NCBI GenBank assembly: GCA_035626775.1
Contig: DASPNA010000062.1
Location: 3,480-67,479 of the forward strand
Origin: Thermoanaerobaculia bacterium
Lineage (GTDB): Bacteria; Acidobacteriota; Thermoanaerobaculia; Gp7-AA8
Length of the DNA: 64,000 bases
Reading direction: 5' to 3'
In this document: piece by piece, positions 1 through 64,000 of the stretch
Numbering within the stretch: position 1 is the stretch's first letter
Layout: every line of letters begins with the position of its first letter
The notes under the pieces: generated by a model
The model's database searches: none
What the model was told of the DNA's origin: nothing
Seen by the model: the letters and a program-made list of their open reading frames with translations, nothing else
Made by a program: the position numbers and the translations under genes

Positions 1-1668
1 GACCACGCGCTGCTCGATGCTCACCCTCACCTGCTCGGCCGCGAGCGCGCGCCGCACCGCATCCGAGCTCTCGCCCGCTTCGCGCTCGGCGAGATGTTCG
101 AGGTATGCGCGATACGCCTCGCGCTCGAGCAGCGGAGCAAACGTCGACTGATCGAGACGGCGCGTCGTACCAGCGACGAGACGCGGCTCGTCTCCCGGTT
201 TTACTTTGCCCATGACGAGGACTTCGTCGCCGGGCGCGATGTCGTCGAACTGCGCAGGATAGATCCATTCCGCACCGGGATCCGCGAGACGTACAGACCC
301 GCCGAGCGGCCGACGCAGTTCCTCCGCCGCCTCGGCCGCGCGCGACGCCAGCGCATCCGTGAACGGCACACGCACGATGCGTCCGCGCTTCGCGGTGATG
401 GCCTTCGCCGTCGGCGCGTCTTCGCGGCTGCCAAGAATCAGGGCGTGGACGCGGGTGTTGGCGGGGATGTTCGCGATCGCGTTCTGCAGATCGTGCGCGG
501 CGGTCGTGCCGAGCGTGGCCACGAGGTCGCTGGCGATGACTGCGGTGCGCGACGGATCTTTCTGCGCGCGCGAGGAGAGATCACCAATCACCGCCGCCAG
601 ATCGGTGCCGCCGATGAAGAGGCGGTCGCGGAGCAACTCCCCGACGCGGCGCGAAAGCGAGGAGGCGCTGCCACGCGCGAGCGGCACCACGTCGTTGTCG
701 AACGCGACGAGTTGCACGTCGTCGCTCGCCGGCAACGATGCGAGCAACTCCTCCAGCGCGCGAATCCGATGCGGCGCGCCTTCCGCCGATGATGCCGACG
801 TGTCGACGTAGAACAGCCAACTGCTCGGCGGCGCCTGCTGGTCGGCGCCGGAAACATTCGGACGCAGCGCCGCGAGATAGAAATCACCCGCGCGCAACAG
901 GATCGGCGCGTTCCCTTCGCCGCGCGACGTGAGCACGATGTCGCGATCCGGCGTCCAGTTCTGTTGATCGAAGCTCGTCACCTCGGCACTGCTCGTCGTG
1001 AACTGGCCCGGCGTCGCGGCGTTCGGGATCGGCGTGACGAACGCGCGGAACGTCAACTTGTTGACCTTCGCCAGCCCGCGCAGCGGCAGCGTGTACGTGC
1101 GCGTGCCGTCGCGCAGCGGCAGCAGCGTCGTGTACGACAGGACCAGGCGCACCGGCGCGTTCGCCTCGATCGGGAAGACGCGCGCGGAGAAGCGGTTGCC
1201 CTGGTCCTGCTCGAGCAGCGCCGGGTCGCGCATCTGATGCAGGAATTGCTCGTAAACCTGATTGGCGCGCAGCCGCTCGACGACCTCCCCTTCCATGAGT
1301 TGCCCGTTCACTTCCTTCGCGAAGCGGCTGATGGCCGCGTTCGCGGGAAGGACGCAACTGAAGCGGCCCTCGATGCGCCGCGCCTGCGGATTGCGGAAGC
1401 GCAGCTCGAGCTCGGTCAGCGACAGCATCCCGTGGATGGCCGTGCGCACGGAGAGCTCCTCGAAGATCAGCTCCTGGCCGTCGGGATCCGCGAATGTGAT
1501 CGGAGGCGGCGGCGGCGCGTCCGGCTTCGCGATACGCCGCGCGGGCACGAGCGTCATGGCTGCCGAGTCCGGCTTCTGCTGCGGCGCGGCGCCGAGGAGG
1601 AGGCCGACGATGACGGCGAAGAGGAGGGTGGCGGTGAGCGAGAGCGAGCGAGTGTAAGAGGACGGCAT
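1..1668 (-). CDS. VIT + von Willebrand A domain protein, N-terminal 556 aa (C-terminus lies beyond window start)
   Basis: Manual minus-strand translation from ATG (rc of cat 1666-1668): MPSSYTRSLSLTATLLFAVIVGLLLGAAPQQ (signal/anchor), VIT-like ELSVRTAIHGMLSLTELELRFRNP, vWA MIDAS motifs LFYVDTSAS and GGTDL. Frame open to position 1. Absent from ORF track because no stop falls in the window. Confidence 0.6.
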   Translation of the reverse strand, partial: MPSSYTRSLSLTATLLFAVIVGLLLGAAPQQKPDSAAMTLVPARRIAKPDAPPPPPITFADPDGQELIFEELSVRTAIHGMLSLTELELRFRNPQARRIEGRFSCVLPANAAISRFAKEVNGQLMEGEVVERLRANQVYEQFLHQMRDPALLEQDQGNRFSARVFPIEANAPVRLVLSYTTLLPLRDGTRTYTLPLRGLAKVNKLTFRAFVTPIPNAATPGQFTTSSAEVTSFDQQNWTPDRDIVLTSRGEGNAPILLRAGDFYLAALRPNVSGADQQAPPSSWLFYVDTSASSAEGAPHRIRALEELLASLPASDDVQLVAFDNDVVPLARGSASSLSRRVGELLRDRLFIGGTDLAAVIGDLSSRAQKDPSRTAVIASDLVATLGTTAAHDLQNAIANIPANTRVHALILGSREDAPTAKAITAKRGRIVRVPFTDALASRAAEAAEELRRPLGGSVRLADPGAEWIYPAQFDDIAPGDEVLVMGKVKPGDEPRLVAGTTRRLDQSTFAPLLEREAYRAYLEHLAEREAGESSDAVRRALAAEQVRVSIEQRVV

Positions 1669-1711
1669 GCACGCTTAGACAAGGGCATGGGCGCGGAGGA
1701 AACCAGCATTT

Positions 1712-1773
1712 CTCCGTGCTCTTTGTGCTCTCTGTGGTTTTTTTTCACCACAGAGAGCACAGAGAGCACGGAG
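1712..1773. promoter_or_regulatory. 26-bp-arm imperfect inverted repeat with T8 loop in divergent promoter region between VIT/vWA gene and giant protein 1
   Basis: ctccgtgctctttgtgctctctgtgg-tttttttt-ca-ccacagagagcacagagagcacggag, one mismatch. Each arm contains a direct 9-bp duplication (gtgctct / agagagcac). Confidence 0.45.
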
Positions 1774-1852
1774 GTCGGTGCGCAAAATCACATAGAGGCT
1801 AGCCCTTCGAGGCGATAATCGGCGGTCCATTCGTCCCGAAAGGTCCGTCACC

Positions 1853-4800
1853 ATGCACGCTCGTTCACTGAGAATCCTCGCTCTGCTCCTGTTCTTTGCC
1901 ACGCCGCTTGCCGCCGATACGTTCACGCTCGTCGCCAGCGGCGGCAGTTGGAGCAACAACACGGTCTGGTTGCAGAACGGACTGCCCGCGGTGCGCTATC
2001 CCGGCTCGCTCGCCGGTACGGTCGACATCGTCAATCTGACGGTCCCGCTCTACACGGTCGCGGTGGATGTCGTGTTGAGCGAAGGGGTCGAGCTGCACGC
2101 GAACTGCCCGAGCAACACCAGCACGTGCGTGGTCGACGTCGGCGCCGCCGGCCTGCTGCGAACGTCCGGCGGAATCTCCACGATCACCGATGACGCGCAC
2201 CTGAAGCTGACCGGCGGCACGATCGAGGTTCGCGGCGCGCTCTCCCTCGGAGTCGGTTCGAAGTTCGACTGGAGCTCGGGGACGCTCACCGGCGTCGGCG
2301 CGACCGACATCGCGTACGACAGCGTCGACCCCGCGATTCTCACTCTCGTCAACGGCATCCTCGACGGCCACTCGCTCACCGTGCACGGCAAGGCGATCTA
2401 CACCGGCAGCTTTGGCATCAACAACGGCGGCCAGGTCGACATCACGACGAACGGCATCTTCGACATCCAGACGCTCGGTCCGATCACGACGAACAACCCG
2501 GCCACGTCGAAGATCGTGAACGGCGGCACGTTCGAAAAAACCGGCGGCGCGGGCGGCACGAACATCTCCGTTCCGCTGAACAACAACGGCATCGTGAAGG
2601 CGTGGTTCGGCACGCTGGTGCTGAGCGATGGCTCGCATACCAACGGCACGTTCGACGTCGCCTCGACGCACGGCCTCGAGATCGCCGGCACGTTCAATGG
2701 CACGTGCACGATCCAGGGCGCGGGCACGACCAAGATCGTCGGCACGCCCGTCATCGAGAACGGCGCGACGCTCAACGTCAACGGCGCGCTGTCGATGCTC
2801 GGCGGCTGGCTGCAGGGTCCCGCCGCCGGCACCGGCGTGGCCAATGTCAGCAGCGTGGTCACGTTCGACGGCGGCGCATGGCGGCGCAATCTGACTGTGA
2901 ACATGCTCACCGCATCGACGCTCGATGTCACCGGCGTGGCCAGTGTGGTTCTCGACGATGCCACCGTCGTCGCCGATGCCGGCGCGCTCGTGAAGATCAA
3001 TCCCGGTGTGAGTCTCGCGATCAACACAGGCAGCTCGATCACGAACAACGGCACGCTGCGGCTGACCGGCGACGTGACCGTTACGTCCGACGGCGTGTTC
3101 TCCCCGTTCATCGTCAACAACGCGCTGCTGGAGAAAACGGCCGGCGCGGGGATCGCGCGCATCGCCACGAAGGTCGACAACAACGGCACCGGCACCATCA
3201 GTGTTGCCAGCGGCGAGCTCGCGCTCAACGGCGGCGGGACGAGCAGCGGCACGATCAACATCCCCGCGGCCACGAACCAGCTCGTGTTCGAGAGCAACAC
3301 TTACACGCTCGCAGCGGGATCGTTGTTCAACATCACCGACCTGGGCTGGTTCCGCGTCGACGGCGGGACGTTGTCGCTCAGCGCGCCGCTCACGCTGAAG
3401 TTCGTCCATCTCCGTTCCGGCACACTCCGCGGATCGACGTTGATCATCAACAACGGCCTGAAGTGGAACGGCGGCACGATCCTCGGACCCGGTACCACGC
3501 AGATCGCCAGCACCGCTTCCGTCGACCTCGCGAACCTCACCGGATTCGCACTGCTCGACCAGCGCACCATCGAGAACGATGGTGCGGTCACGTACAACGC
3601 CGGCTTGTTCGGGCTGCGCATGTCCAACGGCGCGATCTGGAACAACCGGAATGGCGCGAGCTTCACCATCACCGGCGACGGCGCGATCGAGAGTCCGTCC
3701 GGCGTCAACGCGTTCAACAACCTCTCGGGCGCTACGGTCGCGAAGAACGGCGGCGCCAGCGGCACGCGCTTCGACGTCATCCTCACCAACGCCGGCACGA
3801 TTTCCTCGAACTCGCCGAACGGCACGATCATCGTCAACAACGGCGGCTCGATGACCGCGGGCTCGCTCGTGGTCAGCAACAGCGCGAACATCCACTTCTT
3901 CAACGGCACGTTCGCGATCAGCGGCGGCGTGATCACCGGCTCACCCGGCGTGGTGACGGTGCTCAACAACGGCCAGTTGAGCATCACGGACAGCGTCGTG
4001 TGCGCGGCGGCGTTCTCCATCTCGAACGGCGGCGTGCTCGACGTCGCACCGCTCAAAGTCTTCGCCATTGATGACTTTTTCTGGAGCGGCGGCTTGATCC
4101 AGGGCGGCGGCCAGGTGCGCGTCGCGGTGAGCGGCCTCGTGACGAATGCGGCGCCGACGACGCTGAGCGGCGGAACGGCGCTGACGATCGACAACACACT
4201 CGACTACGACGCCGACGCCATCAACCACCTCACCATCAACGACACCGCGCAACTCAGCCTCGGCCCAACCGCCGTGATGAGCCTGCGCCTCGACGGCATC
4301 CTCGCGGGTGCGTCGACGGCGACGATCGTCAATCAGGGCACACTGAAAAAGACCGTTGGCACCGGTACGTCGCGCATCGATGTACGCATCAACAGCAGCG
4401 CCGGCGCGGTTGGCGTGACCACGGCCGGATTTCTCCACCTCAAGACAGGCGGCGGCACCGGCAGTCTCGCCGGCACGCTGATCGACACCGGCACCGGCAG
4501 GATCCAGTTCGACGGCGACTATCTGATCGGCGCCGGCTCGTCGTTCATCGGCACGGGCACGGTGCAGATCGTATCGGGGATCGTGTCGATCACGCCGAAC
4601 GTGACCATCGAAAACCTCCTGCTCGATGGCGGCGCACTTTCGGGCAGCGGCGTCGTGGCGATCAACGGCGGCAAATGGACCGGCGGCGACATGGACGGCG
4701 GCGGCACCACGAGCGTCAATGCCGGCAAGACCTTCGAGATCGCCACCGGCACGACCAAGAAACTGCGCCGGTCGCTGATCAACAACGGCACGCTGCTGTT

Positions 4801-7800
4801 CCAGAACCTCCCGGCCGCGTTGACGATGGAGAACGGCGCGACGCTGACCAACAACTCGCTCACCGAGCTGCAGATGAACACCAACTTCTTCTGCACCTGC
4901 ACGCCGTCCACGTCGCGCTTTCACAACACGGCCACGGGCACGCTGCGCCAGTTCAACGCCGCGGGCACGAGCAACTTCCTCACCGTGTTCGACAACGACG
5001 GCGACGTCGACGTCGAGACCGGCATCCTGAACCTGATGAACGGCGGCACGCATACCGGCTCGTTCGGTGTGGACGCCGTGACGTTCCTGCAGTTCAGCGG
5101 ACCGGGCGACACATTCTCATCCGCGTCATCGATCGGCGGCGCAGGCGCAGTCGGGTTCGCCGGCACGAACAGCGTCTTCGCCGGTACGTACACGCTGACC
5201 GGCGCGAATGCGAAGACGATCGTGCAGGGCAACGTCACGTTCAACAGCAACGTGAGCACGCCCGCGCTCGAGCTTCGCTCCGGCACACTCGGCGGCACGG
5301 CGAATGTCGTCATCGCCGGCGGCGGCCCGGTGAGCAGTTGGCAGGGCGGCACGATCCAGGGCAGCGGCGCGCTCACCATCGCATCGGGCGCCGTCGTCGA
5401 CCTCAACACATCGTCGGCCGTAATCCTCGTGAGCGGCCGCACCATCACCAACAACGGCACCATCAACTACACGGCGTCGGTCAATCCGCTCACGCTCGGC
5501 GGCGGCGCCTCGATCGTGAACGCGCTCACGCTCGACGTGCAGACCGACACCGCGATCGCCATCGGCGCCGGCGGCGGCTCGATCACGAACAACGGCACGT
5601 TCACGAAGACCACCGCCACCGGTACCACCAGCATCGCACCCGCCTTCACGAACACGAACCTCGTCGACCTCACCAGCGGCATCGTCGACTTCGGCGGCGG
5701 CTTCACGCAGAGCGCCGGCCTGACGAAGCTCAACGGCGGCAACATGGGCGGTTCGTCCGTCGCGCTCAACGGCGGCACGCTCTCCGGCAACGGCACCATC
5801 ACCGCCGACGTCACCAACGGCGCGACGTTGTCGCCGGGCACGAGTCCGGGCGCGATCACGATCAGCGGCAACTACACGCAGACGAATGCAGGCACGCTCG
5901 CCATCGATCTCGGCGGCACGACACCCGCGACACAGTACGACCAGCTCAACGTCACCGGCACCGCCACGCTCAACGGCACACTCAACGTCGCATTCTTCGG
6001 CGGCTACATCCCGACCGGCGGTGAGACGTACGACGTCCTGAACTTCGCGTCGCGCAGCGGCGACTTTGCGGTGAAGACGCTGCCGGTGTTCCCGGCCGGC
6101 GGCTCCATCGAAGCGAATTACTTCCCGACGAAGCTGCAGCTCGCGGCAGTCGTAACGCAGACCGATCTCGCGGTCTCGCAGACTGATTCCGGTCCCGCGC
6201 TGCACAACGACACCGTGACCTTCACCGTCACCGTCACCAACAACGGTCCTTCCACCGCGGCCGGCGTCACGCTCGTCGATACGCTGTCGAATGCCACATT
6301 CATCTCCGCGACGTCGACGGTCGGCACGTGCAGCGGCACAGGACCGATCAACTGCAACATCGGCGGCCTCGCGCCGACGCAGAGTGCAGTCATCACGATC
6401 ACGGCCACCGCGAACTCGGTCGGCACGATCACCAACAACGCGAGCGTGAGCTCATCGACATTCGATCCGGACAACAGCAACAACAACGCGCCGACCGCCA
6501 GTATCATCGTCTCGCCGAAAGCAGACCTCGGCGTCACGATCACCGACGCAATCGATCCGGCCAATCCGCTGCAGAACGTGCTCTACAGCGTCAACGTCGT
6601 GAACAACGGTCCCGACAGCGCCGCATCGGCATCCATCGCGGTGTCGATCACCAATGGCTCCATCACCAGCGCGTCCGGCGCGCCGTTCACGTGCAGCGGC
6701 ACCGGGGCCAGCGCAACGTGTACGTCCGCCTCGCTCGCACCGGGCAGCTATGTCATCACCGTGGCCGCCCAGGCTCCCGCACAAGGGACGATGACGCTCA
6801 GCGCCACCGCGTCATCGAGCACGACCGATGTGCCGACGACGAACAACACCGCCAGCGAGACCACGACCATCAATTCGTTCGTCGACCTCACCATCACGAA
6901 GAGCGGTCTCACCAACGCCACCGCCGGCAGCGGCATCGTCTACACGATCACCGTGAAGAACACCGGTCCGTCCGACGCCGCGAATGTGGTCGTCGACGAT
7001 CCCACTCCCGCCGGCCTCTCATTCACCGGCAACAGCGGCGCGTGTTTCACGACGTTCCCCTGTTCGCTCGGCACCTTGACCGCGGGCCAGACCAAGGTCA
7101 TCACGTCGCAATGGAACGTGGAACCCGACACGCAGGGCACGGCCATCACGAACGTCGCCACCGTCTCCACGACGACTGCCGACACCGCCCCCGGCAACAA
7201 CACCGCCACCGCGACGACCACCGTTGATTGCACGAACACGACGCCAACGAATCTCCAGCCTGCGAACGGCGCCACGGTTGCTGCCGATGGCACGCTCTCC
7301 TGGAACGGCACGGGCAGTTCGTACACCGTCTTCCTCGGCCCCGCCGGCAGCGGCTGCACCACTCAGTTCGCAACCACCACTTCCACCTCGGTCACGTACT
7401 CCCTCACGCCAGGCACCACGTACGAATGGCGGGTTCGCAGCCACCTCGGCAACTGCGCGGTGCAGACCTCGAGCTGCATCACGTTCACGACCGCGCAGCA
7501 GTGCATCGCGCCGCAGGCTCCACTCGCACGCGTCGTCGCACAGACCACCACCGACAAGACTTACGCGGTCGAGTGGGACCTCGTGCCGGGCGCAACGCGC
7601 TACGAACTCGACGAAGCGACCAACGCCGCATTCACGAATGCGCAGACGTTCCAGGTCACCGGACTCTCGAAGTCCTTCAAGCACGACGTCACCGAACCGA
7701 CGGCGTTCTACTACCGCGTGCGCGCGTTCAACGATTGCGGTGTGGAAGCAGGACCGTATTCGCTCGCCATCCGCGCGGTGATCGTGCCGCTGCCCAGCGG

Positions 7801-9562
7801 CGACGACCCGCAGGACGTCAACGTGCCCGCCGGCTCCACAGAGCTCATCGTGCAAAGCCTCTTCGTCCCCGGCGAGCCGGACCAGACGTTGTTCTTCAAC
7901 GCCACCGCCGATCGTCCGTGGCTCACCGTGCGGCCCGCCAGCGGCGTGCTCACGCCCAACGGCGTCACGCTCGAAGTCACCGCCGATCCGCGCAACCTGC
8001 CGAACGGTACGTTCACCGCAAGCGTCATCGTCACGTTCGACGAGGGCTCTGGCATTCGCACGAACGCGAGCACGAAGAAGACGTTCCCGATGGCCATCAA
8101 CCTCGTCACACCGGTTTCGCCCGTCCCCGATAAAGGCGCCACGTCGCAGTTCGCGATGATCATCCCTACCGTCGGTCACCTCGGCGGCATCAACTCGCAA
8201 TGGCAGTCCGACGTGCGCGTCACGAACGCCGGCTTCCTCCCCGCGCGCTATCGCCTCACGTTCACGCCCGCCGCCGGCACCGCGCACGGCGTGCAGCAGA
8301 CCATCATCACCGTCGACGCCGGCGCGACCACCGCGCTCGATGACATCATCAGCAGTTGGTTCGGCATCGGCGCGCTCGGCGAGAACGCCAGCGGCATGCT
8401 CGAGATCCTGCCGCTCGATGACGCCGCGGTCGCCGCCGCCAGCACCGTCGCGTCGAGCCGCACGTACAACGTCACCGCGAACGGCACGCTCGGGCAGTTC
8501 ATCCCCGCGATCCGCTACGGCGGCTTCATCGGCAAGGCTCTCGAGAACGCGCTGCCGCAGATCCTCAGCCTGCAGCAGATCGCCGAGACCGGCGCGTATC
8601 GGACGAACGTCGGCATCGCCGAAGGCTCGGGTGAAGCCGCGTCGGTGCTGATGCGCTTCTTCGACGGCGGCGGCGCGAAGCTGCTCGAGCTGCCGCTGGA
8701 ACTGGCGGGCGGCGAACAGCGGCAGATGAACGCGATCCTGGCGCAGCACGGTTTCTCCGTCGCCGACGGCCGCGTCGAAGTGGAAGTCCTCGGCGGCACC
8801 GGCAAGGTGACTGCTTACGCGTCGGTGGTCGACAACCTCACCAACGATCCACTCCTGGTCAGCGGCACGCTGCTCGCGCAGGACGGCACGACGCGCTGGG
8901 TGCTGCCCGGCGCGGCGAGCCTCGACACGGCCATCGCGCATTGGCGCACCGACATGCGCGTCTTCAACTACGGCGCCGCGCCGCAGCCTGCGACGCTCAC
9001 GTTCTTCCCCGCCGCCGGCGGTGCGCAGGCCAGCACGGAAGTGTTGCTCGAGCCGGGCGAAGTGCTGACGCTCGACAACATCGTGAAGTCGACGTTCGGA
9101 CGCGACAACGCGGGCGGCGTCGTGCACCTCGACACCGCGACGAATGCGAACCTCATCGTCACCGGCCGCACGTACAACGAGACCGCAGCCGGCACTTACG
9201 GCCAGTTCATCCCGGCCGTCACGAGCGCCGAAGCAACGGGAATCGGCGGGCGCACGCTGCACATCCTGCAGGTCGAGGACTCCGTGCGCTATCGCACCAA
9301 CCTCGGCCTCGCGGAAGTGACAGGGCAGCCGGTGACGGTGGAAGTGCAGGTGTGGCTGCCGGACTCGAAGGTGACGCCGACGGTGGAGGTCCCGCTGGCC
9401 GCAAACGAGTTCCGCCAGTTCGGCCTCCGCGACCTCGGCCTCGGCAGCGTCTACAACGCGCGCGTCACGGTGCGCGTGATCGAAGGGACGGGTCGCGTCA
9501 CGGCTTACGGTTCGGTGATCGATGAGCTGACGCAGGATCCGACGTATGTGCCCGCGCAGTAA
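1853..9562 (+). CDS. Giant secreted protein 1 (2569 aa): signal peptide, PATR/autotransporter-passenger-like beta-helix repeats, DUF11 repeats, FN3-like domains, shared C-terminal tandem module
   Basis: Long ORF with signal peptide MHARSLRILALLLFFATPLAADT. Roughly 25-35 aa G/N/T-rich repeats with xKTGxG...NNG...GTL pattern through about aa 1400. DUF11 signature TVTFTVTVTNNGPSTAAGVTLVDTL. FN3-like YELDEA/W motifs. C-terminal 480 aa homologous to ends of the other two giants. Ends DPTYVPAQ. Confidence 0.85.
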   Translation: MHARSLRILALLLFFATPLAADTFTLVASGGSWSNNTVWLQNGLPAVRYPGSLAGTVDIVNLTVPLYTVAVDVVLSEGVELHANCPSNTSTCVVDVGAAGLLRTSGGISTITDDAHLKLTGGTIEVRGALSLGVGSKFDWSSGTLTGVGATDIAYDSVDPAILTLVNGILDGHSLTVHGKAIYTGSFGINNGGQVDITTNGIFDIQTLGPITTNNPATSKIVNGGTFEKTGGAGGTNISVPLNNNGIVKAWFGTLVLSDGSHTNGTFDVASTHGLEIAGTFNGTCTIQGAGTTKIVGTPVIENGATLNVNGALSMLGGWLQGPAAGTGVANVSSVVTFDGGAWRRNLTVNMLTASTLDVTGVASVVLDDATVVADAGALVKINPGVSLAINTGSSITNNGTLRLTGDVTVTSDGVFSPFIVNNALLEKTAGAGIARIATKVDNNGTGTISVASGELALNGGGTSSGTINIPAATNQLVFESNTYTLAAGSLFNITDLGWFRVDGGTLSLSAPLTLKFVHLRSGTLRGSTLIINNGLKWNGGTILGPGTTQIASTASVDLANLTGFALLDQRTIENDGAVTYNAGLFGLRMSNGAIWNNRNGASFTITGDGAIESPSGVNAFNNLSGATVAKNGGASGTRFDVILTNAGTISSNSPNGTIIVNNGGSMTAGSLVVSNSANIHFFNGTFAISGGVITGSPGVVTVLNNGQLSITDSVVCAAAFSISNGGVLDVAPLKVFAIDDFFWSGGLIQGGGQVRVAVSGLVTNAAPTTLSGGTALTIDNTLDYDADAINHLTINDTAQLSLGPTAVMSLRLDGILAGASTATIVNQGTLKKTVGTGTSRIDVRINSSAGAVGVTTAGFLHLKTGGGTGSLAGTLIDTGTGRIQFDGDYLIGAGSSFIGTGTVQIVSGIVSITPNVTIENLLLDGGALSGSGVVAINGGKWTGGDMDGGGTTSVNAGKTFEIATGTTKKLRRSLINNGTLLFQNLPAALTMENGATLTNNSLTELQMNTNFFCTCTPSTSRFHNTATGTLRQFNAAGTSNFLTVFDNDGDVDVETGILNLMNGGTHTGSFGVDAVTFLQFSGPGDTFSSASSIGGAGAVGFAGTNSVFAGTYTLTGANAKTIVQGNVTFNSNVSTPALELRSGTLGGTANVVIAGGGPVSSWQGGTIQGSGALTIASGAVVDLNTSSAVILVSGRTITNNGTINYTASVNPLTLGGGASIVNALTLDVQTDTAIAIGAGGGSITNNGTFTKTTATGTTSIAPAFTNTNLVDLTSGIVDFGGGFTQSAGLTKLNGGNMGGSSVALNGGTLSGNGTITADVTNGATLSPGTSPGAITISGNYTQTNAGTLAIDLGGTTPATQYDQLNVTGTATLNGTLNVAFFGGYIPTGGETYDVLNFASRSGDFAVKTLPVFPAGGSIEANYFPTKLQLAAVVTQTDLAVSQTDSGPALHNDTVTFTVTVTNNGPSTAAGVTLVDTLSNATFISATSTVGTCSGTGPINCNIGGLAPTQSAVITITATANSVGTITNNASVSSSTFDPDNSNNNAPTASIIVSPKADLGVTITDAIDPANPLQNVLYSVNVVNNGPDSAASASIAVSITNGSITSASGAPFTCSGTGASATCTSASLAPGSYVITVAAQAPAQGTMTLSATASSSTTDVPTTNNTASETTTINSFVDLTITKSGLTNATAGSGIVYTITVKNTGPSDAANVVVDDPTPAGLSFTGNSGACFTTFPCSLGTLTAGQTKVITSQWNVEPDTQGTAITNVATVSTTTADTAPGNNTATATTTVDCTNTTPTNLQPANGATVAADGTLSWNGTGSSYTVFLGPAGSGCTTQFATTTSTSVTYSLTPGTTYEWRVRSHLGNCAVQTSSCITFTTAQQCIAPQAPLARVVAQTTTDKTYAVEWDLVPGATRYELDEATNAAFTNAQTFQVTGLSKSFKHDVTEPTAFYYRVRAFNDCGVEAGPYSLAIRAVIVPLPSGDDPQDVNVPAGSTELIVQSLFVPGEPDQTLFFNATADRPWLTVRPASGVLTPNGVTLEVTADPRNLPNGTFTASVIVTFDEGSGIRTNASTKKTFPMAINLVTPVSPVPDKGATSQFAMIIPTVGHLGGINSQWQSDVRVTNAGFLPARYRLTFTPAAGTAHGVQQTIITVDAGATTALDDIISSWFGIGALGENASGMLEILPLDDAAVAAASTVASSRTYNVTANGTLGQFIPAIRYGGFIGKALENALPQILSLQQIAETGAYRTNVGIAEGSGEAASVLMRFFDGGGAKLLELPLELAGGEQRQMNAILAQHGFSVADGRVEVEVLGGTGKVTAYASVVDNLTNDPLLVSGTLLAQDGTTRWVLPGAASLDTAIAHWRTDMRVFNYGAAPQPATLTFFPAAGGAQASTEVLLEPGEVLTLDNIVKSTFGRDNAGGVVHLDTATNANLIVTGRTYNETAAGTYGQFIPAVTSAEATGIGGRTLHILQVEDSVRYRTNLGLAEVTGQPVTVEVQVWLPDSKVTPTVEVPLAANEFRQFGLRDLGLGSVYNARVTVRVIEGTGRVTAYGSVIDELTQDPTYVPAQ

Positions 9563-9626
9563 TCTGGAGCGACGGGCTCTCAGCCCGTCGAAAAGCAGGC
9601 GGGCTGCGAGCCCGCCTCTCCAGATG
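9563..9626. repeat. REP-like nested palindromic element, family 4 (copy 1 of 2)
   Basis: tctggagcgacgggctctcagcccgtcgaaaagcaggcgggctgcgagcccgcctctccagatgg. Near-identical copy at 44657-44713. Immediately after stop of giant gene 1. Confidence 0.6.
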
Positions 9627-9815
9627 GCCTCACGTGATCTCTCTCACGGCGGTTGAGCTCGCGAAGCCCTACATTCTTCGCGGGTTCCTGCTCACAGTCG
9701 GATTGAAACGTTTATCATCGTTCGATCACTAACTGACTGCTGATCGTTTGCGCCGGTGGCCGCTTCCACCGTACGCGCGCGTGTGTATGTGAACGTCCAA
9801 CGGGAGAGCTCTGCG

Positions 9816-12800
9816 ATGTCCGGTGTTGCTGGCTGTCGGCGGTTCTTGTTATGTGCAGTGATGTTCCTGGCTGGTGCCGCCTCCGGGCAGAGCGTCGATC
9901 TTCGCGTCACCAACCTCTTCGACAGCATCGATCCGATCACCCTCGGCACCGGCGACGTGGCCTACTCGGCCACGATCTTCAACGGCAGCGCTACCGCGGG
10001 CACGAATCCAGTCGTCACGTTCACGCTCCCCGCGGCCTCGACGTTCGTCTCCGCGAGCGCGAACCTGAGCGGCACCTGCAACGCGCCGAGCGGCGGCACG
10101 CTCACCTGCACCTGGGCCGGCAGTTTCGCCGCCAGCAACACGCGCACGGCAACCATCACCGTCACCCCGACTGCCGGCGGCAGCATGAGCGTTACCGCGA
10201 GCGTCACCGGGGATCAACCCGACCCGACGCCGTCCAACAACTCGCTCACTGAATCGACCACGGTCAACGCGCAGATCGATCTCAAGATCAGCAGCCTCTT
10301 CGACAGCATCGATCCCATCACGCTCGGCACCGGCAACGTCACCTACACCGCGCAGATGTTCAACGAGAGCACCTCGAAGGCCACGAATCCCTTCGTGACC
10401 ATCACGCTCCCGGCATCATCCACGTTCGTTTCCGCGACCGCGAACCTGAGCGGCACCTGCACCGCGCCGAGCGGCGGCGTGCTCACGTGCAACTGGACCG
10501 GCGACTTTCCCGCGAGCAACACCCGCACTGCCACGGTCACCGTCACTCCCACCGCGGGCGGCACGATGACGCTGACGGCAACCGCCGGCGCCGATCAATC
10601 CGATCCCGATCCGGCGGACAACACGGCGTCGCACAACACGGCCGTCAACGCGCAGATCGACCTCAAAGTCAGCAGCCTGTTCGACAGCATCGACCCGGTC
10701 ACGCTGGGCACCGGCGACGTTACCTACACCGCGCAGATCTTCAACGAGAGCAGCTCGAAGGCCACGAATCCGTTCGTGACCGTCACGCTCCCGGCGTCAT
10801 CGACCTTCGTCTCCGCAAGCGCAAATCTCAGCGGTACGTGCGGCGCGCCGAGCGGCGGCGTCCTCACGTGCAACTGGACCGGCGACTTCCCCGCGAGCAA
10901 CACCCGCACCGCCAACATCACCGTCAGTCCGACCGCGGGCGGCACGATGACGTTGTCGGTCACTGCCGGCGCCGATCAATCCGATCCCGATCCAGCGGAC
11001 AACACCGCGAGCCATAACACCACCGTCAACGCGCAGATCGATCTGAAGGTGAGCAGTCTCTTCGACAGCATCGATCCCGTCACCCTCGGCACCGGCGACG
11101 TCACCTACACCGCCACGGTCTTCAACGAGAGCAGTTCCAAGGCCACGAATCCGTTCGTGACCTTCACGCTCCCCGCGTCATCGACCTTTGTCTCCGCATC
11201 CGCGAACCTCAGCGGCACCTGCGGTGCGCCCAGCGGCGGGGTCCTCACGTGCAACTGGACCGGCGACCTGCCCGCGAGCAACACGCGCACCGCCACCGTC
11301 ACCGTCACACCCACAGCGGGCGGCACGATGACGCTGACGGCAACGGCCGGCGCCGATCAGTCCGATCCCGACCCAGGGGACAACACCGCGAGCCACAACA
11401 CCACCGTCAACGCGCAGATCGATCTGCGCGTCAGCAGCCTGTTCGACAGCATCGACCCGATCACGCTCGGCACCGGCAACGTCACCTACACCGCGCAGAT
11501 TTTCAACGCCGGGACCTCGAAGGCGACCAACACGTTCGTCACCATCACGCTCCCCGCGTCGTCGACGTTCGTGTCGGCGAGCGCAAACGTCAGCGGCACG
11601 TGCACCGCGCCGAGCGGTGGCGTGCTGACGTGCAATTGGGCCGGCGATCTCGCCGCGTCCAACACGCGCACCGCCACCATCACCGTCACCCCCACGGCCG
11701 GCGGCACGATCACGCTCACCGCGGTCGCGGGCGGCGATCAACCCGATCCGAACAACGCCGACAACACCGTCTCGCACAACACCACCGTCAACGATCAGAT
11801 CGATCTGCGCGTGAGCAGCCTCTTCGACAGCATCGACCCGATCACGCTCGGCACCGGCAACGTCACCTACACCGCGCAGATCTTCAACGCCAGTTCGTCG
11901 AAGGCCACGAACGCGTTCGTGACCATCACGCTGCCCCCGTCATCGACGTTCGTCTCTGCGAGTGCGAACGTCAGCGGCACGTGCACCGCGCCGAGCGGTG
12001 GTGTGCTCACCTGCAACTGGGCCGGCGATCTCGCCGCGTCCAACACGCGCACCGCCTCCATTACCATCACGCCCACCGCTGGCGGCACGATGACGTTGAC
12101 CGCGGTCGCCGGCGGCGATCAGCCCGATCCCAACACCGCAGACAATACGGTTTCGCACAACACCGCCGTCAACGATCAGATCGATCTGCGCGTCAGCAGT
12201 CTCTTCGACAGCATCGACCCGGTCACGCTCGGCACCGGCAACGTCACTTACACCGCGCAGATCTTCAACGCCAGTACGTCGAAGGCGACCAATGCGTTCG
12301 TCACCTTCACCCTCCCCGCTTCGTCGACGTTCGTGAGCTCGACCGCGAACGTCGGCGGCACCTGCACCGCGCCGAGCGGCGGCGTGCTCACGTGCACCTG
12401 GGCCGGCGATCTCGCTGCGTCCAATACCCGCACGGCCACGATCTCCGTCACTCCCACCGTTGGCGGCACCATGACCCTCACCGCGGTCGCCGGCGGCGAT
12501 CAGCCCGATCCCAACACCGCCGACAACACGGCCTCGCACAACACGACCGTGAACGCGCAGATCGACCTGCGCATCAGCAGTCTCTTCGACAGCATCGACC
12601 CCATCACCCTCGGCACCGGCAACGTCACCTACACCGCGCAGGTCTTCAACGCCAGCTCGTCGAAAGCGACCAACGCATTCGTCACCTTCACGCTCCCCGC
12701 TTCGTCGACGTTCGTCAGCTCGACCGCGAATGTCGGCGGCACCTGCACGGCGCCGAGCGGCGGCGTGATGACGTGCACCTGGGCCGGCGATCTCGCCGCG

Positions 12801-15800
12801 TCGAACACCCGCACGGCTACCGTCACCGTTACTCCGACCGGCGGCGGCACGATGACGTTGACCACCACCGCGGGCGGCGATCAGCCCGATCCGAACACCT
12901 CCGACAACACCGCGTCGCAGAGCACCACCGTCAACGCCACGCTCGACCTGCAGCTCTCGATCAGCGACAGCCCCGATCCGCGCATCGTCGGCGCCGGGAA
13001 CGTCACCTACACATTCAACCTCCTCAACGCCGGCTCATCGAAAGTTACCAATCCCGTGTTGACGTTCACCATGGCGCCGTCGACCACGTTCGTCTCCGGG
13101 ACCGCGAGCAGCGGCGGAACGTGCGGACATTCGGCCGGCACCGTCACCTGCAACTGGACGGGCGACTTCAACGCGTCGACCGGTCGCACCGCGACCGTCA
13201 TCGTCACGCCGACCGTAGTCGGACAGATCAGCGCCACCGGCACCGTCAATGCCGATCAAGGCGACCCCGCGCCCGCGAACAACACCGAGACCGAGACCAC
13301 GAACATCTATCCGGCCACGGCGCCGACGATCACCGGCTTCACGCCGATCAGCGGACCGGTCGGCACCGTCGTCACGATCAGCGGCTCGAGCTTCTTCTCG
13401 ACTTCGTCGGTCTCATTCACCGGCGCCGGTGCGACGTTCACCGTTGTGAACGACACCACGATCACCACCACCGTCCCCGTCGGCGCGGCGACCGGCAAGA
13501 TCACCGTGCTGAACACGATCGGCTCGACGCTGAGCGCGGCCAACTTCACGGTCACGCCCGCTCCCGATCTCACCATCAGCAAGACCGCGTCCGCCGCGAC
13601 GGTGCCCGTCAGCTCGCCGTACAACTACACGCTCGCGGTCAACAACGGCGGCGCCGGCAGCGCGAATGACGTGACGGTCACCGACACGCTCCCGCTGGGC
13701 GTCACGCTCACGACCGCCGCCGGCACCGGCTGGACCTGCAGCGGCACGACCACGGTAACGTGCACGATGGGCGCGCTCGCACCGGGCGCGGCGCCGTCGA
13801 TCACGTTGAACGTGACCGCGCCTGCGACCGGCACGACCGTCAACAACATCGCCAACGTCAGCACGACCACGCCCGAGACGAGCACCGGCAACAACTCCGG
13901 CAGCGTCGCAGTCGGCATCGTCGGCTGCCCGACCACACCGGTCGTCACCGCACCCGCCACCGTGTGCGCCAACTCCACCAATCACACCGCGTCGACGCCG
14001 CTCGTTCCCGGCGGCACGTACGCGTGGTCGATCACGAACGGCACGATCACCTCGTCGACCACCAGCAACATCATCACGTTCGACGCAAACTCGAGCGGAC
14101 AGGTGCAGCTCGACGTCGCTGTGTTCGTGAGCTCCTGCCCGTCGGCGTTGAACACCGCGTTCGTGAACATCTCCGTGCCCACCGCCACGATCACGCCGAG
14201 CGGCCCCACTACATTCTGCAGCGGCGGCGGCGTGATGCTCACGGCCAACGCCGGTTCTTCCTACCTCTGGTCCACTGGCGCGACCACGCAGTCGATCAAC
14301 GTCAATACCGCCGGCAGCTACACGGTCGCGGTGACAAATGCAGACGGCTGCACCACGACGTCCGCAGCGACGAACGTGAGCGTGCTGCCGCCGCCGACGG
14401 CCACGATCACGCCGAGCGGTCCAACCACCTTCTGCGATGGCGGCAGCGTCACGCTGAGCGCGCCCGCGGGCATGACCAACTATTCCTGGTCGAACGGCGC
14501 CACGTCGCAGTCGATCAACGTCACCGACAGCGGCACGTTCACCGTCACGATCACCAACCCCAGCGGCTGCAGCGCCACGTCCGCGCCCGTGAGCGTCACC
14601 GAGCTCGCGCCGCTGGTGGCCACCATCACGCCGAGCGGCCCCACCACCTTCTGCAGCGGTGGCAGCGTCACGCTCGACGCCGGCGCCGGCTTCACGTCGT
14701 ATCTCTGGTCGAACGGCGCCACGTCGCAGTCGATCAACGTCGCCGCGTCCGGCACGTTCACCGTCACCGTCACCGACGCCAACACCTGCAGCGCCACCTC
14801 GGCGCCGACTGTCGTCACGATGAATCCGAATCCGACCGTGACGGTCAGCGGCCCCTCGACTGCGTGCGGCAGCGCCGTGCTCGACGCCGGTCCCGGATTC
14901 GCGACGTACAACTGGTCCAACGGCGCGACCACGCAGACGACCACGGTCACGACCACCGGCGGCTACTTCGTCACTGTCACCGACGCCAACGGCTGCTCCG
15001 CGACCTCGTCGCCGAAGAGCGTCACCATCAACTCCGCGCCCGGCGTCAACATCGCCGGCCCGCTCAGTGCGTGCGACAGCGCGAACCTCGACGCCGGCGC
15101 CGGCTTCGTCTCGTACCTCTGGAACACCGGCGCAATCTCGCAGTCGATCAACGTCACCACCAGCGGCGTCTACACCGTCACCGTGACCGACGCGAACGGC
15201 TGCACCGGCACCGACACGCACACCATCACCATCGATGCGACGCCGGCCGCGACGATCACGCCGAGCGGACCGACCACGTTCTGCGCGGGCGGCAGCGTCA
15301 CGCTCACCTCCAGTCCGGCCGCGTCGTACTTGTGGTCGAACGGCGCCACGACGCAGTCGATCGTCGTCACCGCATCCGAAACGTTCACCGTCACCACGTC
15401 GAACGGCGCGTGCAGCGCGACGTCGGCTCCGACCGTCGTCACCGTTTCGCCTGGAGCAACCGTCGACATCACCGGTCCCGCGGCGACGTGCGCGGGCGCC
15501 GCGGTCACGCTCGATGCGGGCGCGAACTTCGCGTCGTATCTCTGGAGCACCGGCGCGACGACGCAGACCATCACCGTCACGCCGTCGACGCTTACGACCT
15601 ACACCGTCAACGTCACCAACGCCAGCGGCTGCAGCGCAAGCGACACGCACACCGTGAACGTCACCGCGAATCCGGCCGCCACCATCAACGCGCCCGCAAC
15701 CGTCTGCAGTCTCGCCACGAATGCCACCGCCTCGGTCGCACCGCAAACGGGCGCGACGTACGCGTGGACGATCGCGAACGGCACCATCACCTCCGCGAAC

Positions 15801-18800
15801 AACACGCCGTCGATCACCTTCACCGCCGGCGCCAGCGGCTCCGTCACCCTCGACGTCACCGTCACGAACGGATCGTGCGTCAGCACCGGCTCGTCCGTCA
15901 TCCCGATCGGCGCGCTCACCGTCAACATCACCGGCCCCGCCGATAGCTGCCCCGGCGACCCGTTCACGCTCAGCGTGCCCGCGGCATTCGCGAGCTATCT
16001 CTGGTCGAACGGCGCAACCACGCCGTCGATGACCGCCGCCGCACCCGGCACGTACAGCGTCACCGTGACCGACGCAACCGGCTGCACCGCGTCGGCGTCG
16101 CACACCGTGGCACCGCTCACCGCGCCGCTCGCGACGATCAGCGCGCCAGCTTCGGCGCCCGCCGATAGCGCCGGCCACATCGCAAGCGTGCCGCTGTTCG
16201 CGGGTGCGGCCACGTACGCGTGGTCGATCGCGAACGGCACGATCACCGGCGGCCAGGGCACGACCGTGATCACGTTCCAGACCGGCAGCAGCGGCACGAC
16301 GACGCTCGGAGTCGTGATCGTGGGCAACGGTTGCTCGTCGAGCGACAACGTTGCTGTCGCAATCACGGAAGCCGGTCCGGGCTCCGCCGATCTGTCCATC
16401 TCGAAGACCGCGCCGTCATCGGTGCAGGCCGGCGCGCCGTTCGCGTACACGCTGGTGGTGACCAACAACGGCCCCGACACGGCCGGCGACGTCACGATCG
16501 AAGACGTCCTGCCCGCCGGCGTCACGCTTTCCTCCATGAACGACAGCGTCTTCACGTGCATCCCCAGCGGCCTGCCGATCCACTGCACCGGCGGGCTCGC
16601 CGCCGGCTCGTCACGCATGATCACCTTCAACGTGCTCGCGCCGCCGACCACCGGCACGATCACGAACACCGCCACCATCGCCGGCGGTCCCGGCGATGAG
16701 AACGACGCGAACAACACGTCGTCCGCATCGACGAACATCGTCGCTGCGCCGCCAAGCTGCTCGACCGTGCCTCCGTCGCTCATCGCACCGGCGAACAACG
16801 CCACCGTCCCGTCGCCGGTGACGTTCACCTGGAACCCGGTCAGCGGCGCGACCGAATACGAGCTCTGGATCGAGTCGTCGCTGGCGGGCACCACCAACGC
16901 GACGTCGCTCACACTTCCGCTGCCGAGCGGTGCCGCCACGTGGCACGTCGTAGCGCGACTCGCGGAGAGCTGCACGCCGCTCGTTTCCGCGGAGCGCACG
17001 CTGTTCGTCGCCACCTCGAGCACATGCGACAACGGCCGCCCGCAACTCCTCGCGCCGACCGCGGGCTCGACGCAGACGTCGCCGGTCTCGTTCCAGTGGA
17101 CCTCCGTCGCGAACGCGATCGGCTATCGCCTCTGGATCGAATCGAACGGTACCGCCGCGCAGGACGTCGGCACCACTACCGGCACCACGCTGACCGGCAA
17201 CATCGAGCCGGGCTCCGCGATCGCGTATGTCGACGCGCTGTTCAGCGGCTGCGGTCCGACGCGCTCCGATGCGATCCCGTTCAACGTGCCAGCACCCGAT
17301 CCGTGCGCCGCGCGCGCGACTGCCACACCGATCTCGCCGAACAACGCGATCCTCAGCTCGTCGCTCGTCACGTTCCAGTGGCATGCGGCCGCCGGCAGCG
17401 CTGGCTATCGCGTATGGGCCGCGATCGACGGCGCCGCGCCGGTTGTCATCGGCACGACCGAAGGCACTTCGCTGCAGGCGTTCATCGAGGACGGCGACGT
17501 GCTCTGGTTCGTCGAGTCGCTGTACGAAGGTTGCCCGTCCACGGAATCGCAACGCTTCCACTTCACCATCCCACCGGCACAGCAATGCGGCACGAGCCCG
17601 CTGCCGAATCTCGCGCAGCCGGTCAACGACTCGACCACGCAGGATGGTGAGATCGACTTCCGCTGGACAAACGTCCCGAACGCGATCGCGTACGAGCTGT
17701 GGCTCGGCTTCGCGGACGCCGCTCCCGCACTCGTCACCACGACCAGCGCGACCGAGCACACACACATCGTGGCGCCCGGCACGTACGACTGGTTCGTGCG
17801 CGCGATCATGAATCGCTGCCCGTCGCGCGATTCACAGACGCGCACGTTCACGTTCACCCCGCCGCCCGCCTGCACCGCGAATCAGCGTCCGACAGCAATC
17901 GAGCCGCTGCCCGGCGCGACGCATACGCCGGCAGTGGCGTTCTCATGGGGCGCCGTCCCGAACGCGACGCATTACGAGCTCTTCATCGACGGCGCCGCCG
18001 TCACGAACACCAGCACTACGCAAGCGACGCGGACGCTGCTCACCGGACCGCACCGCTGGTTCGTGCGCGCGCACTTTGCGAACTGCGCACCGCTCGATTC
18101 CGCCGCGCAGCCGATCAACGTCGTGCAGCCGCCGCAAGCGTGTGCGCCATTGCGCGCGCCCGCGATCTCCGCGCCCGGACAGATCTCCAGCGGCGTCGAA
18201 CTGCGCGTGCAATGGTCGCCGTCGCCCGGTGCGACTGCGTATCAGGTGCAGTTCGCGTCGACGAGCGATTTCCTGGACGCTGAAGTGATCGTCACGAACG
18301 CAACGCAGCACTCGCTGCTGCGCGTGAACGACGGCACGACGCCACTCTCGATCTTCGCGCGCGTGCGCGCCATCGACGCGCGTTGCAAGCCGACGCCATC
18401 GGTCTCGCCGTTCGGGCCAACGTCCGTCCTGCACATCCTGCCGGCATCGGCCGAAGCATCCGTGCCGCTGACGAACAATGACGTGGCGACCTTCACCGTG
18501 CCGATCGGCGCCGAGTTCGCCGGCCAGTCGTTCACCGCGACGGTCAAAGAAACGTGGCTCACCGTCACGCCGTCGTCCGGCATCGTCCCCGCCGGCGGCA
18601 CCACGCTCACCGCCCAGGCGAACACCAGCGTCCTCGGCGTCGGCACGCACCTCGGCGCCGTCTTCCTGACGTTCGAAAGCGCGGGCAGCATTCGCACGAA
18701 CGCCACCACGCTCAAAGTGCCGACGATCTCGATCAGCAAAGTCACGCCGGTCACGCCGTCGCCGAAGTCGACGCCGCCGCCCGACGCGCTGATCATCCCC

Positions 18801-20225
18801 GCGGTCGCGCACGCGAGCGGCATCAACTCGCAGTTCCAGTCCGACGTGCGCGTGACGAACAGCTCCGCGGAGCTGCTGCAGTATCAACTCACGTTCACGC
18901 CGACCGGCACCGACGGCCTCGCCTCCGCGCGGCAGACGACGTTCTCGATCGATCCCGGCCGCACCATCGCGCTCGACGACATCCTGCGCACGATGTTCGG
19001 CACCGGCGGCGACAGCGTCACCGGCACGCTCGAAGTGCGGCCCATGACCGAAAACGACTCGACGACGACGTCGGATTCTTCGCTCTTCGGCGGAGCGCTC
19101 GCGGATCTCGTCACCTTCGCGTCGTCGCGCACGTTCAACGTCACCTCGAACGGCACGTTCGGCCAATACATCCCGGCCGTGCCGTACGCGAATTTCGTCG
19201 GCATGAGTCCGACGGTGCTGTCGCTCCAGCAGATCGCACAATCCGATCGCTACCGCACCAACCTCGGCATCGTCGAAGCCTCCGGCAGTCCGGCCGAGCT
19301 GCTCGTCAAAGTATTCGGCAGCGACGGCCAGTTCCTCAAGGAGTTCCCGGTCAACCTCGCGGGCGGTGAGCACACACAGCTCAACGGCTTCATCTCCACG
19401 CAGGGCATCGGCACGTTGAGCGACGGCCGCGTCGAGATCTCCGTGATCGGCGGCACGGGCAAGGTCACGGCGTACGCGTCGGTGCTCGACAACGCCACGA
19501 ACGATCCGCTGCTCGTCACGCCGGTCGCGCTGAACGATGCGGGCGACACCAAGTGGGTCGTGCCCGGCGTCGCCGATCTCAACAACGGCTTCGCGAACTG
19601 GCAGACCGACATGCGCCTCTTCAACGCCGGCTCGACCGACGTCGACGCGCTGCTCACGTTCCACTCGCAGGGCGGCGGCACGCCGAAGACACAGTCTGTG
19701 ACCATTCCCGCGGGCCAGGTGCGGCAGTTCGACAAAGCGCTGGCCAGCGTCTTCGGCTCGGCCGGCGATGGCGGCGCGATTCACATCTCCACGCCGAGCG
19801 CCACCCGCCTCGTCGCCACGGCGCGCACGTACAACGAGACCAGCGGCGGCACGTATGGCCAGTTCATCTCCGGCATCACGCCGAACGAAGCGACCGGTAC
19901 CGACTCGCGCCCGCTGCAGATCCTGCAGGTCGAGGAGTCGAACCGCTTCCGCTCGAACATCGGCCTCGCCGAAGTCACCGGCAAACCGGTGACGCTCGAG
20001 CTGTCGATCATTCCGCCGGACGGGAAGTTCATCGCCGTGACCGAGGTCGAGTTGCAGGCGAACGAGTTCCGCCAGATCAATTCGCTGCTGAGGACTGTCG
20101 GCCTCGCCGACACGTTCAACGCGCGAGTGAGCGTGCGCGCGATCGAAGGCGAAGGCCGCGTGACCGCGTACGCGAGCGTCATCGACATGCTCACCAACGA
20201 CCCGACCTACGTGCCGGCGCAGTAA
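9816..20225 (+). CDS. Giant secreted protein 2 (about 3470 aa): signal peptide, 9 tandem DUF11 repeats, IPT/TIG, Cys-containing Ig-like repeats, about 10 FN3-like domains, shared C-terminal tandem module
   Basis: ORF 9756..20225. Preferred start at Met21 (9816: MSGVAGCRRFLLCAVMFLAGAASGQ signal peptide, GGGAGA RBS upstream). IPT motif PTITGFTPISGPVGTVVTISGSSF. Repeats YLWSNGATTQSINV...C...C. FN3-like units with EYELWIESS / GYRLWIES / HYELFIDGA. Ends DPTYVPAQ. Confidence 0.85.
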   Translation: MSGVAGCRRFLLCAVMFLAGAASGQSVDLRVTNLFDSIDPITLGTGDVAYSATIFNGSATAGTNPVVTFTLPAASTFVSASANLSGTCNAPSGGTLTCTWAGSFAASNTRTATITVTPTAGGSMSVTASVTGDQPDPTPSNNSLTESTTVNAQIDLKISSLFDSIDPITLGTGNVTYTAQMFNESTSKATNPFVTITLPASSTFVSATANLSGTCTAPSGGVLTCNWTGDFPASNTRTATVTVTPTAGGTMTLTATAGADQSDPDPADNTASHNTAVNAQIDLKVSSLFDSIDPVTLGTGDVTYTAQIFNESSSKATNPFVTVTLPASSTFVSASANLSGTCGAPSGGVLTCNWTGDFPASNTRTANITVSPTAGGTMTLSVTAGADQSDPDPADNTASHNTTVNAQIDLKVSSLFDSIDPVTLGTGDVTYTATVFNESSSKATNPFVTFTLPASSTFVSASANLSGTCGAPSGGVLTCNWTGDLPASNTRTATVTVTPTAGGTMTLTATAGADQSDPDPGDNTASHNTTVNAQIDLRVSSLFDSIDPITLGTGNVTYTAQIFNAGTSKATNTFVTITLPASSTFVSASANVSGTCTAPSGGVLTCNWAGDLAASNTRTATITVTPTAGGTITLTAVAGGDQPDPNNADNTVSHNTTVNDQIDLRVSSLFDSIDPITLGTGNVTYTAQIFNASSSKATNAFVTITLPPSSTFVSASANVSGTCTAPSGGVLTCNWAGDLAASNTRTASITITPTAGGTMTLTAVAGGDQPDPNTADNTVSHNTAVNDQIDLRVSSLFDSIDPVTLGTGNVTYTAQIFNASTSKATNAFVTFTLPASSTFVSSTANVGGTCTAPSGGVLTCTWAGDLAASNTRTATISVTPTVGGTMTLTAVAGGDQPDPNTADNTASHNTTVNAQIDLRISSLFDSIDPITLGTGNVTYTAQVFNASSSKATNAFVTFTLPASSTFVSSTANVGGTCTAPSGGVMTCTWAGDLAASNTRTATVTVTPTGGGTMTLTTTAGGDQPDPNTSDNTASQSTTVNATLDLQLSISDSPDPRIVGAGNVTYTFNLLNAGSSKVTNPVLTFTMAPSTTFVSGTASSGGTCGHSAGTVTCNWTGDFNASTGRTATVIVTPTVVGQISATGTVNADQGDPAPANNTETETTNIYPATAPTITGFTPISGPVGTVVTISGSSFFSTSSVSFTGAGATFTVVNDTTITTTVPVGAATGKITVLNTIGSTLSAANFTVTPAPDLTISKTASAATVPVSSPYNYTLAVNNGGAGSANDVTVTDTLPLGVTLTTAAGTGWTCSGTTTVTCTMGALAPGAAPSITLNVTAPATGTTVNNIANVSTTTPETSTGNNSGSVAVGIVGCPTTPVVTAPATVCANSTNHTASTPLVPGGTYAWSITNGTITSSTTSNIITFDANSSGQVQLDVAVFVSSCPSALNTAFVNISVPTATITPSGPTTFCSGGGVMLTANAGSSYLWSTGATTQSINVNTAGSYTVAVTNADGCTTTSAATNVSVLPPPTATITPSGPTTFCDGGSVTLSAPAGMTNYSWSNGATSQSINVTDSGTFTVTITNPSGCSATSAPVSVTELAPLVATITPSGPTTFCSGGSVTLDAGAGFTSYLWSNGATSQSINVAASGTFTVTVTDANTCSATSAPTVVTMNPNPTVTVSGPSTACGSAVLDAGPGFATYNWSNGATTQTTTVTTTGGYFVTVTDANGCSATSSPKSVTINSAPGVNIAGPLSACDSANLDAGAGFVSYLWNTGAISQSINVTTSGVYTVTVTDANGCTGTDTHTITIDATPAATITPSGPTTFCAGGSVTLTSSPAASYLWSNGATTQSIVVTASETFTVTTSNGACSATSAPTVVTVSPGATVDITGPAATCAGAAVTLDAGANFASYLWSTGATTQTITVTPSTLTTYTVNVTNASGCSASDTHTVNVTANPAATINAPATVCSLATNATASVAPQTGATYAWTIANGTITSANNTPSITFTAGASGSVTLDVTVTNGSCVSTGSSVIPIGALTVNITGPADSCPGDPFTLSVPAAFASYLWSNGATTPSMTAAAPGTYSVTVTDATGCTASASHTVAPLTAPLATISAPASAPADSAGHIASVPLFAGAATYAWSIANGTITGGQGTTVITFQTGSSGTTTLGVVIVGNGCSSSDNVAVAITEAGPGSADLSISKTAPSSVQAGAPFAYTLVVTNNGPDTAGDVTIEDVLPAGVTLSSMNDSVFTCIPSGLPIHCTGGLAAGSSRMITFNVLAPPTTGTITNTATIAGGPGDENDANNTSSASTNIVAAPPSCSTVPPSLIAPANNATVPSPVTFTWNPVSGATEYELWIESSLAGTTNATSLTLPLPSGAATWHVVARLAESCTPLVSAERTLFVATSSTCDNGRPQLLAPTAGSTQTSPVSFQWTSVANAIGYRLWIESNGTAAQDVGTTTGTTLTGNIEPGSAIAYVDALFSGCGPTRSDAIPFNVPAPDPCAARATATPISPNNAILSSSLVTFQWHAAAGSAGYRVWAAIDGAAPVVIGTTEGTSLQAFIEDGDVLWFVESLYEGCPSTESQRFHFTIPPAQQCGTSPLPNLAQPVNDSTTQDGEIDFRWTNVPNAIAYELWLGFADAAPALVTTTSATEHTHIVAPGTYDWFVRAIMNRCPSRDSQTRTFTFTPPPACTANQRPTAIEPLPGATHTPAVAFSWGAVPNATHYELFIDGAAVTNTSTTQATRTLLTGPHRWFVRAHFANCAPLDSAAQPINVVQPPQACAPLRAPAISAPGQISSGVELRVQWSPSPGATAYQVQFASTSDFLDAEVIVTNATQHSLLRVNDGTTPLSIFARVRAIDARCKPTPSVSPFGPTSVLHILPASAEASVPLTNNDVATFTVPIGAEFAGQSFTATVKETWLTVTPSSGIVPAGGTTLTAQANTSVLGVGTHLGAVFLTFESAGSIRTNATTLKVPTISISKVTPVTPSPKSTPPPDALIIPAVAHASGINSQFQSDVRVTNSSAELLQYQLTFTPTGTDGLASARQTTFSIDPGRTIALDDILRTMFGTGGDSVTGTLEVRPMTENDSTTTSDSSLFGGALADLVTFASSRTFNVTSNGTFGQYIPAVPYANFVGMSPTVLSLQQIAQSDRYRTNLGIVEASGSPAELLVKVFGSDGQFLKEFPVNLAGGEHTQLNGFISTQGIGTLSDGRVEISVIGGTGKVTAYASVLDNATNDPLLVTPVALNDAGDTKWVVPGVADLNNGFANWQTDMRLFNAGSTDVDALLTFHSQGGGTPKTQSVTIPAGQVRQFDKALASVFGSAGDGGAIHISTPSATRLVATARTYNETSGGTYGQFISGITPNEATGTDSRPLQILQVEESNRFRSNIGLAEVTGKPVTLELSIIPPDGKFIAVTEVELQANEFRQINSLLRTVGLADTFNARVSVRAIEGEGRVTAYASVIDMLTNDPTYVPAQ
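9894..13320 (+). repeat. Tandem array of 9 x 381-bp (127-aa) DUF11-type repeats inside giant gene 2; 8 near-identical copies and 1 divergent
   Basis: Protein units IDL[KR][VI]SSLFDSIDP[IV]TLGTG[DN]VTYTAQIFN...NTASHNTTVNAQ repeat head to tail. Antisense shadow ORFs recur at exactly 381-bp spacing (10343, 10724, 11105, 11486, 11867, 12248, 12629). Confidence 0.9.
14180..16100 (+). repeat. Array of about 8-9 tandem 78-82-aa Ig-like repeats with conserved Cys pair and Y[LN]WS[NT]GA[TI][ST]QSI motif inside giant gene 2
   Basis: Repeated ATITPSGPTTFC.GGSVTL.A..G...YLWSNGATSQSINV...GT[FY]TVTVTDANGCSATSAP..VT read directly from ORF translation. Confidence 0.65.
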
Positions 20226-20230
20226 GTCTA

Positions 20231-20262
20231 TGGAGTGCGGCGGCGCAAGCCGCCGCACTCCA
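20231..20262. terminator. Perfect 14-bp-stem hairpin between convergent genes (REP-like family 3 core); likely bidirectional terminator
   Basis: tggagtgcggcggc-gcaa-gccgccgcactcca lies between stop of giant gene 2 (20225) and stop of minus-strand gene (20265). Confidence 0.6.
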
Positions 20263-20264
20263 AG

Positions 20265-22490
20265 TTACTTCATCAGGTTGAGCAGCTCGTCGAGATGCAC
20301 GGCCTTGATCTTCACGTTCGTCAACAAACTGTCCGTGAACACCGGCGTCGCGTAGCCGTGAGCTACGCGCGCCTGCGACAGCGCAGCGCGAAGCTCGTAA
20401 ACGTCCTGCGCCAACACGAATCCGGTCAACGTGCCGGTGAACGAATACGGCGAAAGATTCGCGGCCGCGCGCAGTGCATTCACGCGCGTTCGCAGCCGCG
20501 TAAAGTCGGCCGCGAGAACGGGCATCCCCGCCGTGATCGTCGACGATTCGTGACTCGTCGTCGTCGCCAGATCGATCGCGCTGTACGGCGAGTAATTCGG
20601 CGCTCCGTCGGCGGCGCGCACTCTATAAACGTACGTCGTTTCCGGCGTACGCTCAGTATCTTCGAATGATGGAGCGAATGCCGAACCGGCCACGCTCCAG
20701 GTTCCGTCGGGCGCGCGGCGCGAGATTTCGTACTGCGTCGCGCCTTCAACGGCGCTCCAGGACATTGCGACCGACGTCGTGCTCGTGGCGGTAGCGACGA
20801 ACTGTTGCGGCGTCGTGAGCTCGTACGTGAACTGCTTCGGCGCCGTCATCGGATCTTGGCCCGGCACCGACACCACGACATTCACCAATCCGCTCGCGTG
20901 CAGCGGCGACACCGCAGTCATCTGTGTCGGACTGACGACGGTGCTGCTGGCGGTGATTCCATCGAACGTCACCGTCGCGCCAGGCACGAATCCGCTGCCG
21001 TAGATGGTCACGTTCGTGCCGCCCGCCGGAATGCCGCTGAGCGGCGTCATCGACGTGATGCGATCCGCTTCGCTCAACTCGTACACGTCGCCGAGGCCAT
21101 TGCTGCTGTAGAAGAGGTACGTCTTGCCGCCCTGCTCGACGATGCGCAAATCGAGCAGAAACTGGGCGAATAGGCCCGCTTGCGCATAGCCGCTGGGCGC
21201 GAAGTAGTAGTACTTCTGGAAAAATCCGCCGGTGTCGAGCAACTGCGGCACGCCGGCGGCGATCTTCAGCAGCCGAAGGTCCGTCGCCTGAGTTGCGTTT
21301 GCCGGACTTGCCGTGCGGCCGCCAACCGCGATGTAGCCCGCGCCGGCATGCATCACTCGCGGCGAGAATGCCGAGCCATACACGTCATACGTCGTCGTCG
21401 TATAGCCGCTCTCCGAGGGCGTCAGCTTCCACAGCAGGTTCGTCGTGCTGGCGATCGTTGATTCCGTGAACCACAGGTTGCCGTCATCGTCGAACGAGAG
21501 GCCGTTGAAGAACTTTCCGGACGTTGGAGCCACGGTGGCCAGCGGCGCCGCATCCGCGATCAGGTCGGCAACGGTATAGATCCGGATCTCGCCCTGCAAC
21601 GTTTGCAATGCGATGCGGCCGCTGGTCTCGTACTTCGACCACCGCATGAACACCTTGCTGTTGCCGGTGCGGGTTGCGACATGCGCCGGAGTGGCAGGCG
21701 TGGTGACGTCGTATAGCTTCGATTGCGAGCTCATGTCGGACGTGAAGACGTAATACGAGTCGCCGTTTCGCAGCGATACCAGCAATCGTTCCTGAACGTT
21801 CGTGTTCGGTACATGGACGACCGACGGCAACTGCGCGCCGGTCGCATCACCCTGGTCGGAGATGATTCCCCAGCCGAAGTCAAAGGTGGCGAGGTAGAGA
21901 TAGCCGCGATCGTCGACGTCGATATCACCCACGACTGAATTGCTGTCGTGGAGGGGCGTGTCCCAACCCGAACCAGTCGACTGCGCGTGAAAGTAACGGT
22001 CGGGCTTCGCGAGCTTCTCGAATGGGTTCCGGCCGCCGTAAATCGATCCCGTCGGAATCGTGTTCACGGGAATCATCGCCTCTTTCAGCTTGGTGCTGAA
22101 GAATGTATCCAGCGTGAACGCGCCGACCATCGAACCGAGTTGGAGGTAGATCCGGTTCCGCGACGCAGGCGCGACGCGCACGATCCCTGTGCGAACGGTA
22201 ATCATGCCCCGCGAATCGGTCTGCGTGTTCGACGAATCCACATACCGTCCCGCGTGCAGCGCGATCGGCGTTTCATACGGAAGCGTCGGCTTGTCCGCGT
22301 TCGGCTCGCCGGCGCCGTTGTTCCCCGGACAGCCCGTGCAGATCACCGGCGGATCGGGCACCGCGCCCGGCATCGGATGGTTTTGCGCCGCCGCGGAAAA
22401 TGCGCACGCGAGCAGCACGGACACAACGGCAGACTTCGGCAACCAGTGCATGGGGACCTTGAGAGCGGATTTGGACTGCCTGCGATTCAC
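20265..22490 (-). CDS. Secreted 741-aa protein: N-terminal beta-propeller-like region, IPT/TIG domain, FN3 domain, C-terminal helical region
   Basis: Signal-like N-terminus (alternative start at MHWLPKSAVVSVLLACAFSAAAQ). IPT motif PLSGIPAGGTNVTIYGSGFVPGATVTFDG. FN3 motif SWSAVEGATQYEISRR...TTYVYRVRA. Propeller-like YY/WG-rich N-terminal region. Confidence 0.7.
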   Translation of the reverse strand: MNRRQSKSALKVPMHWLPKSAVVSVLLACAFSAAAQNHPMPGAVPDPPVICTGCPGNNGAGEPNADKPTLPYETPIALHAGRYVDSSNTQTDSRGMITVRTGIVRVAPASRNRIYLQLGSMVGAFTLDTFFSTKLKEAMIPVNTIPTGSIYGGRNPFEKLAKPDRYFHAQSTGSGWDTPLHDSNSVVGDIDVDDRGYLYLATFDFGWGIISDQGDATGAQLPSVVHVPNTNVQERLLVSLRNGDSYYVFTSDMSSQSKLYDVTTPATPAHVATRTGNSKVFMRWSKYETSGRIALQTLQGEIRIYTVADLIADAAPLATVAPTSGKFFNGLSFDDDGNLWFTESTIASTTNLLWKLTPSESGYTTTTYDVYGSAFSPRVMHAGAGYIAVGGRTASPANATQATDLRLLKIAAGVPQLLDTGGFFQKYYYFAPSGYAQAGLFAQFLLDLRIVEQGGKTYLFYSSNGLGDVYELSEADRITSMTPLSGIPAGGTNVTIYGSGFVPGATVTFDGITASSTVVSPTQMTAVSPLHASGLVNVVVSVPGQDPMTAPKQFTYELTTPQQFVATATSTTSVAMSWSAVEGATQYEISRRAPDGTWSVAGSAFAPSFEDTERTPETTYVYRVRAADGAPNYSPYSAIDLATTTSHESSTITAGMPVLAADFTRLRTRVNALRAAANLSPYSFTGTLTGFVLAQDVYELRAALSQARVAHGYATPVFTDSLLTNVKIKAVHLDELLNLMK

Positions 22491-22523
22491 GCCTGCAAGG
22501 CGCGCAAACGCAACCGAATTCCT

Positions 22524-22580
22524 TTGGAGTGCGGCGCAAAGCCGCCGCTTTGAAGCGGCAGCTTTGCTGCCGCACTCCGG
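22524..22580. repeat. REP-like palindromic element, family 3 (GGAGTGCGGC...GCCGCACTCC)
   Basis: tttggagtgcggcgcaaagccgccgctttgaagcggcagctttgctgccgcactccggag. Sits downstream of the regulator gene and upstream of the 741-aa gene. Confidence 0.55.
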
Positions 22581-22582
22581 AG

Positions 22583-22942
22583 TTACGCGCCCCGCGCGGC
22601 CTTGATCAGCGCTTCCATGTGCTGGAGGTATTTCTCCAGGGCGCGCCGTCCCGAAGCGGTCAGCGAGTACTCGGTCTTCGGAATCCGCCCCTCGAACGAC
22701 TTCTTACAGGCCAGATATCCGGCTTCTTCGAGCTTCCTTGTGTGCACGCTCACATTGCCGTCGGTGGTCTTGAGGATAGCCTTCATCTCGTTGAAGGTGA
22801 CCGAGGGGTTGACGGCGAGCGCGCTCACGATCGCCAGCCGCGTTTTTTCGTGGATCAGTCTGTCGAAGTCGGGGATTTTCGTCTCGACGACCGGCTCGCG
22901 GCGCGGCATCGGAGCTTCGGATTTTCTTGCTGCCCTGGCCAT
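22583..22942 (-). CDS. Winged-helix transcriptional regulator (HTH_34/ArsR-PadR-like wHTH)
   Basis: HEKTRLAIVSALAVNPSVTFNEMKAILKTTDGNVSVHTRKLEEAGYLACKKSFEGRIPKTEYSLTASGRRALEKYLQHM matches the winged-helix pattern L..H.kkLEeAGY....k...gr.p.T.Y.LT..Gr. Lies 19 bp downstream of the membrane-protein gene (operon). Confidence 0.65.
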   Translation of the reverse strand: MARAARKSEAPMPRREPVVETKIPDFDRLIHEKTRLAIVSALAVNPSVTFNEMKAILKTTDGNVSVHTRKLEEAGYLACKKSFEGRIPKTEYSLTASGRRALEKYLQHMEALIKAARGA

Positions 22943-22961
22943 CGTTCAAAATCCTCCTGTG

Positions 22962-23555
22962 TCAGCCGCCATGATTTCTTGCGATCGTCCAGCCGAACAC
23001 GATGTGCAGGCCGCCGAAGCCGGCGCCGAGCAGCGCGTTGGCGACCGGAAACGGGACCAAACATGCCGCGATGCCGAGGAGCATGAAGCAAACGCCCATG
23101 ACCGGGACGACCGGGATCGAGTACGCGCCGCTGCTGATGAACGACGCGCCGTAGAGCAGCAGCCACGTCGCCGGCAACGCCGTCAGCATGCCGCTTTTCG
23201 CGAGAAAGAACGTCAGCACTGCGGCCGCGACGATCGGCGCGAAGTAGCTGATGAAGAACCGCCGCGCCGGCGTTCCGCGGAACGACACATTCGACCGCGA
23301 AGCCTTGATGTACATCGTCGCGCCGGCGATGAGCGCCGCGAGGATCGCCTCCGCGAGCCAGATCAGCAGCCACTGCCGCGAGAGGCCCGCGCGTCCCGCG
23401 AGCACCGACGCGACCAGCGCCGTGACCCCCACACCCACGCCGCCCCATCCGGGGATCGACGTGAACGCGCTGGCGCGCTCCATCGCCTCGCGGATGTAGC
23501 GGAGGTTATTGAGGGCGTGATCGCGGATCGGGGCGGGCTCGGTCATCGGCCACAT
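22962..23555 (-). CDS. Small polytopic membrane protein (197 aa, about 5-6 TM helices), co-operonic with wHTH regulator
   Basis: C-terminal part of ORF 22962..25322 from MWPMTEP. Hydrophobic segments GWGGVGVGVTALVASVLAG, WLLIWLAEAILAALIAGATMYI, FFISYFAPIVAAAVLTFFLA, WLLLYGASFISSGAYSIPVVPVMGVCFMLLGIAACLV. The upstream 590 codons of the ORF are Arg-rich shadow of giant gene 3. Confidence 0.6.
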   Translation of the reverse strand: MWPMTEPAPIRDHALNNLRYIREAMERASAFTSIPGWGGVGVGVTALVASVLAGRAGLSRQWLLIWLAEAILAALIAGATMYIKASRSNVSFRGTPARRFFISYFAPIVAAAVLTFFLAKSGMLTALPATWLLLYGASFISSGAYSIPVVPVMGVCFMLLGIAACLVPFPVANALLGAGFGGLHIVFGWTIARNHGG

Positions 23556-23627
23556 GGTAACGCAAAGCGCTTTGTTCGGGACATCGCGTACAATAACTGT
23601 CCCAGGTTCGTCGGGTCCGGAGGATTC
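23556..23627. promoter_or_regulatory. 72-bp divergent promoter/operator region between membrane-protein/regulator operon and giant gene 3
   Basis: Perfect 12-bp palindrome CAAAGCGCTTTG (23563-23574). Second inverted repeat GGGACA-N14-TGTCCC (23578-23603) enclosing TACAAT (23589-23594). Confidence 0.45.
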
Positions 23628-26600
23628 ATGCGTCACGTAGTGTCTCTTGCAGTGGTGTTGTGTCTGGCCGTCGGGTCGATTTCCGCGGCCACATTCGAGA
23701 CCGTCACGGATGCCGCTCTCGTCGAGCGCTCCGAACTGGTCGTGGCCGGACGCGTGCTCGATGCCGCTTCGAGGCAGCTCGAGAACGGCTCGATCGTCAC
23801 CGACTACCGCCTCGCGGTCGACGACGTGCTGAAGGGCGCAGGCGCCGCTTCGATCGTCACGATCACGGAGTTCGGCGGCACGGCCGCGAGCGGCCTGATG
23901 CTGATCATCCCCGGCTCCGCGCGCTACACGCCCGGCAGCCGCGTGGTCGCATTCCTGAACGCGCGCAACGACGGCACGTACTTCACGTCGCACATGGCTC
24001 TCGGCCACTTCAAGTTCGAAGCGCGCCGCGACTTCGAGGTGCTGACGCGCGATGCGGATGGCGTCGAGCTCGAGAACGAAGCGCAGGCGCTGCGTCCGCG
24101 CACGGCCGCCGCGTTCGTGCGGTACGTTCGCGACGCGGCGAGCGGCATCGCGGTCGAGGCCTACGCGCCGAGCGTCGAGCCGGTAGGCGCAGATGACCCG
24201 CGCAAGACGCCGAAAGTCGACGCCGGTGCGGATTACGCGCTGAAGAACGGTTCTACGCCGCTCCGCTGGGAAGGCTGCGAAGCAGACTGCGTCATCGGTT
24301 ACTTCTGGAGCGGCGATCAAGGCGGCGTCGTCAACGACGCGGGCAGCATCGAAGCGGCGATGGACGCCTGGAACAGCCATGGCGACTCGTTCGTCAACCT
24401 CGGCCTCGGCGGTACGTCGTTGGCCACGAACCTCACCGTCTTCGATAACGAGAACACGATTCTCATCAACAACACCTCGTCGCCAGACTTCGGCCTCTGC
24501 AACGGCACGATCGCGTGCGGCGGTGTCTGGGGCAACACCAGCACGACGCACGTCTTCAAAGGCACCACCTATCTCTCCGTGCTCAACGGCGACATGCTCG
24601 TGCGCCCCGGCACCTACTCGAGCACGCAGTTCGAATCGATCGTCGCGCACGAGCTCGGACACACGCTCAGCCTGCGTCACTCGAACAGCGGAACCCCGTC
24701 CAGCACCAATGCGCTGATGAATTCCTCGCCGCCGCTCAGCGGCGCCGTGTTGCGCCAGTGGGACATGGACGCGATGGCGGAGCTCTACGGCGAAGGCCTC
24801 GCGTGCGCTCCGCCGACGAACCTCATCACCACCGGCGCCGGCACGATTTTCAGCGGCCAGACCAGAACGCTGACCGTCAGCGCCAGCGGCACCGCTCCGT
24901 TCAGCTATCAGTGGTATCGCGGCAACTCCGGCGACGACGACAATCCGGTCGGCACGAACTCCAGCCAGTTCACCACGCCGCCGCTCACCGAGACCACCTC
25001 GTATTGGGTGAAAGTCAGCGGCTGCACACCCGCGGTCAGCGCGAACAGCAACACGGTCACCGTCACCGTCGACGAGTGCCCGGAGCCGGGCATCACCTCG
25101 CAGCCGCAGAACAAGAACATCGCCACCAACACCTCCACGACGCTCAGCGTCGCGGCCCAGGGCGGCGCGCCGTTCAGCTATCAGTGGTACCGCGGCGAAC
25201 AGGGCGACATCACCAACCCCGTCGGCACCAACTCCCCGAACTTCAACACCGGCAACCTGACGCAGACGACCTCGTACTGGGTAAAAGTCACGAACGTGTG
25301 CGGCCTGCACGCGATCAGCCAAACTGCCACGGTCACCATCCAGGCGTGCCCGCGGCCGGCATTCACGACGCAGCCGCTCAGCCAGAACATCGCGTCGAAC
25401 ACCACCGCCACGCTGACCGTCGCGACGACGAGCAACACCACCGTTGCCTATCAGTGGTTCCGCGGACTCGTTGGCGATACGTCGAATCCGGTCGGCATCA
25501 ACTCGACGAGCTTCACCACGCCGGCGCTCACGCAGACCACGTCGTACTGGGTGCGCGCGACGAACAACTGCGGCCCGACCAATAGCGCACAGGCCACGAT
25601 CACCGTCGGTCCCACGTGCAATACGCTTTCGATCGCCTCCATCCCCTCCACCGTCAACGCCACCCTCGGTGACGGCCTCACGATCAACGTCACCCCCTTC
25701 GGCACCGCGCCGTTCACGTATCAGTGGTTCGCCGGCGAATCGGCGGACGATGCGAATCCGGTCGCGGGCGCCACGAGCTCATCGCTGCCGCTGGCGCCGT
25801 TCACCGCCACCGGCACGTTCCGCTACTGGGTTCGCGTCGGCGACGCCTGCGGCAACACGCTGAACAGCCCGACCGTCGTCATCAACGTGGCATGCGGATC
25901 GCCGACCACGCCGATCATCTCGGCGCCGTCGATCTCGCACTTCAGCGCCGGCTATGACGTGCAGTGGCTCGCGAACCTCGCACAGACGTCGAACTTCGAG
26001 CTGCAGGAAGCGCGCGACGCCGCGTTCACCGTCGGTGTGAAGACGTTCCTCGTCGACGAGTTGAGCGAGCACATCGATCCGCATCTCGAGATCACGACCG
26101 ACACGCGCTTCTACTATCGCGTCCGCGGCATCGGCAACTGCACGCAGCAGCCGACACCGTATTCGAAGACCACCAGCACCGTCATCACCGCGCCCGAGCC
26201 GGCGAACAGCAGCGAGTTCTCGATCAGCGTGCCGCAGAGCACGACACAGACGTTCACGCAGCCGTACCTCGTGCCCGGCTTCGGGGAGATCGCGACCGCG
26301 GGCGACACCTTCTCGATCGTCACCGACGCGGCGTGGCTGACCGTCTTCCCGGCGTCCGGCGCGCTGTCCGCGGGCGGCACGACCGTGCAGTTCACGATCA
26401 ATCCGTCGCTCCTCGAGATCGGCTCGACCACCGGCTCCATCGTCGTGACGCGCACGCAGGGCACCGCGGCACGAGGCGGCATCGTCACGAACGCGACCAG
26501 CAAATTGACGCTGCCGATTACGATCAGCAAAGTCACGCCGGTCACGCCTTCACCGCGCGACGGAAATGCGCCGCTCGGCACGCTCGTCGTTCCCGCCATC

Positions 26601-28049
26601 GCGCATGCGGCCGGCATCGGCACGCGCTTCCAGTCGGACGTCCGCATCGTCAACGCGTCGGGTGAGCCGGTCTCCTACGAGCTGTCGTTCACGCCGTCGC
26701 TCACGAACGGCACCGAGACCGGCAAGCAGTTGCCGCTGACGATTGACGCGAACGGCACGGTTGGCCTCGACGACGTCGTGAAGGCATGGTTCGGCGCCGG
26801 TCTGCTCAACGAAGGCGGACTGGGCACGCTCGAGATCCGGCCGCTCGACGGCGCGAATCCACAGGCCACGTTCGCCTCCAGCCGCACGTACGCGATCGAC
26901 ACCACCAGCATCACCGCGAATGCCGACTGCACCATCCTCCGCTGCACGCTCGGGCAGTTCATCCCGGCGCTCGGACTCGAGAAGTTCGTCAGCAACATCG
27001 GCAGCGATCCGCTCGCCACGATCAGCATGCAGCAGCTCTCGAACAGCCTCGACTCGAGCGGCTTCCGCACGAACCTCGGCTTCGTCGAAGGCTCGGGCAA
27101 CGCCGCGAAGATGCTGCTCACGCTGCGCGACGGCGCGAACAACATCCTCCGGCAGGTCGAGCGCGACATCGCGCCGTACGGCCACGAGCAGACTTCGCTT
27201 TCCGCGGTGTTCGGCGCGCAGGCGCTGAGCGACGGCCGCGTCGAAGTGCAGGTCATCTCGCCGGGCGGCAAGGTCTCCGCGTACGCGTCCGTCGTCGACA
27301 ACTCCACGAGCGATCCGCTGCTCGTCTTCCCGGTGCAGGCCGCGCGCATCTCGGCGCAGCATTACGTGCTGCCGGGCGTGGCCGAGCTCAACAACGGTCC
27401 GTCGTCGAACTTCCACACCGACATCCGCGTCTACAACGCCGGCGCCACGGCGGTGACCGCGACCCTGAACTACTTCCCGCAGGCCGGCGACAGCACGCCC
27501 CGTCCGCCGACGGTGGAATTGCTGATGCAGCCGGGCGAAGTCAAGGCGATCAACAACATCCTGCCGGAGCTGTGGCAGCTCAGCGGCACCGGCGGCGCGC
27601 TCGCGATCGATGCACCGAGCGCGGCTTCGCTCGTCGTCACCGGACGTACGTACAGCCGCGACAGCGACGGCGGCACCTACGGCCAGTTCATCCCCGGCGT
27701 CACCGCCGCCGACGGCGTCGGCGTCGGCGAGCGCGCCCTCGAAGTGCTGCAGCTCGAGCAGTCGGATCAGTACCGCACCAACCTCGGTCTCGTCGAGGTC
27801 ACGGGCAATCCCGTCAACGTCGAGATCGTCGCTCAGACCGCCGGCAAGATCACCGCGCGTACGGAGTTGGGGTTGAGCGGCAACGAGTTCCGCCAGCTCG
27901 GCCTCATCTTCAGGCAGCTCGGCTTCACCGATGCGGCGTACACAGGCCGCGTGAGCGTGAAGGTCCTCAGCGGCAACGGCAGGATCGCCGCGTACGGCTC
28001 GGTCGTCGACAACAAGACCATCGATCCGACGTACGTGCCCGCGCAGTAG
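23628..28049 (+). CDS. Giant secreted protein 3 (1473 aa): signal peptide, metzincin-like zinc protease domain, 5 Ig-like repeats, FN3-like domain, shared C-terminal tandem module
   Basis: Start ATG 23628 in frame with ORF 22602..28049 (MRHVVSLAVVLCLAVGSISAATFE). HELGHTLSLRHS plus NALMNSS Met-turn-like motif. Five repeats ...APFSYQWYRG..GD..NPVG.NS..F.T..LT.TTSYWV.V.N.CG. Ends DPTYVPAQ. Confidence 0.85.
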   Translation: MRHVVSLAVVLCLAVGSISAATFETVTDAALVERSELVVAGRVLDAASRQLENGSIVTDYRLAVDDVLKGAGAASIVTITEFGGTAASGLMLIIPGSARYTPGSRVVAFLNARNDGTYFTSHMALGHFKFEARRDFEVLTRDADGVELENEAQALRPRTAAAFVRYVRDAASGIAVEAYAPSVEPVGADDPRKTPKVDAGADYALKNGSTPLRWEGCEADCVIGYFWSGDQGGVVNDAGSIEAAMDAWNSHGDSFVNLGLGGTSLATNLTVFDNENTILINNTSSPDFGLCNGTIACGGVWGNTSTTHVFKGTTYLSVLNGDMLVRPGTYSSTQFESIVAHELGHTLSLRHSNSGTPSSTNALMNSSPPLSGAVLRQWDMDAMAELYGEGLACAPPTNLITTGAGTIFSGQTRTLTVSASGTAPFSYQWYRGNSGDDDNPVGTNSSQFTTPPLTETTSYWVKVSGCTPAVSANSNTVTVTVDECPEPGITSQPQNKNIATNTSTTLSVAAQGGAPFSYQWYRGEQGDITNPVGTNSPNFNTGNLTQTTSYWVKVTNVCGLHAISQTATVTIQACPRPAFTTQPLSQNIASNTTATLTVATTSNTTVAYQWFRGLVGDTSNPVGINSTSFTTPALTQTTSYWVRATNNCGPTNSAQATITVGPTCNTLSIASIPSTVNATLGDGLTINVTPFGTAPFTYQWFAGESADDANPVAGATSSSLPLAPFTATGTFRYWVRVGDACGNTLNSPTVVINVACGSPTTPIISAPSISHFSAGYDVQWLANLAQTSNFELQEARDAAFTVGVKTFLVDELSEHIDPHLEITTDTRFYYRVRGIGNCTQQPTPYSKTTSTVITAPEPANSSEFSISVPQSTTQTFTQPYLVPGFGEIATAGDTFSIVTDAAWLTVFPASGALSAGGTTVQFTINPSLLEIGSTTGSIVVTRTQGTAARGGIVTNATSKLTLPITISKVTPVTPSPRDGNAPLGTLVVPAIAHAAGIGTRFQSDVRIVNASGEPVSYELSFTPSLTNGTETGKQLPLTIDANGTVGLDDVVKAWFGAGLLNEGGLGTLEIRPLDGANPQATFASSRTYAIDTTSITANADCTILRCTLGQFIPALGLEKFVSNIGSDPLATISMQQLSNSLDSSGFRTNLGFVEGSGNAAKMLLTLRDGANNILRQVERDIAPYGHEQTSLSAVFGAQALSDGRVEVQVISPGGKVSAYASVVDNSTSDPLLVFPVQAARISAQHYVLPGVAELNNGPSSNFHTDIRVYNAGATAVTATLNYFPQAGDSTPRPPTVELLMQPGEVKAINNILPELWQLSGTGGALAIDAPSAASLVVTGRTYSRDSDGGTYGQFIPGVTAADGVGVGERALEVLQLEQSDQYRTNLGLVEVTGNPVNVEIVAQTAGKITARTELGLSGNEFRQLGLIFRQLGFTDAAYTGRVSVKVLSGNGRIAAYGSVVDNKTIDPTYVPAQ

Positions 28050-28051
28050 AC

Positions 28052-28140
28052 AGTTCCCCGGAGTACCTCGGGTTCCTCGGAGGGGTTTTAACCCCCCGAG
28101 GAACCCCGAGGAACCGAGGAACCCGAGGAACCAGCGGCCG
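28052..28140. repeat. REP-like hairpin with arms made of tandem CCTCGG(A/G)(G/T)TAC-type 10-bp units, family 1; between convergent genes
   Basis: ccggagtacctcgggttcctcggagggg-tttta-accccccgaggaaccccgaggaaccgaggaacccgaggaacc followed by (GCNGCC)n. Overlaps the 3' end of the pgl ORF. Confidence 0.6.
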
Positions 28141-28780
28141 CGGCCGCAGCCGCAGCGGCAGCCGCGTCCACGAACCACCACGAATCCAATCCACTCGTCG
28201 CAACGGCGACCGGATGCTGTACACCCTCCCGCACTTCGCGAATCACCTTCGCTTTTCCCGCACCCGTCGCTAACACGAGTCGCTGTTTGGCCGCGCGAAG
28301 CACCGGCATGGTCAGCGTCACGCGCCACTGATCGAGTCGCGGAACGAACACTTCACTCGCGATGCGATCGTGTACGTCGAGCACCGGCGTCCCGGGAAAG
28401 AGCGACGCGGTGTGACCGTCGTCGCCGCATCCGAGCAGAACGAGATCGAGGTCGCCCGGCCACTCTTGCTCGAACGCACGCGCCGTCGCGGCGGGATCAT
28501 TCAGCTCCGTCTTGAATCGCAGCCATCGCTCCGGCACGCCACGCGCGAACAATGTTCGCTCGATCATCGCGGCGTTCGATTGGGGATCGTCCATCGGCAC
28601 GTAGCGCTCGTCGACGAGCACCCACGTCACATCGCTCGGCAGCGACTTCGACAAAATCTCGTACAGCCGCGTCGGCGTGGAACCGCCCGTCACGCCGATC
28701 GTTTTCGCGTTCGATTGCAGGATGGTTCGCGCCGCCGCCTGCGCGAGCGATTCCGCGTCATCGAAGACGCGCAGATTCAC
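28088..28780 (-). CDS. pgl: 6-phosphogluconolactonase
   Basis: GVTGGSTPTRLYEIL, LVDERYVP, LVLLGCGDDGHTASLFPG motifs. GTG start. C-terminal 27 aa (VDAAAAAAAAAAAGSSGSSVPRGSSGG) are encoded by the family-1 repeat element. Confidence 0.8.
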   Translation of the reverse strand: MNLRVFDDAESLAQAAARTILQSNAKTIGVTGGSTPTRLYEILSKSLPSDVTWVLVDERYVPMDDPQSNAAMIERTLFARGVPERWLRFKTELNDPAATARAFEQEWPGDLDLVLLGCGDDGHTASLFPGTPVLDVHDRIASEVFVPRLDQWRVTLTMPVLRAAKQRLVLATGAGKAKVIREVREGVQHPVAVATSGLDSWWFVDAAAAAAAAAAAGSSGSSVPRGSSGG

Positions 28781-29766
28781 GCGGCCAGTCTCCGCGCGAT
28801 CTTCAGCGTCTTCAGATACACGCGATCCGCTTCCGGACGTTTCAGCAGGCGCACGATGAGGTCTTCACTCTCGCGCGCGAGCGAGCGCGTGATGCAGTCG
28901 ACCGACGTTTCGATGCCGTCCGAGCTGGCGATGACGACACCGCGTTCGCGATCGTGGCGGATGCTCGCGACAGAATCGTCGAAATGAATCTCGATCGATC
29001 CGATGCCCGCCTCATGCCCATCTTGTGCGAGCTCGAACGCGATCTCCGTCCCGCTCTGCGCCGTCAACCACGCTGCGTACAACAGCCCCTCTGCATTCGC
29101 GCCGAATGACGCATCGCCGCCGCTGATCACGCGCAGCTTGCGGATGTTGCGCATGCGTTCACGCATCGACGGCGGATCGAACAACGCGGCCGTCGCGGCA
29201 CGCCACTCCTCGACGCGTGCCCAGTTCAGGTCCGCGGGTGCGGTCGTGGTCTGCTCGCCGATGCGCGAGACGAGCTCGAGGTCAGCCGCGCCGTTGAAGT
29301 GCGACGAGTCGACGATCAGTCGATCGGCCGGATCGAGCAGCGTCTCGACATAGCCATGCTGTTCGTTCGGCAGATCGCCGAGCCACCACACCGCGACCGG
29401 CATGTCCGGCAGCAGCAGCGCACTGACCAGCGGCGGGATGTGATGCACGCGCTCCCCCGCCGCGACGATGACCACTTCTTCCGAGCACACCTGCTTGCCG
29501 CCGCCGATGACGTGGCAGTTCGCGGAGATCCATGACGCGATGTCGGCGGCGCCGGCGGGATCCGCCCGAACGACGATCGTGCGCTGTGGCACGCGAGCAC
29601 TGGCGCGCGCGAGCACTTCCGTCGCGCGCGCATGTTCATCCGGCGTCCACGTGTGCGCGACGACGTTCCACAACGCGGCGCGCGTGACCGCGCGTTCGTC
29701 TTCATTCTTTTCGGCGCGCCACAGCTCCGCGAGCTGGCGCTCGATTGCGGTTACATCGACCCGCAC
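28777..29766 (-). CDS. opcA: Glucose-6-phosphate dehydrogenase assembly protein OpcA-like
   Basis: Located between zwf and pgl. ORF extends to 29844, but that stretch overlaps the zwf stop and is encoded by a REP element. GTG at 29766 (VRVDVTAIERQLAELWRAE) is the preferred start. Start is uncertain. Confidence 0.65.
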   Translation of the reverse strand: MRVDVTAIERQLAELWRAEKNEDERAVTRAALWNVVAHTWTPDEHARATEVLARASARVPQRTIVVRADPAGAADIASWISANCHVIGGGKQVCSEEVVIVAAGERVHHIPPLVSALLLPDMPVAVWWLGDLPNEQHGYVETLLDPADRLIVDSSHFNGAADLELVSRIGEQTTTAPADLNWARVEEWRAATAALFDPPSMRERMRNIRKLRVISGGDASFGANAEGLLYAAWLTAQSGTEIAFELAQDGHEAGIGSIEIHFDDSVASIRHDRERGVVIASSDGIETSVDCITRSLARESEDLIVRLLKRPEADRVYLKTLKIARRLAA

Positions 29767-29769
29767 ATC

Positions 29770-29822
29770 CGCCTTCTCCCCTCCCTGAGGGGAGAAGGTG
29801 CCGAAGGCGGATGAGGGGTGAG
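29770..29822. repeat. REP-like element family 2 (CCTTCTCCCCTC-N-GAGGGGAGAAGG hairpin + CCGAAGGCGGATGAGGGG tail)
   Basis: gccttctcccctccctgaggggagaaggtgccgaaggcggatgaggggtgagc. Other copies at 36316-36405, 43055-43140, 49250-49305. Confidence 0.6.
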
Positions 29823-29828
29823 CGCCAG

Positions 29829-31346
29829 TCACGGTCTCCGCCATTTGCGTCCGTCTTTCTCGAGCATCTCATCCGCCGCTTCCGCGCCCCACGCACCCGC
29901 GGGATGGAAATGCAGCGGCGCCTCGTTCGCGGCCCACTGCTTCAGCAGCGGATCGAGCCACGCCCACGCGGTCTCGATCTCATCGCGGCGCGCGAACAGC
30001 GTCGCGTCGCCCAGCATCGTCTCCAGCAACAACCGTTCGTACGCCTCGGGTGGCTCCGCGCCGAACGACGTTGCGTAGCGAAACTCCATCGTCACCGGCG
30101 CGGTGCGCACCGTCGGTCCGGGCAGCTTCGATTCGAACTTCAGCGAGATCCCTTCGTCCGGCTGGATGCGGATCGCCAGGACATTCGCGTGCATCTTCAT
30201 GCCGAGGCGGCTGAAGAGCGGATGCGGGGCGGCGCGGAAATGGATGGAGATGTCGGTCACGCGCTTCGGCAGCCGCTTTCCCGCGCGCAGATAAAACGGG
30301 ACGTCGGCCCAGCGCCAGTTGTCGATGAAGATCTTCAGCGCCGCGTACGTCTCCGTCATCGACTCCGGATTCACCTTCTCTTCGGTGCGATACGCGGGCA
30401 CGGGCTCGCCGAGGACAGAGCCTTCTTTGTATTGCGCGCGGACCGCATTGCCGGACGAGAGTGGCCGGAGTGCGCGAAGCACCTTCACCTTCTCGTCGCG
30501 CACCGCATCCGCTTCGAAGGCCACCGGCGGCTCCATCGCCACGAGTGACACGAGCTGGAGCATGTGGTTCTGGATGATGTCGCGCGTGATGCCGGCGCCG
30601 TCGAAGTAGTTGCCGCGTTTCTCGACGCCGATCGATTCCGCGACCGTGAGCTGCACGTGATCGATGTACTGGCGGTTCCAGAACGGCTCGAAGATGCCGT
30701 TCGCGAACCGCAGCACGAGCAGGTTCTGCACCGTCTCCTTGCCGAGGTAGTGATCGATGCGGAAGACCTGTCGCTCGCGGAACGTGTGCACGGCGACGCG
30801 GTTCAGCTCGCGCGCGGATTCGAGGTCGTGGCCGAACGGCTTCTCCACGATCACGCGCGTGTACGGACCGCGGCCCTCGGGATCGTTGACCATCCCTTTC
30901 GATCCGAGCGTCTCCGAGATCGCGGCGAAGAAATCAGGCGGGACGGCGAGGTAATAGATGCGCCGTCCGCCGGTGCCGCGCGTGCGATCGAACTCCGCCA
31001 TCCGTTCCTTGAGCCGGTCGTAGCAGGAGAGGTCGCCGAACTCGCCCTGCACGTAGAACAGCCCCTTCGCGAAGTTCTCCCAGACCGCATCGTCGACAGG
31101 TCGCGTGCGCGCGTGTTGATTGCACGCTTCCTTCATCGACGCGCGGAACTGCTCGTCGCTGATCGCCGCGCGCGCGAAGCCGATGATCGTCTGTCCGCTC
31201 GGCAACAGCCCGTCGTGCGCGAGCGAGTACAGACCGGGAATCAACTTGCGCTGCGTGAGATCGCCGGAGGCGCCAAAGATGACGAGACATGACGGCTCCG
31301 GCACGCGCTCCTGCTCGAGCCCTTCCCGCAGCGGGTTCGGTTGCAT
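29829..31346 (-). CDS. zwf: Glucose-6-phosphate 1-dehydrogenase
   Basis: VIFGASGDLTQRKLIPGLY (NADP-binding), RIDHYLGKE and EKPFGHD motifs; 505 aa. Confidence 0.95.
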   Translation of the reverse strand: MQPNPLREGLEQERVPEPSCLVIFGASGDLTQRKLIPGLYSLAHDGLLPSGQTIIGFARAAISDEQFRASMKEACNQHARTRPVDDAVWENFAKGLFYVQGEFGDLSCYDRLKERMAEFDRTRGTGGRRIYYLAVPPDFFAAISETLGSKGMVNDPEGRGPYTRVIVEKPFGHDLESARELNRVAVHTFRERQVFRIDHYLGKETVQNLLVLRFANGIFEPFWNRQYIDHVQLTVAESIGVEKRGNYFDGAGITRDIIQNHMLQLVSLVAMEPPVAFEADAVRDEKVKVLRALRPLSSGNAVRAQYKEGSVLGEPVPAYRTEEKVNPESMTETYAALKIFIDNWRWADVPFYLRAGKRLPKRVTDISIHFRAAPHPLFSRLGMKMHANVLAIRIQPDEGISLKFESKLPGPTVRTAPVTMEFRYATSFGAEPPEAYERLLLETMLGDATLFARRDEIETAWAWLDPLLKQWAANEAPLHFHPAGAWGAEAADEMLEKDGRKWRRP

Positions 31347-31360
31347 GGGGCAAGTCTAGT

Positions 31361-31563
31361 GCCTCGGAGTACCTCGGAGTACCTCGGAGTACCTCGGAGT
31401 TCCTCGGGTTCCTCGGAGTTCCTCGGGTTCCTCGGAGTTCCTCGGGTTCCTCGGAGTACCTCGGGTTCGTAGAGTTGTAGAGGAGCTTCGCAATGGGTGT
31501 CCTCTACGACTCTACGACTCTAAGACTCCCTCCGAGGTACTCCGAGGAACTCCGAGGTACTTC
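31361..31563. repeat. Large family-1 palindromic element in divergent zwf/thiolase intergenic region: (CCTCGGAGTA)4 (CCTCGGGTT/CCTCGGAGTT)n ... central unique segment ... inverted CTCCGAGGTA units
   Basis: gcctcggagtacctcggagtacctcggagtacctcggagttcctcgggttcctcggagttcctcgggtt...gtagagttgtagaggagcttcgcaatgggtgtcctctacgactctacgactc...ctccgaggtactccgaggaactccgaggtac. Confidence 0.6.
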
Positions 31564-32880
31564 GTGTGCGGTATGCTCCGCCCCATGACGTGGCAATACT
31601 CACCGCGCGTAGCCGTCGTCGCCGGACTGCGCACTCCTTTCGCGAAATCGGGCACGCATTACGGGCATCTCTCCGCGCTCGACCTCGGCAAAATCGTGGT
31701 CACGGAGCTCGTGCAGCGCTCGGGCATCGATCCGAATGAAGTGCAGGAGCTCGTCTTCGGCAACGTCATCCCCTCCGTCAAAGCGCCGAACATCGCGCGC
31801 GAGATCGTCCTCGGCACCGGCCTGCCGCGCCGCATCCCCGCGTACAGCGTCAGCAAGGCGTGCGCGTCCGCGAACCAGTCGATCACGGCCGCGTCCGACA
31901 TGATCGCGCGCGGCTACGCCGACACGGTCATCGCCGGCGGCGCGGAATCGCTGTCCGACGTGCCGATTCTCTTCTCGAAAAAATTCGCCGACGCGCTCGT
32001 CTCCGCGAGCAAACAGAAATCGCTCGGCGGCAAGCTCGGATCGTTCTCGAAGATTCGTCCGAAAGACCTCGCCCCCGACGCGCCCGCGATCGCCGAGTCG
32101 TCGACAGGGCTCACGATGGGCGAATCGGCCGAGAAGATGGCCAAGGCCAACGGCATCACGCGCGAAGAGCAGGACCGCTTCGCGCTGCAGAGCCATCATC
32201 GCGCAGCGGAAGCGACGGCGAATGGGCGGTTCAAGGACGAGGTGATGCAGGTTGTCGTGCCGCCGTCGTTCGACAACATCGTCGACCAGGACAATCTCAT
32301 CCGCGGCGACACGACGCTCGACGCGCTTTCGAAACTGCGTCCGGTGTTCGACCGCAAGTACGGCACGATCACCGCGGGCAACGCCTCACCGCTGACCGAT
32401 GGCGCGGCGGCGGTGCTGCTGATGTCGGAGGAAAAAGCGAAGGCACTCGGCATCAAGCCGCTCGGCTTCATCAAGAGCTACGCGTATGCCGCGACCGATC
32501 CGTTCGATCAGTTGTTGCAGGGCCCCGTGTTCGCGCTACCGGTTGCGCTCGAGCGTGCGAAGGTGAAGCTCGAAGAGATCAAGATCATCGAGATGCACGA
32601 GGCATTTGCCGCGCAGGTCTTGTCCAACATCCAATGGATCGGCTCGAAGAAGATCGCGCAGGAAAAGCTCGGACGCAGCGAGCCGGTGGGCCAGATCGAT
32701 CCGGAAAAGATCAACCGTACCGGCGGCTCCATCGCCCTCGGCCATCCGTTCGGCGCAACCGGCGCGCGCATCGTCACGACCGTGTGCAACGAACTGCAGC
32801 GCACCGGCGAACAGTACGGCCTCGTGACCGTGTGCGCGGCGGGCGGCATCGGCGTGGCCATGGTGTTGGAGCGCGAGTAG
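31564..32880 (+). CDS. Acetyl-CoA C-acetyltransferase / 3-ketoacyl-CoA thiolase
   Basis: Thiolase active-site region SVSKACASANQSITAASDMI. C-terminal GGSIALGHPFGATGARI and VCAAGGIGVAMVLE. The true start may be ATG 31573 or 31585. Confidence 0.9.
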   Translation: MCGMLRPMTWQYSPRVAVVAGLRTPFAKSGTHYGHLSALDLGKIVVTELVQRSGIDPNEVQELVFGNVIPSVKAPNIAREIVLGTGLPRRIPAYSVSKACASANQSITAASDMIARGYADTVIAGGAESLSDVPILFSKKFADALVSASKQKSLGGKLGSFSKIRPKDLAPDAPAIAESSTGLTMGESAEKMAKANGITREEQDRFALQSHHRAAEATANGRFKDEVMQVVVPPSFDNIVDQDNLIRGDTTLDALSKLRPVFDRKYGTITAGNASPLTDGAAAVLLMSEEKAKALGIKPLGFIKSYAYAATDPFDQLLQGPVFALPVALERAKVKLEEIKIIEMHEAFAAQVLSNIQWIGSKKIAQEKLGRSEPVGQIDPEKINRTGGSIALGHPFGATGARIVTTVCNELQRTGEQYGLVTVCAAGGIGVAMVLERE

Positions 32881-34982
32881 TGGCGCAGCTGGTCCGCGCC
32901 GTGTGCCCCCACGATTGCCCCGACACGTGCGCCATGCTCGTCACCGTCGAAGACGGACGCGCCATCCGCATGGCCGGTGATCCCGATCATCCCGTCACGC
33001 AGGGCTTCCTTTGCACGAAGGTGGCGAAGTATCTCGAGCGCACGTATCACGATGGACGTCTGCTCTATCCGCAGATCCGCACCGGCGCGAAAGGCGAAGG
33101 GAAATTCCGGCGCGCGACGTGGGATGAAGCGCTCGACGTCATCGCCACCAATCTGCGGCGCGTCATCGACACGCACGGACCGCAGGCGATCCTTCCCTAC
33201 TCGTACGCCGGAACCATGGGGTTGATCCAGGGCGAGTCGATGGACCGCCGGTTCTTTCATCGCATCGGCGCGTCGCTGCTCGATCGCACCATCTGCGCGA
33301 GCGCGGGCGTCGAAGCGCTGAATGCGACCTACGGCACGCGTATGGCGCCCGATCCGGAAGACGTCGTGAACGCGAAACTGATCGTGCTGTGGGGCACGAA
33401 CACGCTAACGTCGAACCCGCACCTCTGGCCGTTCATCCGCAAGGCGAAGGCGAACGGTGCGACCACGGTCTGCATCGATCCATTGCGCACGCGCACGGCT
33501 GTCGCGTGCGACGAGCACATCGCCATCCGTCCCGGTACCGACGCGGCGCTCGCGCTGTCGATGATGCACGTGCTCTTCCGCGACAACCTCGCAGACCGCG
33601 GCTACCTGAGCGAGATGACGATCGGTTGGGAAGAGTTGCGCGAGCGCGTGCTGAACGAATATGCGCCGTCACGCGTCGCGGAGATCTGCCGCATTCCTGC
33701 CGAGACGATCGAACATCTCGCGCGGCGCTACGGCACCACGCGGCCGGCGTTCATCCGTCTCAACTACGGGCTGCAGCGCCACGCAGGCGGCGGTTCCGCC
33801 GTGCGCGCGATCTCGATCCTTCCCGCGGTGACCGGCGCATGGGACGACGTCGGCGGCGGGGCGATGCTCTCGACCTCCGGCACGTTCTCCGCGCTCGACA
33901 CGACCACGCTGCAACGCACCGATCTCATCCCACCCAACACCCGCACCATCAACATGACTCGACTCGGCGAAGCGCTTACGCGCATCGACAATCCGCGCGT
34001 CATGGCGATGATCAACTACAACTCCAATCCCGCGACGATCGCGCCGGATCGCGAGAACGTGCTCGCCGGCCTGCGCCGCGAAGATCTCTTCACGGTCGTG
34101 CTCGAGCACTTTCAGACCGACACCGCCGACTACGCCGACGTGCTCCTGCCAGCGACGACGCAGCTCGAGCATGAAGACGTGCACCGCGCTTACGGCCACA
34201 CGTTCACGATGTTCAACGCGCGCGCGATCGAGCCGCTCGGCGAAGCGCTGCCGAACACCGAGATCTTCCGCCGCATCGCCGCGCGGATGAATCTCGACTT
34301 TCCCGAGCTGCAGGAAAGCGACGAGACGATGATGCGGCAGGTGCTGGCGAAGATGCCGTTCACGCTCGAGGAGCTGCGCGAGCGTTCGTGGATCCGCCTC
34401 GACATCGCCTCGCCGCATCTTCCCTATCGTCGCGGCTCGCGCGTGCCGACACCGAGCGGCCGGATCGACATCGACTCGGCACGCGCCGCGGCGTCCGGAG
34501 TCGATCGCATCCCCGAGTACGTACCGCCATACGAATCGGAAGAGCGCGATCCCGAGCTCGTGCGCCGTTATCCGCTCGCGCTACTCTCGCCCCCCGCGCA
34601 TTCGTTCCTCAACTCGACGTTCGTGAACGTCGCATCGCTGCGCCGCGCGGCCGGCAAGCCGACGCTGGAGATCCACGCGGACGACGCACGCGCCCGCGGC
34701 ATCGAGTCGGGCGTGAAGGTCTCGATCTTCAACGATCGCGGCGCGTTCACCGCGGAAGCGGTCATCACCGATCGCGTGCGTCCCGGCGTCGTGTCCGCGC
34801 CGTCCGTGTGGTGGGGCAAGCTCACAGATGACAAGAACAACGCGAACCACACCACGTCGCAGGCGCTGACCGACCTGGGCAATGGCGCCACGTTCTACGA
34901 CAACCAGGTCGATGTGCGCCTATGGAGTGCGGCAGCAGAGCTGCCGCTTGAAAAGCGGTGGCTGCGCCACCGCACTCCATAG
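32880..34982 (+). CDS. Molybdopterin (MGD) oxidoreductase, BisC/formate-dehydrogenase-like family
   Basis: Start GTG 32880 overlaps thiolase stop (TAGTG). N-terminal 4Fe-4S motif CPHDCPDTCAM. Molybdopterin-oxidoreductase and C-terminal molybdopterin dinucleotide-binding-like regions. Last about 20 codons run through REP family-3 element. Confidence 0.85.
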   Translation: MAQLVRAVCPHDCPDTCAMLVTVEDGRAIRMAGDPDHPVTQGFLCTKVAKYLERTYHDGRLLYPQIRTGAKGEGKFRRATWDEALDVIATNLRRVIDTHGPQAILPYSYAGTMGLIQGESMDRRFFHRIGASLLDRTICASAGVEALNATYGTRMAPDPEDVVNAKLIVLWGTNTLTSNPHLWPFIRKAKANGATTVCIDPLRTRTAVACDEHIAIRPGTDAALALSMMHVLFRDNLADRGYLSEMTIGWEELRERVLNEYAPSRVAEICRIPAETIEHLARRYGTTRPAFIRLNYGLQRHAGGGSAVRAISILPAVTGAWDDVGGGAMLSTSGTFSALDTTTLQRTDLIPPNTRTINMTRLGEALTRIDNPRVMAMINYNSNPATIAPDRENVLAGLRREDLFTVVLEHFQTDTADYADVLLPATTQLEHEDVHRAYGHTFTMFNARAIEPLGEALPNTEIFRRIAARMNLDFPELQESDETMMRQVLAKMPFTLEELRERSWIRLDIASPHLPYRRGSRVPTPSGRIDIDSARAAASGVDRIPEYVPPYESEERDPELVRRYPLALLSPPAHSFLNSTFVNVASLRRAAGKPTLEIHADDARARGIESGVKVSIFNDRGAFTAEAVITDRVRPGVVSAPSVWWGKLTDDKNNANHTTSQALTDLGNGATFYDNQVDVRLWSAAAELPLEKRWLRHRTP
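34921..34982. repeat. REP-like element family 3
   Basis: tatggagtgcggcagcagagctgccgcttgaaaagcggtggctgcgccaccgcactccatag. Confidence 0.55.
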
Positions 34983-35008
34983 GACGCTGCGCTACACTGC
35001 GCGCGCGC

Positions 35009-35794
35009 ATGCTCTACGCGATCTCCGCCCTCTTCGTCATCGTGGTCTGGCTCGCGATCGTGCTCCTCAACGAGCGCTACGGCCTCCTGAGCTGCGACCG
35101 CTTTCCGTCGACCGGCGCGAAGTGGTTCGCGTACGTCTGGCTGCTGCTCTTCATGGTGGGGCTGGCGCTGCTCGTGACGCAGTCCGCGCTCAGGCCGACG
35201 ACCACGAAAGAGCTCGCGAACATGCCGTTCTACGCGCTGTTCTCGATGCACGCGATCCTGGTCGTGTTCCTCATCGGCTGGTGGGCTGCGACGGGATTTC
35301 CAAGCCTTCGCGAGTTCGTCAACATCCGCCACGAGCGACCGGCGGAAGTCGTCGCCATCGGAGTCTCGGTCGGCGTCGGCGGCTGGATCTTCACGCTCGC
35401 GTTGGCGATGCTCATCGGTTTGCTATTGCAGGCCACCGGCTTGATGGATGAAGCGCCGGATCCGCCGGCCATGATCGGCTGGATGGCCGCGCTGGCCGGC
35501 TGGAAGAAGGCGCTGATCATCCTTTCGGCGATGACCGTCGAAGAGGCGTTCTTCCGCTCGTTCCTGCAGAAGCGCGTCGGTCTGATCGCGTCGACGATCC
35601 TCTTCTCGCTTGCGCACTTCACGTACGGCAATCCGTTGATGCTGATCGGCGTGACCATCGTCTCGCTCGTCATCGGAATCACGTTCTATCGCACCAAGAA
35701 CGTCATCCCCGGCGTCATCGCGCACGGCGTCTTCGACGCGATTCAGCTCTTCGTCATCGTTCCGTTCGTCGTGAAGATGATGGGCATGGGCTAG
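35009..35794 (+). CDS. CPBP family intramembrane glutamic endopeptidase (CAAX protease/Abi family)
   Basis: Polytopic membrane protein. EEAFFRSFLQKR and FSLAHFTYGNP motifs (EExxxR ... FxxxH). Start chosen after the REP element. Confidence 0.8.
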   Translation: MLYAISALFVIVVWLAIVLLNERYGLLSCDRFPSTGAKWFAYVWLLLFMVGLALLVTQSALRPTTTKELANMPFYALFSMHAILVVFLIGWWAATGFPSLREFVNIRHERPAEVVAIGVSVGVGGWIFTLALAMLIGLLLQATGLMDEAPDPPAMIGWMAALAGWKKALIILSAMTVEEAFFRSFLQKRVGLIASTILFSLAHFTYGNPLMLIGVTIVSLVIGITFYRTKNVIPGVIAHGVFDAIQLFVIVPFVVKMMGMG

Positions 35795-35796
35795 CG

Positions 35797-36312
35797 ATGA
35801 GCTCCTACGCGGACGCTCTCAGTGCGCTGAGGTCGGGCGGCAACGTCGCCCGCGATGACGTGCGCAAATGGATCGATTCCGGCGACCTGCTGACGTGGAG
35901 CGTCGTGTACGCGCTCGCGGAGACCGGATGGGCGCGCATTCAGCCGGAGATCCCGGGCGACGAGCACACTGATTTCATGCGCCGCTACTTGTTGCGTTGC
36001 ATCGAAGAGAACCCGCCGTCCGGTGATTATCTGCACGGCGGATACGAAGCAGCCTGGGAGCTCGCGGCCACGCTGAAACACTGGCGCCTCCTCGGCGGCC
36101 GCATCGCCGCCACCGTCCGCGGCGTGGCGCTCGATCTCGAAAAGATTTACCGCCGCGGCGAACCGGCCACGCAGAACCGCATCCTGTGCGGCGTGATGGA
36201 GCACGCGTTCGAAGATCCCGCCATCCGGCCGTACTTCGTCGACTGGGAACGGGATCCCGACCTGCGCGACGCGTACAAGCTGGCGCTCGAATGGGGCGCG
36301 GCGCACGAGTAG
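35797..36312 (+). CDS. Hypothetical protein (171 aa), 2 bp downstream of CPBP protease gene
   Basis: Sequence is not Arg-skewed and is tightly linked to the upstream gene. No recognisable motif. Confidence 0.45.
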   Translation: MSSYADALSALRSGGNVARDDVRKWIDSGDLLTWSVVYALAETGWARIQPEIPGDEHTDFMRRYLLRCIEENPPSGDYLHGGYEAAWELAATLKHWRLLGGRIAATVRGVALDLEKIYRRGEPATQNRILCGVMEHAFEDPAIRPYFVDWERDPDLRDAYKLALEWGAAHE

Positions 36313-36315
36313 GCG

Positions 36316-36405
36316 TGTACCGCCCGCAAGCGGGGCGAGGGTTACCCTTGTAGCCTTCTCCCCTCGGCGAGGGGAGAAGGTGCCCGAAGGGCGGATGAGG
36401 AGTGC
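36316..36405. repeat. REP-like element family 2, long form with two hairpins
   Basis: gtaccgcccgcaagcggggcgagggttacccttgtagccttctcccctcggcgaggggagaaggtgcccgaagggcggatgaggagtg. Sits between convergent genes. Confidence 0.6.
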
Positions 36406-36407
36406 GT

Positions 36408-37727
36408 TTACTGCTCGCTGACGACCACGCCGTCGCCTTCGAAGCGGATCTTGAATCCGGCCACGCCCTCCTGCAGGATCATGACATTCTCGAGTGACGC
36501 ATCATCGACGACCGTCGGGATCACATTGCCCGTCCACGCCACAAGCGCGTTCGAGGAGATGGAGAGCGGATACTCGCGCGTCACGCGCAGCGTGAGCGGC
36601 TCGATCGACGTCGAGATCGCCAGCGAGCCTTTGCCGAAGATCTTCACGACGTCGATCTTGCGCTGGTACGACGCGTCGTAGATCGGCTCGACGCGATATG
36701 TGAGCGAGTCTTCGAGCGCGAGCAGGTTGCTCCCTTCGATGTAGATGAACTCGTCGTTGAGATCGAGCAGGAAGGTCTTGCGGCCTTTCTCGTAGACGAA
36801 GATCTTCCCCTGCCCCACCGCCTTCACCAGCGTTTGCGCGGTGGTGCCCAGGAGGCCGGATTCGGCGACGAACTTGAGGTTGCCGGAGTAGCTCGAGACC
36901 GTACCGCGCTTGCAATGAACCGAGCGCGCGAAGTTGATCTCGAGGAAGCCGTTCTCGTGCAGCGCGAACGTCCTCGATGCGCCTTCGATCTTGCGTCCGA
37001 CGTCGATGCGTTTCGCTTCGACATGCTGCGGATCGTCGACGGCATCCTGCAGTTTGCGCGCTGCAGTCACGGCTGCGACGGAGATCGGCGCCGTGACATC
37101 GGGCGGCGGCGTTGGTATGCGCGCCACCGGTTGCGGCGGAGGCGCGGGCGCTGCACCGGGCATCGTCCGCGTTGGTATCGCATCCGGCTTCACGGCCGGG
37201 ATCTTCTGCGTGATGTGTGGCGGCGCGGGCGCAGGAACCGGCGCGGGCGGACGCATCTCCAGCTCGACTTCGCGCACCAGTTTGTCCGCGCCCGCGAAAC
37301 GCAGATGCTCGATCGCCAGTCCGAACTTTTTCTTCTGGCGGTACAACAGGCCGAGGTAAAGGTGCGACTTGGCGTAGTTCGGACGCAGCTCGACAGCGCG
37401 CAGGAGGTAGTGCTCGGCTTCGTCCTGTTTGCCCTGCTTGAAGAGGATCAGGCCGAGGTTCGAATGGAGGATGAAGACGTTCGGGTTCTCCGCGATGAGT
37501 CTGCGATAGATGACTTCCGCCTCGGGGAACGCGTTCGTTTTGAAGTAGACCAGGCCGAGGAGATTGAGGACGTCGGCGTCGTCGGGGCGGAGACGTTGCG
37601 CGGCCTCGAGCTCGCGCCGTGCCTCCGCATACCGCCCTTCCTGAAACGCCTCCCGTCCTCGGTTGTAATGCAGCAGGAAGACGCCCTGATCGAAAGGCGG
37701 CGCAACAGCCGGATCACGCTCGGGCAT
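36408..37727 (-). CDS. TPR-repeat protein with Pro-rich linker and C-terminal AIM24-like domain
   Basis: N-terminal TPR units (AEARRELEAAQRLRPDDADVLNLLGLVYF, AVELRPNYAKSHLYLGLLY). PAPVPAPAPP linker. C-terminal region with GKIFVYEKGRK ... AISTSIEPLT ... GFKIRFEGDGVVV typical of AIM24/TIGR00266. Confidence 0.65.
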   Translation of the reverse strand: MPERDPAVAPPFDQGVFLLHYNRGREAFQEGRYAEARRELEAAQRLRPDDADVLNLLGLVYFKTNAFPEAEVIYRRLIAENPNVFILHSNLGLILFKQGKQDEAEHYLLRAVELRPNYAKSHLYLGLLYRQKKKFGLAIEHLRFAGADKLVREVELEMRPPAPVPAPAPPHITQKIPAVKPDAIPTRTMPGAAPAPPPQPVARIPTPPPDVTAPISVAAVTAARKLQDAVDDPQHVEAKRIDVGRKIEGASRTFALHENGFLEINFARSVHCKRGTVSSYSGNLKFVAESGLLGTTAQTLVKAVGQGKIFVYEKGRKTFLLDLNDEFIYIEGSNLLALEDSLTYRVEPIYDASYQRKIDVVKIFGKGSLAISTSIEPLTLRVTREYPLSISSNALVAWTGNVIPTVVDDASLENVMILQEGVAGFKIRFEGDGVVVSEQ

Positions 37728-37757
37728 GCGGCGAAATTGTACTCGACCGAGCGGAGA

Positions 37758-37848
37758 CGGTACCTCGGGTTCCTCGGAGGGAAGCCGCGAAGAACTCCGA
37801 ACCCCTCCGAGGTACTCCGAGGTACCCGAGGTACTCCGAGGTACTACT
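37758..37848. repeat. Family-1 palindromic element with tandem decamer arms
   Basis: ggtacctcgggttcctcggaggg-aagccgcgaagaactccgaac-ccctccgaggtactccgaggtacccgaggtactccgaggtac. Confidence 0.6.
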
Positions 37849-37851
37849 TCT

Positions 37852-38523
37852 TCAGTGCGACCCGAGATATTTGGCGCCGGGGATCAGCGCCGCGGCCATC
37901 GGCTGCACCACGCCCGTGCCGAATCCGCCGCGTAACTTCTTTCCGCCGCGACGTCCCGCGAACGAGACCGCGCCGCCGAACGGACGGCCGTGATAGACCG
38001 TCAGCGCGCGCTTCACGTATGTGCCGGTCTCCTCGTACGGCGGGATGCCGCCGTATTTGAGGACTGCATTCTCGCCCGCGTTATAGCCGGCGAGGACGCG
38101 CGTGAGGTCATCGTTGAAGAGGCGCTGCAGGTACGCGAGGTAGCGCACGCCGCCATGGATGTTCTGCTCGGGATCGTGGATCTTCGTCACGCCGAAACGC
38201 TTCGCGGTGGCCGGCATCAGTTGCATCAAACCGCGCGCGCCCTTGTGCGAGACGCAGTTCGGATTGAAATCGGATTCGACCTGGATCACGGCGCGCACGA
38301 GCGTCGGATCGACGGCGTATTTCGCCGCGTAGTGTTCGATGATCGGGTCGTACTTCGACGGACGATCGTGGCGTTTGGCGAGCCAGTTCAGATCTCCGCC
38401 GCCCCCGCCGCGGCCGGCGTTGTAGATCACCTTCTTGCCGTTGCGCTGTACCGCGATGCGAACGTCCGCGTTGGCGTTCGCCGCCGCGATCAGCACACCC
38501 AGCACGAGACTCAGGGACCGCAT
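37852..38523 (-). CDS. Lytic transglycosylase (SLT domain), secreted
   Basis: VIQVESDFNPNCVSHKGARGLMQLMPATA (catalytic ES + GLMQ motif) and AGYNAGENAV. Signal peptide present. Confidence 0.85.
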   Translation of the reverse strand: MRSLSLVLGVLIAAANANADVRIAVQRNGKKVIYNAGRGGGGGDLNWLAKRHDRPSKYDPIIEHYAAKYAVDPTLVRAVIQVESDFNPNCVSHKGARGLMQLMPATAKRFGVTKIHDPEQNIHGGVRYLAYLQRLFNDDLTRVLAGYNAGENAVLKYGGIPPYEETGTYVKRALTVYHGRPFGGAVSFAGRRGGKKLRGGFGTGVVQPMAAALIPGAKYLGSH

Positions 38524-38555
38524 CGGCCAGGATTTTACAGCATAGACTTCGGAAC

Positions 38556-38873
38556 ATGTCCTTCAAGCCGGTGCAAGCGGAAGTCGACGCGTGGATCTCG
38601 CAGTTCGAGGAAGGCTACTTCGCGCCGCTGCCGATGCTCGCGCGCCTCACTGAGGAAGTAGGCGAGCTCGCGCGCGTGCTGATGCATCAGTACGGAGGGA
38701 AGAAGCCGAAGACCGGCGAGGATGCGGGCGACGTAGGAGACGAGATCGCGGACGCGATGTTCGTGCTGGTGTGCCTCGCGAACTCGCTGAACATCGATCT
38801 CGATGAGAAGTTCGGGGCGATGATGGAGAAGTATCGGACGCGCGACGCGGAGAGGTGGAGCAGGAAGACTTAG
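38556..38873 (+). CDS. MazG-like nucleotide pyrophosphohydrolase
   Basis: LTEEVGELARVL ... EIADAMFVLVCLAN pattern (EExxE...DxxD) of the MazG domain. Confidence 0.75.
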   Translation: MSFKPVQAEVDAWISQFEEGYFAPLPMLARLTEEVGELARVLMHQYGGKKPKTGEDAGDVGDEIADAMFVLVCLANSLNIDLDEKFGAMMEKYRTRDAERWSRKT

Positions 38874-38975
38874 TCTCAGAGTCTCAGAGTCTCAGAGGGT
38901 ATCCTTCAGGCGCTGCTGGTGAGGCCGACCCTCTGAGACTCTGAGACTCTGAGACTCTGAGACTCTGAGACTCTG
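38871..38975. repeat. Palindromic element with (AGTCTCAG)3 left arm and (CTGAGACT)5 right arm around a 38-nt loop; between convergent genes
   Basis: tagtctcagagtctcagagtctcagaggg...ccctctgagactctgagactctgagactctgagactctgagactctg. Confidence 0.65.
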
Positions 38976-38990
38976 CTTCCGCGTCCCCCT

Positions 38991-39497
38991 TTACCGATTA
39001 CACATCGCGTACGCCTCGCGGAATGTCGGGTTCTCGATCAGCGCGCGGTTCACTTCGAAATAGCTGCGTACGACGTCATTGGTCTGCAGCAGGCGCCGGC
39101 GCAGATCGATGGCGATCTCGCGCCAGAACTTGGCGGCTGCCGCGGGGTTGTTGCGCAGGAACGCCGCGAGGTCATTCATCGAGATCGACACGATCTGCAC
39201 GTCCGTCACTGCTCTCAATGACGCAGACGCGACGCCGTCCTCAATGATCGACAGCTCGCCGAATGTCTGGCCGTCGCCGAGGTCACAGAGCGGCACTTCG
39301 TGATCGTGCACGCGGCGCCACACGCGGATCCTTCCGCTGCGCACGATGTGCAGCGCGCGGTTCGCATTTCCTTCCTCGAGAATCACGTCGCCGGGCGCAA
39401 AGTGCGATGCATGCAAGAGCCTGCGAACATGGTCGAGCTCGTCCGGCTCGAACTCCACGAAAAGCGTGACTTTCTTAAGAAAATCGTCGTTCTCCAC
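38991..39497 (-). CDS. Cyclic-nucleotide-binding domain protein (CAP-effector-like)
   Basis: FGELSIIEDGVASASLRAVTDV matches the cNMP-binding FGE(L/M)ALxxxxxRsAtvxA signature. 168 aa. Confidence 0.7.
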   Translation of the reverse strand: MENDDFLKKVTLFVEFEPDELDHVRRLLHASHFAPGDVILEEGNANRALHIVRSGRIRVWRRVHDHEVPLCDLGDGQTFGELSIIEDGVASASLRAVTDVQIVSISMNDLAAFLRNNPAAAAKFWREIAIDLRRRLLQTNDVVRSYFEVNRALIENPTFREAYAMCNR

Positions 39498-39621
39498 AAT
39501 CCGCTCTCCGTTTTTACGCTATCATTCCTGCATCCAAAAACATCGGTTGTATTCACCGCGAGGCCGGAGAGGGTACCGCGGCAGGGTTGCCTGTTCAAAG
39601 GACGGAGTCCTGGAGGAAGTC

Positions 39622-39993
39622 ATGGACGGATTGTTGCGGTCGCTCATCAAGACAGTGCGTCGCCGCCTTCGCGCGGATGAAGAAGTCACGGTGGAAGCCG
39701 TGACCAAAGAGCTCGGCTACACGCGACAGTACATCTCCGGCCGATTCCATCGCATTACAGGCCGCCTCCTCAGCCAGTTCCTCAAGGAGAAGCGACTTGA
39801 AAAAGCAGCGCGTCTGCTCAAAGCCGGCAACGTCCGCGTTTCGCAGGTGGCGCGCCGCTGCGGCTTCGACTCTGAAAATTACTTCCGCCAGCAGTTCCGC
39901 ATCCGCTATGGCATGTCGCCGCGCCAGTTCCGCGCAAACGGCACGCTGCGCGCGGCGCCGCGGCGTCCCGTCGTCGAGATGGCCACCGCGTAA
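39622..39993 (+). CDS. AraC-family HTH transcriptional regulator (HTH domain only, 123 aa)
   Basis: Internal ATG of ORF 39346..39993. GYTRQYISGRFHRITGRLLSQFLKEKRLEKAARLL ... VSQVARRCGFDSENYFRQQFRIRYGMSPRQFR matches the AraC HTH_18 pattern. Confidence 0.65.
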   Translation: MDGLLRSLIKTVRRRLRADEEVTVEAVTKELGYTRQYISGRFHRITGRLLSQFLKEKRLEKAARLLKAGNVRVSQVARRCGFDSENYFRQQFRIRYGMSPRQFRANGTLRAAPRRPVVEMATA

Positions 39994-39998
39994 CGCGA

Positions 39999-40841
39999 TT
40001 ACGCGCGCTCCAGCTCGTCGAACGCGCTCTGCAATTTCTCGGTCACCTCGCCGCGTCTTCCATTACGGATGACGCGGCCGTCGATCTCCGTCACCGGCAT
40101 GACACCCTGGGTCGTGCTGGTGATGAAAGCCTCGTCGAGATCGAACAGCTCCGCCTCCCGGAGCGGTCTTTCATCCACACGAACCTTCGCCCGCAGCGCC
40201 AGTCCAATCACGCGATCGCGCACGACGCCCGGCAGGATGTGCTCGTCCAAGGGATGCGTAATGACCGCGCCGTTCTTGACCGCGAAGAAATTCGAGCTCG
40301 CCCCTTCGCGCACGAATCCGTCCGCCAGCAGCACCGCCTCATCGGCACCCGTGCGCTGCGCCTGTTTCTTCGCCAACGCGTTGCCGAGGAGGTTCACCGA
40401 TTTGACGTGACAACGGCTCCACCGGCAATCCTCGGTCGTAATGACGCGAATCCCGCGATCCTTGCGCGCCGCATCGGGAAACTTGAAGCGCCGCGAGTAC
40501 GCGAGCGCCGTGGGCTCGACCTCATCCGGCCAGAAATGCGCGCGTTCAGCTTCGCCGCGCGAGACCTGGATGTAGACGATGCCGTCGTCGAACGAGGTAC
40601 GCCGTAAGAGCTCACCCATCGCGTCCGCGAAATCCGTTTCGCTCCAGGGACAGCGGATCTCGATCTCGCGCAGTCCCTGCGCCATGCGCCGATAGTGCTC
40701 GAGCAGGAACGCCGGTCGCCTGCCGACGAACTTGAACACCTCGTAGACGGCGTCGCCGAACTGGAATCCGCGGTCTTCGACGCCGAGGACGCGCTCGTCG
40801 GTCGTGGTGAATCGGCCGTTGAAGAGAAGAACGTCTCCCAT
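39999..40841 (-). CDS. Class IV aminotransferase (branched-chain/D-amino-acid aminotransferase or ADC lyase family)
   Basis: Start MGDVLLFNG inside ORF 39999..40928. Motifs DRGFQFGDAVYE and EGASSNFFAVKNGAVITH typical of PLP fold type IV. Confidence 0.8.
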   Translation of the reverse strand: MGDVLLFNGRFTTTDERVLGVEDRGFQFGDAVYEVFKFVGRRPAFLLEHYRRMAQGLREIEIRCPWSETDFADAMGELLRRTSFDDGIVYIQVSRGEAERAHFWPDEVEPTALAYSRRFKFPDAARKDRGIRVITTEDCRWSRCHVKSVNLLGNALAKKQAQRTGADEAVLLADGFVREGASSNFFAVKNGAVITHPLDEHILPGVVRDRVIGLALRAKVRVDERPLREAELFDLDEAFITSTTQGVMPVTEIDGRVIRNGRRGEVTEKLQSAFDELERA

Positions 40842-40932
40842 TGGGCGCGAATGATACGCGCCGCGCCGAAATGCGGGCCGCATCGAAATGCTTGCGGTAG
40901 ACTCCGGCTCAGGAAGGCGTCGGTCCATACAA

Positions 40933-43047
40933 ATGGCTCATCGTTCCGCGCGCTACGCCGCGAAGGTGGTCGCGCTCGCGGGCGTGCTCGCACTGCTGAG
41001 CATCGCCGCACAGAAACTGCAGCCGGGCGGTCACGTCACGCTCGTCTATCCCGCAACCGGCCTCGGCGCCGCGCTGCTCTGGGGATTTGGCGTTCGCTGG
41101 TGGCCGGCGTTCGTGCTCGCGCAGTTCGTCATCAGCCTGCGCGCCACGCATGGCTCGGTGTGGGTCGCGTCGTTCGTCACCGCGACCGAGCTGCTGGTCA
41201 TCCTTCTCTTCTGCGGTGTGGTCCTGCGCTATCGCGTCACTCGCGATCTCGAACGCCTGCGCGATCTCGGCATCTTCCTCGCTGCGGTCGTGCTGACGCC
41301 GGTCGTCGGCGGCGCCGCGACGATGATCGGCGAGTCGATCTTCGAAAAGCCGCCGTTCGAGCGTCTGCTGTCCGACGGCATCTCGTTCTGGCTCTCCGAC
41401 TTCGTCAGCATGCTGATCTTCGTCCCGCTCGTCCTCGGCTGGCGGCGCTGGCCGTTCCCGACGCGCATTCAGTTCCAGCGCTGGCTCGCGCTGGCGGTCT
41501 TGCTGATGACCCTCGGCGCGGTGATCGCGGAGCGCGGACCGGCGTCGAACACGCTCTTCCTCCTCCTGCCGATCGTCGTCTTCACGGCACTCGTGGCGGG
41601 CATTCCGGGCGCATCCGCGGCCGGCGCAATCCTCCTCTTCATTCTCCTCGGCATCGGCGGCATGCACGACATCGCGCGCGCGGACGCGATCATCCGCGTC
41701 GTATTCATCGGCACCGCGACTGCGACCGGCTACATCCTCGCCGTGATCTGGCGCGAGCGCGAACAGGGCGCGCTGCGCCTGTTCCACCTCGCGCATCACG
41801 ACTCGCTGACCGGCATGTACAACCGGCACGAGCTAGAAACGCGATTGCAGAAAGCGGTCACGGCCGGACCGCCGGCATCGCACGCGCTGCTGTATCTCGA
41901 TCTCGATCAGTTCAAGCTCGTCAACGACACGTGCGGCCACATGGCCGGCGACCGCATGCTCCAGGAGCTCGCGCGCGAGCTGCAACGCGCGCTCCCCCGC
42001 GGCACGACCTTCGCGCGCCTGGGCGGCGACGAATTCGCGATCATCCTTCTGCATGCGACCGAAGAGAGCGTTCTGGAAATCAGCGCGGCAATCCATGACG
42101 CGACGGCGCGCTATCGCTTTTCGTACGGCTCGATGAGCTTCGCGGTCGGCGTGAGCATCGGCATTACGTTCTTCCCGGACGAGCGCGGCGACACCGCGGA
42201 TGCCGTGCTCGGACGCGCGGACGTCGCGTGCTACGTCGCCAAAGAGGACGGCCGCCATCGCTCGCACGTCTACATGCCGCGCGATGAAGTCATGCTGAAG
42301 TGGCACTCGTCGATTCACGAGGTGTCGCAGCTCGAAAAGGCGATGGAGCACGGCGGATTCCGGCTCTATCGGCAATCGATCGTCGACCTCGAAGGCGGCA
42401 CGCGAACCAACTTCCACGAAGTGCTGCTGCGCCTTGCCACGCCGAGCAACGAGGGCGTGCGCACGAGCGCCGAGTTCCTTCCCGCGGCACAGCGTTTCGG
42501 CATGATGGATCGGATCGATCGCTGGGTGCTCGAGCACTCGTGCCGCCATCTCGGCGATTCACGCGATCGCGGACTGAAGCTGAGCGTGAACGTCTCCGGC
42601 TCGACGCTGAACGATCCCGCGTTTTACGACCTCGTCGTCGCGGCGCCTGAAAAGTACGGCTTCAATGCGCGACAGCTCTGTCTCGAAGTCACCGAAGGCG
42701 TGATGATCCATCGCCTGCGGCAGGCCGTCGAAGCGATGAAGGGATTGCGCGCGCGCGGGTTCGACCTCGCACTCGATGACTTCGGCGCGGGCGTGGCGAG
42801 CTTCGCGTATCTACAGGAGTTGCCGGTCACGTATGTGAAACTGGACGGCCGCATCGTACGCGGCCTCGGCACCGATCCCGGCAGCGAAGTGATCATCGGC
42901 GCGCTGGTGGGGCTGGCGAAGCTGCGCAACATCGAATGCATCGCGGAATGGGTCGAGAACCAGGCCGCCATCGACATCCTCAAGAGCCTCGGTGTGCGTT
43001 ACGCGCAAGGCTTCTTTCTGGACATGCCCGCGCCGCTGGAGGCGTAG
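40933..43047 (+). CDS. MASE1 sensor - GGDEF - EAL c-di-GMP turnover protein
   Basis: N-terminal polytopic MASE1-like region. GGDEF motif RLGGDEFAII. EAL domain with EALLR-like EVLLRL and DDFGAGVASFAYLQELPVTYVKLD. Confidence 0.85.
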   Translation: MAHRSARYAAKVVALAGVLALLSIAAQKLQPGGHVTLVYPATGLGAALLWGFGVRWWPAFVLAQFVISLRATHGSVWVASFVTATELLVILLFCGVVLRYRVTRDLERLRDLGIFLAAVVLTPVVGGAATMIGESIFEKPPFERLLSDGISFWLSDFVSMLIFVPLVLGWRRWPFPTRIQFQRWLALAVLLMTLGAVIAERGPASNTLFLLLPIVVFTALVAGIPGASAAGAILLFILLGIGGMHDIARADAIIRVVFIGTATATGYILAVIWREREQGALRLFHLAHHDSLTGMYNRHELETRLQKAVTAGPPASHALLYLDLDQFKLVNDTCGHMAGDRMLQELARELQRALPRGTTFARLGGDEFAIILLHATEESVLEISAAIHDATARYRFSYGSMSFAVGVSIGITFFPDERGDTADAVLGRADVACYVAKEDGRHRSHVYMPRDEVMLKWHSSIHEVSQLEKAMEHGGFRLYRQSIVDLEGGTRTNFHEVLLRLATPSNEGVRTSAEFLPAAQRFGMMDRIDRWVLEHSCRHLGDSRDRGLKLSVNVSGSTLNDPAFYDLVVAAPEKYGFNARQLCLEVTEGVMIHRLRQAVEAMKGLRARGFDLALDDFGAGVASFAYLQELPVTYVKLDGRIVRGLGTDPGSEVIIGALVGLAKLRNIECIAEWVENQAAIDILKSLGVRYAQGFFLDMPAPLEA

Positions 43048-43054
43048 GGCATAC

Positions 43055-43140
43055 GACCCCCTCGTCGAGGGGAGAAGGCTACACGAGGTCGTAGCCCTCG
43101 CCCCGCTTGCGGGGAGAGGGTGGCCGAAGGCGGATGAGGG
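43055..43140. repeat. REP-like element family 2, long rearranged form, between convergent genes
   Basis: cgaggggagaaggctacacgaggtcgtagccctcgccccgcttgcggggagagggtggccgaaggcggatgaggggctaca. Confidence 0.6.
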
Positions 43141-43141
43141 G

Positions 43142-44338
43142 CTACACCGCGACCGCTTTCACGATCACGATCGTGCGATCGTCCTCGTCTTCGCGTCCCC
43201 ACTTCGCGACGCGGCGGAGCACTTCCTGGCCGATCTCCTGCGCACTGCGGGCGCGCGTCGCTTTCACGATGCGGATCAGACGATCGGTGCCGAACTCGCG
43301 ATCCTGGCGATCGTGCGCTTCGATGATGCCGTCCGTGTAGAGGCACAACAGATCGCCGGCTTCGAGCTGCACGTAGCCGCGCATGTACGTGGCGTCCGGA
43401 GTCGGACCGAGGACGGGACCGCCGTTGCGCAAAAACTCCGTCTTCCCATTCTTGCGCAGGAGGAACGGCGGATTGTGTCCTGCGTTGCAGTAGATGAGGA
43501 TGCCGCCCGTTTCGAGCTCTCCGTAGAAAAGCGACACGAACTTCGTCGTCAGGCGGCCGCGATGGATGATGTGATTCAGCTTCTCCAGCGTGCGGATGAT
43601 CTTGAAATCGCGGTCCGTGGCCATGCGCAAACCCATGTACACGTCGCGCACGACGAGCGCCGCGGGCAGTCCGTGGCCGGAGCCGTCGGCGATGGCCAGG
43701 CCGAGGATGTTGTCGGAGACGGGAATGTAATCGTAGAAGTCGCCGCTGACGATTTCCGCGGGCACGGTGCGGCCCCAGATGTCATAGCCCGCGTACTGCG
43801 GAATGCGCGATGGCAGGATCGACTGCTGGATGCGCTGTGCTTCGACGATCAGCGACTCGTACCATGTCGCGCGGATGCGCTGGTTGATGACGTAACGGAT
43901 GAGATTCAGCGAGAAGAGGATGTCCTCGCGCCGGTGCGACGACGAGACGTTGAAGGCGATGATGTAATCCTCGTCGCCGACGGAGATCGCGCAGAAGCGA
44001 TGCGCGCCGAGCTTCTCCTCGAGCACAGGATCGAAGCCGGGATCGGTCGGGTCCATGACCACGATCCCGTTCTCCGTGACCAGCTCGATCGGCTTGTAGT
44101 CCTTCGGCACTTCGATGCCGATCGCGCCGTCATGGGACTCGCCGAATCGCGAAACCAGCTCATACGTGTGTTCGCGCGATTCATAAACGCGCCCGCCGGT
44201 GATCCCCAGCTCGACGCGAAAGTTCGTGGCGATCGTCTCCGCGATCTGCGAGACGGTGGCGGTCCGAGAGGCAGAGGTGTCGGTATCGAGCTGCTCGAGC
44301 GTCCGCTCGACCTGGGTGAGAAGGCGTTTGTAATCCAT
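43142..44338 (-). CDS. PP2C-type serine phosphatase (SpoIIE/RsbU family) with N-terminal GAF-like sensor region
   Basis: C-terminal SGDFYDYIP ... LGLAIADGSGHGLPAALV ... LLCLYTDGIIEA motifs of the SpoIIE domain. Confidence 0.8.
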   Translation of the reverse strand: MDYKRLLTQVERTLEQLDTDTSASRTATVSQIAETIATNFRVELGITGGRVYESREHTYELVSRFGESHDGAIGIEVPKDYKPIELVTENGIVVMDPTDPGFDPVLEEKLGAHRFCAISVGDEDYIIAFNVSSSHRREDILFSLNLIRYVINQRIRATWYESLIVEAQRIQQSILPSRIPQYAGYDIWGRTVPAEIVSGDFYDYIPVSDNILGLAIADGSGHGLPAALVVRDVYMGLRMATDRDFKIIRTLEKLNHIIHRGRLTTKFVSLFYGELETGGILIYCNAGHNPPFLLRKNGKTEFLRNGGPVLGPTPDATYMRGYVQLEAGDLLCLYTDGIIEAHDRQDREFGTDRLIRIVKATRARSAQEIGQEVLRRVAKWGREDEDDRTIVIVKAVAV

Positions 44339-44378
44339 GGTTAATCAGTGGATGAGGTGCTGATCTCGGCTGAAACGC

Positions 44379-44645
44379 TCACGCGCCCGCTCGTCGCGGT
44401 CGTAGACCATCGCCTCGAAGGAACGATATTTTACGGACGCGCGGTGCTGGCCGCTGCGGAGGCAATAAATGGTTCACGAGCGCATTCAGGATGTTGAGCC
44501 GCTCGCTCAGCGTGAATCCAGGCCGGGCGAATTCAGCGGGCATGTCGTCAACGGCTTCAGTGCCGAAACGAAGTGCGACTCCATCGACATCGACGGTCTG
44601 CGTTCGGAATGACTTCGGAGACGCCGCCAAGAGATCGATGTACAT
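44379..44645 (-). CDS. Small hypothetical protein (88 aa) upstream of PP2C phosphatase
   Basis: Internal start MYIDLL of ORF 44379..44801. The 5' part of that ORF is a REP element, so only the 3' 88 codons are considered. Weak support. Confidence 0.25.
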   Translation of the reverse strand: MYIDLLAASPKSFRTQTVDVDGVALRFGTEAVDDMPAEFARPGFTLSERLNILNALVNHLLPPQRPAPRVRKISFLRGDGLRPRRAGA

Positions 44646-44656
44646 CGGCGATCCCG

Positions 44657-44713
44657 ATCTGGAGCGACGGGCTCTTTGCCCGTCGACGGGCTGAGAGCCC
44701 GCCGCTCCCGATG
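44657..44713. repeat. REP-like nested palindromic element, family 4 (copy 2)
   Basis: atctggagcgacgggctctttgcccgtcgacgggctgagagcccgccgctcccgatgg. Confidence 0.6.
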
Positions 44714-44803
44714 GAAGGACATCGGCTTCGGGCCAGACATCACGGACAATCATCACTGCAGCATCACGGGCGAACATCGCGAGCAAATCCCCGACTTCCA
44801 TCG

Positions 44804-46936
44804 CTACCGCAACTCTACTCCATCCAACTCATACGGCGCCTTCACGCCCAGCGCGCCGAGCACGGTCGGATACACGTCCGCGATGTAGGGCGCGCGCGTC
44901 GTGGTCAGCTTGCGGTTCGTGAAGAAAATGCCTTTCACGATCTCCGGGTCGACCGAGCAGTGGTCGCCGCTCCATACCGCTTTGTTGTCTTCGAACAGTG
45001 TCTTCGGCACGCCGCCCAGCGAGGTCTGCCAGGAGACGCGGTAGCCGTCGTTGTTCATCACGAAAAGGTCCGGGATCATGTTCGGATCGAACTTTTTGTA
45101 CGCCTCTTCGCGCGTGAGCACGCGGCGCACGGGATGTTCGTTCGTTTCCGGATCGACCATCTGCACGAGCCGCGTCTGCAGCTCTTTCTTGAGCGCGTCG
45201 TACTCGGCGCCCGGCTCGACGATGCCTTTCGCCTCGCGACCTTTCAGGTTTACGTACACCTCGCCGAGACCCATGGCGTAGGCGCGGGTCTTTGACCAGT
45301 CGACGTTCTCCCAGAACTGTCCCTGATCGAACAGCATCTCGACGTTGCGGTCCTTTACCTGCACTCCGGTCTTCAGCGTCATGTAGCCGTTGAGCACGAG
45401 CCAGGTGTTGTAGTGAACGTGCCGGCGGAACGACGCGAAGCCGTGATCCGACGCCACGATCAGCAGCGCGTTCTTCCGCTCGGCCGCTTTCATCGCATCG
45501 CCGACGATCTCGTCCATCAGTTGATACGACTTCAGCAACGCGTCGCCCCAGTCGGCGGCGAGCTTCGCATCGTACGCGGGATGTTTCGGATCGACGATGC
45601 GCCAGAAGACGTGACCGACGCGGTCCGGAAACTCGAAGCACTGCACGATCAGGTCGTCATCGCGCTGCAGCAGCGCGTTGAAAATCTTGCGCGACTGCGT
45701 GACCGTCCACTCCATGTCGTCCCAGAAGATCTTCTCGGTCGCGAAGCCTTCCGAGATCGCCCACGTGTCGATCTGCCAGCCGATGGTCTTGTACGGACCG
45801 TGCTCCTTCGCGAGCTGCGGCGCCCAGTCATCCGGCGCCGAGACATTGAAGCCGGGCGGCAGATGCCGCGGATCGAAGTTGATCGGCGAGAGGTACAGCT
45901 TCACTTCCGGCTGCACCGACAGGAGATGAAACCGGCTGATACCGCGCAGTTTGATGAGCGGGTTGAATGGAAAGACGAAGTCGACCCATCCCGTCCACTC
46001 CCCCGCTTTCAGACGATGTTTGCTGCCGCTCACTTCGATCTCGATCGAATTGCGATCTTCCGCGATCGCGATCGTCATCGGGATCGAGATGTACGGCGGA
46101 TCTCCGAAGAGCTTGTTCGGCGGGCCCTGAATGGTGGTCTGCACGACGCCTTTGTTGTCCTCGAGTTGCACGACCTCGATCGAGAACTCGTTCGCGCCGC
46201 TCCGTTTGAAGTCGAGCTCGGACGTGAAGTAGAACGGTTTGCCGACGCGGCCGGAGATGTCGGGCACGCCAAGGCCGGAAAGCATGTGGCCCCGATGATC
46301 TCCATGGCCAAAATCCGTTGCCGGGAACGTCACCGGCACATGCACGATCGTCGACTTTTTCCCTGCCTGCGACGCTGCCTCCCAGAACGGCGTGCCCTGC
46401 CGGCGATTGATCACGCCGGGTCGTTTCGTCGGGATGTACTTCTGCACGGCGTAGAAGACACCCGCACCGACGCCGAGACCAAAGGCGAAGACGATCAGCG
46501 CGCCGAGACGACGCCGGCGCAAAAGGAAAATCGCGGCGATGACCGCGAACAACAACACGCCCGCCGCCGCGAACGCGACTGCATTGCGCTCGCCGAGGAG
46601 AAACGGCTCCGTCGTTTCATCGAACGCGGCGAAGACGGGAAGGTACGTCTTCGGATCGCGGCGCAGGAAATCGAAAATGCCCGTGCGGCCGGGATCGATG
46701 CCGGTGCTGAAAGTCGACCATGACACCGGCGTCTGCGCAGGGATCGTTGGAGTCAGCGGCCGGAACGTGCCGTCCTGCCGCAGCTTCGCCAGGTTCGGCA
46801 GTTTCCCCTCGTTCATCCAGCGCTCGGTATAGTTCGCATCCACGCCGTCGAAGCCGAGAACGATCACTTTCTGCTGCGCGGCCACGCTCAGCGAGCACGC
46901 CAGCGCGGCGGCAAGGATCAATCGTCTGAGTGACAT
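44804..46936 (-). CDS. Alkaline-phosphatase-superfamily protein (type I phosphodiesterase/nucleotide pyrophosphatase-like) with signal peptide and internal TM segments
   Basis: Start MSLRRLILAAALACSLSVAAQ (internal Met of ORF 44804..47200). VIVLGFDGVDANYTERW, TPVSWSTFSTGIDPGRTGIFDF, ALLIVASDHGF motifs. Hydrophobic stretch AFAAAGVLLFAVIAAIFLL...LIVFAFGLGVGAGVFY. Confidence 0.75.
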   Translation of the reverse strand: MSLRRLILAAALACSLSVAAQQKVIVLGFDGVDANYTERWMNEGKLPNLAKLRQDGTFRPLTPTIPAQTPVSWSTFSTGIDPGRTGIFDFLRRDPKTYLPVFAAFDETTEPFLLGERNAVAFAAAGVLLFAVIAAIFLLRRRRLGALIVFAFGLGVGAGVFYAVQKYIPTKRPGVINRRQGTPFWEAASQAGKKSTIVHVPVTFPATDFGHGDHRGHMLSGLGVPDISGRVGKPFYFTSELDFKRSGANEFSIEVVQLEDNKGVVQTTIQGPPNKLFGDPPYISIPMTIAIAEDRNSIEIEVSGSKHRLKAGEWTGWVDFVFPFNPLIKLRGISRFHLLSVQPEVKLYLSPINFDPRHLPPGFNVSAPDDWAPQLAKEHGPYKTIGWQIDTWAISEGFATEKIFWDDMEWTVTQSRKIFNALLQRDDDLIVQCFEFPDRVGHVFWRIVDPKHPAYDAKLAADWGDALLKSYQLMDEIVGDAMKAAERKNALLIVASDHGFASFRRHVHYNTWLVLNGYMTLKTGVQVKDRNVEMLFDQGQFWENVDWSKTRAYAMGLGEVYVNLKGREAKGIVEPGAEYDALKKELQTRLVQMVDPETNEHPVRRVLTREEAYKKFDPNMIPDLFVMNNDGYRVSWQTSLGGVPKTLFEDNKAVWSGDHCSVDPEIVKGIFFTNRKLTTTRAPYIADVYPTVLGALGVKAPYELDGVELR

Positions 46937-47009
46937 ACGCCGCGCATGATACAAGTGCTGCGTCAGCCGGGCACCCGTCTTGTAAATCGTCCGGCGGAGG
47001 AGTAACGCA

Positions 47010-48569
47010 ATGAAAACTCGCCCGTTGATCGCGGCAGCGATCGCTACCACGCTCGCCCTCGCCGGATGCGGCGGCGGTGAGAGGAAAGACGGAGGCGGTG
47101 GCGGGGGAAGCGCGGACGCGAACCGTCTCATCATCGGTCTCAAGAGCAGCCCCACCAACCTCGATCCGCGCGTCGGCAACGACAACGCCTCGGGACGCAT
47201 TCAGGATCTCTGCTGCGCCGGCCTCATCCGAGTCACGCCCGAGTTCGACTACGCACCCGACATCGCCGCGAGCTGGGAGACGCCAGACGACAAGACCATC
47301 ATCTTCAAGCTCAATCCGAACGCGAAGTTCCAGAATGGGCAACCCGTCACCGCGCAGGACGTGAAGTGGACGTACGACTCGGTGATGAACTCGCCGCTGG
47401 TGACGACGAAGAAATCCGGCTACTCCGCCGTCGCAGCGATCGAGGCACCGGACGCACAGACCGTCATCTTCCGTCTCAAGGAACCGAACGGCGGTCTGTT
47501 CGACAACCTGAACATGGGCATCGTCCCGCAGGGCACCGACACGAACGTCGCAAAGTCGAAACCGATCGGCGCCGGTGCGTACAAGGTCGTGGAGTTCAAG
47601 ACCGATGAGCGCGTCGAGCTCGAAGCGTTCGACCAATACCATGGCGGCGCGCCGAAGATCAAACGCGCTACGGTCCGTATCATCCCCGACAGCACGACGC
47701 TGGTGCTCGAGTTGCGACGCGGCACGATCAATCTCGCCATCAATCAGATCCCGTTCGAGAACGTCGGCGAGTTCGAAAAGAGCGACAAGCAGCAGGTCAT
47801 CAAGAAGCCCGGCTCGGTGTGGCAGTACCTCGCCTTCAATCTGAAAGATCCCATCCTCTCGAAGGTGGAAGTGCGGCGCGCGATCGCGCACGGCATCGAT
47901 CGCGAGAAGATCACCCGCGACCTGTTGCGCGGGCACGGCGTGCCCACCGACAGCATGTTCGGGCAGGGTCACTGGGCGCGCGCAAACAACCTGCCGACGT
48001 ATGCCTACGATCCGGCGCGCGCGAAGCAGCTCCTCGACGCGGCCGGATACAAGGATCCGGACGGCGACGGGCCGCAGCCGCGTTTCACGCTGTCGTTCAA
48101 GACGTCGACGGACACGGAAGCGAATCTGCGCGCGCAGATGATCCAGCAGATGCTGCAACAGGTCGGCATCAAGGTCGAAGTTCAGACCAGCGAGTTCGGG
48201 ACGTTCTTCGAGGACATCGGCAAAGGGAACTTCCAGATGTATTCGCTGAGCCGCAACGGCATCGGCGATCCCGACTTTTTCTACATCATCTTCTTCTCGA
48301 AGAACATACCGCCCGAGGGACAGAATCGCGGGTATTACGCGAACCCGCGCGTCGATCAATTGATCACAGAGGGACGTGCGACGTTCGACCGGGCGAAGCG
48401 CAAGCAGATCTACGGTGAGATCCAACGCATCGTGCAGGAGGACCTGCCGTACATTTCGCTCTACCACCAGATCAATGTCGCGGTGATGGATAAAGGCCTG
48501 CAGGGCTACACGATGTATCCGGCCGGCTTCTGGCTGGGCATCCCGCAGATGAGCTGGCAGCAGCAGTGA
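47010..48569 (+). CDS. ABC transporter substrate-binding lipoprotein, family 5 (peptide/nickel type)
   Basis: Lipobox LALAGCGG. SBP_bac_5 features (LIIGLKSSPTNLDPR, YHQINVAVMDKGLQGY); 519 aa. Confidence 0.85.
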   Translation: MKTRPLIAAAIATTLALAGCGGGERKDGGGGGGSADANRLIIGLKSSPTNLDPRVGNDNASGRIQDLCCAGLIRVTPEFDYAPDIAASWETPDDKTIIFKLNPNAKFQNGQPVTAQDVKWTYDSVMNSPLVTTKKSGYSAVAAIEAPDAQTVIFRLKEPNGGLFDNLNMGIVPQGTDTNVAKSKPIGAGAYKVVEFKTDERVELEAFDQYHGGAPKIKRATVRIIPDSTTLVLELRRGTINLAINQIPFENVGEFEKSDKQQVIKKPGSVWQYLAFNLKDPILSKVEVRRAIAHGIDREKITRDLLRGHGVPTDSMFGQGHWARANNLPTYAYDPARAKQLLDAAGYKDPDGDGPQPRFTLSFKTSTDTEANLRAQMIQQMLQQVGIKVEVQTSEFGTFFEDIGKGNFQMYSLSRNGIGDPDFFYIIFFSKNIPPEGQNRGYYANPRVDQLITEGRATFDRAKRKQIYGEIQRIVQEDLPYISLYHQINVAVMDKGLQGYTMYPAGFWLGIPQMSWQQQ

Positions 48570-49249
48570 TCATCGACTTCTCTGCGGCCATCCTCCGGCT
48601 GGCATTGGCTCTCGCGTTCGGCGCGTTCATCGGCGTCGAACGCGAGCTCCGGCAGAAGCACGCCGGTCTCAAGACGATGGCCCTGGTCGCCCTCGGCGCC
48701 GCGGCCTTCGCGATGATGTCCGACACGTTCGGCACCGACAATCACAATCCCGGACAGATCGCGGCGGCGGTCGTCGGCGGCATCGGCTTCATCGGCGCGG
48801 GGGTGATCATGCATCGCGGTGCGACGGTGCAGGGCGTGACCACCGCCGCGACGTTGTGGGCCTCCGCCAGCGTCGGCGTTGCGCTCGGCCTTGGCCAATA
48901 CGCGCTAGCAGTCGCGCTCACTGCCGGCATCCTGATCGTGCAATTCGTGATGCGGCCGTTCGAAACGAAGATTCTCTATTCGTGGCGCCGCGCCGCGCCG
49001 GGGCGCTTCGAATTGCGCATCGACTGCGACGGCGAAGCGTTGCCCGCGCTGAACACCGTGCTCGCGCGACACGTGGAGCTCGTGCCGCTGCGACGTTCCG
49101 TGCAGCGCGCGCCCGAACATCTGACACTCCGCGCGGTGATGCGCATGCAGACCGGCGTCGACCTGACGAAGATCGAGGAAGAATTGGTTGGCGTGACGGG
49201 AGTGCGGAAGGTGGAGATCCGCCACCTGGGAATCGACGAGATCGAGTGA
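48566..49249 (+). CDS. mgtC: MgtC/SapB family membrane protein
   Basis: GTG start overlapping upstream stop (GTGA). LRLALALAFGAFIGVERE...AGLKTMALVALGAAAFAM...GIGFIGAGVIM is the MgtC N-terminal signature. Confidence 0.8.
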   Translation: MIIDFSAAILRLALALAFGAFIGVERELRQKHAGLKTMALVALGAAAFAMMSDTFGTDNHNPGQIAAAVVGGIGFIGAGVIMHRGATVQGVTTAATLWASASVGVALGLGQYALAVALTAGILIVQFVMRPFETKILYSWRRAAPGRFELRIDCDGEALPALNTVLARHVELVPLRRSVQRAPEHLTLRAVMRMQTGVDLTKIEEELVGVTGVRKVEIRHLGIDEIE

Positions 49250-49305
49250 GCGACCCCTCATCCGCGCTTCGCGCACCTTCTCCCCTCGCGGAGGGGAGAA
49301 GGCTA
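49250..49305. repeat. REP-like element family 2 (inverted orientation) between convergent genes
   Basis: cgacccctcatccgcgcttcgcgcaccttctcccctcgcggaggggagaaggctaca. Confidence 0.6.
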
Positions 49306-49318
49306 CATTAGGGAGCAC

Positions 49319-50335
49319 TCAGTAATCGCCGCAGACCGTTTCCATCAACATCGCGCACACCTGATACGGATCCATGTTCGCGGCCGGACGGCGATCTTCG
49401 AAGTAGCCCTTGCCGGTGTTCGACGTCGCCATCGGGATGCGCACGGACGCGCCGCGATCGCTGATGCCCCAGCGGAACTGATGGATCGGCGCCGTCTCGT
49501 GCAGGCCGGTCAGGCGCTCTTCGTTGTGTGCGCCGTAAACCTTGATGTGCTCGTCGTGGCGCTTCTCGAGCTTGCGCATCGCTTCTTCGATGATCTTGAG
49601 ACCGCCCTCTTCGCGCATCGACTTCGTCGAGAAGTTCGTATGCGCGCCCGCGCCGTTCCAGTCGCCTTTGACCGGCTTCGGATAAAGCGTCGCGCTGATG
49701 CCGAAGTCTTCGCCGAGGCGGTACAGAAGCCAGCGAGCGAGCCAGAGCTCATCGGCGACGTCGAGCGGCCCAAGCGCACCGATCTGGAACTCCCACTGCG
49801 CCGGCATCACCTCGGCATTCGTGCCGTAGATGCTGATGCCCGCGCGCTGACACGCTTCGGCGTGCGCTTCGACGAGCTCGCGGCCGAACACTTCATCGCT
49901 GCCGACGCCGCAGTAGTAACCGCCCTGCGGCGCGGGGAACCCGTGATCGGGCCAGCCCAGCGGACGATTGCCTTCGAAGAGCGTGTACTCCTGCTCGATG
50001 CCGAACCACGCGTCGTGATCCTTGTACTTTTCGGCGATGACGCGCAGTTGCGCGCGTGTGTTGCTCCAATGCACGGAGCCGTCGGGATTGAGCACTTCGC
50101 AGAGCACGAGCACGTCGTTCTCGCGGTGCAATGGATCGGGCACGATCTTCACGGGCCGCAGCAGCAGGTCGCTGAAGTGACCGCTGGCCTGGCTGGTGCT
50201 CGAGCCGTCGAAACCCCACTCCGGGATGTCTTCGACTTTCTTCACGGGCGCGTCGAGAATCTTCGTTTTCGAGCGCAGTTTTGCCGTCGGTCTTTGTCCG
50301 TCGATCCAAATATATTCAGCGGTGATCTTCGCCAA
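49319..50335 (-). CDS. glnII: Glutamine synthetase type II
   Basis: 338 aa. MAKITAEYIWIDG N-terminus, FGIEQEYTLF, KPVKGDWNGAGAHTNFSTK, RIPMATSNTGKGYFEDRRPAANMDPY are typical of eukaryote-like GSII. Confidence 0.9.
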   Translation of the reverse strand: MAKITAEYIWIDGQRPTAKLRSKTKILDAPVKKVEDIPEWGFDGSSTSQASGHFSDLLLRPVKIVPDPLHRENDVLVLCEVLNPDGSVHWSNTRAQLRVIAEKYKDHDAWFGIEQEYTLFEGNRPLGWPDHGFPAPQGGYYCGVGSDEVFGRELVEAHAEACQRAGISIYGTNAEVMPAQWEFQIGALGPLDVADELWLARWLLYRLGEDFGISATLYPKPVKGDWNGAGAHTNFSTKSMREEGGLKIIEEAMRKLEKRHDEHIKVYGAHNEERLTGLHETAPIHQFRWGISDRGASVRIPMATSNTGKGYFEDRRPAANMDPYQVCAMLMETVCGDY

Positions 50336-50393
50336 GATGAGTTACCTCCAGAAGCGGCTTGAGTTGAAGAATCGAGAAGATAGCACGGTCGTG

Positions 50394-51548
50394 CTAAGGC
50401 TGTATCGAGGTTGTCGCGACCAACGATTCATCCCACACCACGACCTGATTTTTGCCCAGTGATTTCGCGCGATACATGGCCATATCGGCACGGCGCAAGA
50501 GCTCGCTGCGCTCGAGATCGAGCGGCACATCACGCTTCGGATCGGGCACGTGTCGCGCGACGCCGATCGACGCCGAGAGCACGCCGCGCAGGTGCAGCGG
50601 CGGCATGCTGAAGCCCCATTCCCGCTCGAGGAATGTCGTGCCCTCGATGGCCTTGCGGATGTCTTCGCAAACGCGCAAACCTTCTTCGATCGATGTGCCG
50701 GGAAGGATCATCACGAATTCGTCGCCGCCGTACCGCGCGACCGTCGCATCTCCGCGCTGCACGATGCGCTTGAGCAGGAAGCCGACCTCGCGCAGCACCT
50801 GGCTGCCCGCGAGATGTCCGTGGCAATCGTTCACGACCTTGAAGCGGTCGAGGTCCATGAACAACAGCACCGCTTCCTTCCCGCTCGTCCTTGCGTCAGT
50901 CAACGTTTCGCTGAGCCGCACGTGGAACCAGCGGTCGTTGTACAGCCCCGTGAGGTCGTCTTTCTTCGCCAGCTCGTGCGCGCGCTTCGCGTCAAGTGCG
51001 TTCTGCAACGTGAAAGACGTGTAGCCCGCGAAGATCTCCAGCAGCGTCATGTCGCGGCGCGTGAAGCTCTTCCCTTCGAGACGATTGATCAGCTCGAGCA
51101 CGCCGCAGACGTGCTTGCCGATGTAGATCGGCACGGCGACGACGGAATGCGTCTTGTGCCCGAGCGCTGTATCGATATTCGCGTAGAAGTATTGGTCCTT
51201 TTCCACGTCGGCGGAAAGGTACGGCGTGCCGGTCTGGTAGACGCGGCCGACGATGCCGTGCTGCGCGGGAAGACGGCGGCCGACGAGATCGCGCGCGGCA
51301 TCGCCGAACGTGGCGATGAACACGAGCTCGTTGTCCTTGCGCGAGGCGAGCTTGCGGAACGGATCGTCGAGCAGGATCGAGCCCGATTCCGAGGGCACGA
51401 ACTCGTATGCCTTCTGCAGGATCTGCCGCAGCACGAGATCGAGATCGACCTCGTTCTTGAGCGACAGCCCCGCTTTCTGCCGCTCGAGGAAGCGCTCCAG
51501 CTGCGGGGTTTCCAGCGAATGGAAGTGGATCATCGGCTCGACGGTCAT
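50394..51548 (-). CDS. GAF-domain diguanylate cyclase (GGDEF)
   Basis: N-terminal GAF-like region. GGDEF domain with RYGGDEFVMIL and upstream LTGLYNDRWF. Confidence 0.85.
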   Translation of the reverse strand: MTVEPMIHFHSLETPQLERFLERQKAGLSLKNEVDLDLVLRQILQKAYEFVPSESGSILLDDPFRKLASRKDNELVFIATFGDAARDLVGRRLPAQHGIVGRVYQTGTPYLSADVEKDQYFYANIDTALGHKTHSVVAVPIYIGKHVCGVLELINRLEGKSFTRRDMTLLEIFAGYTSFTLQNALDAKRAHELAKKDDLTGLYNDRWFHVRLSETLTDARTSGKEAVLLFMDLDRFKVVNDCHGHLAGSQVLREVGFLLKRIVQRGDATVARYGGDEFVMILPGTSIEEGLRVCEDIRKAIEGTTFLEREWGFSMPPLHLRGVLSASIGVARHVPDPKRDVPLDLERSELLRRADMAMYRAKSLGKNQVVVWDESLVATTSIQP

Positions 51549-51552
51549 TTGA

Positions 51553-51906
51553 TTATAGGACCACCGGCTCGTGCTCGGCGCGGACGGCTTCCTGCTCGAA
51601 CGAGATCAGGTCGTACGCCTTGCTGATCGACCGCACGCGCGCGAAGTGCAGTCCGAACTCGTACATGTAGCGCCAGTAGAAACGAAGAAGGCCGAGGCGG
51701 TTGATCTGACGGACGTGTGCGAGCTCGTGGCGGAGGAGGCGCGCGGCCGAGGCAGGCGCGGCTTTCGCGCTGAGGTAGATGCGCCGGCCGAGGGTAATGC
51801 CGACGACGTCGCGCATCAGCAAGGTACGCAGCCACCACGGATAGCCGACCCGCACTTTCGCGTGTGCGTCGGCGACGGCGTCGGCAACGTCGCGCGGCAA
51901 GTTCAT
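51553..51906 (-). CDS. Small DUF4157-like zincin-motif protein (117 aa)
   Basis: C-terminal part of ORF 51553..52599 from MNLPRD. AARLLRHELAHVRQINR (HExxHxxQ) resembles the DUF4157 metallopeptidase-like motif. The rest of the long ORF is shadow of the MBL gene. Confidence 0.45.
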   Translation of the reverse strand: MNLPRDVADAVADAHAKVRVGYPWWLRTLLMRDVVGITLGRRIYLSAKAAPASAARLLRHELAHVRQINRLGLLRFYWRYMYEFGLHFARVRSISKAYDLISFEQEAVRAEHEPVVL

Positions 51907-51918
51907 ATAATCGCCGCC

Positions 51919-52812
51919 ATGCGCACACTGTACCGCTCTCTCGCAGCCACCGTCATGCTCGCGCTGAGCACCTCCGTTTTCGCACAGCGCGACTTCAGCC
52001 AGGTCGAAGTGAAAGCGACGAAAGTCGCCGGCAGCGTGTACATGATCACGGGCGCCGGCGGGAACATCGGCGTGTCGGTCGGCGACGATGGCATCGTGCT
52101 GGTCGACGATCAGTACGCACCGCTCGTGCCGAAGATCGAAGCGGCGCTGAAGGCGATCTCGACGAAGCCGCTGCGCTTCATCATCAACACGCATTACCAC
52201 CCCGATCACACCGGCGGGAACGAGCAACTCGGCAAGTCCGCGCCGATCGTCGCGCAGGAGAACGTACGCAAGCGTCTGAAGGAAGGGACGATGACGATGT
52301 TCGGGCCGATGGCGGCGCAGCCGAAAGGGGCGCTGCCGGTGGTCACGTTCAACGACGCACTCACCATTCATCTCAACGGCGAGGACGTGCGGGCGGTGCA
52401 CTATCCGAATGCGCACACCGACGGCGACTCGGTGATCTGGTTCACGCAGTCGAACGTCGTGCACATGGGCGACAATTTTTTCAACGGGATGTTCCCGGTC
52501 ATCGACATCGACAACGGCGGCGGCGTGCGCGGCATGGCTCGCACGGCGCTCAAAGTCGCGTCGATGATCCCCGCCGACACGAAAGTCATCCCCGGCCACG
52601 GCCCCCTCGGCGACCGCGACTCGCTCCGCAAATTCAGCGAGATGCTGACCGGGACTGCCGATGCGGTTCAGGCGGGCATCACGGCCGGCAAGACGGTGGA
52701 GCAGCTCAAGACCGAGAAGGTGCTCGCGGCCTGGGAAGATCCGTGGGGCAAAGGCTTCATCAAGACCGATCAGTTCGTGGAGCTGCTGTACAAAGATCTG
52801 TCGCGGAAGTGA
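51919..52812 (+). CDS. Secreted metallo-beta-lactamase-fold hydrolase
   Basis: Internal Met of ORF 51571..52812 with signal peptide MRTLYRSLAATVMLALSTSVFAQ. HYHPDHTGG (HxHxDH) motif and downstream H and D ligands. Confidence 0.8.
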   Translation: MRTLYRSLAATVMLALSTSVFAQRDFSQVEVKATKVAGSVYMITGAGGNIGVSVGDDGIVLVDDQYAPLVPKIEAALKAISTKPLRFIINTHYHPDHTGGNEQLGKSAPIVAQENVRKRLKEGTMTMFGPMAAQPKGALPVVTFNDALTIHLNGEDVRAVHYPNAHTDGDSVIWFTQSNVVHMGDNFFNGMFPVIDIDNGGGVRGMARTALKVASMIPADTKVIPGHGPLGDRDSLRKFSEMLTGTADAVQAGITAGKTVEQLKTEKVLAAWEDPWGKGFIKTDQFVELLYKDLSRK

Positions 52813-53274
52813 TCACGATTTCCGTTTGAGCGACAGCGTCAGCTCGAAGCGCGCCACCGGCTCGTCGCCGAGCTTCGACGGCACGGTGGCGATGACCGGC
52901 ACGGTCGCTTCCTGCCGCTCGCCCGTTTCGATGGCGCGGCGCAGCATCTCCTGAATCATCGGGCCCTGCGTATTCGTGAAGTGCACATCGCCTTCCGCGC
53001 GCTTGAGGAACTCCGCTTTCATGTCCTTGAAGACGAAGTTCGCGCGCAGCTTGCGCTCGTTCACGAGCTTGAATGCGATGAGGCCCGCGGCGACGTCGGC
53101 GCCCATGCACAGCGTGCCGAGGTACATCGCGTGAATGTCGCGGCGGCGTGTGCGCCAGTTGAGGGGCACGCGGACGACGCAGCGCTCGTCGGTGAGCTCG
53201 ACGATCTTCGGCGATGCGAGCCAGAGAAAGAAGACGTTCTGCAACGCCCAGAGGCGAACCATCGCGGTAGTCAT
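52813..53274 (-). CDS. Hotdog-fold thioesterase-like protein (DUF4442-like)
   Basis: 153 aa. Not Arg-skewed. Weak similarity pattern to PaaI/DUF4442 hotdog proteins. Confidence 0.5.
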   Translation of the reverse strand: MTTAMVRLWALQNVFFLWLASPKIVELTDERCVVRVPLNWRTRRRDIHAMYLGTLCMGADVAAGLIAFKLVNERKLRANFVFKDMKAEFLKRAEGDVHFTNTQGPMIQEMLRRAIETGERQEATVPVIATVPSKLGDEPVARFELTLSLKRKS

Positions 53275-53290
53275 GATGGCGGAGTCTACT

Positions 53291-54061
53291 TTACGAGGTC
53301 TTGCGGCGCGCGTATGGAACCATCATCCGCTCGTACAGCGCGTCGGGGAGCAACCGGGTGACGCGCATGAGTAGCGACATGCGGCGCGGGAACTCGACGA
53401 CGCGGGCGCCGCGCTCGATGCCGTCCGCGATGATGCGCGCCGCGCGCGGAGCGTCCATGAGGAAGGGCATGTGGAAGCGATTCTTCGCCGTCATCTCGGT
53501 GACGACAAAGCCCGGGTTCACGATCGTGACCCCGACGTCGTACGGCACAAGCTCGATGCGCGCCGCCTCGAGAAATGCCTGCACGGCAGCTTTGCTCGCC
53601 GAATACGGACCGGAGGTCGGCAAACCGCGCAGACCGGCGACGGATGCGATGCCGACGAAGCGCCCGTTCCGCCGCTCGATCATGCCGGGAATGACGGCGT
53701 CGTAGAGGTACATGACGCCGAGCACGTTGACGCGGATGACCTGCTCGGCGTCGGCTAAGTTGAACTTCGACGCATGGTTCGGAATGCTGACGCCTGCATT
53801 CGCGATCGCGACATCGAACCCGCCGCCCAACTCCTGCTCGCCGCGCTGCACAGCGTTTCGAACGGCCGCGGCGTCGAGGACGTCGCACCCCATCGCCACC
53901 GCCCGACCACCCTTCTCGGCGATCTCCCGCGAGAGCGCATCAAGCAATTCAGACCGCCGCGCGAGCAACGCGAGATCGTACCCGCGCCGCGCGAGCTCGC
54001 GCGCGAGCTCGAAGCCGATGCCACTCGAAGCGCCGGTGAGGATCGCGCGTTTGGGGGTCAT
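53291..54061 (-). CDS. Short-chain dehydrogenase/reductase (SDR) family oxidoreductase
   Basis: ILTGASSGIGFELARELARRG (TGxxxGIG), NAG motif (IANAGVS), catalytic YSASKAA. Confidence 0.9.
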   Translation of the reverse strand: MTPKRAILTGASSGIGFELARELARRGYDLALLARRSELLDALSREIAEKGGRAVAMGCDVLDAAAVRNAVQRGEQELGGGFDVAIANAGVSIPNHASKFNLADAEQVIRVNVLGVMYLYDAVIPGMIERRNGRFVGIASVAGLRGLPTSGPYSASKAAVQAFLEAARIELVPYDVGVTIVNPGFVVTEMTAKNRFHMPFLMDAPRAARIIADGIERGARVVEFPRRMSLLMRVTRLLPDALYERMMVPYARRKTS

Positions 54062-54388
54062 GCGCGGAGGATGTTAGCAAGGTGTTGGGGCGGTCAACTG
54101 GTCGAGGAGGATCAGTCGAAACGCATCGAGGCGCGCCGCCGCGTCACAATTGACATCCGCGAACGTGGCAAGGCGATGGCGACCGCCACGCGTTCGCGAC
54201 GATTCACCAGTGCTTCGACATCCATGAGATCGCGCAATTCCGCACGCTCCAGCGGCGCGCAGAGTGTCTCCGCGAGAATCGCACGCGGGGCGCTCCCGCG
54301 AAGACAGGAGTGCCGCCCATGAGATCGGGCGAAGACCTCACGACCGCGCTTTTCATCACATTCAGCTTGCCAATTTCCCATGCGGTGG

Positions 54389-56200
54389 TTATTGCAACTT
54401 CGGCAGTTTCACGCGATCCTCGAACACTTTCGCGAAGAGATCCCCCACCTTCGCCAGCCGCTCCGGCATCGTGCGGATGTTGAATTTCTTGGGATCGAGT
54501 TTCTTCGTGATCTCGCTCCATTGCAGCGGCGCGGAGACCGGGGCGCCGTCGATGGCGCGGGGTGAATACGGCGCGACGACGGTCTTGCCGTAGCCATTCT
54601 GCATGCAGTCGAGATAGAGCCGTCCGCGACGGCCGGCCAGGCTGCGCTCGACGGTCATGCCCGGAACTTTCGCCGAGACCGCGGCGGCGATTGAGCATGC
54701 GAACTCCGCGACCTCTTCATGCGAGTAGCCCGCTTGCAGCGGAATGAGGATGTGGATGCCGCGCTTGCCGGACGTCTTCGGCACGCTCGGCAGTTCGAGG
54801 TTGTCGAGCAGGCGTCGCATCACACCCGCGGCTTCGATGGCCTGTTCGATTCCTTTGCCTTTGGCGGGATCGAGATCGAACAGGATCCAGTCCGGCTCCT
54901 CGAGACTCGCGCCGCGCGACGACCACATGTGCACCGTCAGCACCGACATCTGCGCGAGCCAGCGCAGCGCGTCCACGCTGTCGACGACCAGATGCTTGAC
55001 CGTGCTGCGCTTCACCGTGCGCGTCGGCGTCTCGATGACCGACAACCAATCCGGCGCTTCCTTGCCGAGGTGCTGATGGAACCATGAGGGCTTGTCGATG
55101 CCCTGGTTCCAATGTTCGAGCGCGAGCGGCCGGTCCTCGAGCGCGCGCAGCATCGGCTCGGCCACGGCCTCGTAGTACGCCGCCAGCTCCGCTTTCGTGA
55201 TCTTGTCGCGCGGATAGAGCAGCCGGTCGGGATTCGACAACTTCACCCGTCCCGCCGCCGGCGCTTTCTCCGGCGTCTCGCGCACGACGTCCTTTGCGGT
55301 CGCGCTCTTGTCGTCGCGCAGGCCGAGGAAGGAAGGATGGCGCAGGCGATTGTCGGAGGTCCATTCGGTGAATGAGACTTGCGCGACGAGCCGCGGCTTC
55401 ACCCAATGCGCGGTCTTCACGCGCGGCGCGTCTTTGACGAGCGACTTCGGCACTTCGTCCTTGGCCAGTTCCGCGCGCAGCGTTCCGCGCAGCTTCGCGG
55501 AGAAGCCGGTGCCGACCTTCCCCGCGTAGCGCAGATCCCCTGCGTCGTCGAAATACGCGAGGTGCAACGAGCCGATGTCGCGATCGCTCGCGGTGCTCGG
55601 CTGCCACCCAACGATCACCAGCTCCTGTTGATGAATGGCCTTCACCTTCAGCCATTCCTTGGAGCGCCGGTTCTCGTAGATCGAGCCGCGCCGTTTGGCG
55701 ATGATCCCTTCCCAACCCCCTTCGGCGGCGTGCGCGAGCGCTTCCTCGCCGGTCATGTCGAGGGTCTGGGCGATGAAGATGCCCGCGGGCGGTTTCAGTT
55801 TCTTGAGCAGCTTGCGGCGTTCCTCGTACGGCCGGCGCCGCAGGTCTTCGCCGTCGAGCCAGAGAATGTCGAACAGGATCATCCGCTCCTTGCCGCTTCC
55901 CTGTTGCAGCAGTTGAAAGCGAGGCGCACCTTTTTCGTCGAGCACCACGATCTCGCCGTCGACGACGATCTCTTTCGCCTTCAACTTCTGCAGCGTCGCG
56001 AACGTGCGCGGAAAGCGCGTGGAGAGATCGAGCTCATTGCGGCTGAGCATCGCGATGTCGCCGTCGACGATTGCGGTGACGGCGCGGAAGCCGTCGTATT
56101 TCAGCTCGTACCGCCAGTTCTTCTCATCGTCCGGCGGGCCGTCGGCGAGCGTGGCCAGCATCGGCGGAAAGAGCTTCTTCAGCAGTTGCTTCGGATTCAT
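54389..56200 (-). CDS. ligD: ATP-dependent DNA ligase LigD (ligase + polymerase/primase domains), NHEJ
   Basis: Motif I YELKYDGFRA near N-terminus. EGIIAKR motif. C-terminal LigD Pol-domain-like region (WSSRGASLEEPDWILFDLDP, VAPYSPRA). Confidence 0.9.
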   Translation of the reverse strand: MNPKQLLKKLFPPMLATLADGPPDDEKNWRYELKYDGFRAVTAIVDGDIAMLSRNELDLSTRFPRTFATLQKLKAKEIVVDGEIVVLDEKGAPRFQLLQQGSGKERMILFDILWLDGEDLRRRPYEERRKLLKKLKPPAGIFIAQTLDMTGEEALAHAAEGGWEGIIAKRRGSIYENRRSKEWLKVKAIHQQELVIVGWQPSTASDRDIGSLHLAYFDDAGDLRYAGKVGTGFSAKLRGTLRAELAKDEVPKSLVKDAPRVKTAHWVKPRLVAQVSFTEWTSDNRLRHPSFLGLRDDKSATAKDVVRETPEKAPAAGRVKLSNPDRLLYPRDKITKAELAAYYEAVAEPMLRALEDRPLALEHWNQGIDKPSWFHQHLGKEAPDWLSVIETPTRTVKRSTVKHLVVDSVDALRWLAQMSVLTVHMWSSRGASLEEPDWILFDLDPAKGKGIEQAIEAAGVMRRLLDNLELPSVPKTSGKRGIHILIPLQAGYSHEEVAEFACSIAAAVSAKVPGMTVERSLAGRRGRLYLDCMQNGYGKTVVAPYSPRAIDGAPVSAPLQWSEITKKLDPKKFNIRTMPERLAKVGDLFAKVFEDRVKLPKLQ

Positions 56201-56640
56201 GCAGGAATGCTTTCAGCGCGGATCACGCGGACCTCGTCGAAGCCTTCGTTGAACGTTGGCGGAACGATGCGTTTCGCCGTGACGAAGATCGCGACGTCGG
56301 GAACGCGCGCTTTTCCTTCACGCAGGCGGTTGCGCGCGACCGCGTCCTTCGGTGCGATCTCGAAGTAGCACGCGATCACGCGAGCGCCGTGGCGGCGTCC
56401 CTGCTCGATCAGCGGTGCGCGCACGAGCGGCGTCGGATTGGTGTTGTCCACCACCACCGACCGTCCCGCGGCGAGCGCCTGCTCGATCATCTGCTGTTGC
56501 CGCTCGTCACGATTGCGCGTGCTCTTCATCAGGTCCTTGCTCACATGCACGTGCGTTGCCGCGAAATGGGTCGCGTAGTACGTCGACTTCCCGGCCGCCT
56601 GCATCCCCACCAAGATGATCAGCTCGAGTGGCATCCCCAT
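56197..56640 (-). CDS. P-loop kinase (AAA_33/polynucleotide-kinase/zeta-toxin-like), translationally coupled to ligD
   Basis: Walker A ILVGMQAAGKST. 147 aa. Stop overlaps the ligD start (ATGA). Confidence 0.65.
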   Translation of the reverse strand: MGMPLELIILVGMQAAGKSTYYATHFAATHVHVSKDLMKSTRNRDERQQQMIEQALAAGRSVVVDNTNPTPLVRAPLIEQGRRHGARVIACYFEIAPKDAVARNRLREGKARVPDVAIFVTAKRIVPPTFNEGFDEVRVIRAESIPA

Positions 56641-56728
56641 CGACAGTATCTCGTAACAAAGGACGTGCGCGACCGCATGTTAGGATCGGCCGATCCGCAG
56701 CGAAGCAGTCGACAGTCCCGGGTGATCC

Positions 56729-57556
56729 ATGTTCGAAAGCGTCGCACCAGAAACATTCGTACCACGCAGCCGCAAGATCTTCTACGAGAGCTTGCCTGCC
56801 TCTATCGCCGTGCACGTCGCCGTCGCGGCACTCCTGGTCGTGGCCGGAACGTGGAACGTGACGTTCCCGAATGAATCGCCGCACATGACGACGATGTACA
56901 CGCTGGCACTGCCGCCGTCATTACCACCTCCTCCTCCGGCAGCGGCGGCGGCACCGAAACCGGTCGCCACGCCGAAGCCGGAGCAGCAAGTGGTGGTCAA
57001 GAAAGAGGAAATCGTCGCGCCGACGATCATCCCCGATGAGATCCCCGTCGTCCTGCCCCCGCAGGAAACCAAACCTGTGATCGATCTGGTCCCGGTCGCC
57101 ATCGACGTCAGCGGCATCGTCGGCGGTATCGAAGGCGGCGTTGGCTCCGGCGGAAACGGCAGCGGCGACGGCGCGCCGGGCGGAATGGCCGGCGGTATGC
57201 CGGGCGGCGTCGAAGGCGGCATCCCGCCCGACACGGTGGTCATCAAACGCCATCAGCCGCTGCCGATGTCGATGACGCCCGTCTCGATGGTGTATCCGTT
57301 CTATCCCGAGGAAGCGCGGCAGCGCGGTTGGGAAGACGCGGTGACGGTGCGCTACGTGATCGGCAAGGATGGCCGCGTGAAGACCGTCACGGTGCTCGAA
57401 GCACCGCAACGTCCGGTGTTCGAGAAGACCGTGGTCAAAGCGATCAGCCACTGGCGCTTCCGGCCGCTCGTGAAGAACGGCGTGAAGCATGAAGTGATTC
57501 ACGAGCTGGTCGTGAATTTCCGATTGACGGGAGGCTCATGGCGCTCGGACAGCTGA
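56729..57556 (+). CDS. tonB: TonB-family energy transducer
   Basis: N-terminal TM anchor. Pro-rich PPSLPPPPPAAAAAPKPVATPKPE spacer. C-terminal TonB domain (VTVRYVIGKDGRVKTVTVLEA ... ISHWRFRP). Confidence 0.8.
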   Translation: MFESVAPETFVPRSRKIFYESLPASIAVHVAVAALLVVAGTWNVTFPNESPHMTTMYTLALPPSLPPPPPAAAAAPKPVATPKPEQQVVVKKEEIVAPTIIPDEIPVVLPPQETKPVIDLVPVAIDVSGIVGGIEGGVGSGGNGSGDGAPGGMAGGMPGGVEGGIPPDTVVIKRHQPLPMSMTPVSMVYPFYPEEARQRGWEDAVTVRYVIGKDGRVKTVTVLEAPQRPVFEKTVVKAISHWRFRPLVKNGVKHEVIHELVVNFRLTGGSWRSDS

Positions 57557-57808
57557 AGCAGGAAGCTCTCGCCGTTGCCGACGCCATGAAGGCCGCTGGC
57601 GGCTCGAGCGAAACGATTGCAAACACCGGCGGCGGCTCGCGTCATCGCGGTCTGCCCGAAGATCTGCGTGCGCGTTTCATCGCGGTGCGCGCGGAATTGT
57701 TCGATCGCGGCGTCTATCACCCGGTGCTGGTGCGATTCGATAGCGCGACCGTGCCTCAGGCGCCGACGAGCGAGATCGCGGATGAGCTGGCGACGCTGGC
57801 GGCCGCGC

Positions 57809-58273
57809 TCACGCCAGACGAGCCGTGATTCGCAGGTAGCAGTCCTCGCCGCCGAGGATCTGCACCTGGCCGTTCTGTTCCCACTCCCGGAAGCGCTGTT
57901 GCACGCGTGGGTGCATGAGATGCGCGTCATCGCCGAAGAAGCCGAGGAGCAGCGCGCGCGGGACGTCGGTCGAGCCGGACGCGCGGAAGCGCTCCATGCC
58001 CACGAGCAGCGCGTCGAGCCGATAGTCGATGTCCTGATCGTGAAGCTCCGCCGATGTGTTGGTGACGGCGCCGAGGCCGAGGAATGTCTCGAAAGTCAAG
58101 GCGTGAAAGTCCTTCACTCCACGCGCGAGCATCTCCTCGTCGGTGAGATCGTCGGCGAGCATGAGGCCCGCGATTTCGGTGCCGATGCCGTCGATCTCCC
58201 ATCCGATCCAGCGCTCCTTGCCGAGCAGCTTGATCCGCTGAAGGTAGCGAGCCATCGCGCATTCTTGTAGCAC
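57809..58273 (-). CDS. Hypothetical protein (154 aa)
   Basis: ORF with balanced composition and no recognisable motif. Confidence 0.35.
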   Translation of the reverse strand: MLQECAMARYLQRIKLLGKERWIGWEIDGIGTEIAGLMLADDLTDEEMLARGVKDFHALTFETFLGLGAVTNTSAELHDQDIDYRLDALLVGMERFRASGSTDVPRALLLGFFGDDAHLMHPRVQQRFREWEQNGQVQILGGEDCYLRITARLA

Positions 58274-58303
58274 GATCCTTGCTCTGAGTGGCGGCGTCCG
58301 GGT

Positions 58304-59689
58304 ATGTCCGCCAACGATCCTCTCCGCTTCCCCTATCGCAGCGAACTGCTCCTGCCGGTGATCGGGCTGGAAGCGGAATTCAAGGTGTTCCTCGACGAGA
58401 AGGAAGTGATTCCGGAGCAGCTGTGGCGCACGCCGGCCGCGTTCATCGAGCGGCCGTTGCTCTCGCGCACGTCGAAGTCGTCGCAGTTACCGACTGGCGG
58501 CGCGGTGTACTTTGACGGTGGCGTGCTCGAGGTCGTCACGCCGGTGATCGAGATCGCGCCGCAATGCACGGCGCGCGTCGTGCGCAGTCTTTGGGAGCAA
58601 CTCGGATTCGTCCGCGATCAGCTCGACCGGTGGGAGAAACGCAATGCGCGCCGCGTGCGGCTGCAGGCGTTCAGTTGCCACTTCAACATCTCCTATGAAG
58701 TGCCGCGCGAGGAACGCGGCCGCAATCGGACCATTCAGAAGCTGGCGTTGCTGCTCGCGCATCTCCTCCCTCTCCCCGTCCTCCTCCTCGCCGCGAACCG
58801 CCAATCCTCCGGCCTCGGCGTCCGGCCACGCCGCGATCGCATCGAGATCACGATGGACTTCACACCCGATCCCGGACTGATGGCGGCGGCGACTGCGCTG
58901 ATCGTCGGCATCGTGCGCGATGTCATCGCGTGGCCGTCGTATCGCATCGAGGAGCTGGCCGCGCGCGGCATTCCGATCGTCGCGGGGATCGCCCCGGGCA
59001 GACATGCGACGCGCAAGGGATGGCTGACGCGCGCACGTCATTTGCCGCGCGATCCGTTCGCCACGCCGGTCGACGAGCGCCTGTGGAAGCTGACCGATGG
59101 GCGGATGCTCTCGATGCGCGAAGTCGCGCTCGGAACGGCGATAAAGTTCGCCGACTCGATCCGCAAGTGCTCGGATCCATTCAGCGATCGCGTGCTCTTC
59201 TCGGTGTTGCACGGCGAGACGCCATCGCTGCTCGAGCTCAAGACCCGTCCACGCGCGTATGAAGATGTCGGTCGCGAAGTGCGCTGGGGCACGACGCTGC
59301 CGGAGCTGCACAATTTCGAGAGTGCGATGACGGCCGATGACGGACCGCGGCGTCGCCGCGCGGATCTCGAAACGCTTGCGCCGCCGTGGCGCGGCGAAGG
59401 GAGCGACCGGCGCGAACGCGTCACGCTGCCTGCGCGAATCGAACGGCGCCGCACGACCGAGCGCCGCGCGAGCGCGCCATCCTCGGCGTCGCCGCGCTTG
59501 TCACGATCGCAATATGAGAAGGTGTTCCGCCAGCTGGCCAGCGGCAAGCGGCTGCAAATCGGCCGGGAGTTGCTCACGCCCGTCGGCGTAAAGGGCTGGT
59601 ATCACGCGGTATTTCGCAATGCGCGCGGCGAAGAACGACTGCTCTCGATCGACGACGTACTCGAGCACATGGACCGCTGGCGGGTGTGA
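58304..59689 (+). CDS. Hypothetical protein (461 aa); N-terminus weakly reminiscent of carboxylate-amine ligase (GCS2) family
   Basis: LLLPVIGLEAEFKVF and GGAVYFDGGVLEVVTP. C-terminal third is Arg/Ser-rich low complexity. Confidence 0.45.
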   Translation: MSANDPLRFPYRSELLLPVIGLEAEFKVFLDEKEVIPEQLWRTPAAFIERPLLSRTSKSSQLPTGGAVYFDGGVLEVVTPVIEIAPQCTARVVRSLWEQLGFVRDQLDRWEKRNARRVRLQAFSCHFNISYEVPREERGRNRTIQKLALLLAHLLPLPVLLLAANRQSSGLGVRPRRDRIEITMDFTPDPGLMAAATALIVGIVRDVIAWPSYRIEELAARGIPIVAGIAPGRHATRKGWLTRARHLPRDPFATPVDERLWKLTDGRMLSMREVALGTAIKFADSIRKCSDPFSDRVLFSVLHGETPSLLELKTRPRAYEDVGREVRWGTTLPELHNFESAMTADDGPRRRRADLETLAPPWRGEGSDRRERVTLPARIERRRTTERRASAPSSASPRLSRSQYEKVFRQLASGKRLQIGRELLTPVGVKGWYHAVFRNARGEERLLSIDDVLEHMDRWRV

Positions 59690-59823
59690 CCTGCACACGG
59701 AAGACGACCGGAGGCCGCCCGGTCGTCTTCCGTTGTGGCACGTCATCCGCAAACGCCCCTTGCAGCAGCGCTGGCAGTACAGGAAGCGCGCCGATATTCG
59801 CAAGGCGGTCGGCGCGCTTTTTC

Positions 59824-59876
59824 TTTGGAGTGCGGCAGCAAAAGCTGCCGCTTTCAGCGGCGGCGGCAGCCGCCGC
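59824..59876. repeat. REP-like element family 3
   Basis: tttggagtgcggcagcaaaagctgccgctttcagcggcggcggcagccgccgc. Confidence 0.55.
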
Positions 59877-59956
59877 TCGCGAAAACCTGGAAGAGTCCCG
59901 CCCCGTACATGGTTTAGCCGCAAAACCACGTATTTCCGAGAAAAGGACGCTCTTCC

Positions 59957-61972
59957 ATGCAACGTCTCCTCACCGCCGCAGTGACAACGCTTTTCCTTTG
60001 TCTTCCCGCCTTTGGCGTGGAGACGGTGGCCGGGCTCGATGAGCAGTACTCCGCGCTGAAGGTCGGACCGTCGTCCGCGATGCGTGCGCAGACCTTCGAC
60101 TCGGGTCACATGAAGATCACGCTCAGCGACGGCGCGGCCGCGCCGGTGATGGCCGGATCCGAGGTGATCGGCCTCTACTTCAAGGGCGCGGGCAGCTTCG
60201 AGTACGTTTCGGCGGATCCGGCCGAGGCGGCGGTTGCGGCGACGAACATCCGCAGGGCGACGAAGCTCAAGAGCGAGAAGACCGACAAGGGCCTGGTCAT
60301 CCGCGACAACTTCGACGAAGTGTTTCTGTGGGTCGCCGGACGCGACTTCCCGAAGCCCGCCGGCGGTGGCGGCGCGGCGCTCGAGCAGGCCTTCGCGGCG
60401 CATCGCGAGACCTTCGGACGCGACCGCGACTCCGAAGCGGCGTTTCTCTTCATCCAGCAGAAAATCGACGCGCCGACCACTCCCGTGGTACGGGCGGAAT
60501 TCAAGGGCGGCACGGAGACCATGGTCTATGTCTACGACCCCGTCGTCGCACGTGCCGAAAAGCTCTACAGCTTGCACAAGACCCAGACGACGGTCCGCGA
60601 GTACCAGCAGGCGCTCTGGCCGGTGCTCTTGTCCGAGCAGCTCATCGGACACACGCGCAAGCAGTTCGTCGAGCCGAACTACCTGCTCTTCGATCTGAAC
60701 TACACGCTTGTCGCCTCGGAGAAAAACGACGCGACGCTCGACGTCACCGAAACCATCATCCCGCGCAACCGCGCGCGGCGCGTCTTCCGCTTCTACCAGT
60801 ACGACACGGTCTACGACAACAACAACCGCGCTCGCCGTTACACCGTGCGCTCGGTCAAGGACGAGAGCGGCAAGGACGTGCCGTTCGTCCACCGCCGCAA
60901 CGAGCTGCTGGTTGGGCTGCCGGAGGCGGCGGCGGCGAATACGCCCTTCAAGCTGAAGTTCGACATCGCCGGCGACTTTCTCATTCGTCCCAGCGGCGAC
61001 AGCTACTGGGAGCTCGGCACCGAGCCGTGGTTCCCGCAGCCGGAGCTGAACGGCCAGTACTACACCATCCACTCGACGGTGAAGGTGAAGAAGCCGTACA
61101 TCGCCTTTGCACCGGGCGAGACGGTCCGCCGCGTCGAGGAAGGCGACTACAACGTCGTCGAGAACAAGATCGACAAGCCGGTGCAATTCGCGGTCGTGCT
61201 GGCCGGGCGCTACTTCTACGAGGAAGAGACGCAGAACGGCCTGACGATCCGGGTCGCCTCCTACGCCGGGAAGAATACCCGGGCCATGAAACAGCTCACG
61301 AACCTGGCCTTCAAGATGATCGAGTTCTACGAGCCTTTCCTGGGACCATTCCCTTTCAAGGAATTCAACATCCTCGAGATCAACCAGTTCGGCTATGGGC
61401 AGGCGCCGCCGGCCACGATGTTCATCACCAAGGAAGCGTTCAATCCGATCGGCGCGGAGATGAACCAGATCTTCTCGCAGGGCATCAACCACCGCTTCGC
61501 GCACGAGATCGCGCACCAGTACTGGGGCCACGTGGTGAAGATGGGCTCAGTCGAGGAGCAGTGGGTCACCGAGTCGTTCGCGGAGTACTCGTCGTCGTTC
61601 GTGGTCAAGCAGCTCAAGGGGAAGGCGCAGTACAAGGCGATGGAGAATCGCTGGAAGGCCAACGCGAACGAAGCGAAGGCCGAGTCGTCGATCGCCATGG
61701 CCAACCGTCTGAGCGATCCCGGCAACGACTTCGACGCGTTCATCGATCGCACGCACCTCGTCTACGACAAGGGCGCGTACGTGCTGGCCATGCTGCACAA
61801 GGAGATCGGCGACGACATGTTCCTGTCGTTCCTCCGCAACTATCAGGCGCGTTACGCGTGGAAGTTCGCCACGACGCAGGACATGATCTCGCTGCTCCAG
61901 CAGCTCACGAAGAAGGACTTCACGGAGTTCTTCGAGAAGAACTTCTGGGGCACGGAAATGCCGCAAGGCTAG
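59957..61972 (+). CDS. Secreted M1-family (gluzincin) metallopeptidase-like protein
   Basis: Signal peptide MQRLLTAAVTTLFLCLPAFG. HEIAHQYWGH followed 19 residues later by ESFAEY (HEXXH-X18-E). Confidence 0.8.
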   Translation: MQRLLTAAVTTLFLCLPAFGVETVAGLDEQYSALKVGPSSAMRAQTFDSGHMKITLSDGAAAPVMAGSEVIGLYFKGAGSFEYVSADPAEAAVAATNIRRATKLKSEKTDKGLVIRDNFDEVFLWVAGRDFPKPAGGGGAALEQAFAAHRETFGRDRDSEAAFLFIQQKIDAPTTPVVRAEFKGGTETMVYVYDPVVARAEKLYSLHKTQTTVREYQQALWPVLLSEQLIGHTRKQFVEPNYLLFDLNYTLVASEKNDATLDVTETIIPRNRARRVFRFYQYDTVYDNNNRARRYTVRSVKDESGKDVPFVHRRNELLVGLPEAAAANTPFKLKFDIAGDFLIRPSGDSYWELGTEPWFPQPELNGQYYTIHSTVKVKKPYIAFAPGETVRRVEEGDYNVVENKIDKPVQFAVVLAGRYFYEEETQNGLTIRVASYAGKNTRAMKQLTNLAFKMIEFYEPFLGPFPFKEFNILEINQFGYGQAPPATMFITKEAFNPIGAEMNQIFSQGINHRFAHEIAHQYWGHVVKMGSVEEQWVTESFAEYSSSFVVKQLKGKAQYKAMENRWKANANEAKAESSIAMANRLSDPGNDFDAFIDRTHLVYDKGAYVLAMLHKEIGDDMFLSFLRNYQARYAWKFATTQDMISLLQQLTKKDFTEFFEKNFWGTEMPQG

Positions 61973-61993
61973 CGCGGCTGCGCCGCGCTAGCC
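61969..61993 (+). terminator. Hairpin terminator after M1 peptidase gene
   Basis: ctagcgcggc-tgc-gccgcgctag perfect palindrome overlapping the stop codon. Confidence 0.5.
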
Positions 61994-62304
61994 GTTGGGC
62001 GGTCACCGTCTCGCCTGTCTCGTCTCAGCGAACTTTCGCGACGTTCGCCGTGTCCAATCTCACCGACGCGAATCTCACCAAAGCGAACTTCGCTTCGAAA
62101 CCCCTCCAAATGACGGCAACCCTCGCCGCGGAGAGGCACGGATAGCCACTCGACACCGTATATTACGAAGTCACGCAATTGCCGCTCGGACACCGGCCAG
62201 CATCCCCCTTGGGTTCGTTGCGACGCCAAACGATGTGCGAAGAAAACCCTCCAATTTCTCGTAGAATCTGGATCGAGCGCTATCTGGCGTAGCTAGCTTC
62301 GGCA

Positions 62305-64000
62305 ATGGCCATACACATCCTTAGAGTTGTCGTCGTCTCTCCCGCCGACGTCGGCGCGGAGCGGGACCGCGTCAATGTGGTGGCTGCGGAGATCAACCGG
62401 ACGCTTGGTGACAGGTTCGGAGTCCGCCTCGATGTACTGCGATGGGAAACCGACGTCTATCCGATGTTTCATGTCGAAGGCCCACAGGGACAAATCGATG
62501 ATCTATTGAAGATCGAGGACGCGGATCTCATTATCGGAATCTTCTGGAAACGATTCGGAACTCCCGTGATGGATGCCGATTCAGGAACCGAGCACGAGCT
62601 ACGCAAGGCGTTCGAGGCCTACCGTACCAGGCAGAAACCCGGCGTGATGTTGTACTGCGCAGGGCACCGTACTATCCCGAAACAGAAGCGGAGCTCGAGC
62701 AAGCGGTCAAGGTGACGCGCTTCCGAGACAACCTTTCATCGCAGGCGATCCTCGGGAAGTATGAAGGGCCCCAGGATTTCGAGAACCAACTGCGCGGACA
62801 CCTGACGTCCTGGCTCAATCGACGTTTCCCTGATCGGGTCGAAACCGAGCTCACCTCGGTGGCCATGTTCCAGCCTCCCGTCTTTCACGATCTGATCGTA
62901 CGGCACAGCCATCTCGACCGTCTTCGGGAAGCGCTGCGGACCAAGCCGGTGGTCGCCGCGGAGGGATTATCCGGAACCGGAAAGACCTATCTCGCCTCGG
63001 CCTTCGCTGCCGTTGCGTTGAAGGAGCATCAGTACGCGTACATCTGGTGGCATCCCCCGGAGCCCGAAGAGACACTCGATCGGCTGATGACGTCTTTGGA
63101 AGAGACGGCCGGGCTGGGTCGCGCTTCTTCGGCAGCCCAGTCCCGCATGCTCATGCAACGGCTCGCTGATACCAGCGGATTGCTCATCATCGATGACTTC
63201 GAGCGAGTCGATCAGAACTCATACGCGATGCTGCTTGACGCCGCACGCGGAATTGCTCCGCCCGCACGTCTTCTCCTGCTCAGTAAGACCTTCACGCAAC
63301 CTGATCCGAAGCTCGACGCCGCTCATTTTCTGGTAGGTGGCTTCGACATCGCTGAGCTTCAAACCTACCTCGGCGGTCGCGGCGTGTCCGTTGCCGAGCG
63401 AGCGTTGCAGATGTTGCATGAAAAAACGGACGGCCTGCCGATCGCGGCGTCGATGTTTGCCACGCTGGCCAGTCAGTTCGGCCATGATCCGGAAGAGCTT
63501 CTGCGCGGCTCGATGTCGTGGAAGGACCGTATCCGCTCGTGGTTCGAGAAGATTTCGACGTCGCTGAGCGCCGATTCGCTCAGACTCCTCCGCAGTCTGA
63601 GCGTCAGCGATATTCCGTTCAGTCTTGGGGGCGTGCATGAGGTTGGCCGCAGCTTGCGCCTGGATCGCATCCAGTCTGTGTTCGACGCGCTGCAGATGGC
63701 CTATCTCATCCAACCCTATGCGAGCAACCGATGGCGTTTGCATGCCCTGGTGGCTGCGTTCGCGCGCGAGTCGATGGAGAGGAACGAGATCAAGAACGCG
63801 CATCTGGCCTTTGCTCGTTATTACGAGACTGGTTTCTCGAGACGCTCCGCACCTGTTTTGACGGACTTGGAGTTCAACCACAAAGTCCTTGCAGCTGGTC
63901 ACTACCAGCGGGCCAGCGCCTGGGATCAGTCAGAAAGAATCATAGAAGCGATCGTCAAGCCGGCGAAAGCCCGTGGTGCTTATGAGCTGTTGATCCAGTT
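62305..64000 (+). pseudogene. DUF4062 - STAND P-loop NTPase gene, apparently frameshifted near 62630-62672; runs off window end
   Basis: Frame A 62305..62715 encodes a DUF4062-like domain (RVVVVSPADVGAERDRV ... DADLIIGIFWKRFGTPV ... SGTEHELRKAFEAYRTRQKPGVMLY). Frame A-1 is open from 62502 to the window end. It encodes EAELEQAVKVTRFRDNL..., then Walker A GLSGTGKTYLASAF, Walker B LLIIDDFE and a helical C-terminal region. Confidence 0.6.

Follow-up and report, generated by a model that had tools for sequence, protein, structure and literature searches.

A probable antiphage-type NIR-STAND-TPR gene, horizontally acquired and split by a one-base frameshift, in a soil lineage of Thermoanaerobaculia

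One gene in two reading frames

The window analyzed here, a stretch of 64,000 nucleotides from a Thermoanaerobaculia bacterium (Acidobacteriota), ends inside a gene that is read in two frames. Frame A contains an ORF on the + strand at 62305-62715 that encodes 136 aa (ORF1), and frame A-1 is free of stops from 62502 to 63998, after a tga at 62499-62501; both agree with the coordinates given in an earlier, sequence-only reading of the window. When the single missing base is restored, the two frames together encode one protein of 808 aa. The full gene was taken from contig L002, which is identical in sequence to the window and longer. As that reading had anticipated, the gene runs beyond position 64000, and its stop lies at the equivalent of 64730. 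The match of the reconstructed protein to an intact 810-aa protein spans the break with an E value far beyond chance (1e-266). The nearest relative, P0001 (810 aa, 73% identity), is encoded by an intact single ORF, as are all 10 full-length homologues aligned, P0001 included. The gene carries one lesion only, and the remainder of its 2.4-kb frame is intact, a pattern that an indel artefact or an arrangement that still functions would produce equally well.

Between 62502 and 62712, frame A-1 has no ATG, GTG or TTG. The ORF that starts at the GTG at 62712 (ORF2) encodes 672 aa and was called by gene callers and by NCBI (HYC60158.1); an apparent variant of it, P0087, differs solely in the rendering of the GTG start as V or M. 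Annotation of the NCBI 'hypothetical proteins' HYC60157.1 and HYC60158.1 as one frameshifted gene is warranted. The features of the locus are listed in Table 1.

Table 1. Features of the split gene and its 5' flank, in window coordinates
Feature	Position	Strand	Basis
5' non-coding part of the lineage-specific insertion	61974..62304	.	End of homology with empty-site loci; GC
NIR/DUF4062 TIR-like domain, residues 1-120, frame A (betaA-betaD and alphaA-alphaC)	62305..62664	+	Translation, PDC-S60 match, alignments, AF2 model
Glu98 codon (gag) in S-G-T-E-H-E-L, predicted catalytic glutamate	62596..62598	+	Alignment, AF2 model
Interval holding the one-base deletion, frame A to frame A-1	62656..62669	+	Codon alignment with P0001, family alignment
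Out-of-frame tail of ORF1, 16 aa HRTIPKQKRSSSKRSR, plus TGA stop	62665..62715	+	No counterpart in homologues
NIR residues 122 to ~175, frame A-1 (alphaD, betaE, alphaE)	62667..62828	+	Translation, alignment, AF2 model
GTG, first possible start in frame A-1, start of ORF2	62712..62714	+	Overlaps the ORF1 stop (GTGA)
STAND NOD module (NBD-HD-WHD)	62901..63773	+	Pfam, PDB match 6mfv, AF2 model, Foldseek
Start of the helical/TPR sensor region, continuing off-window to residue 808	63780..64000	+	L002 gene, TPR_12, PDB TPR matches

Position and reproducibility of the frame break

Alignment with 10 intact homologues placed the break between Y117 (tac, 62653-62655) and P122 (ccg, 62667-62669), within tgc gca ggg ca/ccg. 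In the codon alignment, ATG CTG TAC TTC AAT ACC GAG CCA TAT of P0001 stood against atg ttg tac tgc gca ggg ca- ccg tac, and the candidate deletion sites are the ggg run at 62662-62664 and the cc pair at 62667-62668. The sequence-only reading had located the switch in 62630-62672, at either an aaaccc or a ggg homopolymer. The break does lie inside that interval, now narrowed to 62656-62669. A frameshift at aaaccc (62635-62640) was ruled out because frame A matches the homologues downstream of this run, through P-x-x-M-L-Y.

The broken sequence was also found in ENA ERZ27252492, JGI 3300021067, and Logan SRR7004194 and SRR7004174; these assemblies possibly come from related samples of one study, and a consensus in every assembly represents one sampled population. 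The window showed no mismatches to three of these loci and one to the fourth (L003), at the first base of L003 (56281). Two mismatches separate L002 from L003 (L002 3977 and 13300), none inside the gene. Recurrence of the broken sequence across these assemblies makes a single assembly error an unlikely cause. Thus, between an assembly deletion and a genuine frameshift or pseudogene, the two options raised previously, a genuine frameshift is favored.

An artefact would mean that one base was undercalled at a short G/C run and that the organism has an intact, functional 808-aa NIR-STAND-TPR gene. We consider this unlikely. The base is missing in contigs of at least two SRA runs and in the JGI and ENA assemblies, which were made with different pipelines, and the 136-aa ORF was called by gene callers in four sources. 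The candidate runs are just 2-3 nt long, and short-read indel errors are rare at runs of this length. On the other hand, the data are derived from metagenomes, the lesion is the only one in an otherwise perfectly conserved 2.4-kb frame, and the assemblies, near-identical over up to 14 kb, are perhaps not independent biological samples. The data contained no diverged copy with the same break. A DNA pattern with an extra base at either candidate run had no match in the metagenome contig collection; the broken allele was absent from it too, the samples evidently not being included. In a relative-rate comparison for decay after the frameshift, made without a suitable outgroup, P0001 and P0014 were 81% identical to each other and either was 74-78% identical to the present gene.

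The deletion breaks the reading frame within the NIR domain, past betaD and 3' of the Glu98 codon. The first product would be a 136-aa fragment consisting of residues 1-120 and 16 junk residues, and the second would be, at best, a 672-aa STAND-TPR protein that lacks the effector and starts anew at the overlapping GTG. Because residues 121-137 (the first half of alphaD) are absent from both products, the NADase fold could not be rebuilt from them.

This missing segment, which cuts alphaD of the model, also bears on whether the split gene is functional, either with its frame corrected in expression (by a programmed -1 frameshift or slippage, or by phase variation at the short run) or with ORF1 and ORF2 acting as a two-polypeptide system via GTGA. 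We regard such function as very unlikely. The interval 62656-62669 contains neither an X XXY YYZ heptamer, the signature of a programmed -1 site, nor a long homopolymer, and in all 10 full-length homologues the frame is continuous, with neither split nor shift. The ORF1 stop does overlap the first in-frame start of ORF2 (GTGA, 62712-62715), but such an overlap at the first out-of-frame stop could easily arise by chance, and the GTG lacks a Shine-Dalgarno-like sequence at a useful distance. ORF1 retains Glu98 and four of the five strands, and two-gene NIR systems such as Vesta are known, in keeping with a working pair. We conclude that a one-base deletion split, and probably inactivated, the gene in this soil acidobacterium. 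The allele is most likely a recent loss-of-function, a young pseudogene, or at best a crippled defence gene.

Domain architecture and exchange of the N-terminal effector

The sequence-only reading had described a DUF4062-like domain in frame A, with its C-terminal part in frame A-1. The N-terminal match to PADLOC PDC-S60 (E 4e-34, profile positions 3-168) extended without interruption past the break and, in the reconstructed protein, reached residue 172, confirming this distribution over the two frames. The direct match to Pfam DUF4062 (PF13271) was below threshold (E 0.009, 16.7 vs 24.7 bits), and the DUF4062 assignment therefore rests on other evidence. Besides the PDC-S60 match, 29 of 56 close homologues (40-50% identity) matched PF13271, the best at 3e-6, and tblastn gave E values of 2e-17, 4e-16 and 9e-12 to RefSeq plasmid genes annotated 'DUF4062 domain-containing protein'. 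By homology, the N-domain is assigned as a divergent DUF4062/NIR TIR-like domain. It is not intact in one frame here, being broken after residue 120, and the family homology stands.

The AF2 model of the N-domain (pLDDT 85, pTM 0.82) consisted of five beta-alpha units, with strands at 4-11, 40-46, 75-80, 113-119 and 149-153 alternating with helices. This is a TIR-like/flavodoxin-like arrangement of a parallel five-stranded sheet and five helices, as in the cryo-EM structure of KpSwz. Glu98, in SGTEHEL, was invariant in 56/56 aligned N-domains and 11/11 full-length relatives, and was located near the start of the helix following the third strand. By sequence context it matches E108 of PsAvs2, E97 of KpSwz and E98 of Vulcan, all of which are essential (10.64898/2026.05.01.722283; 10.64898/2026.06.25.731849; 10.64898/2026.09.04.749371). 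The same 2026 preprints describe DUF4062/NIR as an antiphage NADase effector in Avs2, Vulcan, Vesta, Swarozyc and Evangelion. No NADase activity was detected for some NIR domains (NWD1, NWD2 and NPHP3). [quoted passage not shown] Experimental support comes from NIR proteins outside this particular NIR-STAND-TPR clade, and the function here is predicted. Foldseek of the N-domain against the PDB returned generic flavodoxin-like folds only, with TIR absent from the top 50; a PDB sequence search with the N-domain profile found no solved homologue, and hhalign of NIR against TIR profiles gave no significant match.

Downstream of this domain, a Walker A motif (GLSGTGKT, 62964-62987), a Walker B motif (LLIIDDFE, 63180-63203) and a GLPL-like motif (KTDGLPIA) were located, and G221, G224, G226, K227, T228, D297, G377, L378 and P379 were invariant in the family alignment. 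The Pfam matches (AAA_22, nSTAND1, NB-ARC and NACHT) were all weak. The PDB sequence match was PH0952 (6mfv; hmmsearch E 1e-12), and the AF2 model of the NOD (pLDDT 90.7) retrieved 6mfv (3.7e-11), MalT (8bob, TMq 0.75), Apaf-1 (TMq 0.65-0.69), CED-4, Avs3 and plant NLRs by Foldseek, with Avs3 only at rank 17. The NOD has the STAND NBD-HD-WHD fold and is closest to PH0952, MalT and Apaf-1. The C-terminal region contained precomputed TPR_12 matches, and the PDB TPR proteins LGN/Pins and AfsR matched at profile positions 630-790 (E 4e-8); most of the TPR region lies past the window edge and was read in L002. The previously proposed order of a P-loop STAND NTPase followed by a helical region thus holds, with the helical region identified as TPR. 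The PADLOC family HMMs for Avs1-5 (AVAST) gave no match, and at E <= 1 only PDC-S60 and a marginal mad8 appeared. We therefore call the architecture Avs-like and do not assign the protein to an Avs family.

PsAvs2 (Le Mouellic et al., bioRxiv 10.64898/2026.09.04.749371) similarly combines, in a single gene, a DUF4062/NIR domain with a conserved catalytic Glu, a STAND NTPase and TPR-type repeats. Unlike PsAvs2, the present protein has no PADLOC Avs/AVAST match, its NOD is closest to PH0952/MalT/Apaf-1, its N-domain belongs to a divergent subfamily that is sub-threshold against PF13271, and the present copy is frameshifted. Swarozyc (KpSwz), Vulcan, Vesta and Evangelion share the effector family, with its five-stranded beta-alpha fold and essential Glu in an S/T-x-x-E region (10.64898/2026.05.01.722283; 10.64898/2026.06.25.731849; 10.64898/2026.09.04.749371), and are patchy and horizontally spread, as here. 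These systems lack a STAND NTPase and have an AUX domain, HEAT repeats or a partner phosphatase, whereas activation here would use NOD oligomerization. The PADLOC candidate PDC-S60 strongly matches the present protein over its N-terminal ~170 residues, but the match covers 168 of 906 profile positions and the remainder is not homologous to the present STAND-TPR part, so the likeness is at the domain level only. PH0952 and MalT, the best sequence and fold matches, have a NOD followed by a TPR sensor, as here, but no enzymatic effector at the N-terminus (the output of MalT is DNA binding), and neither has a known immune role.

Other bacteria combine this STAND-TPR chassis with N-terminal TIR, SIR2, PNP, calcineurin-like (metallophosphoesterase), CHAT, alpha/beta-hydrolase, HD-CE, kinase or GT4-conflict domains. 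TIR occurs on this chassis in Pyrinomonadaceae (L008, 9518-11908, and L009) and in P0226. These TIR-STAND-TPR proteins share the chassis (34-35% identity, residues 186-804), length and layout of the present protein, but have a canonical TIR_2 in place of the NIR domain. The TIR-for-NIR exchange provides the most direct evidence that the NIR domain fills the effector slot. Nature here offers a compact illustration of how modular these effectors are.

Genomic insertion and proposed function

In three syntenic relatives, the M1 peptidase gene is directly adjoined by the M24 peptidase gene. Homology with these empty-site loci (L087-L089) ended at the stop of the M1 peptidase gene and resumed ~20 nt before the start of the M24 peptidase gene, which places the insert between ~61974 and the equivalent of 64803, beyond the window. 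GC3 of the gene was 0.675 and 0.699, compared with 0.843 +/- 0.041 for 14 neighboring genes. The empty sites in the three relatives and this GC3 gap therefore indicate a lineage-specific insertion of ~2.8 kb. The non-coding part at 61974-62304 has 59.6% GC. Its portion at 62146-62304 has 55.3% GC against 64.8% for the window, within the lowest 1.6% of 159-bp windows, in agreement with the earlier description of a less GC-rich flank. Although flank GC is weak evidence alone for the foreign origin suggested in that description, the empty-site comparison and GC3 support such an origin. The gene is horizontally acquired and set between two housekeeping peptidase genes. Its nearest homologue lies in an unrelated gene context, and another homologue is surrounded by transposases and an integrase. 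Neither a target-site duplication nor terminal (inverted) repeats, a tRNA or an integrase flanked the insertion. The 5' part of the insertion had no Rfam match and no sigma70-like promoter, and no intrinsic terminator was found. The reconstructed protein had no match in the genome and metagenome contig collections. Partner effector genes, which the sequence-only reading had thought worth seeking, were not found around the gene, nor was a defence island, so that this is a single-gene system; none of 9 neighboring proteins matched PADLOC.

This housekeeping neighborhood would also suit a family outside immunity, in which the protein is a MalT/AfsR-like signal-transduction STAND, its N-domain works in the housekeeping metabolism of nucleotides or in protein interaction, and the frameshift is the loss of a dispensable accessory gene. 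The presence of the non-defence proteins MalT and PH0952 among the best NOD relatives and the undetected NADase activity of some NIR domains point the same way. However, the protein has no DNA-binding output domain, its N-domain is exchangeable with TIR, SIR2, PNP, calcineurin-like, CHAT, HD-CE and GT4-conflict domains, toxic effectors that are typical of conflict systems, and the putative catalytic Glu is invariant. The distribution is patchy, lacks synteny and is foreign in composition, and the defence candidate PDC-S60 has the same domain. A non-immune role is thus quite unlikely.

In our view, the locus is likely to be an antiphage-type system of one gene, NLR/Avs-like, that was horizontally acquired by a Thermoanaerobaculia lineage and then frameshifted, most likely as a recent loss of function. 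The earlier proposal of a defence-type gene finds support in what was published on DUF4062/NIR NADases in 2026 and in the exchange of effectors on the chassis. In the intact 808-aa form, the C-terminal TPR array would sense a trigger, by analogy a phage protein, and release the STAND NOD module for ATP binding and oligomerization. NOD oligomerization would cluster the N-terminal NIR/DUF4062 domains, which may then hydrolyze NAD+ via Glu98, leading to growth arrest or abortive infection. A point against this assignment is that the surroundings contain no known defence genes.

There is a slim chance that the broken allele is alive, either as the off state of an on/off contingency switch of a costly abortive-infection gene (reversed when the short G/C run gains one base) or as two cooperating products. 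In the latter case, for example, a free truncated NIR fragment could act together with the GTGA-coupled, effector-less STAND-TPR protein on other NLR-like systems in the cell, as their decoy or dominant-negative regulator. Under the preferred reading of loss of function, the locus offers a clean natural example of the gain and then rapid inactivation of an abortive-infection-type gene, with empty sites visible in relatives and a single disabling mutation. The points on effector modularity and on gain followed by loss overturn no current understanding; the locus is a genuine, though rather ordinary, case of a kind described only recently. With it, the range of the NIR/DUF4062 NADase effector, for which the only descriptions are preprints of 2026, comes to include an uncultured soil lineage of Acidobacteriota, and the NIR effector is linked with a STAND-TPR chassis of the PH0952/MalT type. 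Candidates for experimental work are the intact orthologue P0001 and the TIR-bearing paralogues.

Reading frames and the frame break

Translation reproduced the two-frame layout of the sequence-only reading, including both NTPase motifs: frame A (ORF1, 136 aa) overlaps a second frame, A-1, that is free of stop codons up to the window end, and the third frame contains many stops throughout. As expected of a gene thought to continue past position 64000, frame A-1 runs on to a stop in the longer contig L002, which carries the same locus, and restoring one base gives a protein of 808 aa. The joined two-frame protein matched P0001, an intact metagenomic homologue of 810 aa, with 73% identity over 99% of its length (E 1e-266), and nine more full-length proteins (803-898 aa, 35-40% identity). 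In the 11-sequence alignment, the family was followed by frame A through P112-x-x-M115-x-Y117 and by frame A-1 from P122-Y-x-P on. Codon comparison (P0001, ATG CTG TAC TTC AAT ACC GAG CCA TAT; window, atg ttg tac tgc gca ggg ca- ccg tac) revealed a single absent base. Of the two sites previously proposed between 62630 and 62672, this alignment excluded the aaaccc run but retained the ggg run; most simply, either that run or a ccc in the ancestral sequence was shortened. Programmed recoding was not supported, because the break interval contained no X XXY YYZ heptamer or long homopolymer and no homologue in the alignment was shifted.

The break had been left as either an assembly deletion or a genuine frameshift. 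The exact 136-aa ORF is present in contigs of four assemblies (ENA ERZ27252492, in a 70.6 kb contig; JGI 3300021067; Logan SRR7004194; Logan SRR7004174). Three of the four loci showed no mismatch to the window and the other, L003, showed one at its first base (56281); L002 and L003 differed twice, at or beside the L003 ends, and the gene itself was free of all these differences. Because different runs and pipelines agree, a one-off assembly error appears unlikely and a genuine frameshift is favored, although, in this comparison at the level of assemblies, an artefact retains a small probability. NCBI files the two halves separately as hypothetical proteins HYC60157.1 and HYC60158.1 ('MAG TPA: Thermoanaerobaculia bacterium').

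The break was placed after strand betaD of the N-terminal domain. ORF1 keeps residues 1-120, including Glu98, plus 16 unrelated residues, and the putative translation of ORF2 (672 aa by gene callers) begins within helix alphaD at a GTG that overlaps the ORF1 stop (GTGA) and is the earliest possible start in its frame. Since residues 121-137 are thereby absent from both products, this allele is unlikely to yield a working NADase coupled to its sensor. With a single lesion, and the frame otherwise intact and conserved, the event was most likely recent. Speculatively, the loss could plausibly have relieved the cell of a costly or autoimmune abortive-infection gene, or could reflect simple drift.

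Positions of features in the window and in related loci
Feature	Position	Remark
ORF1 (frame A)	62305-62715 (+)	136 aa
tga before frame A-1	62499-62501
Frame A-1	62502 to equivalent of 64730	end from L002
Missing base	62656-62669	codon comparison with P0001
ORF2 start	62712	GTG
GLSGTGKT	62964-62987	frame A-1
LLIIDDFE	63180-63203	frame A-1
Lineage-specific segment	61974 to equivalent of 64803	about 2.8 kb; ends of homology with empty-site relatives
Hairpin	61969-61991	CTAGCGCGGC-TGC-GCCGCGCTAG
Short repeats	62020-62110, 62240-62255	non-coding 5' part of insertion
GCGAA/TTCGC palindromes	62028-62039, 62082-62094	5' non-coding insertion
AATCTCACC, two copies	about 62056-62079	5' non-coding insertion
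GAAA(A)CCCCTCCAA, two copies		145 bp apart; 5' non-coding insertion
5' flank	62146-62304	55.3% GC
461-aa ORF	58304-59689 (+)
117-aa ORF	51553-51906 (-)
P0004 locus	L007 3000-19600	Chitinophagaceae
TIR-STAND-TPR genes	L008 9518-11908; L009 about 425-2914	Pyrinomonadaceae MAGs
M1 peptidase duplicate	L087 5894-10019	678 aa, 672 aa

Domain architecture and effector exchange

The proposed DUF4062-like N-terminal domain gave only a sub-threshold direct Pfam match (E 0.009), but the assignment was upheld by PDC-S60, a PADLOC defence candidate matching residues 4-172 across the break (E 4e-34), by PF13271 matches in 29 of 56 close homologues, and by tblastn matches to RefSeq plasmid genes annotated 'DUF4062 domain-containing protein' (E down to 2e-17). 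Glu98 (S-G-T-E-H-E-L) was invariant in all 56 aligned sequences. Three 2026 preprints (10.64898/2026.05.01.722283; 10.64898/2026.06.25.731849; 10.64898/2026.09.04.749371) show DUF4062, renamed NIR, to be a TIR-like NADase; it serves as effector in an Avs2 protein and in the Vulcan, Vesta, Swarozyc and Evangelion systems, and it requires the equivalent glutamate. An AlphaFold2 model of our NIR domain (pLDDT 85) shows a five-stranded fold in which strands and helices alternate, the topology reported there for the Swarozyc cryo-EM structure.

A STAND NOD module spans residues ~200-490: the family profile matched PDB 6mfv (PH0952, a STAND protein with a TPR sensor; E 1e-12), and the NOD model (pLDDT 90.7) matched 6mfv, MalT (TM 0.75), Apaf-1, CED-4, Avs3 and plant NLRs. 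The C-terminal third matched TPR proteins, in line with the P-loop NTPase and helical region read earlier. The NTPase could thus be classed as STAND but not as Avs; because no PADLOC Avs model matched the protein, we describe it as Avs-like in design rather than as an Avs family member. By homology and analogy with published NIR and STAND systems, the TPR array of intact members would bind a trigger, upon which the NOD module would exchange nucleotide, oligomerise and bring the NIR domains into a cluster, and NAD+ hydrolysis via Glu98 would cause growth arrest.

HMMER, run exhaustively against 1.84 billion representative proteins, gave 505 relatives at E <= 1e-30. About two dozen clusters have the complete NIR-STAND-TPR layout, and several dozen match only from residue ~185 on, with different N-termini. 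Ten of these chassis-only proteins each have one N-terminal domain from the following set: SIR2_2, TIR_2, calcineurin-like phosphoesterase (in two), CHAT, PNP_UDP_1, alpha/beta-hydrolase, HD-CE, protein kinase (Ser/Thr) or GT4-conflict, all but TIR represented among P0223, P0229, P0233, P0237, P0242, P0249, P0250, P0259 and P0279. In two Pyrinomonadaceae MAGs, TIR takes the place of NIR in proteins whose STAND-TPR chassis is 34-35% identical over residues 186-804; they are the natural counterparts of the NIR version in effector swapping. Conversely, NIR-type domains are fused elsewhere to NACHT, NB-ARC-TPR, XerC/D recombinases, SpoIIE, vWA, Roc-COR and others. Such swapping on both sides is characteristic of modular conflict systems that have a slot for toxic effectors. 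The earlier interpretation as a defence-type gene was essentially right, with an N-terminal domain of a known NADase family in a swappable slot; the locus is a new, broken member of a kind described in 2026. It points to a NIR/TIR/SIR2-swapping STAND-TPR family of putative function in soil bacteria, for which we saw no name in PADLOC v2.

In P0018, P0028, P0033 and P0037 the NIR-type domain, a putative NADase, is joined to a XerC/XerD-type tyrosine recombinase; it is unusual for such a domain to be combined with a site-specific recombinase.

Insertion site and origin

Partner effector genes were not found nearby: the upstream (LigD, TonB_C, M1 peptidase) and downstream (M24 PepQ peptidase, DUF2721) neighbours are of housekeeping type, and none matched PADLOC. 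Three related contigs keep this gene order, with M1 peptidases 80-85% identical to that of the window, but their M24 gene directly follows the M1 gene (gaps of 30, 242 and 118 bp). Homology to the window ends at the M1 stop codon and restarts about 20 nt upstream of the M24 start. GC3 of the two gene halves was 0.675 and 0.699, versus 0.843 +/- 0.041 (minimum 0.753) in 14 neighbouring genes. Together with the low-GC flank, the empty site and GC3 agree with the foreign origin first suggested, and horizontal gain is the best reading, although a single loss in a clade formed by the three relatives could, less probably, explain the empty site. No insertion scar, tRNA or integrase was visible around the insertion. 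The nearest homologue, P0001, lies in an unrelated genomic context. The Chitinophagaceae homologue P0004 (35.8% GC, versus 38.7% for its locus) lies in a mobile-element context: the genes around it encode a fragment of a DnaB_C helicase, an 8xMP membrane protein, IS200-like Y1 and IS91 Y2 transposases and a tyrosine integrase. The value of the locus lies in its annotation, in a clean gain-then-loss history and in the lead that it gives to the effector-swapping STAND-TPR family.

A near-perfect hairpin overlaps the M1 peptidase stop codon, exactly where homology to the empty-site relatives stops; it was not called in the terminator scan because it has no T-tract. Several short repeats in the 5' non-coding insertion, which had no Rfam match, could be operator-like sites or donor-context remnants. 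One relative, L087, has a tandem M1 peptidase duplicate where the window has one copy.

Other genes of the window

The 461-aa ORF is conserved in place in each of the syntenic relatives L087, L088 and L089 and has a very Arg-rich C-terminal third. It matched neither Pfam nor PADLOC; its N-terminal motif VIGLEAEFKV may point to carboxylate-amine ligase/GCS2-type enzymes. The 117-aa ORF, which had no PADLOC match, adjoins a GAF-GGDEF gene and has a weak precomputed Pfam match to eCIS_core, the extracellular contractile injection system core domain.
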